The translations under genes and the position numbers were made by a program. Positions 1-64,000 of a DNA stretch of 64,000 nucleotides are shown one piece after another. The DNA lies in NCBI GenBank assembly GCA_964016885.1, contig OZ024741.1:258416001-258480000 (forward strand), read 5' to 3'. The notes beneath the pieces were generated by a model that worked only from the letters and a program-made list of their open reading frames with translations, had not been told where the DNA came from and ran no database searches. The first letter of the stretch is position 1, and the number at the start of each line of letters is the position of its first letter. This DNA comes from Eledone cirrhosa. Lineage: Eukaryota.

Positions 1-3000
1 ACTTACGGGTGTTTCGACTTACGCGTGTTTCGACTTACGAGTGTTTCGACTTACGAGTGTTTCGGCTTATGAGTGTTTCGAATTACGAGTGTTTTGACTT
101 ACGGGTATTTTGACATACGAGTGTTTCGGTACGAGTGTTCTGACTTACGAGTGTTCTGACTTACGAGTGTTCTGACTTACGAGTGTTCTGACTAACGGGT
201 GTTCTGACTTACGAGTGTTCCGACTTACGAGTGTTTCGGCTTTGAGTGTTTTGACTTACGGGTGTTTCGACTTACGGGTGTTTCGTCTTACGAGTGTTTC
301 GACTTACGTGTGTTTCCGCTTACGAGTGTTTCGGCTTACGAGTGTTTCGACTTACGAGTATTTCGACTTACGAGTTTTTTTACTTACGGTGTTTCGGCTT
401 ACGAGTGTTTCGACTTATGAGTGTTCTGATTTACGGATGTTTCGACATACGAGTGTTTTGACTTACGGTGTTTCGACTTACGAGTGTTTCGACTTACGAG
501 TGTTTCGACTTACGGGTGTTTCGACTTACGAGTGTTTCGACTTACGAGTGTTACGACTTACGGGTGTTCTGACTTACGAGTGTTTCGACTTGCGAGTGTT
601 CTGACTTACGGGTGTTTCGACTTACGAGTGTTTCGACTTGCGAGTGTTTTGACTTACGAGTGTTCTGACTTACGAGTGTTCTGACTTACGAGAGTTCCGA
701 CTTACGACTGTTTCGACTTACGAGTGTTTTGACTTACGAGTGTTCTGACTACGAGTGTTCTGACTTACGGGTGTTCTGACTTACGAGTGTTCCGACTTAC
801 GAGTGTTTCGGCTAATGAGTGTTTCGACTTACGGGCGTTTCGACTTACGGGTGTTTCGACTTACGAGTGTTTTGACTTACGAGTGTTCTGACTTACGAGT
901 GTTCTGACTTACGAGAGTTTCGACTTATGAGTGTTTCGACTTACGAGTGTTTCGGCTTACGAGTGGTTTGACTTACGAGTGTTCTGACTACGAGTGTTTT
1001 GACTTACGAGTATTTCGGCTTATGAGTGTTTCGACTTACGAGTGTTTCGGCTTATGAGTGTTTTGACTTACGAGTGTTTCGACTTATGAGTGTTTCGACT
1101 TACGAGTGTTTCGGCTTACGAGTGGTTTGACTTACGAGTGTTCTGACTACGAGTGTTTTGACTTACGAGTATTTCGGCTTATGAGTGTTTCGACTTACGA
1201 GTGTTTCGGCTTATGAGTGTTTCGACTTACGTGTGTTTCGGTTTACGAGTGTTTCGACTTACGAGTGTTTCGACTTACGGGTGTTTCGACTTACGAGTGT
1301 TTCGACTACGAGTGTTTCGACTTACGAGTGTTTCGGCTTACGAGTGTTTCGACATACGGGTGTTTCGACTTACGATGTTTCGGCTTACGAGTGTTTCGAC
1401 TTACGAGTATTCTGACTTACGGGTGTTTCGACTTACGGGTGTTTCGACTTAAGAGTGTTTCGACTTACGAGCGCTTCGATTTCCGAGTGTTCTGACTTAC
1501 GAGTGTTCTGACTTACGAGTGTTTCGGCTTACGAGTGTTTCGACTTACGAGTGTTCCGGCTTACGCGTGTTTCGACTTACGAGTGTTTCGGCTTATGAGT
1601 GTTTCGACTTACGAGTGCTTCGGCTTACGAGTGTTTCGACTTACGAGTGTTTCGGCTTACGAGAGTTTCGACTTACGAATGTTTTGGCTTACGAGTGTTT
1701 CGGCTTACGAGTGTTTCGACTTACGGGTGTTTCGACTTACGGGTGTTCCGACTTAAGAGTGATTCGACTTACGAGCGCTTCGACTTACGAGTGTTCCGAC
1801 TTACGAGTGTTTCTGCTTACGAGTGTTTCGACTTACGAATGTTTCGACTTACGAGTGTTTCGGCTTACGAGTGTTTCGACTTACTAATGTTTTTACTTAC
1901 GAGTGTTTCGGCGTACGAGTGTTTCGACTTACGAGTGTTTCGGCTTACGAGTGTTTCGACTTACGAGTGTTTTTACTTAATGGTGTTTCGACTTACGAGT
2001 ATTTTTGGCTTACGAGTGTTTCGACTTACGAGTGTTTTGACTTACGAGTGTTCTGATTTACGAATGTTTCGACATACGAGTGTTTTGACTTACGATGTTT
2101 CGACTTACGAGTGTTTCGACTTACGAGTGTTTCGACTTACGGGTGTTTCGACTTACGAGTGTTTCGACTTACGAATGTTTCGACTTACGGGTGTTCCGGC
2201 TTACGAGTGTTTCGACTTACGAGTGTTCTGACTTACGAGTGTTCTGACTTACGAGTGTTCCGGCTTACGAGTTTTTCGACTTACGAGTGTTTCGACTTAC
2301 GAGTGTTTCGACTTACGAGTGTTTCGACTTGCGAGTGTTTCGACTACGGGTGTTTCGACTTACGAATGTTTTGACTTACGGATGTTTTGACTTACGGGTG
2401 TTTCGGCTTACGAGTGTTTCGACTTACGAGTGTTCTGACTTACGAGTGTTCTGACTTACGAGTGTTCTGACTTACGAGTGTTCCGACTTACGAGTGTTTC
2501 GGCTTTCGAGTGTTTCGACTTACGAGTGTTTCGGGTTACGAGTGTTTCGACATACGAATGTTTTCGCTTACGAGTGTTTCCGCTTAGGAGTGTTTCGACT
2601 TACGAGTGTTTTGACTTACGGTTTTTCGGCTTGCGAGTGTTTCGACATACGAGTGTTTTGACTTACGGGCGTTTCGACTTACGGGTGTTTCGACTTACGA
2701 GTGTTTCGACTTACGAGTGTTCTGACTTACGAGTGTTCTGACTTGCGAGTGTTCCGACTTACGAGTGCTTCGGCTTACGAGTGTTTCGACATACGAGTGT
2801 TTTGACTTACGGATGTTTCAACTTACGGGTGTTTCGACTTACGAGTGTTTCGACTTACGAGTGTTCTGACTACGAGTGTTCTGACTTACGGGTGCTCTGA
2901 CTTACGAGTGTTTCGACTTACGAGTGTTTCGACTTACGAGTGTTTCGGCTTACGAGTGTTTCGACTTACGAGTGTTTTGACTTACGAATGTTTTGCCTTA

Positions 3001-6000
3001 CGGGTGTTCCGGTTTACGAGTGTTTCGACTTACGAGTATTCTGACTTACGAGTGTTCCGACTTACGGGTGTTTCGACTTACGAGTGTTTCGACTTACGAG
3101 TGTTCCGACCTATGAGGGTTTCGGCTTACTGGTGTTCCGACTTACGAGTATTTTCGGCTGACGAGTGTTTCGAGTTACGAGTGTTTTGACTTACGATTGT
3201 TTCGGCTTACGAGTGTTTCGGCTTACGAGTGTTTTGATTTACGAGTGTTTTGACTTACGGGTGTTTCGACTTACGCGTGTTTCGACTTACGAGTGTTTCG
3301 ACTTACGAGTGTTCCGACTTACGAGTGTTTCGGCTATGAGTGTTTTGACTTACGGGTGTTTCGACTTACGGGTGTTTCGACTTACGAGTGTTTCGACTTA
3401 CGTGTGTTTCCGCTTACGAGTGTTTCGGCTTACGAGTGTTTCGAATTACGAGTGTTTTGGCTTACGAATGTTTTGACTTACGGGTGTTTCGGTGTACGAG
3501 TGTTTCGACTTAAGGATGTTTCGACTTACGAGTGTTTCGACTTACGAGTGTTTCGACTTACGAGTGTTCTGACTTACGAGTGTTACGAGTTACGAGTGTT
3601 CCGACTTACGAGTGTTTCGGCTTACGAGTGTTTCGGCTTACGAGTGTTTCGGCTTACGAGTGTTTTGACTTACGAGTGTTCTGACTACGAGTGTTCTGAC
3701 TTACGGGTGTTCTGACTTACGAGTGTTCCGACTTACGAGTGTTTCGGCTAATGAGTGTTTCGACTTACGGGCGTTTCGACTTACGGGTGTTTCGACTTAC
3801 GAGTGTTTTGACTTACGAGTGTTCTGACTTACGAGTGTTCTGACTTACGAGAGTTCCGACTTACGACTGTTTCGACTTACGAGTGTTTTGACTTACGAGT
3901 GTTCCGACTTACGAGTGTTTCGGCTTATGGGTGTTTTGACGTACGAGTATTTTTGGCTTACGAGTGTTTCTACTTACGAGTGTTTTGAATTACGATTGTT
4001 TCGGCTTACGAGTGTTTCGACTTACGAGTATTTCGACTTACGAGTTTTTTTACTTACGGTGTTTCGGCTTACGAGTGTTTCGACTTATGAGTGTTCTGAT
4101 TTACGGATGTTTCGACATACGAGTGTTTTGACTTACGGTGTTTCGACTTACGAGTGTTTCGACTTACGAGTGTTTCGACTTACGGGTGTTTCGACTCACG
4201 AGTGTTCCGACTTACGAGTGTTACGACTTACGGGTGTTCTGACTTACGAGTGTTTCGACTTACGAGTGTTCTGACTTACGGGTGTTTCGACTTACGAGTG
4301 TTTCGACTTACGAATGTTTTGACTTACGGGTGTTTCGGCTTACGAGTGGTTTGACTTACGAGTGTTCTGACTACGAGTGTTCTGTCTTACGAGTGTTTCG
4401 ACTTACGAGTGTTTCGGCTTATGAGTGTTTCGACTTACGAGTGTTTCGGCTTACGAGTCTTTCGACTTACGAGTGTTTCGACTTACGGGTGTTTCGACTT
4501 ACGAGTGTTTCGACTACGAATGTTTCGACTTACGAGTGTTTCGGCTTACGAGTGTTTCGACTTATGGGTGTTTCGACTTACGAGTGTTTTTACTTACGGT
4601 GTTTCGGCTTACGAGTGTTTCGACATACGAGTGTTTTGACTTACGGGTGTTTCGACTTACGAGTGTTTCGACTTACGAATGTTTTGACTTACGGGTGTTT
4701 CGGCTTACGAGTGTTTCGATTTATGAGTGTTTCGGCTTACGAGTGTTTCGACTTACTAATGTTTTTACTTACGAGTGTTTCGGCGTACGAGAGTTTTGAC
4801 TTACGAGTGTTTCTACTTACGAGTGTTTCGACTTACGAGTGTTTTGACTTACGAATGTTTTGACTTACGGGTGTTTCGGCTTACGAGTGTTTCGACTTAC
4901 GAGTCTTTCGGCTTACGAGTGTTTCGACTTACTAATGTTTTTACTTACGAGTGTTTCGGCGTACGAGTGTTTCGACTTACGAGTGTTTCGACTTACGGGT
5001 GTTTTGACTTACGGGTGTTTCGGCTTACGAGTGTTTCGACTTACGAGTGTTTTGACTTAAGGGTGTTTCGACTTACGAGTATTTTTGGCTTACGAGTGTT
5101 TCGACTTACGAGTGTTTTGACTTACGAGTGTTCTAATTTACGGATGTTTCGACATACGAGTGTTTTGACTTACGAGTGTTTCGACTTATGAGTGTTTCGA
5201 CTTACGAGTGTTTCGGCTTACGAGTGGTTTGACTTACGAGTGTTCTGACTACGAGTGTTTTGACTTACGAGTGTTTCGGCTTATGAGTGTTTCGACTTAC
5301 GAGTGTTTCGGCTTATGAGTGTTTCGACTTACGAGTGTTTCGGTTTACGAGTGTTTCGACTTACGAGTGTTTTTACTTAAGGGTGTTTCGACTTACGAGT
5401 ATTTTTGGCTTACGAGTGTTTCGACTTACGAGTGTTTTGACTTACGAGTGTTCTGATTTACGAATGTTTCGACATACGAGTGTTTTGACTTACGATGTTT
5501 CGACTTACGAGTGTTTCGACTTACGAGTGTTTCGACTTACGGGTGTTTCGACTTACGAGTGTTTCGACTTACGAATGTTTCGACTTACGGGTGTTCCGGC
5601 TTACGAGTGTTTCGACTTACGAGTGTACTGACTTACGAGTGTTCTGACTTACGAGTGTTCCGGCTTACGAGTTTTTCGACTTACGAGTGTTTCGACTTAC
5701 GAGTGTTTCGACTTACGAGTGTTTCGACTTACGAATGTTTTCGCTTACGAGTGTTTCGACTTACGAGTGTTTCGACTTACGAGTGTTTTGACTTACGGTT
5801 TTTCGGCTTGCGAGTGTTTCGACATACGAGTGTTTTGACTTACGGGCGTTTCGACTTACGGGTGTTTCGACTTACGAGTGTTTCGACTTACGAGTGTTCT
5901 GACTTACGAGTGTTCTGACTTGCGAGTGTTCCGACTTACGAGTGCTTCGGCTTACGAGTGTTTCGACATACGAGTGTTTTGACTTACGGATGTTTCAACT

Positions 6001-9000
6001 TACGGGTGTTTCGACTTACGAGTGTTTCGACTTACGAGTGTTCTGACTACGAGTGTTCTGACTTACGGGTGCTCTGACTTACGAGTGTTTCGACTTACGA
6101 GTGTTTCGACTTACGAGTGTTTCGGCTTACGAGTGTTTCGACTTACGAGTGTTTTGACTTACGAATGTTTTGCCTTACGGGTGTTCCGGTTTACGAGTGT
6201 TTCGACTTACGAGTATTCTGACTTACGAGTGTTCCGACTTACGGGTGTTTCGACTTACGAGTGTTTCGACTTACGAGTGTTCCGACCTATGAGGGTTTCG
6301 GCTTACTGGTGTTCCGACTTACGAGTATTTTCGGCTGACGAGTGTTTCGAGTTACGAGTGTTTTGACTTACGATTGTTTCGGCTTACGAGTGTTTCGGCT
6401 TACGAGTGTTTTGATTTACGAGTGTTTTGACTTACGGGTGTTTCGACTTACGCGTGTTTCGACTTACGAGTGTTTCGACTTACGAGTGTTTCGGCTTATG
6501 AGTGTTTCGAATTACGAGTGTTTTGACTTACGGGTATTTTGACATACGAGTGTTTCGGTACGAGTGTTCTGACTTACGAGTGTTCTGACTTACGAGTGTT
6601 CTGACTTACGAGTGTTCTGACTAACGGGTGTTCTGACTTACGAGTGTTCCGACTTACGAGTGTTTCGGCTATGAGTGTTTTGACTTACGGGTGTTTCGAC
6701 TTACGGGTGTTTCGTCTTACGAGTGTTTCGACTTACGTGTGTTTCCGCTTACGAGTGTTTCGGCTTACGAGTGTTTCGACTTACGAGTATTTCGACTTAC
6801 GAGTTTTTTTACTTACGGTGTTTCGGCTTACGAGTGTTTCGACTTATGAGTGTTCTGATTTACGGATGTTTCGACATACGAGTGTTTTGACTTACGGTGT
6901 TTCGACTTACGAGTGTTTCGACTTACGAGTGTTTCGACTTACGGGTGTTTCGACTTACGAGTGTTTCGACTTACGAGTGTTACGACTTACGGGTGTTCTG
7001 ACTTACGAGTGTTTCGACTTGCGAGTGTTCTGACTTACGGGTGTTTCGACTTACGAGTGTTTCGACTTACGAGTGTTTTGACTTACGAGTGTTCTGACTT
7101 ACGAGTGTTCTGACTTACGAGAGTTCCGACTTACGACTGTTTCGACTTACGAGTGTTTTGACTTACGAGTGTTCTGACTACGAGTGTTCTGACTTACGGG
7201 TGTTCTGACTTACGAGTGTTCCGACTTACGAGTGTTTCGGCTAATGAGTGTTTCGACTTACGGGCGTTTCGACTTACGGGTGTTTCGACTTACGAGTGTT
7301 TTGACTTACGAGTGTTCTGACTTACGAGTGTTCTGACTTACGAGAGTTTCGACTTATGAGTGTTTCGACTTACGAGTGTTTCGGCTTACGAGTGGTTTGA
7401 CTTACGAGTGTTCTGACTACGAGTGTTTTGACTTACGAGTATTTCGGCTTATGAGTGTTTCGACTTACGAGTGTTTCGGCTTATGAGTGTTTTGACTTAC
7501 GAGTGTTTCGACTTATGAGTGTTCCGACTTACGAGTGTTTCGGCTTACGAGTGGTTTGACTTACGAGTGTTCTGACTACGAGTGTTTTGACTTACGAGTA
7601 TTTCGGCTTATGAGTGTTTCGACTTACGAGTGTTTCGACTTACGAATGTTTTGACTTACGGGTGTTTCGGCTTACGAGTGGTTTGACTTACGAGTGTTCT
7701 GACTACGAGTGTTCTGTCTTACGAGTGTTTCGACTTACGAGTGTTTCGGCTTATGAGTGTTTCGACTTACGAGTGTTTCGGCTTACGAGTCTTTCGACTT
7801 ACGAGTGTTTCGACTTACGGGTGTTTCGACTTACGAGTGTTTCGACTACGAATGTTTCGACTTACGAGTGTTTCGGCTTACGAGTGTTTCGACTTATGGG
7901 TGTTTCGACTTACGAGTGTTTTTACTTACGGTGTTTCGGCTTACGAGTGTTTCGACATACGAGTGTTTTGACTTACGGGTGTTTCGACTTACGAGTGTTT
8001 CGACTTACGAATGTTTTGACTTACGGGTGTTTCGGCTTACGAGTGTTTCGATTTATGAGTGTTTCGGCTTACGAGTGTTTCGACTTACTAATGTTTTTAC
8101 TTACGAGTGTTTCGGCGTACGAGAGTTTTGACTTACGAGTGTTTCTACTTACGAGTGTTTCGACTTACGAGTGTTTTGACTTACGAATGTTTTGACTTAC
8201 GGGTGTTTCGGCTTACGAGTGTTTCGACTTACGAGTCTTTCGGCTTACGAGTGTTTCGACTTACTAATGTTTTTACTTACGAGTGTTTCGGCGTACGAGT
8301 GTTTCGACTTACGAGTGTTTCGACTTACGGGTGTTTTGACTTACGGGTGTTTCGGCTTACGAGTGTTTCGACTTACGAGTGTTTTGACTTAAGGGTGTTT
8401 CGACTTACGAGTATTTTTGGCTTACGAGTGTTTCGACTTACGAGTGTTTTGACTTACGAGTGTTCTAATTTACGGATGTTTCGACATACGAGTGTTTTGA
8501 CTTACGAGTGTTTCGACTTATGAGTGTTTCGACTTACGAGTGTTTCGGCTTACGAGTGGTTTGACTTACGAGTGTTCTGACTACGAGTGTTTTGACTTAC
8601 GAGTGTTTCGGCTTATGAGTGTTTCGACTTACGAGTGTTTCGGCTTATGAGTGTTTCGACTTACGAGTGTTTCGGTTTACGAGTGTTTCGACTTACGAGT
8701 GTTTTTACTTAAGGGTGTTTCGACTTACGAGTATTTTTGGCTTACGAGTGTTTCGACTTACGAGTGTTTTGACTTACGAGTGTTCTGATTTACGAATGTT
8801 TCGACATACGAGTGTTTTGACTTACGATGTTTCGACTTACGAGTGTTTCGACTTACGAGTGTTTCGACTTACGGGTGTTTCGACTTACGAGTGTTTCGAC
8901 TTACGAATGTTTCGACTTACGGGTGTTCCGGCTTACGAGTGTTTCGACTTACGAGTGTACTGACTTACGAGTGTTCTGACTTACGAGTGTTCCGGCTTAC

Positions 9001-12000
9001 GAGTTTTTCGACTTACGAGTGTTTCGACTTACGAGTGTTTCGACTTACGAGTGTTTCGACTTACGAATGTTTTCGCTTACGAGTGTTTCGACTTACGAGT
9101 GTTTCGACTTACGAGTGTTTTGACTTACGGTTTTTCGGCTTGCGAGTGTTTCGACATACGAGTGTTTTGACTTACGGGCGTTTCGACTTACGGGTGTTTC
9201 GACTTACGAGTGTTTCGACTTACGAGTGTTCTGACTTACGAGTGTTCTGACTTGCGAGTGTTCCGACTTACGAGTGCTTCGGCTTACGAGTGTTTCGACA
9301 TACGAGTGTTTTGACTTACGGATGTTTCAACTTACGGGTGTTTCGACTTACGAGTGTTTCGACTTACGAGTGTTCTGACTACGAGTGTTCTGACTTACGG
9401 GTGCTCTGACTTACGAGTGTTTCGACTTACGAGTGTTTCGACTTACGAGTGTTTCGGCTTACGAGTGTTTCGACTTACGAGTGTTTTGACTTACGAATGT
9501 TTTGCCTTACGGGTGTTCCGGTTTACGAGTGTTTCGACTTACGAGTATTCTGACTTACGAGTGTTCCGACTTACGGGTGTTTCGACTTACGAGTGTTTCG
9601 ACTTACGAGTGTTCCGACCTATGAGGGTTTCGGCTTACTGGTGTTCCGACTTACGAGTATTTTCGGCTGACGAGTGTTTCGAGTTACGAGTGTTTTGACT
9701 TACGATTGTTTCGGCTTACGAGTGTTTCGGCTTACGAGTGTTTTGATTTACGAGTGTTTTGACTTACGGGTGTTTCGACTTACGCGTGTTTCGACTTACG
9801 AGTGTTTCGACTTACGAGTGTTTCGGCTTATGAGTGTTTCGAATTACGAGTGTTTTGACTTACGGGTATTTTGACATACGAGTGTTTCGGTACGAGTGTT
9901 CTGACTTACGAGTGTTCTGACTTACGAGTGTTCTGACTTACGAGTGTTCTGACTAACGGGTGTTCTGACTTACGAGTGTTCCGACTTACGAGTGTTTCGG
10001 CTATGAGTGTTTTGACTTACGGGTGTTTCGACTTACGGGTGTTTCGTCTTACGAGTGTTTCGACTTACGTGTGTTTCCGCTTACGAGTGTTTCGGCTTAC
10101 GAGTGTTTCGACTTACGAGTATTTCGACTTACGAGTTTTTTTACTTACGGTGTTTCGGCTTACGAGTGTTTCGACTTATGAGTGTTCTGATTTACGGATG
10201 TTTCGACATACGAGTGTTTTGACTTACGGTGTTTCGACTTACGAGTGTTTCGACTTACGAGTGTTTCGACTTACGGGTGTTTCGACTTACGAGTGTTTCG
10301 ACTTACGAGTGTTACGACTTACGGGTGTTCTGACTTACGAGTGTTTCGACTTGCGAGTGTTCTGACTTACGGGTGTTTCGACTTACGAGTGTTTCGACTT
10401 ACGAGTGTTTTGACTTACGAGTGTTCTGACTTACGAGTGTTCTGACTTACGAGAGTTCCGACTTACGACTGTTTCGACTTACGAGTGTTTTGACTTACGA
10501 GTGTTCTGACTACGAGTGTTCTGACTTACGGGTGTTCTGACTTACGAGTGTTCCGACTTACGAGTGTTTCGGCTAATGAGTGTTTCGACTTACGGGCGTT
10601 TCGACTTACGGGTGTTTCGACTTACGAGTGTTTTGACTTACGAGTGTTCTGACTTACGAGTGTTCTGACTTACGAGAGTTTCGACTTATGAGTGTTTCGA
10701 CTTACGAGTGTTTCGGCTTACGAGTGGTTTGACTTACGAGTGTTCTGACTACGAGTGTTTTGACTTACGAGTATTTCGGCTTATGAGTGTTTCGACTTAC
10801 GAGTGTTTCGGCTTATGAGTGTTTTGACTTACGAGTGTTTCGACTTATGAGTGTTCCGACTTACGAGTGTTTCGGCTTACGAGTGGTTTGACTTACGAGT
10901 GTTCTGACTACGAGTGTTTTGACTTACGAGTATTTCGGCTTATGAGTGTTTCGACTTACGAGTGTTTCGGCTTATGAGTGTTTCGACTTACGTGTGTTTC
11001 GGTTTACGAGTGTTTCGACTTACGAGTGTTTCGACTTACGGGTGTTTCGACTTACGAGTGTTTCGACTACGAGTGTTTCGACTTACGAGTGTTTCGGCTT
11101 ACGAGTGTTTCGACATACGGGTGTTTCGACTTACGATGTTTCGGCTTACGAGTGTTTCGACTTACGAGTATTCTGACTTACGGGTGTTTCGACTTACGGG
11201 TGTTTCGACTTAAGAGTGTTTCGACTTACGAGCGCTTCGATTTACGAGTGTTCTGACTTACGAGTGTTCCGACTTACGAGTGTTTCGGCTTACGAGTGTT
11301 TCGACTTACGAGTGTTCCGGCTTACGCGTGTTTCGACTTACGAGTGTTTCGGCTTATGAGTGTTTCGACTTACGAGTGCTTCGGCTTACGAGTGTTTCGA
11401 CTTACGAGTGTTTCGGCTTACGAGAGTTTCGACTTACGAATGTTTTGGCTTACGAGTGTTTCGGCTTACGAGTGTTTCGACTTACGGGTGTTTCGACTTA
11501 CGGGTGTTCCGACTTAAGAGTGATTCGACTTACGAGCGCTTCGACTTACGAGTGTTCCGACTTACGAGTGTTTCTGCTTACGAGTGTTTCGACTTACGAA
11601 TGTTTCGACTTACGAGTGTTTCGGCTTACGAGTGTTTCGACTTACTAATGTTTTTACTTACGAGTGTTTCGGCGTACGAGTGTTTCGACTTACGAGTGTT
11701 TCGGCTTACGAGTGTTTCGACTTACGAGTGTTTTTACTTAATGGTGTTTCGACTTACGAGTATTTTTGGCTTACGAGTGTTTCGACTTACGAGTGTTTTG
11801 ACTTACGAGTGTTCTGATTTACGAATGTTTCGACATACGAGTGTTTTGACTTACGATGTTTCGACTTACGAGTGTTTCGACTTACGAGTGTTTCGACTTA
11901 CGGGTGTTTCGACTTACGAGTGTTTCGACTTACGAATGTTTCGACTTACGGGTGTTCCGGCTTACGAGTGTTTCGACTTACGAGTGTTCTGACTTACGAG

Positions 12001-14700
12001 TGTTCTGACTTACGAGTGTTCCGGCTTACGAGTTTTTCGACTTACGAGTGTTTCGACTGACGAGTGTTTCGACTTACGAGTGTTTCGACTTGCGAGTGTT
12101 TCGACTACGGGTGTTTCGACTTACGAATGTTTTGACTTACGGATGTTTTGACTTACGGGTGTTTCGGCTTACGAGTGTTTCGACTTACGAGTGTTCTGAC
12201 TTACGAGTGTTCTGACTTACGAGTGTTCTGACTTACGAGTGTTCCGACTTACGAGTGTTTCGGCTTTCGAGTGTTTCGACTTACGAGTGTTTCGGGTTAC
12301 GAGTGTTTCGACATACGAATGTTTTCGCTTACGAGTGTTTCCGCTTAGGAGTGTTTCGACTTACGAGTGTTTCGACTTACGAGTGTTTTGACTTACGGTT
12401 TTTCGGCTTGCGAGTGTTTCGACATACGAGTGTTTTGACTTACGGGCGTTTCGACTTACGGGTGTTTCGACTTACGAGCGTTTCGACTTACGAGTGTTCT
12501 GACTTACGAGTGTTCTGACTTGCGAGTGTTCCGACTTACGAGTGCTTCGGCTTACGAGTGTTTCGACATACGAGTGTTTTGACTTACGGATGTTTCAACT
12601 TACGGGTGTTTCGACTTACGAGTGTTTCGACTTACGAGTGTTCTGACTACGAGTGTTCTGACTTACGGGTGCTCTGACTTACGAGTGTTTCGACTTACGA
12701 GTGTTTCGACTTACGAGTGTTTCGGCTTACGAGTGTTTCGACTTACGAGTGTTTTGACTTACGAATGTTTTGCCTTACGGGTGTTCCGGTTTACGAGTGT
12801 TTCGACTTACGAGTATTCTGACTTACGAGTGTTCCGACTTACGGGTGTTTCGACTTACGAGTGTTTCGACTTACGAGTGTTCCGACCTATGAGGGTTTCG
12901 GCTTACTGGTGTTCCGACTTACGAGTATTTTCGGCTGACGAGTGTTTCGAGTTACGAGTGTTTTGACTTACGATTGTTTCGGCTTACGAGTGTTTCGGCT
13001 TACGAGTGTTTTGATTTACGAGTGTTTTGACTTACGGGTGTTTCGACTTACGCGTGTTTCGACTTACGAGTGTTTCGACTTACGAGTGTTCCGACTTACG
13101 AGTGTTTCGGCTATGAGTGTTTTGACTTACGGGTGTTTCGACTTACGGGTGTTTCGACTTACGAGTGTTTCGACTTACGTGTGTTTCCGCTTACGAGTGT
13201 TTCGGCTTACGAGTGTTTCGAATTACGAGTGTTTTGGCTTACGAATGTTTTGACTTACGGGTGTTTCGGTGTACGAGTGTTTCGACTTAAGGATGTTTCG
13301 ACTTACGAGTGTTTCGACTTACGAGTGTTTCGACTTACGAGTGTTCTGACTTACGAGTGTTACGAGTTACGAGTGTTCCGACTTACGAGTGTTTCGGCTT
13401 ACGAGTGTTTCGGCTTACGAGTGTTTCGGCTTACGAGTGTTTTGACTTACGAGTGTTCTGACTACGAGTGTTCTGACTTACGGGTGTTCTGACTTACGAG
13501 TGTTCCGACTTACGAGTGTTTCGGCTAATGAGTGTTTCGACTTACGGGCGTTACGACTTACGGGTGTTTCGACTTACGAGTGTTTTGACTTACGAGTGTT
13601 CTGACTTACGAGTGTTCTGACTTACGAGAGTTCCGACTTACGACTGTTTCGACTTACGAGTGTTTTGACTTACGAGTGTTCCGACTTACGAGTGTTTCGG
13701 CTTATGGGTGTTTTGACGTACGAGTATTTTTGGCTTACGAGTGTTTCTACTTACGAGTGTTTTGAATTACGATTGTTTCGGCTTACGAGTGTTTCGACTT
13801 ACGAGTATTTCGACTTACGAGTTTTTTTACTTACGGTGTTTCGGCTTACGAGTGTTTCGACTTATGAGTGTTCTGATTTACGGATGTTTCGACATACGAG
13901 TGTTTTGACTTACGGTGTTTCGACTTACGAGTGTTTCGACTTACGAGTGTTTCGACTTACGGGTGTTTCGACTCACGAGTGTTTCGACTTACGAGTGTTA
14001 CGACTTACGGGTGTTCTGACTTACGAGTGTTTCGACTTACGAGTGTTCTGACTTACGGGTGTTTCGACTTACGAGTGTTTCGACTTACGAATGTTTTGAC
14101 TTACGGGTGTTTCGGCTTACGAGTGGTTTGACTTACGAGTGTTCTGACTACGAGTGTTCTGTCTTACGAGTGTTTCGACTTACGAGTGTTTCGGCTTATG
14201 AGTGTTTCGACTTACGAGTGTTTCGGCTTACGAGTCTTTCGACTTACGAGTGTTTCGACTTACGGGTGTTTCGACTTACGAGTGTTTCGACTACGAATGT
14301 TTCGACTTACGAGTGTTTCGGCTTACGAGTGTTTCGACTTATGGGTTTTTCGACTTACGAGTGTTTTTACTTACGGTGTTTCGGCTTACGAGTGTTTCGA
14401 CATACGAGTGTTTTGACTTACGGGTGTTTCGACTTACGAGTGTTTCGACTTACGAATGTTTTGACTTACGGGTGTTTCGGCTTACGAGTGTTTCGATTTA
14501 TGAGTGTTTCGGCTTACGAGTGTTTCGACTTACTAATGTTTTTACTTACGAGTGTTTCGGCGTACGAGAGTTTTGACTTACGAGTGTTTCTACTTACGAG
14601 TGTTTCGACTTACGAGTGTTTTGACTTACGAATGTTTTGACTTACGGGTGTTTCGGCTTACGAGTGTTTCGACTTACGAGTCTTTCGGCTTACGAGTGTT
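1..14700 (+). repeat. Higher-order repeat: 1-~4920 recurs at +9761/+9777; the underlying unit is ~6429 bp
   Basis: Matching ORF-track entries at 215/6644/9976, 1185/10946, 1599/11360, 2845/12622, 3888/13665 and 4282/14059. Rare variants are shared, e.g. TACTTAATGGTG (1974, 11735) and GACTCACGAG (4192, 13970). Confidence 0.9.
4282..10945 (+). repeat. Tandem duplication of a 3332-bp HOR unit (4282-7613, 7614-10945)
   Basis: A constant +3332 offset holds for identical translated blocks: 4282/7614, 4775/8107, 5287/8619, 6022/9354, 6644/9976 and 6913/10245. Confidence 0.92.
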
Positions 14701-14948
14701 TCGAATTACGAGTGTTTTGACTTAAGGGTGTTTCGACTTACGAGTATTTTTGGCTTACGAGTGTTTCGACTTACGAGTGTTTCGACTTACGAGTGTTTCG
14801 GCTTACGATTGTTTCGACTTACGAGTGTTTCGGCTTACGAGTGTTTCAGTGTTTCGGCTTACGTGTGTTTCGACTTACGAGTGTTTCGATTTACGAGTGT
14901 TTCGGCTTACGAGTGTTTCGGCTTACGAGTGTTTCGGCTTATTATATA

Positions 14949-15027
14949 TAAACGTTTCTATTTCCATCGTTTTATCGTAAACGTTTATATATTTCCATCG
15001 TTATATCATAACGTTTATATTTCCGTC
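14949..15027 (+). repeat. ~29-30 bp minisatellite, 2.6 copies (AACGTTTATATTTCCATCGTTWTATCRT-like)
   Basis: Units are AACGTTTCTATTTCCATCGTTTTATCGTA (14951), AACGTTTATATATTTCCATCGTTATATCAT (14980) and AACGTTTATATTTCCGTC (15010). Confidence 0.85.
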
Positions 15028-15203
15028 ACTAATCTCTTTTTCTCCTTTTTCGTTTTAACATATATTTATTTCAAAGATTTCACCGTATAGATAACATATA
15101 TATTTATACATGCATAAAAGAGACACTGAGAGACGGTGAACATGTGGTGCCAAAAACATTTCTAATCCAAATCTCAACAATATCAGTATATACACTAGAT
15201 TTG

Positions 15204-15240
15204 CTAGCAGAAAACCGCCCACCGGGTGGTTTTCTGCTAG
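15204..15240. other. 17-bp inverted repeat (hairpin) with CTAG at both ends; putative rolling-circle termination signal
   Basis: CTAGCAGAAAACCGCCC-ACC-GGGTGGTTTTCTGCTAG gives 16/17 Watson-Crick pairs plus one G-T, with a 3-nt loop. Confidence 0.85.
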
Positions 15241-15680
15241 TCTATATATATAAAACTGAGGATGTCTGTCTGTGTGTGAGTTTGAATCCCTAAAACTCGA
15301 GAACCACCCAACCGACTGTTTTCAAACTTTACACATGTAATACGTACGTTTCAGGGAGTGTTCTGAGCAAAGAATATTTCAAATTTTCAATGCCCTAGGG
15401 ACCACATTAGGCGATTTAGCGATCTCTCTCTATAATTCTTAGTCTTTCTCTTTTTAGATAGATACATACATATAACGTCGTGCCCTTATAATATCTGTCT
15501 GTATGTCTGGCTCTCTGCATTACGTCACTTCCCTGAGGATGTCTGTCTGTGTGTGTGTCTGTGAGTTTGAATCCCTAAAATGCGAGAAGTACCCAACCGA
15601 TTTTTTTCAAACTTTACATGTGTATTACTTATGTTTCAGGGAGTGTTTGTTATGCACATAAAATTCAACCTTTTGATCTG
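15241..15680 (+). mobile_element. 5'-terminal segment of a non-autonomous Helitron-like element running into the satellite
   Basis: It starts TCTATATATATAAAA (5'-TC plus an AT-rich run), followed by a GTCT/GT microsatellite and AACTCGAGAACCACCCAACCGACTGTTTTCAAACTTT. As I recall it, this layout is typical of animal non-autonomous Helitron/DINE-1/Lep1-like elements. No 3' end occurs before the satellite resumes. Confidence 0.75.
15256..15647 (+). repeat. Diverged direct repeat of ~110 bp (15256-15362 and 15533-15647)
   Basis: Both copies read CTGAGGATGTCTGTCTGTGTGTG...GAGTTTGAATCCCTAAAA..CGAGAA..ACCCAACCGA...TTTTCAAACTTTACA..TGTA.TAC.TA.GTTTCAGGGAGTGTT. Their starts are 277 bp apart. Confidence 0.93.
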
Positions 15681-18600
15681 GTGTTTCGACTTACGAGTGT
15701 TTCGACTTACGAGTGTTTCGACTTACGAGTGTTTTGACTTACGAGTGTTTTGACTTACGGTATTTCTGCTTACGAGTGTTTCGACTTACGAGTGTTACGA
15801 GTGTTCTGACTACGAGTGTTTCGACTTACGAGTGTTCTGACCTACGAGTGTTCTGACTTACGAGTTTTTCGACTTACGAGTGTTTTGACTTACGGGTGTT
15901 TCGACTTGCGAGTGTTTCGAGTTACGAGTGTTTCGAGTTACGAGTGTTTCGACTTACGAGTATTTTGACTTACGAATGTTCTGACTTACGGGTGTTTCGG
16001 CTTCCGAGTGTTTCGACTTACGAGTGTTATAACTTGCGGGTGTTTCGACTTACGCGTGTTTTGACTTACGGGCGTTTCGACTTAGGAGTGTTTCGACTAC
16101 GAATGTTCCGACATACGAGTGTTTCGACTTACGAGTGTTTCGACTTACGAGTGTTCTGACTTACGAGTGTTCCGACTTACGAGTGTTTTGGCTTACGATT
16201 GTTTCGACTTACGAGTGTTTCGGTTTACGAGTGTTTCGACTTACGAGTGATTCGACTTACGAGTGTTCCGACTTACGAGTGTTACGACTTACGAGTGTTC
16301 CGACTTACGAGTGTTTCGGCTTACGAGTGTTTCGGCTTACGCGTGTTTCGACTAACTAGTGTTTCGGCTTACGAGTGTTTCGACTTACGGGTGTTTCGGC
16401 TTACGAGTGTTTCGACTTACGAGTGTTTCGACTTACGAGTGTTTTGACATACGGTGTTTCGGCTTACGAGCGTTTCGACATACGAGTGTTTTGACTTACA
16501 GGTGTTTCGAGTTACGGGTGTTTCGACTTAAGAGTGTTTCGACTTACGAGCGCTTCGACTTACGAGCGTACTGACTTACGAGTGTTCCGACTTACGAGTG
16601 TTTCTGCTTACGAGTGTTTCGACTTACGAGTGTTTCGACTTACGAATGTTTCGACTTACGGGTGTTTCGGCTTACGAGTGTTTCGACTTACGAGTGTTTC
16701 GACTTACGAATGTTTCGACTTACGGGTGTTTCGGCTTACGAGTGGTTTGACTTACGAGTGTTCTGACTTACGAGTGTTCCGGCTTACGAGTTTTTCGACT
16801 TACGAGTGTTTCGACTTACGAGTGTTTCGACTTACGAGTGTTTCGGCTTACGAGTGGTTTGACTTACGAGTGTTCTGACTACGAGTGTTCTGACTTACTA
16901 GTGTTTCGGCTTACGAGTGTTTCGACTTACGGGTGTTTCGACTTACGGGTGTTTTGACATACGAGTGTTTCGATACGAGTGCTCTGACTTACGAGTGTTC
17001 TGACTTACGAGTGTTCTGACTTACGAGTGTTCTGACTTACGGGTGTTCTGACTTGCGAGTGTTCCGACTTACGAGTGTTTCGGCTTACGAGTGTTTCGGC
17101 TTACGAATGTTTCGGCTTACGAGTGTTTTGACTTACGAGTGTTCTGATTACGAGTGTTCTGACTTACGGGTGTTCTGACTTACGAGTGTTCCGACTTACG
17201 ACTATTCCGACTTACGAGTGTTTCGGCTTACGGGTGTTTCGACGTAAGAGTATTTTTGGCTTACGAGTGTTTCGAGTTACGAGTGTTTTGAATTACGATT
17301 GTTTCGGCTTACGAGTGTTTCGACTTACGAGTATTTCGACTTACGAGTTTTTTTACTTACGGTGTTTCGGCTTACGAGTGTTTCGACTTACGAGTGTTTC
17401 GACTTACGGCTGTTTTGACATACGAGTGTTTCGATACGAGTGCTCTGACTTACGAGTGTTCTGACTTACGAGTGTTCTGACTTACGAGTGTTCTGACTTA
17501 CGGGTGTTCTGACTTACGTGTGTTCCGACTTACGAGTGTTTCGGCTATGGGTGTTTCGACTTACGAGTGTTTCGACTTACGAATGTTTTGGCTTACGAGT
17601 GTTTCGGCTTACGAGCGTTTTGACTTACGAATGTTTTGGCTTACGAGTGTTTCGGCTTATGGGTGTTTCGACTTACGAGTGTTTCGACTTACGAGTGTTT
17701 TGACTTACGGTGTTTCGGCTTACAAGTTATTCGACATACGAGTGTTTCGACTTACGGGTGTTTCGACTTACGAGTGTTTCGACTTACGAGTGTTCTGACT
17801 TACGAGTGTTCTGACTTACGAGTGTTCTGACTTACGAGTGTTCCGACTTACGAGTGTTCCGACTTACGAGTGTTTTGACTTACGAATGTTTTGCCTTACG
17901 GGTGTTCCGGTTTACGAGTGTTTCGACTTACGAGTATTCTGACTTACGAGTGTTCCGACTTACGGGTGTTTCGACTTACGAGTGTTTCGACTTACGAGTG
18001 TTTCGGCTTACGAGAGTTTCGACTTACGAATGTTTTGGCTTACGAGTGTTTCGGCTTACGAGTGTTTCGACTTACGGGTGTTTCGACTTACGGGTGTTCC
18101 GACTTAAGAGTGATTCGACTTACGAGCGCTTCGACTTTCGAGTGTTCCGACTTACGAGTGTTTCTGCTTACGAGTGTTTCGACTTACGAATGTTTCGACT
18201 TACGAGTGTTTCGGCTTACGAGTGTTTCGACTTACTAATGTTTTTACTTACGTGTGTTTCGGCGTACGAGTGTTTCGACTTACGAGTGTTTCGGCTTACG
18301 AGTGTTTCGACTTACGAGTGTTTTTACTTAAGGGTGTTTCGACTTACGAGTATTTTTGGCTTACGAGTGTTTCGACTTACGAGTGTTTTGACTTACGAGT
18401 GTTCTGATTTACGAATGTTTCGACATACGAGTGTTTTGACTTATGATGTTTCGACTTACGAGTGTTTCGACTTACGAGTGTTTCGACTTACGGGTGTTTC
18501 GACTTACGAGTGTTTCGACTTACGAATGTTTCGACTTACGGGTGTTTCGGCTTACGAGTGTTTCGACTTACGAGTGTTCTGACTTACGAGTGTTCTGACT

Positions 18601-19131
18601 TACGAGTGTTCCGGCTTACGAGTTTTTCGACTTACGAGTGTTTCGACTTACGAGTGTTTCGACTTACGAGTGTTTCGGCTTACGAGTGGTTTGACTTACG
18701 AGTGTGCTGACTACGAGTGTTCTGACTTACGAGTGTTTCGGCTTATGAGTGTTTCGACTTACGAGTGTTTCGGTTTATGAGTGTTTCGACTTACGAGTGT
18801 TTCGGCTTACGAGTGTTTCGACTTACGAATGTTTCGACTTACGGGTGTTTCGAATTACGAGTGTTTCGTCTACGAGTGTTTCGACTTACGAGTGTTTCGG
18901 CTTACGAGTGTTTCGACATACGGGTGTTTCGACTTACGGTGTTTCGGCTTACGAGTGTTCTGACTACGAGTGTTCTGACTTACGGGTGTTCTGACTTACG
19001 AGTGTTCCGACTTACGAGTGTTTCGGCTAATGAGTGTTTCGACTTACGGGCGTTTCGACTTACGGGTGTTTCGATTTACGAGTGTTTTGACTTACGAGTG
19101 TTCTGACTTACGAGTGTTCTGACTTACGAGA

Positions 19132-22100
19132 GTTCCGACTTACGACTGTTTCGACTTACGAGTGTTTTGACTTACGAGTGTTCCGACTTACGAGTGTTTC
19201 GGCTTATGGGTGTTTTGACGTACGAGTATTTTTGGCTTACGAGTGTTTCTACTTACGAGTGTTTTGAATTACGATTGTTTCGGCTTACGAGTGTTTCGAC
19301 TTACGAGTATTTCGACTTACGAGTTTTTTTACTTACGGTGTTTCGGCTTACGAGTGTTTCGACTTATGAGTGTTCTGATTTACGGATGTTTCGACATACG
19401 AGTGTTTTGACTTACGGTGTTTCGACTTACGAGTGTTTCGACTTACGAGTGTTTTGATTTACGAGTGTTTTGACTTACGGGTGTTTCGACTTACGCGTGT
19501 TTCGACTTACGAGTGTTTCGACTTACGAGTGTTTCGACTTACGAGTGTTTCGGCTATGAGTGTTTTGACTTACGGGTGTTTCGACTTACGGGTGTTTCGA
19601 CTTACGAGTGTTTCGACTTACGTGTGTTTCCGCTTACGAGTGTTTCGGCTTACGAGTGTTTCGAATTACGAGTGTTTTGGCTTACGAATGTTTTGACTTA
19701 CGGGTGTTTCGGTGTACGAGTGTTTCGACTTAAGGATGTTTCGACTTACGAGTGTTTCGACTTACGAGTGTTTCGACTTACGAGTGTTTCGACTTACGAG
19801 TGTTTTGGCTTACGAATGTTTTGACTTACGGGTGTTTCGACTTACGGGTGTTTCGGCTTACGAGTGTTTCGACTTACGAGTGTTTTGACTTACGAGTGTT
19901 CTGACTTACGAGTGTTCTGACTTACGAGTGTTACGAGTTACGAGTGTTCCGACTTACGAGTGTTTCGGCTTACGAGTGTTTCGGCTTACGAGTGTTTCGG
20001 CTTACGAGTGTTTTGACTTACGAGTGTTCTGACTACGAGTGTTCTGACTTACGGGTGTTCTGACTTACGAGTGTTCCGACTTACGAGTGTTTCGGCTAAT
20101 GAGTGTTTCGACTTACGGGCGTTTCGACTTACGGGTGTTTCGACTTACGAGTGTTTTGACTTACGAGTGTTCTGACTTACGAGTGTTCTGACTTACGAGA
20201 GTTCCGACTTACGACTGTTTCGACTTACGAGTGTTTTGACTTACGAGTGTTCCGACTTACGAGTGTTTCGGCTTATGGGTGTTTTGACGTACGAGTATTT
20301 TTGGCTTACGAGTGTTTCTACTTACGAGTGTTTTGAATTACGATTGTGTCGGCTTACGAGTGTTTCGACTTACGAGTATTTCGACTTACGAGTTTTTTTA
20401 CTTACGGTGTTTCGGCTTACGAGTGTTTCGACTTATGAGTGTTCTGATTTACGGATGTTTCGACATACGAGTGTTTTGACTTACGGTGTTTTGACTTACG
20501 GGTGTTTCGGCTAATGAGTGTTTCGACTTACGGGCGTTTCGACTTACGGGTGTTTCGACTTACGAGTGTTTTGACTTACGAGTGTTCTGACTTACGAGTG
20601 TTCTGACTTACGAGAGTTCCGACTTACGACTGTTTCGACTTACAAGTGTTTTGACTTACGAGTGTTCTGACTACGAGTGTTCTGACTTACGGGTGTTCTG
20701 ACTTACGAGTGTTCCGACTTACGAGTGTTTCGGCTAATGAGTGTTTTGACTTACGAGTGTTTCGACTTATGAGTGTTTCGACTTACGAGTGTTTCGGCTT
20801 ACGAGTGGTTTGACTTACGAGTGTTCTGACTACGAGTGTTTTGACTTACGAGTATTTCGGCTTATGAGTGTTTCGACTTACGAGTGTTTCGGCTTATGAG
20901 TGTTTCGACTTACGTGTGTTTCGGTTTACGAGTGTTTCGACTTACGAGTGTTTCGACTTACGGGTGTTTCGACTTACGAGTGTTTCGACTACGAGTGTTT
21001 CGACTTACGAGTGTTTCGGCTTACGAGTGTTTCGACATACGGGTGTTTCGACTTACGATGTTTCGGCTTACGAGTGTTTCGACTTACGAGTATTCTGACT
21101 TACGGGTGTTTCGACTTACGGGTGTTTCGACTTAAGAGTGTTTCGACTTACGAGCGCTTCGACTTACGAGTGTTCTGACTTACGAGTGTTCCGACTTACG
21201 AGTGTTTCGGCTTACGAGTGTTTCGACTTACGAGTGTTCCGGCTTACGCGTGTTTCGACTTACGAGTGTTTCGGCTTATGAGTGTTTCGACTTACGAGTG
21301 CTTCGGCTTACGAGTGTTTCGACTTACGAGTGTTTCGGCTTACGAGAGTTTTGACTTACGAATGTTTTGGCTTACGAGTGTTTCGGCTTACGAGTGTTTC
21401 GACTTACGGGTGTTTCGACTTACGGGTGTTCCGACTTAAGAGTGATTCGACTTACGAGCGCTTCGACTTACGAGTGTTCCGACTTACGAGTGTTTCTGCT
21501 TACGAGTGTTTCGACTTACGAATGTTTCGACTTACGAGTGTTTCGGCTTACGAGTGTTTCGACTTACCAAAGTTTTTACTTACGAGTGTTTCGGCGTACG
21601 AGTGTTTCGACTTACGAGTGTTTCGGCTTACGAGTGTTTCGACTTACGAGTGTTTTTACTTAAGGGTGTTTCGACTTACGAGTATTTTTGGCTTACGAGT
21701 GTTTCGACTTACGAGTGTTTTGACTTACGAGTGTTCTGATTTACGAATGTTTCGACATACGAGTGTTTTGACTTACGATGTTTCGACTTACGAGTGTTTC
21801 GACTTACGAGTGTTTCGACTTACGGGTGTTTCGACTTACGAGTGTTTCGACTTACGAATGTTTCGACTTACGGGTGTTCCGGCTTACGAGTGTTTCGACT
21901 TACGACGGTTCTGACTTACGAGTGTTCTGACTTACGAGTGTTCCGGCTTACGAGTTTTTCGACTTACGAGTGTTTCGACTTACGAGTGTTTCGACTTACG
22001 AGTGTTTCGGCTTACGAGTGGTTTGACTTACGAGTGTTCTGACTACGAGTGTTCTGACTTACGAGTGTTTCGGCTTATGAGTGTTTCGACTTACGAGTGT

Positions 22101-25100
22101 TTCGGTTTATGAGTGTTTCGACTTACGAGTGTTTCGGCTTACGAGTGTTTCGACTTACGAATGTTTCGACTTACGGTTGTTTCGACTTACGAGTGTTTCG
22201 TCTACGAGTGTTTCGACTTACGAGTGTTTCGGCTTACGAGTGTTTCGACATACGGGTGTTTCGACTTACGGTGTTTCGGCTTACGAGTGTTTCGACTTAC
22301 GAGTGTTTTGACTTACGAGTGTTCTGACTTACGAGTGTTCCGACTTACGAGTGTTCCGACTTACGAGTGTTTCGGCTTACGAGTGTTTCGGCTTACGAGT
22401 GTTTCGGCTTACGAGTGGTTTGACTTACGAGTGTTCTGACTACGAGTGTTCTGACTTACGGGTGTTCTGACTTACGGTGTTCCGACTTACGAGTGTTTCG
22501 GCTAATGAGTGTTTCGACTTACGGGCGTTTCGACTTACGGGTGTTTCGAATTACGAGTGTTTTGACTTACGAGTGTTCTGACTTACGAGTGTTTTGACTT
22601 ACGAGTGTTCCGACTTACGAGTGTTTCGGCTTACGGGTGTTTCGACGTACGAGTATTTTTGGCTTACGAGTGTTTCGAGTTACGAGTGTTTTGAATTACG
22701 ATTATTTCGGCTTACGAGTGTTTCGACTTACGAGTATTTCGACTTACGAGTTTTTTTACTTACGGTGTTTCGGCTTACGAGTGTTTCGACTTACGAGTGT
22801 TTCGACTTACGGGTGTTTTGACATACGAGTGTTTCGATATGAGTGCTCTGACTTACGAGTGTTCTGACTTACGAGTGTTCTGACTTACGAGTGTTCTGAC
22901 TTACGGGTGTTCTGACTTACGTGTGTTCCGACTTACGAGTGTTTCGGCTATGGGTGTTTCGACTTACGAGTGTTTCGACTTACGAATGTTTCGACTTACG
23001 GGTGTTTCGGCTTACGAGTGTTTCGACTTACGAGTGTTCTGACTTACGAGTGTTCTGACTTACGAGTGTTCCGGCTTACGAGTTTTTCGACTTACGAGTG
23101 TTTCGACTTACGAGTGTTTCGACTTACGAGTGTTTCGGCTTACGAGTGGTTTGACTTACGAGTGTTCTGACTACGAGTGTTCTGACTTACGAGTGTTTCG
23201 GCTTATGAGTGTTTCGACTTACGAGTGTTTCGGTTTATGAGTGTTTCGACTTACGAGTGTTTCGGCTTACGAGTGTTTCGACTTACGAATGTTTCGACTT
23301 ACGGGTGTTTCGAATTACGAGTGTTTCGTCTACGAGTGTTTCGACTTACGAGTGTTTGGGCTTACGAGTGTTTCGACATACGGGTGTTTCGACTTACGGT
23401 GTTTCGGCTTACGAGTGTTTCGACTTACGAGTGTTTCGACTACGAATGTTTCGACTTACGAGTGCTTTGACTTACGAGTGTTCTGACTACGAGTGTTCTG
23501 ACTTACGGGTGTTCTGACTTACGAGTGTTCCGACTTACGAGTGTTTCGGCTAATGAGTGTTTCGACTTACGGGCGTTTCGACTTACGGGTGTTTCGATTT
23601 ACGAGTGTTTTGACTTACGAGTGTTCTGACTTACGAGTGTTCTGACTTACGAGAGTTCCGACTTACGACTGTTTCGACTTACGAGTGTTTTGACCTGCGA
23701 GTGTTCCGACTTACGAGTGTTTCGGCTTATGGGTGTTTTGACGTACGAGTATTTTTGGATAACGAGTGTTTCTACTTACGAGTGTTTTGAATTACGATTG
23801 TTTCGGCTTACGAGTGTTTCGACTTACGAGTATTTCGACTTACGAGTTTTTTTACTTACGGTGTTTCGGCTTACGAGTGTTTCGACTTATGAGTGTTCTG
23901 ATTTACGGATGTTTCGACATACGAGTGTTTTGACTTACGGTGTTTCGACTTACGAGTGTTTCGACTTACGGGTGTTTCGACTTACGAGTGTTTCGACTTA
24001 CGAGTGTTACGACTTACGGGTGTTTCGGCTTACGAGTGTTTCGACTGCGAGTGTTCTGACTTACGAGTGTTCTGACTTACGAGTGTTCCGGCTTACGAGT
24101 TTTTCGACTTACGAGTGTTTCGACTTACGAGTGTTTCGGCTTACAAGTGTTTCGGCTTACGAGTGGTTTGACTTACGAGTGTTCTGACTACGAGTGTTCT
24201 GTCTTACGAGTGTTTCGACTTACGAGTGTTTCGGCTTATGAGTGTTTCGACTTACGAGTGTTTCGGCTTACGAGTCTTTCGACTTACGAGTGTTTCGACT
24301 TACGGGTGTTTCGACTTACGAGTGTTTCGACTACGAATGTTTCGACTTACGAGTGTTTCGGCTTACGAGTGTTTCGACTTATGGGTGTTTCGACTTACGA
24401 GTGTTTTTACTTACGGTGTTTCGGCTTACGAGTGTTTCGACATACGAGTGTTTTGACTTACGGGTGTTTCGACTTACGAGTGTTTCGACTTACGAATGTT
24501 TTGACTTACGGGTGTTTCGGCTTACGAGTGTTTCGATTTATGAGTGTTTCGGCTTACGAGTGTTTCGACTTACTAATGTTTTTACTTACGAGTGTTTCGG
24601 CGTACGAGAGTTTTGACTTACGAGTGTTTCTACTTACGAGTGTTTCGACTTACGAGTGTTTTGACTTACGAATGTTTTGACTTACGGGTGTTTCGGCTTA
24701 CGAGTGTTTCGACTTACGAGTCTTTCGGCTTACGAGTGTTTCGACTTACTAATGTTTTTACTTACGAGTGTTTCGGCGTACGAGTGTTTCGACTTACGAG
24801 TGTTTCGACTTACGGGTGTTTTGACTTACGGGTGTTTCGGCTTACGAGTGTTTCGACTTACGAGTGTTTTGACTTAAGGGTGTTTCGACTTACGAGTATT
24901 TTTGGCTTACGAGTCTTTCGACTTACGAGTGTTTTGACTTACGAGTGTTCTAATTTACGGATGTTTCGACATACGAGTGTTTTGACTTACGAGTGTTTCG
25001 ACTTATGAGTGTTTCGACTTACGAGTGTTTCGGCTTACGAGTGGTTTGACTTACGAGTGTTCTGACTACGAGTGTTTTGACTTACGAGTATTTCGGCTTA

Positions 25101-28100
25101 TGAGTGTTTCGACTTACGAGTGTTTCGGCTTATGAGTGTTTCGACTTACGTGTGTTTCGGTTTACGAGTGTTTCGACTTACGAGTGTTTCGACTTACGGG
25201 TGTTTCGACTTACGAGTGTTTCGACTACGAGTGTTTCGACTTACGAGTGTTTCGGCTTACGAGTGTTTCCACATACGGGTGTTTCGACTTACGATGTTTC
25301 GGCTTACGAGTGTTTCGACTTACGAGTATTCTGACTTACGGGTGTTTCGACTTGCGGGTGTTTCGACTTAAGAGTGTTTCGACTTACGAGCGCTTCGACT
25401 TACGAGTGTTCTGACTTACGAGTGTTCCGACTTACGAGTGTTTCGGCTTACTAGTGTTTCGACTTACGAGTGTTCCGGCTTACGCGTGTTTCGACTTACG
25501 AGTGTTTCGGCTTATGAGTGTTTCGACTTACGAGTGCTTCGGCTTACGAGTGTTTCGACTTACGAGTGTTTCGGCTTACGAGAGTTTCGACTTACGAATG
25601 TTTTGGCTTACGAGTGTTTCGGCTTACGAGTGTTTCGACTTACGGGTGTTTCGACTTACGGGTGTTCCGACTTAAGAGTGATTCGACTTACGAGCGCTTC
25701 GACTTACGAGTGTTCCGACTTACGAGTGTTTCTGCTTACGAGTGTTTCGACTTACGAATGTTTCGACTTACGAGTGTTTCGGCTTAAGAGTGTTTCGACT
25801 TACTAATGTTTTTACTTACGAGTGTTTCGGCGTACGAGTGTTTCGACTTACGAGTGTTTCGGCTTACGAGTGTTTCGACTTACGAGTGTTTTTACGTAAG
25901 GGTGTTTCGACTTACGAGTATTTTTGGCTTACGAGTGTTTCGACTTACGAGTGTTTTGACTTACGAGTGTTCTGATTTACGAATGTTTCGACATACGAGT
26001 GTTTTGACTTACGATGTTTCGACTTACGAGTGTTTCGACTTACGAGTGTTTCGACTTACGGGTGTTTCGACTTACGAGTGTTTCGACTTACGAATGTTTC
26101 GACTTACGGGTGTTCCGGCTTACGAGTGTTTCGACTTACGAGTGTTCTGACTTACGAGTGTTCTGACTTACGAGTGTTCCGGCTTACGAGTTTTTCGACT
26201 TACGAGTGTTTCGACTTACGAGTGTTTCTACTTACGAGTGTTTCGGCTTACGAGTGGTTTGACTTACGAGTGTTCTGACTACGAGTGTTCTGACTTACGA
26301 GTGTTCTGACTTACGAGTGTTCCGGCTTACGAGTTTTTCGACTTACGAGTGTTTCGACTTACGAGTGTTTCGACTTACGAGTGTTTCGACTTGCGAGTGT
26401 TTCGACTACGGGTGTTTCGACTTACGAATGTTTTGACTTACGGATGTTTTGACTTACGGGTGTTTCGGCTTACGAGTGTTTCGACTTACGAGTGTTCTGA
26501 CTTACGAGTGTTCTGACTTACGAGTGTTCTGACTTACGAGTGTTCCGACTTACGAGTGTTTCGGCTTTCGAGTGTTTCGACTTACGAGTGTTTCGGGTTA
26601 CGAGTGTTTCGACATACGAATGTTTTCGCTTACGAGTGTTTCCGCTTAGGAGTGTTTCGACTTACGAGTGTTTCGACTTACGAGTGTTTTGACTTACGGT
26701 TTTTCGGCTTGCGAGTGTTTCGACATACGAGTGTTTTGACTTACGGGCGTTTCGACTTACGGGTGTTTCGACTTACGAGTGTTTCGACTTACGAGTGTTC
26801 TGACTTATGAGTGTTCTGACTTGCGAGTGTTCCGACTTACGACTGTTTCGACTTACGAGTGTTTTGACTTACGAGTGTTCCGACTTACGAGTGTTTCGGC
26901 TTATGGGTGTTTTGACGTACGAGTATTTTTGGCTTACGAGTGTTTCTACTTACGAGTGTTTTGAATTACGATTGTTTCGGCTTACGAGTGTTTCGACTTA
27001 CGAGTATTTCGACTTACGAGTTTTTTTACTTACGGTGTTTCGGCTTACGAGTGTTTCGACTTATGAGTGTTCTGATTTACGGATGTTTCGACATACGAGT
27101 GTTTTGACTTACGGTGTTTCGACTTACGAGTGTTTCGACTTACGAGTGTTTTGATTTACGAGTGTTTTGACTTACGGGTGTTTCGACTTACGCGTGTTTC
27201 GACTTACGAGTGTTTCGACTTACGAGTGTTTCGACTTACGAGTGTTTCGGCTATGAGTGTTTTGACTTACGGGTGTTTCGACTTACGGGTGTTTCGACTT
27301 ACGAGTGTTTCGACTTACGTGTGTTTCCGCTTACGAGTGTTTCGGCTTACGAGTGTTTCGAATTACGAGTGTTTTGGCTTACGAATGTTTTGACTTACGG
27401 GTGTTTCGGTGTACGAGTGTTTCGACTTAAGGATGTTTCGACTTACGAGTGTTTCGACTTACGAGTGTTTCGACTTACGAGTGTTTCGACTTACGAGTGT
27501 TTTGGCTTACGAATGTTTTGACTTACGGGTGTTTCGACTTACGGGTGTTTCGGCTTACGAGTGTTTCGACTTACGAGTGTTTTGACTTACGAGTGTTCTG
27601 ACTTACGAGTGTTCTGACTTACGAGTGTTACGAGTTACGAGTGTTCCGACTTACGAGTGTTTCGGCTTACGAGTGTTTCGGCTTACGAGTGTTTCGGCTT
27701 ACGAGTGTTTTGACTTACGAGTGTTCTGACTACGAGTGTTCTGACTTACGGGTGTTCTGACTTACGAGTGTTCCGACTTACGAGTGTTTCGGCTAATGAG
27801 TGTTTCGACTTACGGGCGTTTCGACTTACGGGTGTTTCGACTTACGAGTGTTTTGACTTACGAGTGTTCTGACTTACGAGTGTTCTGACTTACGAGAGTT
27901 CCGACTTACGACTGTTTCGACTTACGAGTGTTTTGACTTACGAGTGTTCCGACTTACGAGTGTTTCGGCTTATGGGTGTTTTGACGTACGAGTATTTTTG
28001 GCTTACGAGTGTTTCTACTTACGAGTGTTTTGAATTACGATTGTGTCGGCTTACGAGTGTTTCGACTTACGAGTATTTCGACTTACGAGTTTTTTTACTT

Positions 28101-31100
28101 ACGGTGTTTCGGCTTACGAGTGTTTCGACTTATGAGTGTTCTGATTTACGGATGTTTCGACATACGAGTGTTTTGACTTACGGTGTTTTGACTTACGGGT
28201 GTTTCGGCTAATGAGTGTTTCGACTTACGGGCGTTTCGACTTACGGGTGTTTCGACTTACGAGTGTTTTGACTTACGAGTGTTCTGACTTACGAGTGTTC
28301 TGACTTACGAGAGTTCCGACTTACGACTGTTTCGACTTACGAGTGTTTTGACTTACGAGTGTTCTGACTACGAGTGTTCTGACTTACGGGTGTTCTGACT
28401 TACGAGTGTTCCGACTTACGAGTGTTTCGGCTAATGAGTGTTTTGACTTACGAGTGTTTCGACTTATGAGTGTTTCGACTTACGAGTGTTTCGGCTTACG
28501 AGTGGTTTGACTTACGAGTGTTCTGACTACGAGTGTTTTGACTTACGAGTATTTCGGCTTATGAGTGTTTCGACTTACGAGTGTTTCGGCTTATGAGTGT
28601 TTCGACTTACGTGTGTTTCGGTTTACGAGTGTTTCGACTTACGAGTGTTTCGACTTACGGGTGTTTCGACTTACGAGTGTTTCGACTACGAGTGTTTCGA
28701 CTTACGAGTGTTTCGGCTTACGAGTGTTTCGACATACGGGTGTTTCGACTTACGATGTTTCGGCTTACGAGTGTTTCGACTTACGAGTATTCTGACTTAC
28801 GGGTGTTTCGACTTACGGGTGTTTCGACTTAAGAGTGTTTCGACTTACGAGCGCTTCGACTTACGAGTGTTCTGACTTACGAGTGTTCCGACTTACGAGT
28901 GTTTCGGCTTACGAGTGTTTCGACTTACGAGTGTTCCGGCTTACGCGTGTTTCGACTTACGAGTGTTTCGGCTTATGAGTGTTTCGACTTACGAGTGCTT
29001 CGGCTTACGAGTGTTTCGACTTACGAGTGTTTCGGCTTACGAGAGTTTTGACTTACGAATGTTTTGGCTTACGAGTGTTTCGGCTTACGAGTGTTTCGAC
29101 TTACGGGTGTTTCGACTTACGGGTGTTCCGACTTAAGAGTGATTCGACTTACGAGCGCTTCGACTTACGAGTGTTCCGACTTACGAGTGTTTCTGCTTAC
29201 GAGTGTTTCGACTTACGAATGTTTCGACTTACGAGTGTTTCGGCTTACGAGTGTTTCGACTTACCAAAGTTTTTACTTACGAGTGTTTCGGCGTACGAGT
29301 GTTTCGACTTACGAGTGTTTCGGCTTACGAGTGTTTCGACTTACGAGTGTTTTTACTTAAGGGTGTTTCGACTTACGAGTATTTTTGGCTTACGAGTGTT
29401 TCGACTTACGAGTGTTTTGACTTACGAGTGTTCTGATTTACGAATGTTTCGACATACGAGTGTTTTGACTTACGATGTTTCGACTTACGAGTGTTTCGAC
29501 TTACGAGTGTTTCGACTTACGGGTGTTTCGACTTACGAGTGTTTCGACTTACGAATGTTTCGACTTACGGGTGTTCCGGCTTACGAGTGTTTCGACTTAC
29601 GACGGTTCTGACTTACGAGTGTTCTGACTTACGAGTGTTCCGGCTTACGAGTTTTTCGACTTACGAGTGTTTCGACTTACGAGTGTTTCGACTTACGAGT
29701 GTTTCGGCTTACGAGTGGTTTGACTTACGAGTGTTCTGACTACGAGTGTTCTGACTTACGAGTGTTTCGGCTTATGAGTGTTTCGACTTACGAGTGTTTC
29801 GGTTTATGAGTGTTTCGACTTACGAGTGTTTCGGCTTACGAGTGTTTCGACTTACGAATGTTTCGACTTACGGTTGTTTCGACTTACGAGTGTTTCGTCT
29901 ACGAGTGTTTCGACTTACGAGTGTTTCGGCTTACGAGTGTTTCGACTTACGAATGTTTCGACTTACGGGTGTTTCGACTTACGAGTGTTTCGTCTACGAG
30001 TGTTTCGACTTACGAGTGTTTCGGCTTACGAGTGTTTCGACATACGGGTGTTTCGACTTACGGTGTTTCGGCTTACGAGTGTTTCGACTTACGAGTGTTT
30101 TGACTTACGAGTGTTCTGACTTACGAGTGTTCCGACTTACGAGTGTTCCGACTTACGAGTGTTTCGGCTTACGAGTGTTTCGGCTTACGAGTGTTTCGGC
30201 TTACGAGTGGTTTGACTTACGAGTGTTCTGACTACGAGTGTTCTGACTTACGGGTGTTCTGACTTACGGTGTTCCGACTTACGAGTGTTTCGGCTAATGA
30301 GTGTTTCGACTTACGGGCGTTTCGACTTACGGGTGTTTCGAATTACGAGTGTTTTGACTTACGAGTGTTCTGACTTACGAGTGTTTTGACTTACGAGTGT
30401 TCCGACTTACGAGTGTTTCGGCTTACGGGTGTTTCGACGTACGAGTATTTTTGGCTTACGAGTGTTTCGAGTTACGAGTGTTTTGAATTACGATTATTTC
30501 GGCTTACGAGTGTTTCGACTTACGAGTATTTCGACTTACGAGTTTTTTTACTTACGGTGTTTCGGCTTACGAGTGTTTCGACTTACGAGTGTTTCGACTT
30601 ACGGGTGTTTTGACATACGAGTGTTTCGATATGAGTGCTCTGACTTACGAGTGTTCTGACTTACGAGTGTTCTGACTTACGAGTGTTCTGACTTACGGGT
30701 GTTCTGACTTACGTGTGTTCCGACTTACGAGTGTTTCGGCTATGGGTGTTTCGACTTACGAGTGTTTCGACTTACGAATGTTTCGACTTACGGGTGTTTC
30801 GGCTTACGAGTGTTTCGACTTACGAGTGTTCTGACTTACGAGTGTTCTGACTTACGAGTGTTCCGGCTTACGAGTTTTTCGACTTACGAGTGTTTCGACT
30901 TACGAGTGTTTCGACTTACGAGTGTTTCGGCTTACGAGTGGTTTGACTTACGAGTGTTCTGACTACGAGTGTTCTGACTTACGAGTGTTTCGGCTTATGA
31001 GTGTTTCGACTTACGAGTGTTTCGGTTTATGAGTGTTTCGACTTACGAGTGTTTCGGCTTACGAGTGTTTCGACTTACGAATGTTTCGACTTACGGGTGT

Positions 31101-34100
31101 TTCGAATTACGAGTGTTTCGTCTACGAGTGTTTCGACTTACGAGTGTTTGGGCTTACGAGTGTTTCGACATACGGGTGTTTCGACTTACGGTGTTTCGGC
31201 TTACGAGTGTTTCGACTTACGAGTGTTTCGACTACGAATGTTTCGACTTACGAGTGCTTTGACTTACGAGTGTTCTGACTACGAGTGTTCTGACTTACGG
31301 GTGTTCTGACTTACGAGTGTTCCGACTTACGAGTGTTTCGGCTAATGAGTGTTTCGACTTACGGGCGTTTCGACTTACGGGTGTTTCGATTTACGAGTGT
31401 TTTGACTTACGAGTGTTCTGACTTACGAGTGTTCTGACTTACGAGAGTTCCGACTTACGACTGTTTCGACTTACGAGTGTTTTGACCTGCGAGTGTTCCG
31501 ACTTACGAGTGTTTCGGCTTATGGGTGTTTTGACGTACGAGTATTTTTGGATAACGAGTGTTTCTACTTACGAGTGTTTTGAATTACGATTGTTTCGGCT
31601 TACGAGTGTTTCGACTTACGAGTATTTCGACTTACGAGTTTTTTTACTTACGGTGTTTCGGCTTACGAGTGTTTCGACTTATGAGTGTTCTGATTTACGG
31701 ATGTTTCGACATACGAGTGTTTTGACTTACGGTGTTTCGACTTACGAGTGTTTCGACTTACGGGTGTTTCGACTTACGAGTGTTTCGACTTACGAGTGTT
31801 ACGACTTACGGGTGTTTCGGCTTACGAGTGTTTCGACTGCGAGTGTTCTGACTTACGAGTGTTCTGACTTACGAGTGTTCCGGCTTACGAGTTTTTCGAC
31901 TTACGAGTGTTTCGACTTACGAGTGTTTCGGCTTACAAGTGTTTCGGCTTACGAGTGGTTTGACTTACGAGTGTTCTGACTACGAGTGTTCTGTCTTACG
32001 AGTGTTTCGACTTACGAGTGTTTCGGCTTATGAGTGTTTCGACTTACGAGTGTTTCGGCTTACGAGTCTTTCGACTTACGAGTGTTTCGACTTACGGGTG
32101 TTTCGACTTACGAGTGTTTCGACTACGAATGTTTCGACTTACGAGTGTTTCGGCTTACGAGTGTTTCGACTTATGGGTGTTTCGACTTACGAGTGTTTTT
32201 ACTTACGGTGTTTCGGCTTACGAGTGTTTCGACATACGAGTGTTTTGACTTACGGGTGTTTCGACTTACGAGTGTTTCGACTTACGAATGTTTTGACTTA
32301 CGGGTGTTTCGGCTTACGAGTGTTTCGATTTATGAGTGTTTCGGCTTACGAGTGTTTCGACTTACTAATGTTTTTACTTACGAGTGTTTCGGCGTACGAG
32401 AGTTTTGACTTACGAGTGTTTCTACTTACGAGTGTTTCGACTTACGAGTGTTTTGACTTACGAATGTTTTGACTTACGGGTGTTTCGGCTTACGAGTGTT
32501 TCGACTTACGAGTCTTTCGGCTTACGAGTGTTTCGACTTACTAATGTTTTTACTTACGAGTGTTTCGGCGTACGAGTGTTTCGACTTACGAGTGTTTCGA
32601 CTTACGGGTGTTTTGACTTACGGGTGTTTCGGCTTACGAGTGTTTCGACTTACGAGTGTTTTGACTTAAGGGTGTTTCGACTTACGAGTATTTTTGGCTT
32701 ACGAGTCTTTCGACTTACGAGTGTTTTGACTTACGAGTGTTCTAATTTACGGATGTTTCGACATACGAGTGTTTTGACTTACGAGTGTTTCGACTTATGA
32801 GTGTTTCGACTTACGAGTGTTTCGGCTTACGAGTGGTTTGACTTACGAGTGTTCTGACTACGAGTGTTTTGACTTACGAGTATTTCGGCTTATGAGTGTT
32901 TCGACTTACGAGTGTTTCGGCTTATGAGTGTTTCGACTTACGTGTGTTTCGGTTTACGAGTGTTTCGACTTACGAGTGTTTCGACTTACGGGTGTTTCGA
33001 CTTACGAGTGTTTCGACTACGAGTGTTTCGACTTACGAGTGTTTCGGCTTACGAGTGTTTCCACATACGGGTGTTTCGACTTACGATGTTTCGGCTTACG
33101 AGTGTTTCGACTTACGAGTATTCTGACTTACGGGTGTTTCGACTTACGGGTGTTTCGACTTAAGAGTGTTTCGACTTACGAGCGCTTCGACTTACGAGTG
33201 TTCTGACTTACGAGTGTTCCGACTTACGAGTGTTTCGGCTTACTAGTGTTTCGACTTACGAGTGTTCCGGCTTACGCGTGTTTCGACTTACGAGTGTTTC
33301 GGCTTATGAGTGTTTCGACTTACGAGTGCTTCGGCTTACGAGTGTTTCGACTTACGAGTGTTTCGGCTTACGAGAGTTTCGACTTACGAATGTTTTGGCT
33401 TACGAGTGTTTCGGCTTACGAGTGTTTCGACTTACGGGTGTTTCGACTTACGGGTGTTCCGACTTAAGAGTGATTCGACTTACGAGCGCTTCGACTTACG
33501 AGTGTTCCGACTTACGAGTGTTTCTGCTTACGAGTGTTTCGACTTACGAATGTTTCGACTTACGAGTGTTTCGGCTTAAGAGTGTTTCGACTTACTAATG
33601 TTTTTACTTACGAGTGTTTCGGCGTACGAGTGTTTCGACTTACGAGTGTTTCGGCTTACGAGTGTTTTTACGTAAGGGTGTTTCGACTTACGAGTATTTT
33701 TGGCTTACGAGTGTTTCGACTTACGAGTGTTTTGACTTACGAGTGTTCTGATTTACGAATGTTTCGACATACGAGTGTTTTGACTTACGATGTTTCGACT
33801 TACGAGTGTTTCGACTTACGAGTGTTTCGACTTACGGGTGTTTCGACTTACGAGTGTTTCGACTTACGAATGTTTCGACTTACGGGTGTTCCGGCTTACG
33901 AGTGTTTCGACTTACGAGTGTTCTGACTTACGAGTGTTCTGACTTACGAGTGTTCCGGCTTACGAGTTTTTCGACTTACGAGTGTTTCGACTTACGAGTG
34001 TTTCTACTTACGAGTGTTTCGGCTTACGAGTGGTTTGACTTACGAGTGTTCTGACTACGAGTGTTCTGACTTACGAGTGTTCTGACTTACGAGTGTTCCG

Positions 34101-34618
34101 GCTTACGAGTTTTTCGACTTACGAGTGTTTCGACTTACGAGTGTTTCGACTTACGAGTGTTTCGACTTGCGAGTGTTTCGACTACGGGTGTTTCGACTTA
34201 CGAATGTTTTGACTTACGGATGTTTTGACTTACGGGTGTTTCGGCTTACGAGTGTTTCGACTTACGAGTGTTCTGACTTACGAGTGTTCTGACTTACGAG
34301 TGTTCTGACTTACGAGTGTTCCGACTTACGAGTGTTTCGGCTTTCGAGTGTTTCGACTTACGAGTGTTTCGGGTTACGAGTGTTTCGACATACGAATGTT
34401 TTCGCTTACGAGTGTTTCCGCTTAGGAGTGTTTCGACTTACGAGTGTTTCGACTTACGAGTGTTTTGACTTACGGTTTTTCGGCTTGCGAGTGTTTCGAC
34501 ATACGAGTGTTTTGACTTACGGGCGTTTCGACTTACGGGTGTTTCGACTTACGAGTGTTTCGACTTACGAGTGTTCTGACTTATGAGTGTTCTGACTTGC
34601 GAGTGTTCCGACTTACGA
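19132..34618 (+). repeat. Tandem duplication of a ~7.7-kb HOR unit (19132-26828, 26829-~34618)
   Basis: Offsets are +7697 (19433/27130, 20868/28565), then +7792 (22594/30386, 25104/32896), then +7776 (26556/34332). Private variants include GACTTACCAAAG (21561, 29258), TACGACGGTTCTG (21901, 29598) and GATTGTGTCGG (20342, 28039). Confidence 0.92.
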
Positions 34619-37600
34619 GTGCTTCGGCTTACGAGTGTTTCGACATACGAGTGTTTTGACTTACGGATGTTTCAACTTACGGGTGTTTCGACTTACGAGT
34701 GTTTCGACTTACGAGTGTTCTGACTACGAGTGTTCTGACTTACGGGTGCTCTGACTTACGAGTGTTTCGACTTACGAGTGTTTCGACTTACGAGTGTTTC
34801 GGCTTACGAGTGTTTCGACTTACGAGTGTTTTGACTTACGAATGTTTTGCCTTACGGGTGTTCCGGTTTACGAGTGTTTCGACTTACGAGTATTCTGACT
34901 TACGAGTGTTCCGACTTACGGGTGTTTCGACTTACGAGTGTTTCGACTTACGAGTGTTCCGACCTATGAGGGTTTCGGCTTACTGGTGTTCCGACTTACG
35001 AGTATTTTCGGCTGACGAGTGTTTCGAGTTACGAGTGTTTTGACTTACGATTGTTTCGGCTTACGAGTGTTTCGGCTTACGAGTGTTTTGATTTACGAGT
35101 GTTTTGACTTACGGGTGTTTCGACTTACGCGTGTTTCGACTTACGAGTGTTTCGACTTACGAGTGTTCCGACTTACGAGTGTTTCGGCTATGAGTGTTTT
35201 GACTTACGGGTGTTTCGACTTACGGGTGTTTCGACTTACGAGTGTTTCGACTTACGTGTGTTTCCGCTTACGAGTGTTTCGGCTTACGAGTGTTTCGAAT
35301 TACGAGTGTTTTGGCTTACGAATGTTTTGACTTACGGGTGTTTCGGTGTACGAGTGTTTCGACTTAAGGATGTTTCGACTTACGAGTGTTTCGACTTACG
35401 AGTGTTTCGACTTACGAGTGTTCTGACTTACGAGTGTTACGAGTTACGAGTGTTCCGACTTACGAGTGTTTCGGCTTACGAGTGTTTCGGCTTACGAGTG
35501 TTTCGGCTTACGAGTGTTTTGACTTACGAGTGTTCTGACTACGAGTGTTCTGACTTACGGGTGTTCTGACTTACGAGTGTTCCGACTTACGAGTGTTTCG
35601 GCTAATGAGTGTTTCGACTTACGGGCGTTTCGACTTACGGGTGTTTCGACTTACGAGTGTTTTGACTTACGAGTGTTCTGACTTACGAGTGTTCTGACTT
35701 ACGAGAGTTCCGACTTTCGACTGTTTCGACTTACGAGTGTTTTGACTTACGAGTGTTCCGACTTACGAGTGTTTCGGCTTATGGGTGTTTTGACGTACGA
35801 GTATTTTTGGCTTACGTGTGTTTCTACTTACGAGTGTTTTGAATTACGATTGTTTCGGCTTACGAGTGTTTCGACTTACGAGTATTTCGACTTACGAGTT
35901 TTTTTACTTACGGTGTTTCGGCTTACGAGTGTTTCGACTTATGAGTGTTCTGATTTACGGATGTTTCGACATACGAGTGTTTTGACTTACGGTGTTTCGA
36001 CTTACGAGTGTTTCGACTTACGAGTGTTTCGACATACGGGCGTTTCGACTTACGAGTGTTTCGACTTACGAGTGTTACGACTTACGGGTGTTCTGACTTA
36101 CGAGTGTTTCGACTTACGAGTGTTCTGACTTACGGGTGTTTCGACTTACGAGTGTTTCGACTTACGAATGTTTTGACTTACGGGTGTTTCGGCTTACGAG
36201 TGGTTTGACTTACGAGTGTTCTGACTACGAGTGTTCTGTCTTACGAGTGTTTCGACTTACGAGTGTTTCGGCTTATGAGTGTTTCGACTTACGAGTGTTT
36301 CGGCTTACGAGTCTTTCGACTTACGAGTGTTTCGACTTACGGGTGTTTCGACTTACGAGTGTTTCGACTACGAATGTTTCGACTTACGAGTGTTTCGGCT
36401 TACGAGTGTTTCGACTTATGGGTGTTTCGACTTACAAGTGTTTTTACTTACGGTGTTTCGGCTTACGAGTGTTTCGACATACGAGTGTTTTGACTTACGG
36501 GTGTTTCGACTTACGAGTGTTTCGACTTACGAATGTTTTGACTTACGGGTGTTTCGGCTTACGAGTGTTTCGATTTATGAGTGTTTCGGCTTACGAGTGT
36601 TTCGACTTACTAATGTTTTTACTTACGAGTGTTTCGGCGTACGAGAGTTTTGACTTACGAGTGTTTCTACTTACGAGTGTTTCGACTTACGAGTGTTTTG
36701 ACTTACGAATGTTTTGACTTACGGGTGTTTCGGCTTACGAGTGTTTCGACTTACGAGTCTTTCGGCTTACGAGTGTTTCGACTTACTAATGTTTTTACTT
36801 ACGAGTGTTTCGGCGTACGAGTGTTTCGACTTACGAGTGTTTCGACTTACGGGTGTTTTGACTTACGGGTGTTTCGGCTTACGAGTGTTTCGACTTACGA
36901 GTGTTTTGACTTAAGGGTGTTTCGACTTACGAGTATTTTTGGCTTACGAGTGTTTCGACTTACGAGTGTTTTGACTTACGAGTGTTCTAATTTACGGATG
37001 TTTCGACATACGAGTGTTTTGACTTACGAGTGTTTCGACTTATGAGTGTTTCGACTTACGAGTGTTTCGGCTTACGAGTGGTTTGACTTACGAGTGTTCT
37101 GACTACGAGTGTTTTGACTTACGAGTGTTTCGGCTTATGAGTGTTTCGACTTACGAGTGTTTCGGCTTATGAGTGTTTCGACTTACGAGTGTTTCGGTTT
37201 ACGAGTGTTTCGACTTACGAGTGTTTTTACTTAAGGGTGTTTCGACTTACGAGTATTTTTGGCTTACGAGTGTTTCGACTTACGAGTGTTTTGACTTACG
37301 AGTGTTCTGATTTACGAATGTTTCGACATACGAGTGTTTTGACTTACGATGTTTCGACTTACGAGTGTTTCGACTTACGAGTGTTTCGACTTACGGGTGT
37401 TTCGACTTACGAGTGTTTCGACTTACGAATGTTTCGACTTACGGGTGTTCCGGCTTACGAGTGTTTCGACTTACGAGTGTACTGACTTACGAGTGTTCTG
37501 ACTTACGAGTGTTCCGGCTTACGAGTTTTTCGACTTACGAGTGTTTCGACTTACGAGTGTTTCGACTTACGAGTGTTTCGACTTGCGAGTGTTTAGACTA

Positions 37601-40600
37601 CGGGTGTTTCGACTTACGAATGTTTTGACTTACGGATGTTTTGACTTACGGGTGTTTCGGCTTACGAGTGTTTCGACTTACGAGTGTTCTGACTTACGAG
37701 TGTTCTGACTTACGAGTGTTCTGACTTACGAGTGTTCCGACTTACGAGTGTTTCGGCTTTCGAGTGTTTCGACTTACGAGTGTTTCGGGTTACGAGTGTT
37801 TCGACTTACGAATGTTTTCGCTTACGAGTGTTTCGACTTACGAGTGTTTCGACTTACGAGTGTTTTGACTTACGGTTTTTCGGCTTGCGAGTGTTTCGAC
37901 ATACGAGTGTTTTGACTTACGGGCGTTTCGACTTACGGGTGTTTCGACTTACGAGTGTTTCGACTTACGAGTGTTCTGACTTACGAGTGTTCTGACTTGC
38001 GAGTGTTCCGACTTACGAGTGCTTCGGCTTACGAGTGTTTCGACATACGAGTGTTTTGACTTACGGGTGTTTCAACTTACGGCTGTTTCGACTTACGAGT
38101 GTTTCGACTTACGAGTGTTCTGACTACGAGTGTTCTGACTTACGGGTGCTCTGACTTACGAGTGTTTCGACTTACGAGTGTTTCGACTTACGAGTGTTTT
38201 GACTTACGAATGTTTTGCCTTACGGGTGTTCCGGTTTACGAGTGTTTCGACTTACGAGTATTCTGACTTACGAGTGTTCCGACTTACGGGTGTTTCGACT
38301 TACGAGTGTTTCGACTTACGAGTGTTCCGACCTATGAGGGTTTTGGCTTACTGGTGTTCCGACTTACGAGTATTTTCGGCTGACGAGTGTTTCGAGTTAC
38401 GAGTGTTTTGACTTACGATTGTTTCGGCTTACGAGTGTTTCGGCTTACGAGTGTTTTGATTTACGAGTGTTTTGACTTACGGGTGTTTCGACTTACGCGT
38501 GTTTCGACTTACGAGTGTTTCGACTTACGAGTGTTTCGGCTTATGAGTGTTTCGAATTACGAGTGTTTTGACTTGCGGGTATTTTGACATACGAGTGTTT
38601 CGGTACGAGTGTTCTGACTTACGAGTGTTCTGACTTACGAGTGTTCTGACTTACGAGTGTTCTGACTAACGGGTGTTCTGACTTACGAGTGTTCCGACTT
38701 ACGAGTGTTTCGGCTATGAGTGTTTTGACTTACGGGTGTTTCGACTTACGGGTGTTTCGTCTTACGAGTGTTTCGACTTACGTGTGTTTCCGCTTACGAG
38801 TGTTTCGGCTTACGAGTGTTTCGACTTACGAGTATTTCGACTTACGAGTTTTTTTACTTACGGTGTTTCGGCTTACGAGTGTTTCGACTTATGAGTGTTC
38901 TGATTTACGGATGTTTCGACATACGAGTGTTTTGACTTACGGTGTTTCGACTTACGAGTGTTTCGACTTACGAGTGTTTCGACTTACGGGTGTTTCGACT
39001 TACGAGTGTTTCGACTTACGAGTGTTACGACTTACGGGTGTTTCGGCTTACGAGTGTTTCGACTTACGAGTGTTCTGACTTACGAGTGTTCTGACTTACG
39101 AGTGTTCCGGCTTACGAGTTTTTCGACTTACGAGTGTTTCGACTTACGAGTGTTTCGGCTTACAAGTGTTTCGGCTTACGAGTGGTTTGACTTACGAGTG
39201 TTCTGACTACGAGTGTTCTGTCTTACGAGTGTTTCGACTTACGAGTGTTTCGGCTTATGAGTGTTTCGACTTACGAGTGTTTCGGCTTACGAGTGTTTCG
39301 ACTTACGAGTGTTTCGACTTACGGGTGTTTCGACTTACGAGTGTTTGGACTACGAATGTTTCGACTTACGAGTGTTTCGGCTTACGAGTGTTTCGACTTA
39401 TGGGTGTTTCGACTTACGAGTGTTTTTACTTACGGTGTTTCGGCTTACGAGTGTTTCGACATACGAGTGTTTTGACTTACGGGTGTTTCGACTTACGAGT
39501 GTTTCGACTTACGAATGTTTTGACTTACGGGTGTTTCGGCTTACGAGTGTTTCGATTTATGAGTGTTTCGGCTTACGAGTGTTTCGACTTACTAATGTTT
39601 TTACTTACGAGTGTTTCGGCGTACGAGAGTTTTGACTTACGAGTGTTTCTACTTACGAGTGTTTCGACTTACGAGTGTTTTGACTTACGAATGTTTTGAC
39701 TTACGGGTGTTTCGGCTTAGGAGTGTTTCGACTTACGAGTCTTTCGGCTTACGAGTGTTTCGACTTACTAATGTTTTTACTTACGAGTGTTTCGGCGTAC
39801 GAGTGTTTCGACTTACGAGTGTTTCGACTTACGGGTGTTTTGACTTACGGGTGTTTCGGCTTACGAGTGTTTCGACTTACGAGTGTTTTGACTTAAGGGT
39901 GTTTCGACTTACGAGAATTTTTGGCTTACGAGTGTTTCGACTTACGAGTGTTTTGACTTACGAGTGTTCTAATTTACGGATGTTTCGACATACGAGTGTT
40001 TTGACTTACGAGTGTTTCGACTTATGAGTGTTTCGACTTACGAGTGTTTCGGCTTACGAGTGGTTTGACTTATGAGTGTTTCGACTTACGAGTGTTTCGG
40101 TTTACGAGTGTTTCGACTTACGAGTGTTTCGACTTACGGGTGTTTCGACTTACGAGTGTTTCGACTACGAGTTTTCGACTTACGAGTGTTTCGGCTTACG
40201 AGTGTTTCGACATACGGGTGTTTCGACTTACGATGTTTCGGCTTACGAGTGTTTCGACTTACGAGTGTTCTGACTTACGGGTGTTTCGACTTACGGGTGT
40301 TTCGACTTAAGAGTGTTTCGACTTACGAGCGCTTCGACTTACGAGTGTTCTGACTTACGAGTGTTCCGACTTACGAGTGTTTCGGCTTACGAGTGTTTCG
40401 ACTTACGAGTGTTCCGGCTTACGCGTGTTTCGACTTACGAGTGTTTCGGCTTATGAGTGTTTCGACTTACGAGTGTTTCGGCTTACGAGTGTTTCGACTT
40501 ACGAGTGTTTCGGCTTACGAGAGTTTCGACTTACGAATGTTTTGGCTTACGAGTGTTTCGGCTTACGAGTGTTTCGACTTACGGGTGTTTCGACTTACGG

Positions 40601-43600
40601 GTGTTCCGACTTAAGAGTGATTCGACTTACGAGCGCTTCGACTTACGAGTGTTCCGACTTACGAGTGTTTCTGCTTACGAGTGTTTCGACTTACGAATGT
40701 TTCGACTTACGAGTGTTTCGGCTTACGAGTGTTTCGACTTACTAATGTTTTTACTTACGAGTGTTTCGGCGTACGAGTGTTTCGACTTACGAGTGTATCG
40801 GCTTACGAGTGTTTCGACTTACGAGTGTTTTTACTTAAGGGTGTTTCGACTTACGAGTATTTTTGGCTTACGAGTGTTTCGACTTACGAGTGTTTTGACT
40901 TACGAGTGTTCTGATTTACGAATGTTTCGACATACGAGTGTTTTGACTTACGATGTTTCGACTTAAGAGTGTTTCGACTTACGAGTGTTTCGACTTACGG
41001 GTGTTTCGACTTACGAGTGTTTCGACTTACGAATGTTTCGACTTACGGGTGTTTCGGCTTACGAGTGTTCTGACTTACGAGTGTTCTGACTTACGAGTGT
41101 TCCGGCTTACGAGTTTTTCGACTTACGAGTGTTTCGACTTACGAGTGTTTCGACTTACGAGTGTTTCGGCTTACGAGTGGTTTGACTTACGAGTGTTCTG
41201 ACTACGAGTGTTCTGACTTACGAGTGTTTCGGCTTATGAGTGTTTCGACTTACGAGTGTTTCGGTTTATGAGTGTTTCGACTTACGAGTGTTTCGGCTTA
41301 CGAGTGTTTCGACTTACGGTGTTTCGGCTTACGAGTGTTTCGACTTACGAGTGTTTCGACTACGAATGTTTCGACTTACGAGTGATTTGACTTACGAGTG
41401 TTCTGACTACGAGTGTTCTGACTTACGGGTGTTCTGACTTACGAGTGTTCCGACTTACGAGTGTTTCGGCTAATGAGTGTTTCGACTTACGGGCGTTTCG
41501 ACTTACGGGTGTTTCGATTTACGAGTGTTTTGACTTACGAGTGTTCTGACTTACGAGTGTTCTGACTTACGAGAGTTCCGACTTACGACTGTTTCGACTT
41601 ACGAGTGTTTTGACTTACGAGTGTTCCGACTTACGAGTGTTTCGGCTTATGGGTGTTTTGACGTACGAGTATTTTTGGATAACGAGTGTTTCTACTTACG
41701 AGTGTTTTGAATTACGATTGTTTCGGCTTACGAGTGTTTCGACTTACGAGTATTTCGACTTACGAGTTTTTTTACTTACGGTGTTTCGGCTTACGAGTGT
41801 TTCGACTTATGAGTGTTCTGATTTACGGATGTTTCGACATACGAGTGTTTTGACTTACGGTGTTTCGACTTACGAGTGTTTCGACTTACGAGCGTTTCGA
41901 CTTACGGGTGTTTCGACTTACGAGTGTTTCGACTTACGAGTGTTACGACTTACGGGTGTTTCGGCTTACGAGTGTTTCGACTTACGAGTGTTCTGACTTA
42001 CGAGTGTTCTGACTTACGAGTGTTCTGGCTTACGAGTTTTTCGACTTACGAGTGTTTCGACTTACGAGTGTTTCGGCTTACAAGTGTTTCGGCTTACGAG
42101 TGGTTTGACTTACGAGTGTTCTGAATACGAGTGTTCTGTCTTACGAGTGTTTCGACTTACGAGTGTTTCGGCTTATGAGTGTTTCGACTTACGAGTGTTT
42201 CGGCTTACGAGTCTTTCGACTTACGAGTGTTTCGACTTACGGGTGTTTCGACTTACGAGTGTTTCGACTACGAATGTTTCGACTTACGAGTGCTTCGGCT
42301 TACGAGTGTTTCGACTTATGGGTGTTTCGACTTACGAGTGTTTTTACTTACGGTGTTTCGGCTTACGAGTGTTTCGACATACGAGTGTTTTGACTTACGG
42401 GTGTTTCGACTTACGAGTGTTTCGACTTACGAATGTTTTGACTTACGGGTGTTTCGGCTTACGAGTGTTTCGATTTATGAGTGTTTCGGCTTACGAGTGT
42501 TTCGACTTACTAATGTTTTTACTTACGAGTGTTTCGGCGTACGAGAGTTTTGACTTACGAGTGTTTCTACTTACGAGTGTTTCGACTTACGAGTGTTTTG
42601 ACTTACGAATGTTTTGACTTACGGGTGTTTCGGCTTACGAGTGTTTCGACTTACGAGTCTTTCGGCTTACGAGTGTTTCGACTTACTAATGTTTTTACTT
42701 ACGAGTGTTTCGGCGTACGAGTGTTTCGACTTACGAGTGTTTCGACTTACGGGTGTTTTGACTTACGGGTGTTTCGGCTTACGAGTGTTTCGACTTACGA
42801 GTGTTTTGACTTAAGGGTGTTTCGACTTACGAGTATTTTTGGCTTACGAGTGTTTCGACTTACGAGTGTTTTGACTTACGAGTGTTCTAATTTACGGATG
42901 TTTCGACATACGAGTGTTTTGACTTACGAGTGTTTCGACTTATGAGTGTTTCGACTTACGAGTGTTTCGGCTTACGAGTGGTTTGACTTACGAGTGTTCT
43001 GAATACGAGTGTTTTGACTTACGAGTATTTCGACTTATGAGTGTTTCGACTTACGAGTGTTTCGGCTTATGAGTGTTTCGACTTACGTGTGTTTCGGTTT
43101 ACGAGTGTTTCGACTTACGAGTGTTTCGACTTACGGGTGTTTCGACTTACGAGTGTTTCGACTACGAGTGTTTCGACTTACGAGTGTTTCGGCTTACGAG
43201 TGTTTCGACATACGGGTGTTTCGACTTACGATGTTTCGGCTTACGAGTGTTTCGACTTACGAGTGTTCCGACTTACGAGTGTTTCTGCTTACGAGTGTTT
43301 CGACTTACGAATGTTTCGACTTACGAGTGTTTCGGCTTACGAGTGTTTCGACTTACTAATGTTTTTACTTACGAGTGTTTCGGCGTACGAGTGTTTCGAC
43401 TTACGAGTGTATCGGCTTACGAGTGTTTCGACTTACGAGTGTTTTTACTTAAGGGTGTTTCGACTTACGAGTATTTTTGGCTTACGAGTGTTTCGACTTA
43501 CGAGTGTTTTGACTTACGAGTGTTCTGATTTACGAATGTTTCGACATACGAGTGTTTTGACTTACGATGTTTCGACTTACGAGTGTTTCGACTTACGAGT

Positions 43601-46600
43601 GTTTCGACTTACGGGTGTTTCGACTTACGAGTGTTTCGACTTACGAATGTTTCGACTTACGGGTGTTTCGGCTTACGAGTGTTTCGACTTACGAGTGTTC
43701 TGACTTACGAGTGTTCTGACTTACGAGTGTTCCGGCTTACGAGTTTTTCGACTTACGAGTGTTTCGACTTACGAGTGTTTCGACTTACGAGTGTTTCGGC
43801 TTACGAGTGGTTTGACTTACGAGTGTTCTGACTACGAGTGTTCTGACTTACGAGTGTTTCGGCTTATGAGTGTTTCGACTTACGAGTGTTTCGGTTTATG
43901 AGTGTTTCGACTTACGAGTGTTTCGGCTTACGAGTGTTTCGACTTACGGTGTTTCGGCTTACGAGTGTTTCGACTTACGAGTGTTTCGACTACGAATGTT
44001 TCGACTTACGAGTGATTTGACTTACGAGTGTTCTGACTACGAGTGTTCTGACTTACGGGTGTTCTGACTTACGAGTGTTCCGACTTACGAGTGTTTCGGC
44101 TAATGAGTGTTTCGACTTACGGGCGTTTCGACTTACGGGTGTTTCGATTTACGAGTGTTTTGACTTACGAGTGTTCTGACTTACGAGTGTTCTGACTTAC
44201 GAGAGTTCCGACTTACGACTGTTTCGACTTACGAGTGTTTTGACTTACGAGTGTTCCGACTTACGAGTGTTTCGGCTTATGGGTGTTTTGACGTACGAGT
44301 ATTTTTGGATAACGAGTGTTTCTACTTACGAGTGTTTTGAATTACGATTGTTTCGGCTTACGAGTGTTTCGACTTACGAGTATTTCGACTTACGAGTTTT
44401 TTTACTTACGGTGTTTCGGCTTACGAGTGTTTCGACTTATGAGTGTTCTGATTTACGGATGTTTCGACATACGAGTGTTTTGACTTACGGTGTTTCGACT
44501 TACGAGTGTTTCGACTTACGAGCGTTTCGACTTACGGGTGTTTCGACTTACGAGTGTTTCGACTTACGAGTGTTACGACTTACGGGTGTTTCGGCTTACG
44601 AGTGTTTCGACTTACGAGTGTTCTGACTTACGAGTGTTCTGACTTACGAGTGTTCCGGCTTACGAGTTTTTCGACTTACGAGTGTTTCGACTTACGAGTG
44701 TTTCGGCTTACAAGTGTTCTGTCTTACGAGTGTTTCGACTTACGAGTGTTTCGGCTTATGAGTGTTTCGACTTACGAGTGTTTCGGCTTACGAGTCTTTC
44801 GACTTACGAGTGTTTCGACTTACGGGTGTTTCGACTTACGAGTGTTTCGACTACGAATGTTTCGACTTACGAGTGCTTCGGCTTACGAGTGTTTCGACTT
44901 ATGGGTGTTTCGACTTACGAGTGTTTTTACTTACGGTGTTTCGGCTTACGAGTGTTTCGACATACGAGTGTTTTGACTTACGGGTGTTTCGACTTACGAG
45001 TGTTTCGACTTACGAATGTTTTGACTTACGGGTGTTTCGGCTTACGAGTGTTTCGATTTATGAGTGTTTCGGCTTACGAGTGTTTCGACTTACTAATGTT
45101 TTTACTTACGAGTGTTTCGGCGTACGAGAGTTTTGACTTACGAGTGTTTCTACTTACGAGTGTTTCGACTTACGAGTGTTTTGACTTACGAATGTTTTGA
45201 CTTACGGGTGTTTCGGCTTACGAGTGTTTCGACTTACGAGTCTTTCGGCTTACGAGTGTTTCGACTTACTAATGTTTTTACTTACGAGTGTTTCGGCGTA
45301 CGAGTGTTTCGACTTACGAGTGTTTCGACTTACGGGTGTTTTGACTTACGGGTGTTTCGGCTTACGAGTGTTTCGACTTACGAGTGTTTTGACTTAAGGG
45401 TGTTTCGACTTACGAGTATTTTTGGCTTACGAGTGTTTCGACTTACGAGTGTTTTGACTTACGAGTGTTCTAATTTACGGATGTTTCGACATACGAGTGT
45501 TTTGACTTACGAGTGTTTCGACTTATGAGTGTTTCGACTTACGAGTGTTTCGGCTTACGAGTGGTTTGACTTACGAGTGTTCTGAATACGAGTGTTTTGA
45601 CTTACGAGTATTTCGGCTTATGAGTGTTTCGACTTACGAGTGTTTCGGCTTATGAGTGTTTCGACTTACGTGTGTTTCGGTTTACGAGTGTTTCGACTTA
45701 CGAGTGTTTCGACTTACGGGTGTTTCGACTTACGAGTGTTTCGACTACGAGTGTTTCGACTTACGAGTGTTTCGGCTTACCAGTGTTTCGACATACGGGT
45801 GTTTCGACTTACGATGTTTCGGCTTACGAGTGTTTCGACTTACGAGTATTCTGACTTACGGGTGTTTCGACTTACGGGTGTTTCGACTTAAGAGTGTTTC
45901 GACTTACGAGCGCTTCGACTTACGAGTGTTCTGACTTACGAGTGTTCCGACTTACGAGTGTTTCGGCTTACGAGTGTTTCGACTTACGAGTGTTCCGGCT
46001 TACGCGTGTTTCGACTTACGAGTGTTTCGGCTTATGAGTGTTTCGACTTACGAGTGCTTTGGCTTACGAGTGTTTCGACTTACGAGTGTTTCGGCTTACG
46101 AGAGTTTCGACTTACGAATGTTTTGGCTTACGAGTGTTTCGGCTTACGAGTGTTTCGACTTACGGGTGTTTCGACTTACGGGTGTTCCGACTTAAGAGTG
46201 ATTCGACTTACGAGCGCTTCGACTTACGAGTGTTCCGACTTACGAGTGTTTCTGCTTACGAGTGTTTCGACTTACGAATGTTTCGACTTACGAGTGTTTC
46301 GGCTTACGAGTGTTTCGACTTACCAATGTTTTTACTTACGAGTGTTTCGGCGTACGAGTGTTTCGACTTACGAGTGTTTCGGCTTACGAGTGTTTCGACT
46401 TACGAGTGTTTTTACTTAAGGGTGTTTCGACTTACGAGTATTTTTGGCTTACGAGTGTTTCGACTTACGAGTGTTTTGACTTACGAGTGTTCTGATTTAC
46501 GAATGTTTCGACATACGAGTGTTTTGACTTACGATGTTTCGACTTACGAGTGTTTCGACTTACGAGTGTTTCGACTTACGGGTGTTTCGACTTACGAGTG

Positions 46601-49600
46601 TTTCGACTTACGAATGTTTCGACTTACGGGTGTTCCGGCTTACGAGTGTTTCGACTTACGAGGGTTCTGACTTACGAGGGTTCTGACTTACGAGTGTTCT
46701 GACTTACGAGTGTTCCGGCTTACGAGTGTTTCGACTTACGAGTGTTTCGACTTACGAGTGTTTCGGCTTACGAGTGGTTTGACTTACGAGTGTTCTGACT
46801 ACGAGTGTTCTGACTTACGAGTGTTTCGGCTTATGAGTGTTTCGACTTACGAGTGTTTCGGTTTATGAGTGTTTCGACTTACGAGTGTTTCGGCTTACGA
46901 GTGTTTCGACTTACGAATGTTTCGACTTACGGGTGTTTCGACTTACGAGTGTTTCGTCTACGAGTGTTTCGACTTACGAGTGTTTCGGCTTACGAGTGTT
47001 TCGACATACGGGTGTTTCGACTTACGGTGTTTCGGCTTACGAGTGTTTCGACTTACGAGTGTTTTGACTTACGAGTGTTCTGACTTACGAGTGTTCCGAC
47101 TTACGAGTGTTCCGACTTACGAGTGTTTCGGCTTACGAGTGTTTCGGCTTACGAGTGTTTCGGCTTACGAGTGTTTTGACTTACGAGTGTTCTGACTACG
47201 AGTGTTCTGACTTACGGGTGTTCTGACTTACGGTGTTCCGACTTACGAGTGTTTCGGCTAATGAGTGTTTCGACTTACGGGCGTTTCGACTTACGGGTGT
47301 TTCGAATTACGAGTGTTTTGACTTACGAGTGTTCTGACTTACGAGTGTTTTGACTTACGAGTGTTCCGACTTACGAGTGTTTCGGCTTACGGGTGTTTCG
47401 ACGTACGAGTATTTTTGGCTTACGAGTGTTTCGAGTTACGAGTGTTTTGAATTACGATTATTTCGGCTTACGAGTGTTTCGACTTACGAGTATTTCGACT
47501 TACGAGTTTTTTTACTTACGGTGTTTCGGCTTACGAGTGTTTCGACTTACGAGTGTTTCGACTTACGGGTGTTTTGACATACGAGTGTTTCGATATGAGT
47601 GCTCTGACTTACGAGTGTTCTGACTTACGAGTGTTCTGACTTACGAGTGTTCTGACTTACGGGTGTTCTGACTTACGTGTGTTCCGACTTACGAGTGTTT
47701 CGGCTATGGGTGTTTCGACTTACGAGTGTTTCGACTTACGAATGTTTCAACTTACGGGTGTTTCGGCTTACGAGTGTTTCGACTTACGAGTGTTCTGACT
47801 TACGAGTGTTCTGACTTACGAGTGTTCCGGCTTACGAGTTTTTCGACTTACGAGTGTTTCGACTTACGAGTGTTTCGACTTACGAGTGTTTCGGCTTACG
47901 AGTGGTTTGACTTACGAGTGTTCTGACTACGAGTGTTCTGACTTACGAGTGTTTCGGCTTATGAGTGTTTCGACTTACGAGTGTTTCGGTTTATGAGTGT
48001 TTCGACTTACGAGTGTTTCGGCTTACGAGTGTTTCGACTTACGAATGTTTCGACTTACGGGTGTTTCGAATTACGAGTGTTTCGTCTACGAGTGTTTCGA
48101 CTTACGAGTGTTTGGGCTTACGAGTGTTTCGACATACGGGTGTTTCGACTTACGGTGTTTCGGCTTACGAGTGTTTCGACTTACGAGTGTTTCGACTACG
48201 AATGTTTCGACTTACGAGTGCTTTGACTTACGAGTGTTCTGACTACGAGTGTTCTGACTTACGGGTGTTCTGACTTACGAGTGTTCCGACTTACGAGTGT
48301 TTCGGCTAATGAGTGTTTCGACTTACGGGCGTTTCGACTTACGGGTGTTTCGATTTACGAGTGTTTTGACTTACGAGTGTTCTGACTTACGAGTGTTCTG
48401 ACTTACGAGAGTTCCGACTTACGACTGTTTCGACTTACGAGTGTTTTGACTTACGAGTGTTCCGACTTACGAGTGTTTCGGCTTATGGGTGTTTTGACGT
48501 ACGAGTATTTTTGGATAACGAGTGTTTCTACTTACGAGTGTTTTGAATTACGATTGTTTCGGCTTACGAGTGTTTCGACTTACGAGTATTTCGACTTACG
48601 AGTTTTTTTACTTACGGTGTTTCGGCTTACGAGTGTTTCGACTTATGAGTGTTCTGATTTACGGATGTTTCGACATACGAGTGTTTTGACTTACGGTGTT
48701 TCGACTTACGAGTGTTTCGACTTACGGGTGTTTCGACTTACGAGTGTTTCGACTTACGAGTGTTACGACTTACGGGTGTTTCGGCTTACGAGTCTTTCGA
48801 CTTACGAGTGTTTCGACTTACGGGTGTTTCGACTTACGAGTGTTTCGACTACGAATGTTTCGACTTACGAGTGTTTCGGCTTACGAGTGTTTCGACTTAT
48901 GGGTGTTTCGACTTACGAGTGTTTTTACTTACGGTGTTTCGGCTTACGAGTGTTTCGACATACGAGTGTTTTGACTTACGGGTGTTTCGACTTACGAGTG
49001 TTTCGACTTACGAATGTTTTGACTTACGGGTGTTTCGGCTTACGAGTGTTTCGATTTATGAGTGTTTCGGCTTACGAGTGTTTCGACTTACTAATGTTTT
49101 TACTTACGAGTGTTTCGGCGTACGAGAGTTTTGACTTACGAGTGTTTCTACTTACGAGTGTTTCGACTTACGAGTGTTTTGACTTACGAATGTTTTGACT
49201 TACGGGTGTTTCGGCTTACGAGTGTTTCGACTTACGAGTCTTTCGGCTTACGAGTGTTTCGACTTACTAATGTTTTTACTTACGAGTGTTTCGGCGTACG
49301 AGTGTTTCGACTTACGAGTGTTTCGACTTACGGGTGTTTTGACTTACGGGTGTTTCGGCTTACGAGTGTTTCGACTTACGAGTGTTTTGACTTAAGGGTG
49401 TTTCGACTTACGAGTATTTTTGGCTTACGAGTGTTTCGACTTACGAGTGTTTTGACTTACGAGTGTTCTAATTTACGGATGTTTCGACATACGAGTGTTT
49501 TGACTTACGAGTGTTTCGACTTATGAGTGTTTCGACTTACGAGTGTTTCGGCTTACGAGTGGTTTGACTTACGAGTGTTCTGACTACGAGTGTTTTGACT

Positions 49601-52600
49601 TACGAGTATTTCGGCTTATGAGTGTTTCGACTTACGAGTGTTTCGGCTTATGAGTGTTTCGACTTACGTGTGTTTCGGTTTACGAGTGTTTCGACTTACG
49701 AGTGTTTCGACTTACGGGTGTTTCGACTTACGAGTGTTTCGACTACGAGTGTTTCGACTTACGAGTGTTTCGGCTTACGAGTGTTTCCACATACGGGTGT
49801 TTCGACTTACGATGTTTCGGCTTACGAGTGTTTCGACTTACGAGTATTCTGACTTACGGGTGTTTCGACTTACGGGTGTTTCGACTTAAGAGTGTTTCGA
49901 CTTACGAGCGCTTCGACTTACGAGTGTTCTGACTTACGAGTGTTCCGACTTACGAGTGTTTCGGCTTACTAGTGTTTCGACTTACGAGTGTTCCGGCTTA
50001 CGCGTGTTTCGACTTACGAGTGTTTCGGCTTATGAGTGTTTCGACTTACGAGTGCTTCGGCTTACGAGTGTTTCGACTTACGAGTGTTTCGGCTTACGAG
50101 AGTTTCGACTTACGAATGTTTTGGCTTACGAGTGTTTCGGCTTACGAGTGTTTCGACTTACGGGTGTTTCGACTTACGGGTGTTCCGACTTAAGAGTGAT
50201 TCGACTTACGAGCGCTTCGACTTACGAGTGTTCCGACTTACGAGTGTTTCTGCTTACGAGTGTTTCGACTTACGAATGTTTCGACTTACGAGTGTTTCGG
50301 CTTAAGAGTGTTTCGACTTACTAATGTTTTTACTTACGAGTGTTTCGGCGTACGAGTGTTTCGACTTACGAGTGTTTCGGCTTACGAGTGTTTCGACTTA
50401 CGAGTGTTTTTACGTAAGGGTGTTTCGACTTACGAGTATTTTTGGCTTACGAGTGTTTCGACTTACGAGTGTTTTGACTTACGAGTGTTCTGATTTACGA
50501 ATGTTTCGACATACGAGTGTTTTGACTTACGATGTTTCGACTTACGAGTGTTTCGACTTACGAGTGTTTCGACTTACGGGTGTTTCGACTTACGGGTGTT
50601 TCGACTTACGAGTGTTTTGACTTACGAGTGTTCTGATTTACGAATGTTTCGACATACGAATGTTTCGACTTACGGGTGTTCCGGCTTACGAGTGTTTCGA
50701 CTTACGAGTGTTCTGACTTACGAGTGTTCTGACTTACGAGTGTTCCGGCTTACGAGTTTTTCGACTTACGAGTGTTTCGACTTACGAGTGTTTCTACTTA
50801 CGAGTGTTTCGGCTTACGAGTGGTTTGACTTACGAGTGTTCTGACTACGAGTGTTCTGACTTACGAGTGTTCTGACTTACGAGTGTTCCGGCTTACGAGT
50901 TTTTCGACTTACGAGTGTTTCGACTTACGAGTGTTTCGACTTACGAGTGTTTCGACTTGCGAGTGTTTCGACTACGGGTGTTTCGACTTACGAATGTTTT
51001 GACTTACGGTTGTTTTGACTTACGGGTGTTTCGGCTTACGAGTGTTTCGACTTACGAGTGTTCTGACTTACGAGTGTTCTGACTTACGAGTGTTCTGACT
51101 TACGAGTGTTCCGACTTACGAGTGTTTCGGCTTTCGAGTGTTTCGACTTACGAGTGTTTCGGGTTACGAGTGTTTCGACATACGAATGTTTTCGCTTACG
51201 AGTGTTTCCGCTTAGGAGTGTTTCGACTTACGAGTGTTTCGACTTACGAGTGTTTTGACTTACGGTTTTTCGGCTTGCGAGTGTTTCGACATACGAGTGT
51301 TTTGACTTACGGGCGTTTCGACTTACGGGTGTTTCGACTTACGAGTGTTTCGACTTACGAGTGTTCTGACTTACGAGTGTTCTGACTTGCGAGTGTTCCG
51401 ACTTACGAGTGCTTGGGCTTACGAGTGTTTCGACATACGAGTGTTTTGACTTACGGATGTTTCAACTTACGGGTGTTTCGACTTACGAGTGTTTCGACTT
51501 ACGAGTGTTCTGACTACGAGTGTTCTGACTTACGGGTGCTCTGACTTACGAGTGTTTCGACTTACGAGTGTTTCGACTTACGAGTGTTTCGGCTTACGAG
51601 TGTTTCGACTTACGAGTGTTTTGACTTACGAATGTTTTGCCTTACGGGTGTTCCGGTTTACGAGTGTTTCGACTTACGAGTATTCTGACTTACGAGTGTT
51701 CCGACTTACGGGTGTTTCGACTTACGAGTGTTTCGACTTACGAGTGTTCCGACCTATGAGGGTTTCGGCTTACTGGTGTTCCGACTTACGAGTATTTTCG
51801 GCTGACGAGTGTTTCGAGTTACGAGTGTTTTGACTTACGATTGTTTCGGCTTACGAGTGTTTCGGCTTACGAGTGTTTTGATTTACGAGTGTTTTGACTT
51901 ACGGGTGTTTCGACTTACGCGTGTTTCGACTTACGAGTGTTTCGACTTACGAGTGTTCCGACTTACGAGTGTTTCGGCTATGAGTGTTTTGACTTACGGG
52001 TGTTTCGACTTACGGGTGTTTCGACTTACGAGTGTTTCGACTTACGTGTGTTTCCGCTTACGAGTGTTTCGGCTTACGAGTGTTTCGAATTACGAGTGTT
52101 TTGGCTTACGAATGTTTTGACTTACGGGTGTTTCGGTGTACGAGTGTTTCGACTTAAGGATGTTTCGACTTACGAGTGTTTCGACTTACGAGTGTTTCGA
52201 CTTACGAGTGTTCTGACTTACGAGTGTTACGAGTTACGAGTGTTCCGACTTACGAGTGTTTCGGCTTACGAGTGTTTCGGCTTACGAGTGTTTCGGCTTA
52301 CGAGTGTTTTGACTTACGAGTGTTCTGACTACGAGTGTTCTGACTTACGGGTGTTCTGACTTACGAGTGTTCCAACTTACGAGTGTTTCGGCTAATGAGT
52401 GTTTCGACTTACGGGCGTTTCGACTTACGGGTGTTTCGACTTACGAGTGTTTTGACTTACGAGTGTTCTGACTTACGAGTGTTCTGACTTACGAGAGTTC
52501 CGACTTACGACTGTTTCGACTTACGAGTGTTTTGACTTACGAGTGTTCCGACTTACGAGTGTTTCGGCTTATGGGTGTTTTGACGTACGAGTATTTTTGG

Positions 52601-55600
52601 CTTACGTGTGTTTCTACTTACGAGTGTTTTGAATTACGATTGTTTCGGCTTACGAGTGTTTCGACTTACGAGTATTTCGACTTACGAGTTTTTTTACTTA
52701 CGGTGTTTCGGCTTACGAGTGTTTCGACTTATGAGTGTTCTGATTTACGGATGTTTCGACATACGAGTGTTTTGACTTACGGTGTTTCGACTTACGAGTG
52801 TTTCGACTTACGAGTGTTTCGACTTACGGGTGTTTCGACTTACGAGTGTTTCGACTTACGAGTGTTACGACTTACGGGTGTTCTGACTTACGAGTGTTTC
52901 GACTTACGAGTGTTCTGACTTACGGGTGTTTCGACTTACGAGTGTTTCGACTTACGAATGTTTTGACTTACGGGTGTTTCGGCTTACGAGTGGTTTGACT
53001 TACGAGTGTTCTGACTACGAGTGTTCTGTCTTACGAGTGTTTCGACTTACGAGTGTTTCGGCTTATGAGTGTTTCGACTTACGAGTGTTTCGGCTTACGA
53101 GTCTTTCGACTTACGAGTGTTTCGACTTACGGGTGTTTCGACTTACGAGTGTTTCGACTACGAATGTTTCGACTTACGAGTGTTTCGGCTTACGAGTGTT
53201 TCGACTTATGGGTGTTTCGACTTACAAGTGTTTTTACTTACGGTGTTTCGGCTTACGAGTGTTTCGACATACGAGTGTTTTGACTTACGGGTGTTTCGAC
53301 TTACGAGTGTTTCGACTTACGAATGTTTTGACTTACGGGTGTTTCGGCTTACGAGTGTTTCGATTTATGAGTGTTTCGGCTTACGAGTGTTTCGACTTAC
53401 TAATGTTTTTACTTACGAGTGTTTCGGCGTACGAGAGTTTTGACTTACGAGTGTTTCTACTTACGAGTGTTTCGACTTACGAGTGTTTTGACTTACGAAT
53501 GTTTTGACTTACGGGTGTTTCGGCTTACGAGTGTTTCGACTTACGAGTCTTTCGGCTTACGAGTGTTTCGACTTACTAATGTTTTTACTTACGAGTGTTT
53601 CGGCGTACGAGTGTTTCGACTTACGAGTGTTTCGACTTACGGGTGTTTTGACTTACGGGTGTTTCGGCTTACGAGTGTTTCGACTTACGAGTGTTTTGAC
53701 TTAAGGGTGTTTCGACTTACGAGTATTTTTGGCTTACGAGTGTTTCGACTTACGAGTGTTTTGACTTACGAGTGTTCTAATTTACGGATGTTTCGACATA
53801 CGAGTGTTTTGACTTACGAGTGTTTCGACTTATGAGTGTTTCGACTTACGAGTGTTTCGGCTTACGAGTGGTTTGACTTACGAGTGTTCTGACTACGAGT
53901 GTTTTGACTTACGAGTGTTTCGGCTTATGAGTGTTTCGACTTACGAGTGTTTCGGCTTATGAGTGTTTCGACTTACGAGTGTTTCGGTTTACGAGTGTTT
54001 CGACTTACGAGTGTTTTTACTTAAGGGTGTTTCGACTTACGAGTATTTTTGGCTTACGAGTGTTTCGACTTACGAGTGTTTTGACTTACGAGTGTTCTGA
54101 TTTACGAATGTTTCGACATACGAGTGTTTTGACAAAACGATGTTTCGACTTACGAGTGTTTCGACTTACGAGTGTTTCGACTTACGGGTGTTTCGACTTA
54201 CGAGTGTTTCGACTTACGAATGTTTCGACTTACGGGTGTTCCGGCTTACGAGTGTTTCGACTTACGAGTGTACTGACTTACGAGTGTTCTGACTTACGAG
54301 TGTTCCGGCTTACGAGTTTTTCGACTTACGAGTGTTTCGACTTACGAGTGTTTCGACTTACGAGTGTTTCGACTTGCGAGTGTTTAGACTACGGGTGTTT
54401 CGACTTACGAATGTTTTGACTTACGGATGTTTTGACTTACGGGTGTTTCGGCTTACGAGTGTTTCGACTTACGAGTGTTCTGACTTACGAGTGTTCTGAC
54501 TTACGAGTGTTCTGACTTACGAGTGTTCCGACTTACGAGTGTTTCGGCTTTCGAGTGTTTCGACTTACGAGTGTTTCGGGTTACGAGTGTTTCGACTTAC
54601 GAATGTTTTCGCTTACGAGTGTTTCGACTTACGAGTGTTTCGACTTACGAGTGTTTTGACTTACGGTTTTTCGGCTTGCGAGTGTTTCGACATACGAGTG
54701 TTTTGACTTACGGGCGTTTCGACTTACGGGTGTTTCGACTTACGAGTGTTTCGACTTACGAGTGTTCTGACTTACGAGTGTTCTGACTTGCGAGTGTTCC
54801 GACTTACGAGTGCTTCGGCTTACGAGTGTTTCGACATACGAGTGTTTTGACTTACGGATGTTTCAACTTACGGCTGTTTCGACTTACGAGTGTTTCGACT
54901 TACGAGTGTTCTGACTACGAGTGTTCTGACTTACGGGTGCTCTGACTTACGAGTGTTTCGACTTACGAGTGTTTCGACTTACGAGTGTTTCGGCTTACGA
55001 GTGTTTCGACTTACGAGTGTTTTGACTTACGAATGTTTTGCCTTACGGGTGTTCCGGTTTACGAGTGTTTCGACTTACGAGTAGTCTGACTTACGAGTGT
55101 TCCGACTTACGGGTGTTTCGACTTACGAGTGTTTCGACTTACGAGTGTTCCGACCTATGAGGGTTTTGGCTTACTGGTGTTCCGACTTACGAGTATTTTC
55201 GGCTGACGAGTGTTTCGAGTTACGAGTGTTTTGACTTACGATTGTTTCGGCTTACGAGTGTTTCGGCTTACGAGTGTTTTGATTTACGAGTGTTTTGACT
55301 TACGGGTGTTTCGACTTACGCGTGTTTCGACTTACGAGTGTTTCGACTTACGAGTGTTTCGGCTTATGAGTGTTTCGAATTACGAGTGTTTTGACTTGCG
55401 GGTATTTTGACATACGAGTGTTTCGGTACGAGTGTTCTGACTTACGAGTGTTCTGACTTATGAGTGTTCTGACTTACGAGTGTTCTGACTAACGGGTGTT
55501 CTGACTTACGAGTGTTCCGACTTACGAGTGTTTCGGCTATGAGTGTTTTGACTTACGGGTGTTTCGACTTACGGGTGTTTCGTCTTACGAGTGTTTCGAC

Positions 55601-56890
55601 TTACGTGTGTTTCCGCTTACGAGTGTTTCGGCTTACGAGTGTTTCGACTTACGAGTATTTCGACTTACGAGTTTTTTTACTTACGGTGTTTCGGCTTACG
55701 AGTGTTTCGACTTATGAGTGTTCTGATTTACGGATGTTTCGACATACGAGTGTTTTGACTTACGGTGTTTCGACTTACGAGTGTTTCGACTTACGAGTGT
55801 TTCGACTTACGGGTGTTTCGACTTACGAGTGTTTCGACTTACGAGTGTTACGACTTACGGGTGTTTCGGCTTACGAGTGTTTCGACTTACGAGTGTTCTG
55901 ACTTACGAGTGTTCTGACTTACGAGTGTTCCGGCTTACGAGTTTTTCGACTTACGAGTGTTTCGACTTACGAGTGTTTCGGCTTACAAGTGTTTCGGCTT
56001 ACGAGTGGTTTGACTTACGAGTGTTCTGACTACGAGTGTTCTGTCTTACGAGTGTTTCGACTTACGAGTGTTTCGGCTTATGAGTGTTTCGACTTACGAG
56101 TGTTTCGGCTTACGAGTGTTTCGACTTACGAGTGTTTCGACTTACGGGTGTTTCGACTTACGAGTGTTTGGACTACGAATGTTTCGACTTACGAGTGTTT
56201 CGGCTTACGAGTGTTTCGACTTATGGGTGTTTCGACTTACGAGTGTTTTTACTTACGGTGTTTCGGCTTACGAGTGTTTCGACATACGAGTGTTTTGACT
56301 TACGGGTGTTTCGACTTACGAGTGTTTCGACTTACGAATGTTTTGACTTACGGGTGTTTCGGCTTACGAGTGTTTCGATTTATGAGTGTTTCGGCTTACG
56401 AGTGTTTCGACTTACTAATGTTTTTACTTACGAGTGTTTCGGCGTACGAGAGTTTTGACTTACGAGTGTTTCTACTTACGAGTGTTTCGACTTACGAGTG
56501 TTTTGACTTACGAATGTTTTGACTTACGGGTGTTTCGGCTTACGAGTGTTTCGACTTACGAGTCTTTCGGCTTACGAGTGTTTCGACTTACTAATGTTTT
56601 TACTTACGAGTGTTTCGGCGTACGAGTGTTTCGACTTACGAGTGTTTCGACTTACGGGTGTTTTGACTTACGGGTGTTTCGGCTTACGAGTGTTTCGACT
56701 TACGAGTGTTTTGACTTAAGGGTGTTTCGACATACGAGTATTTTTGGCTTACGAGTGTTTCGACTTACGAGTGTTTTGACTTACGAGTGTTCTAATTTAC
56801 GGATGTTTCGACATACGAGTGTTTTGACTTACGAGTGTTTCGACTTATGAGTGTTTCGACTTACGAGTGTTTCGGCTTACGAGTGGTTTG
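28440..56890 (+). repeat. ~11.5-kb HOR block 28440-40070 repeated at ~45500-56890 (offset 16.7-17.1 kb)
   Basis: Matching entries at 28565/45624, 30386/47350, 32896/49622, 34332/51122, 37141/53931, 38689/55512 and 39611/56434. Shared variants include GTTTAGACTAC (37591, 54382) and TTACAAGTGTTTTTAC (36432, 53222). Confidence 0.85.
40637..45847 (+). repeat. Tandem duplication of a ~2.6-kb HOR unit (40637-43250, 43251-45847)
   Basis: Offsets are +2614 (GAGTGTATCGG at 40791/43405), +2630 (41240/43870, 41610/44240) and +2583 (42529/45112, 43041/45624). Confidence 0.88.
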
Positions 56891-59800
56891 ACTTACGAGT
56901 GTTCTGAATACGAGTGTTTTGACTTACGAGTATTTCGGCTTATGAGTGTTTCGACTTACGAGTGTTTCGGCTTATGAGTGTTTCGACTTACGTGTGTTTC
57001 GGTTTACGAGTGTTTCGACTTACGAGTGTTTCGACTTACGGGTGTTTCGACTTACGAGTGTTTCGACTACGAGTGTTTCGACTTACGAGTGTTTCGGCTT
57101 ACGAGTGCTTCGACATACGGGTGTTTCGACTTACGATGTTTCGGCTTACGAGTGTTTCGACTTACGAGTATTCTGACTTACGGGTGTTTCGACTTACGGG
57201 TGTTTCGACTTAAGAGTGTTTCGACTTACGAGCGCTTCGACTTACGAGTGTTCTGACTTACGAGTGTTCCGACTTACGAGTGTTTCGGCTTACGAGTGTT
57301 TCGACTTACGAGTGTTCCGGCTTACGCGTGTTTCGACTTACGAGTGTTTCGGCTTATGAGTGTTTCGACTTACGAGTGCTTTGGCTTACGAGTGTTTCGA
57401 CTTACGAGTGTTTCGGCTTACGAGAGTTTCGACTTACGAATGTTTTGGCTTACGAGTGTTTCGGCTTACGAGTGTTTCGACTTACGGGTGTTTCGACTTA
57501 CGGGTGTTCCGACTTAAGAGTGATTCGACTTACGAGCGCTTCGACTTACGAGTGTTCCGACTTACGAGTGTTTCTGCTTACGAGTGTTTCGACTTACGAA
57601 TGTTTCGACTTACGAGTGTTTCGGCTTACGAGTGTTTCGACTTACCAATGTTTTTACTTACGAGTGTTTCGGCGTACGAGTGTTTCGACTTACGAGTGTT
57701 TCGGCTTACGAGTGTTTCGACTTACGAGTGTTTTTACTTAAGGGTGTTTCGACTTACGAGTATTTTTGGCTTACGAGTGTTTCGACTTACGAGTGTTTTG
57801 ACTTACGAGTGTTCTGATTTACGAATGTTTCGACATACGAGTGTTTTGACTTACGATGTTTCGACTTACGAGTGTTTCGACTTACGAGTGTTTCGACTTA
57901 CGGGTGTTTCGACTTACGAGTGTTTCGACTTACGAATGTTTCGACTTACGGGTGTTCCGGCTTACGAGTGTTTCGACTTACGAGGGTTCTGACTTACGAG
58001 GGTTCTGACTTACGAGTGTTCTGACTTACGAGTGTTCCGGCTTACGAGTTTTTCGACTTACGAGTGTTTCGACTTACGAGTGTTTCGACTTACGAGTGTT
58101 TCGGCTTACGAGTGGTTTGACTTACGAGTGTTCTGACTACGAGTGTTCTGACTTACGAGTGTTTCGGCTTATGAGTGTTTCGACTTACGAGTGTTTCGGT
58201 TTATGAGTGTTTCGACTTACGAGTGTTTCGGCTTACGAGTGTTTCGACTTACGAATGTTTCGACTTACGGGTGTTTCGACTTACGAGTGTTTCGTCTACG
58301 AGTGTTTCGACTTACGAGTGTTTCGGCTTACGAGTGTTTCGACATACGGGTGTTTCGACTTACGGTGTTTCGGCTTACGAGTGTTTCGACTTACGAGTGT
58401 TTTGACTTACGAGTGTTCTGACTTACGAGTGTTCCGACTTACGAGTGTTCCGACTTACGAGTGTTTCGGCTTACGAGTGTTTCGGCTTACGAGTGTTTCG
58501 GCTTACGAGTGTTTTGACTTACGAGTGTTCTGACTACGAGTGTTCTGACTTACGGGTGTTCTGACTTACGGTGTTCCGACTTACGAGTGTTTCGGCTAAT
58601 GAGTGTTTCGACTTACGGGCGTTTCGACTTACGGGTGTTTCGAATTACGAGTGTTTTGACTTACGAGTGTTCTGACTTACGAGTGTTTTGACTTACGAGT
58701 GTTCCGACTTACGAGTGTTTCGGCTTACGGGTGTTTCGACGTACGAGTATTTTTGGCTTACGAGTGTTTCGAGTTACGAGTGTTTTGAATTACGATTATT
58801 TCGGCTTACGAGTGTTTCGACTTACGAGTATTTCGACTTACGAGTTTTTTTACTTACGGTGTTTCGGCTTACGAGTGTTTCGACTTACGAGTGTTTCGAC
58901 TTACGGGTGTTTTGACATACGAGTGTTTCGATATGAGTGCTCTGACTTACGAGTGTTCTGACTTACGAGTGTTCTGACTTACGAGTGTTCTGACTTACGG
59001 GTGTTCTGACTTACGTGTGTTCCGACTTACGAGTGTTTCGGCTATGGGTGTTTCGACTTACGAGTGTTTCGACTTACGAATGTTTCAACTTACGGGTGTT
59101 TCGGCTTACGAGTGTTTCGACTTACGAGTGTTCTGACTTACGAGTGTTCTGACTTACGAGTGTTCCGGCTTACGAGTTTTTCGACTTACGAGTGTTTCGA
59201 CTTACGAGTGTTTCGACTTACGAGTGTTTCGGCTTACGAGTGGTTTGACTTACGAGTGTTCTGACTACGAGTGTTCTGACTTACGAGTGTTTCGGCTTAT
59301 GAGTGTTTCGACTTACGAGTGTTTCGGTTTATGAGTGTTTCGACTTACGAGTGTTTCGGCTTACGAGTGTTTCGACTTACGAATGTTTCGACTTACGGGT
59401 GTTTCGAATTACGAGTGTTTCGTCTACGAGTGTTTCGACTTACGAGTGTTTGGGCTTACGAGTGTTTCGACATACGGGTGTTTCGACTTACGGTGTTTCG
59501 GCTTACGAGTGTTTCGACTTACGAGTGTTTCGACTACGAATGTTTCGACTTACGAGTGCTTTGACTTACGAGTGTTCTGACTACGAGTGTTCTGACTTAC
59601 GGGTGTTCTGACTTACGAGTGTTCCGACTTACGAGTGTTTCGGCTAATGAGTGTTTCGACTTACGGGCGTTTCGACTTACGGGTGTTTCGATTTACGAGT
59701 GTTTTGACTTACGAGTGTTCTGACTTACGAGTGTTCTGACTTACGAGAGTTCCGACTTACGACTGTTTCGACTTACGAGTGTTTTGACTTACGAGTGTTC

Positions 59801-62800
59801 CGACTTACGAGTGTTTCGGCTTATGGGTGTTTTGACGTACGAGTATTTTTGGATAACGAGTGTTTCTACTTACGAGTGTTTTGAATTACGATTGTTTCGG
59901 CTTACGAGTGTTTCGACTTACGAGTATTTCGACTTACGAGTTTTTTTACTTACGGTGTTTCGGCTTACGAGTGTTTCGACTTATGAGTGTTCTGATTTAC
60001 GGATGTCTCGACATACGAGTGTTTTGACTTACGGTGTTTCGACTTACGAGTGTTTCGACTTACGGGTGTTTCGACTTACGAGTGTTTCGACTTACGAGTG
60101 TTACGACTTACGGGTGTTTCGGCTTACGAGTGTTTCGACTGCGAGTGTTCTGACTTACGAGTGTTCTGACTTACGAGTGTTCCGGCTTACGAGTTTTTCG
60201 ACTTACGAGTGTTTCGACTTACGAGTGTTTCGGCTTACAAGTGTTTCGGCTTACGAGTGGTTTGACTTACGAGTGTTCTGACTACGAGTGTTCTGTCTTA
60301 CGAGTGTTTCGACTTACGAGTGTTTCGGCTTATGAGTGTTTCGACTTACGAGTGTTTCGGCTTACGAGTCTTTCGACTTACGAGTGTTTCGACTTACGGG
60401 TGTTTCGACTTACGAGTGTTTCGACTACGAATGTTTCGACTTACGAGTGTTTCGGCTTACGAGTGTTTCGACTTATGGGTGTTTCGACTTACGAGTGTTT
60501 TTACTTACGGTGTTTCGGCTTACGAGTGTTTCGACATACGAGTGTTTTGACTTACGGGTGTTTCGACTTACGAGTGTTTCGACTTACGAATGTTTTGACT
60601 TACGGGTGTTTCGGCTTACGAGTGTTTCGATTTATGAGTGTTTCGGCTTACGAGTGTTTCGACTTACTAATGTTTTTACTTACGAGTGTTTCGGCGTACG
60701 AGAGTTTTGACTTACGAGTGTTTCTACTTACGAGTGTTTCGACTTACGAGTGTTTTGACTTACGAATGTTTTGACTTACGGGTGTTTCGGCTTACGAGTG
60801 TTTCGACTTACGAGTCTTTCGGCTTCCGAGTGTTTCGACTTACTAATGTTTTTACTTACGAGTGTTTCGGCGTACGAGTGTTTCGACTTACGAGTGTTTC
60901 GACTTACGGGTGTTTTGACTTACGGGTGTTTCGGCTTACGAGTGTTTCGACTTACGAGTGTTTTGACTTAAGGGTGTTTCGACTTACGAGTATTTTTGGC
61001 TTACGAGTGTTTCGACTTACGAGTGTTTTGACTTACGAGTGTTCTAATTTACGGATGTTTCGACATACGAGTGTTTTGACTTACGAGTGTTTCGACTTAT
61101 GAGTGTTTCGACTTACGAGTGTTTCGGCTTACGAGTGGTTTGACTTACGAGTGTTCTGACTACGAGTGTTTTGACTTACGAGTATTTCGGCTTATGAGTG
61201 TTTCGACTTACGAGTGTTTCGGCTTATGAGTGTTTCGACTTACGTGTGTTTCGGTTTACGAGTGTTTCGACTTACGAGTGTTTCGACTTACGGGTGTTTC
61301 GACTTACGAGTGTTTCGACTACGAGTGTTTCGACTTACGAGTGTTTCGGCTTACGAGTGTTTCCACATACGGGTGTTTCGACTTACGATGTTTCGGCTTA
61401 CGAGTGTTTCGACTTACGAGTATTCTGACTTACGGGTGTTTCGACTTACGGGTGTTTCGACTTAAGAGTGTTTCGACTTACGAGCGCTTCGACTTACGAG
61501 TGTTCTGACTTACGAGTGTTCCGACTTACGAGTGTTTCGGCTTACTAGTGTTTCGACTTACGAGTGTTCCGGCTTACGCGTGTTTCGACTTACGAGTGTT
61601 TCGGCTTATGAGTGTTTCGACTTACGAGTGCTTCGGCTTACGAGTGTTTCGACTTACGAGTGTTTCGGCTTACGAGAGTTTCGACTTACGAATGTTTTGG
61701 CTTACGAGTGTTTCGGCTTACGAGTGTTTCGACTTACGGGTGTTTCGACTTACGGGTGTTCCGACTTAAGAGTGATTCGACTTACGAGCGCTTCGACTTA
61801 CGAGTGTTCCGACTTACGAGTGTTTCTGCTTACGAGTGTTTCGACTTACGAATGTTTCGACTTACGAGTGTTTCGGCTTAAGAGTGTTTCGACTTACTAA
61901 TGTTTTTACTTACGAGTGTTTCGGCGTACGAGTGTTTCGACTTACGAGTGTTTCGGCTTACGAGTGTTTCGACTTACGAGTGTTTTTACGTAAGGGTGTT
62001 TCGACTTACGAGTATTTTTGGCTTACGAGTGTTTCGACTTACGAGTGTTTTGACTTACGAGTGTTCTGATTTACGAATGTTTCGACATACGAGTGTTTTG
62101 ACTTACGATGTTTCGACTTACGAGTGTTTCGACTTACGAGTGTTTCGACTTACGGGTGTTTCGACTTACGGGTGTTTCGACTTACGAGTGTTTTGACTTA
62201 CGAGTGTTCTGATTTACGAATGTTTCGACATACGAATGTTTCGACTTACGGGTGTTCCGGCTTACGAGTGTTTCGACTTACGAGTGTTCTGACTTACGAG
62301 TGTTCTGACTTACGAGTGTTCCGGCTTACGAGTTTTTCGACTTACGAGTGTTTCGACTTACGAGTGTTTCTACTTACGAGTGTTTCGGCTTACGAGTGGT
62401 TTGACTTACGAGTGTTCTGACTACGAGTGTTCTGACTTACGAGTGTTCTGACTTACGAGTGTTCCGGCTTACGAGTTTTTCGACTTACGAGTGTTTCGAC
62501 TTACGAGTGTTTCGACTTACGAGTGTTTCGACTTGCGAGTGTTTCGACTACGGGTGTTTCGACTTACGAATGTTTTGACTTACGGATGTTTTGACTTACG
62601 GGTGTTTCGGCTTACGAGTGTTTCGACTTACGAGTGTTCTGACTTACGAGTGTTCTGACTTACGAGTGTTCTGACTTACGAGTGTTCCGACTTACGAGTG
62701 TTTCGGCTTTCGAGTGTTTCGACTTACGAGTGTTTCGGGTTACGAGTGTTTCGACATACGAATGTTTTCGCTTACGAGTGTTTCCGCTTAGGAGTGTTTC

Positions 62801-64000
62801 GACTTACGAGTGTTTCGACTTACGAGTGTTTTGACTTACGGTTTTTCGGCTTGCGAGTGTTTCGACATACGAGTGTTTTGACTTACGGGCATTTCGACTT
62901 ACGGGTGTTTCGACTTACGAGTGTTTCGACTTACGAGTGTTCTGACTTACGAGTGTTCTGACTTGCGAGTGTTCCGACTTACGAGTGCTTGGGCTTACGA
63001 GTGTTTCGACATACGAGTGTTTTGACTTACGGATGTTTCAACTTACGGGTGTTTCGACTTACGAGTGTTTCGACTTACGAGTGTTCTGACTACGAGTGTT
63101 CTGACTTACGGGTGCTCTGACTTACGAGTGTTTCGACTTACGAGTGTTTCGACTTACGAGTGTTTCGGCTTACGAGTGTTTCGACTTACGAGTGTTTTGA
63201 CTTACGAATGTTTTGCCTTACGGGTGTTCCGGTTTACGAGTGTTTCGACTTACGAGTATTCTGACTTACGAGTGTTCCGACTTACGGGTGTTTCGACTTA
63301 CGAGTGTTTCGACTTACGAGTGTTCCGACCTATGAGGGTTTCGGCTTACTGGTGTTCCGACTTACGAGTATTTTCGGCTGACGAGTGTTTCGAGTTACGA
63401 GTGTTTTGACTTACGATTGTTTCGGCCTACGAGTGTTTCGGCTTACGAGTGTTTTGATTTACGAGTGTTTTGACTTACGGGTGTTTCGACTTACGCGTGT
63501 TTCGACTTACGAGTGTTTCGACTTACGAGTGTTCCGACTTACGAGTGTTTCGGCTATGAGTGTTTTGACTTACGGGTGTTTCGACTTACGGGTGTTTCGA
63601 CTTACGAGTGTTTCGACTTACGTGTGTTTCCGCTTACGAGTGTTTCGGCTTACGAGTGTTTCGAATTACGAGTGTTTTGGCTTACGAATGTTTTGACTTA
63701 CGGGTGTTTCGGTGTACGAGTGTTTCGACTTAAGGATGTTTCGACTTACGAGTGTTTCGACTTACGAGTGTTTCGACTTACGAGTGTTCTGACTTACGAG
63801 TGTTACGAGTTACGAGTGTTCCGACTTACGAGTGTTTCGGCTTACGAGTGTTTCGGCTTACGAGTGTTTCGGCTTACGAGTGTTTTGACTTACGAGTGTT
63901 CTGACTACGAGTGTTCTGACTTACGGGTGTTCTGACTTACGAGTGTTCCGACTTACGAGTGTTTCGGCTAATGAGTGTTTCGACTTACGGGCGTTTCGAC
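45500..64000 (+). repeat. Tandem ~11.3-11.6-kb HOR (second copy starts ~56830 and is truncated by the window end)
   Basis: Offsets are +11322 (45624/56946, 46038/57360), +11338 (46837/58175, 48446/59784) and +11576 (49110/60686, 51937/63513). A private doubled GAGGGTTCTGAC variant occurs at 46660 and 57982. Confidence 0.9.

Follow-up and report, generated by a model that had tools for sequence, protein, structure and literature searches.

The stretch analyzed here (the window) comprises 64 kb of a 3.0-Gb assembly (C2:258,416,001-258,480,000) and consists of one array of a 16-bp satellite repeat, about 4,012 units, in which 14946-15675 is the sole stretch of at least 5 bp that does not belong to the 16-mer. 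In this island a hairpin closing in CTAG abuts the TC start of what looks like the head of a Helitron, and the satellite lies on both outer sides. The locus therefore raises the question of whether we see the tail-to-head junction of giant, satellite-filled rolling-circle elements, as proposed in the preliminary description, or something else. The features of the window are as follows:

1-14941, + strand: 16-mer satellite, the last 15 kb of a block that starts about 663 kb leftward at the 5' half of a family-T Helitron (C2:257,766,104-257,768,345)
14942-15240, + strand: 3' tail of the non-autonomous Helitron family T, 98-99% identical to dispersed tails that follow 2-4 16-mers
14942-15024, + strand: subrepeats of about 31 bp that open the T tail
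15204-15240, + strand: 37-bp terminal hairpin closing in CTAG, common to several families of differing interiors
15240-15241, + strand: CTAG/TC junction of families T and H
15241-15679, + strand: first 439 bp of the non-autonomous Helitron family H (full length about 870 bp, with its own 3' hairpin and CTAG)
15263-15647, + strand: internal direct repeat of H (15263-15362 and 15548-15647), 86% identical
15679-15680, + strand: single-origin breakpoint from the cut H to the satellite, outside any CTRR terminus of H and identical in every H-to-satellite junction read
15680-64000, + strand: 16-mer satellite, which extends to C2:258,506,718 (75 kb in all) and is followed by a 39-mer satellite, with no tail

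The CTAG occupies 15237-15240 and TCTATATATATAAAA begins at 15241, with no base between them, exactly as first described. The hairpin arms (15204-15220 and 15224-15240) are 94% complementary, and DNA folding of 15190-15260 yields -17.9 kcal/mol (z -7.84, with 0 of 200 shuffles equally good). The right edge, too, was correctly seen to lack a 3' terminus and to run straight into the array, at 15679/15680; the H part measures 439 bp instead of the 440 bp given earlier. The longest stop-to-stop frame of the island is 88 aa. Its uniqueness holds within the window only, as the right junction has 109 matches genome-wide. The array itself exhibits higher-order periods, with exact 200-mers recurring at 3332, 7792, 7697, 11576 and 16790 bp, and 76% of the 64-mers of the left arm recur in the right arm.

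Genome searches with each half of the island (40 scored matches of 1,568 and of 2,860 candidates) reveal that it comprises the tail of one non-autonomous Helitron (T) and the head of another (H). Dispersed T tails occur on C1-C4, C6, C22, C25 and C28; upstream of them stand 2-4 16-mers and, further upstream, a different segment, termed here B. The family T element is about 1.6-2.1 kb long, starts with A/TCTCC, and has the order own head, 2-7 copies of the 16-mer, tail. Its native repeat-to-tail junction has 140 exact matches; in the first 30 of these the tract is 28-108 bp long and segment B precedes it in every case, and H is ahead of the tract in none of the 30. As had been supposed, the family of the tail has the 16-mer as its native internal repeat. 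With respect to its termini, T has the features of a non-autonomous canonical Helitron, i.e. a 5' TC after A (A/TCTCC at 12 of 13 C-type heads upstream of T-type ends) and a 3' hairpin-CTRR followed by T (the next base is T in 100/100 listed T-type ends). The T hairpin reaches the CTAG itself rather than stopping about 10 bp short of it, and no target site duplication was seen in the flanks of T copies.

The H start has 1,164 matches genome-wide. Among the first 100 heads, A precedes 91 and CTAG precedes 7, with a pattern that excludes the usual T end. All 12 displayed copies of H carry their own hairpin and terminus near 870 bp (CTAG/T in 10), the 3' end being read off alignment ends; the A/TC start together with this hairpin-CTAG/T end makes H a Helitron family as well. 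Both pieces of the island thus turned out to be Helitron ends, as anticipated, but not the two ends of one element, since H has its own 3' end and T its own head. T is a young family and H an older one. Assignment of T or H to Helentrons, DINE-1 or HINE was rejected, because their starts are TC after A and their ends are CTAG before T; this test concerned the 5' TT start and the oligo-T target. Several families resemble T in no more than the final 36-282 bp of its end, and the C head too is common to several, so that the T lineage is defined by its termini and has swapped interiors. The same TATATATATATATT comes after eight of the T-type ends, and at one of them an inverted H head is located just upstream, hinting at an inverted composite element.

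How did the two families come to be joined without a single base between them? The T-type end has 856 matches genome-wide, with a pattern that needed A or T 14 bases on. Among the first 100 (on C1, in position order; hand count) the next bases are TC in 88. A second family taken as control (2,471 matches) is followed by TC in 9 of its first 100 ends, and a third, RepHel-linked family in 8 of 66, all of them its own head, the rest being mostly (TA)n (both hand counts). The difference between 88/100 and 9/100 corresponds to a Fisher p of 5e-32, although a few of the sites compared may be duplicates. We fetched 20 of the 100 T-type ends by hand, 19 of the TC type and one of the TA type, one locus having a second site; all 20 TC-type sites proved to be Helitron-like heads of several kinds, and the TA-type site did not. 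The full tail with 16-mers is present in only 3 of these 21 sites, the others sharing 36-282 bp of the end. The 30 dispersed T copies agree with this pattern, with TC following 22 of their 23 readable ends. CTAG/TC is therefore the usual state of T-type ends and no circle is needed for it, contrary to its initial interpretation as a sign of circular intermediates.

In nine dispersed T/H pairs the tails are 1.0% apart and the H parts 6.4%, with H the more diverged in 36/36 comparisons, which implies that T arrived separately, in front of H copies that were already older. We infer from these sequences that young T copies inserted independently at the A/T formed by the host's A and the first T of an older Helitron. 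A different reading would have the T+H composite transposed as one piece by read-through of T's terminator, with T not targeted to heads at all. End bypass has been shown for Helraiser, compound elements have been reported in bats (PMC4224331), and about half of the listed followers of T-type ends start with TCTATATATATAAA. However, these followers comprise many different head types, and H behind near-identical tails is six times more diverged than the tails themselves, so that read-through of a composite seems largely refuted and is very unlikely. Taken on its own, the proposal that this Helitron lineage evolved a nearly exclusive preference for the 5' starts of other Helitrons as insertion sites is well supported and probable.

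The Helitron target is usually given as just A/T, and here one family sits at the starts of other Helitrons. This family is more novel than the satellite expansion described below. A 2008 study of maize (PMC2267711) reported one case of a Helitron inserted at another's start; there it is a single instance, whereas in our genome a family with 856 ends or more follows it as a rule. In the literature we covered, which took in few subscription papers, there is no report of a Helitron family targeting the 5' ends of other Helitrons. Helitrons are reportedly found near Helitrons, according to Yang and Bennetzen in 2009. Because T sits at other Helitrons' heads, a CTAG/TC junction cannot be counted as evidence of rolling-circle tandems unless both sides are checked to be of one family. 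Insertion at heads also offers a simple route to the chimeric Helitrons of many genomes. The three Helitron families compared have three extended targets 3' of the insertion, namely Helitron heads, an AT-rich T...ATAAA motif, and (TA)n, all of which resemble a Helitron 5' start to some degree.

A RepHel transposase whose preferred target resembles a Helitron start is presumed to have inserted T. RepHel is abundant in the genome (150 scored matches of 3,704 candidates) and includes a 1,718-aa frame with Helitron_like_N and PIF1 domains behind an A/TC start, with 11 STPR-repeat matches ahead of the Helitron domain. The tail of T was found at none of 20 long-frame loci picked from the 150. The RepHel-linked control family targets (TA)n and was rejected as the autonomous partner of T.

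Analysis of the satellite blocks reveals where the arrays come from. Those at C2:254.735 and 257.768 Mb open with the host A/TC, the 5' part of T, segment B, and then the satellite; the latter start is that of the left array of the window. The B segment of this founder carries a deletion seen in 0/31 dispersed copies, which makes the junction found in 67-bp pieces (the last 67 bp of B). These have 1,903 exact matches and are strewn every 1-3 kb in most blocks, always with the single junction; none is in the window and five are in the 10 kb to its left. At C2:240.96 Mb a 4-kb inverted array with 67-bp pieces ends in tail/H, with H continuing into its native body. The 16-mer satellite goes back to a single founder copy of T.

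Formally, the left array makes up the interior of a T element of 665 kb that ends at 15240, since a T head stands at its start and 18/18 further samples between there and the window are 16-mer on the + strand. The view of this array as the interior of an element holds to this extent, that a Helitron 5' half is reached after about 663 kb; the head there is T, however, and not H. Together with a daughter array on C1, this could suggest that giant elements, i.e. [head]-[tens of kb of satellite]-[tail], move as units and so spread the satellite. Against it, the same host flank adjoins both T-head starts, with 99% identity over more than 5.6 kb, and a decayed LINE-like flank matches at 99.5% over 3.6 kb between two block ends, which indicates segmental or assembly duplication and not a jump. 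Moreover, the repeat does not exceed 108 bp in the dispersed T copies read, no dispersed head-(16-mer)n-tail copy with the window's head was found, and the right array is closed by no tail, the 39-mer satellite taking over after 75 kb. The C1 array (C1:279.30-279.39 Mb, 96.6 kb) carries the founder's 67-bp junction, but contains no head, tail or island and has other satellites at both ends; shared 64-mers identify no single source block for it on C2. Hence the spread of the satellite by transposon-bounded giant elements, central to the preliminary description, is refuted for the ends examined and is scarcely credible.

Among the 13 block ends read, two are at the 5' half of T (one duplicated site), one is tail/H, and ten are other satellites, LINE-like sequence, (TA)n or cut pieces; none starts at the A/TC of H and none ends with tail/host DNA. 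On the evidence of these 13 ends, a rolling-circle concatemer of Helitrons, which should begin and end at element termini and have one element as its unit, was rejected. On C2 a duplication of 3-4 Mb, with boundaries 99-99.5% identical, is either a real duplication or two haplotypes in series.

Nearly all H-to-satellite junctions lie in one region of C2. Of the 109 matches, 100 listed are all at C2:256.63-261.56 Mb, a further seven are at 261.61-261.67 Mb and two were not seen, so that at least 107 belong to one locus. Over 96 intervals the median island spacing is 4.05 kb (range 1.9-393 kb), and 68/96 intervals are under 10 kb; a multi-island spacing of 1923-3369-5594 was found three times, and an equal spacing of 2830 bp in six intervals. 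The window's island stands apart, its neighbors being 1.0 Mb and 0.48 Mb away. A repeating [head]-[satellite]-[tail] unit had been predicted, and islands do recur in tandem, but mostly at about 4 kb instead of tens of kb. No H-satellite-tail unit was found outside the locus among the copies examined.

Blocks of the 16-mer, on both strands, extend from 254.74 to 261.67 Mb and amount to about 5.4 Mb if they are continuous between the samples on which continuity rests, 13 block ends having been read; they are interleaved with 39-mer, 45-mer and 11/33-mer satellites. The domain on C1 has 25/28-mer and 19-mer satellites, and the 11/33-mer is common to C1 and C2. Both domains look pericentromeric and seem to have exchanged blocks; the setting is a multi-megabase satellite mosaic on C2 and C1, in which the 16-mer domain possibly has a centromeric role. 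We found no report of this 16-mer satellite, again in literature that included few subscription papers.

The 25 islands compared are on average 1.6% apart, with sublineages up to 2.9%, and they group with the copy at C2:240.96 Mb with 94/93 support (just under strong), 3 of 45 named loci having been dropped at the motif step. These data bear on the suspicion that the islands, as a pattern or in their number, are a product of faulty assembly, arising from mis-joins or from both haplotypes placed in series. Gaps of 200 N at C2:254.72 and 260.18 Mb would be in keeping with this suspicion, as would two block starts and two block ends that form 99-99.5% identical pairs 3-4 Mb apart. Runs X7 and X10, from other samples, show next to nothing across 15650-15679, which says little, because X7 is small and X10 is a reduced-representation run. 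Against it stand the distinct sublineages of the islands and the short-read contigs from runs X4 and X5, which span the right junction at 15620-15705 with depths of 302 and 414. These are summed contig depths rather than copy numbers, and the contigs reach 26 bases into the satellite, fewer than the 31 required by the rule applied; X4 and X5 are one sample, which may be the assembly's own source. We consider an artefact highly improbable.

Taken together, the data make the island a likely relic of a single T-H founder pair; the internal 16-mer of this pair would have grown in place to a multi-megabase satellite. As the junction counts suggest, a RepHel transposase would first have put a T copy exactly at the A/TC start of an older H, creating CTAG/TC, in the manner of most other T insertions. 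The 3-4 internal 16-mers of this founder, identified as the origin by its private marks, would then have expanded. Two one-off tandem duplications straddling the edges, each recorded in a single breakpoint, may next have drawn pieces into the array, namely 67 bp of T's left flank and the tail with the 439 bp of H. Finally, unequal exchange or other block duplication, inversion and megabase segmental duplication would have multiplied these pieces, and a 97-kb block without Helitron ends would have moved into another satellite domain on C1.

Several findings speak against growth purely in place. The runs of equal spacing fit rolling-circle concatemers as well as unequal exchange. A TCA-less variant of the tail junction is not private to the array, since 6 of its 48 matches are outside the locus, all in short ordinary dispersed T copies; the pattern used missed a 6-bp-deleted variant and covers only part of the islands. 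Each island keeps an intact hairpin-CTAG/TC, intact RepHel frames are present in the genome, and hairpin-CTAG/TC is the junction of the active Helitron circle of Helraiser (PMC4778049). RepHel rolling circles from the island junction are thus conceivable, because such junctions are active in Helraiser circles and RepHel genes are at hand: a looped-out circle of H439, satellite and tail may have been replicated from CTAG/TC and re-entered as concatemers, the islands being the origins that drove growth. The clustering of islands at 3-6 kb spacing, and the resemblance of the H 5' start to that of RepHel-coding elements, agree with this. Nevertheless, there is no chimeric unit outside the locus, and neither cluster ends nor block ends are at termini; the 67-bp piece, which has no Helitron terminus, was amplified far more and is 17 times commoner than the island; and no islands accompanied the growth of the blocks at 254.7-256.4 Mb and on C1. 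We regard replication of such a circle as improbable. A broader scenario would combine the head-targeting lineage with one looped T/H junction that served as a RepHel rolling-circle origin and rapidly amplified four copies of a 16-bp repeat to more than five megabases, forming a new, possibly centromeric domain; it is slightly more doubtful still.

The expansion in place of the founder's repeat has precedents of two kinds. Internal repeats of Helitrons and Helentrons seed satellites in Drosophila (DINE-TR1 and 154TR; review PMC12628747) and in oyster (Cg_HINE and Cg170/HindIII; PMC7492417). In common with DINE-TR1 and Cg_HINE, as described there, we find that dispersed non-autonomous elements have short internal arrays, that long arrays stand alone, and that there are arrays flanked by parts of the element on one side only. 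In contrast to them, the elements here are canonical TC...CTAG at A/T and not Helentrons at oligo-T, the unit is 16 bp instead of 140-180 bp, and the whole satellite is traced to one copy by private marks, with both ends in place. Insertion-site preference has also been proposed to make dimers of transposable elements that are later amplified by unequal exchange (McGurk and Barbash 2018, PMC5932611). In that study, where the word Helitron is absent, the dimers are of the same family and have target duplications, whereas here a hetero-dimer is involved and mainly the internal repeat has expanded. Our system works like Helitron-internal-repeat satellites and like dimer-seeded satellites. Tandem Helitron arrays (Xiong et al. 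2016; Pritham and Feschotte 2007; the Y of D. pseudoobscura) are similar in having many CTAG/TC junctions in one heterochromatin-like region. These arrays reportedly repeat a single element, in many cases with numerous 5' ends to one 3' end, whereas here each junction joins two families and is older than the array.

The locus provides an unusually full record of the birth of a satellite, including the short-array sources, the marked founder, both ends, the swept-in edge pieces and the daughter block on C1, all within about 1-3% divergence. The path from a transposon-internal repeat to a megabase satellite, which has long been argued for, thereby becomes testable step by step.

A further set of repeated structures involves RepHel. 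Matches with the same open-frame lengths (362 or 1036 aa) occur about every 100-200 kb at C20 3.5-5.2 Mb, C27 13.0-15.5 Mb and C19 35-40 Mb, which suggests very large tandem or segmental units containing a Helitron.
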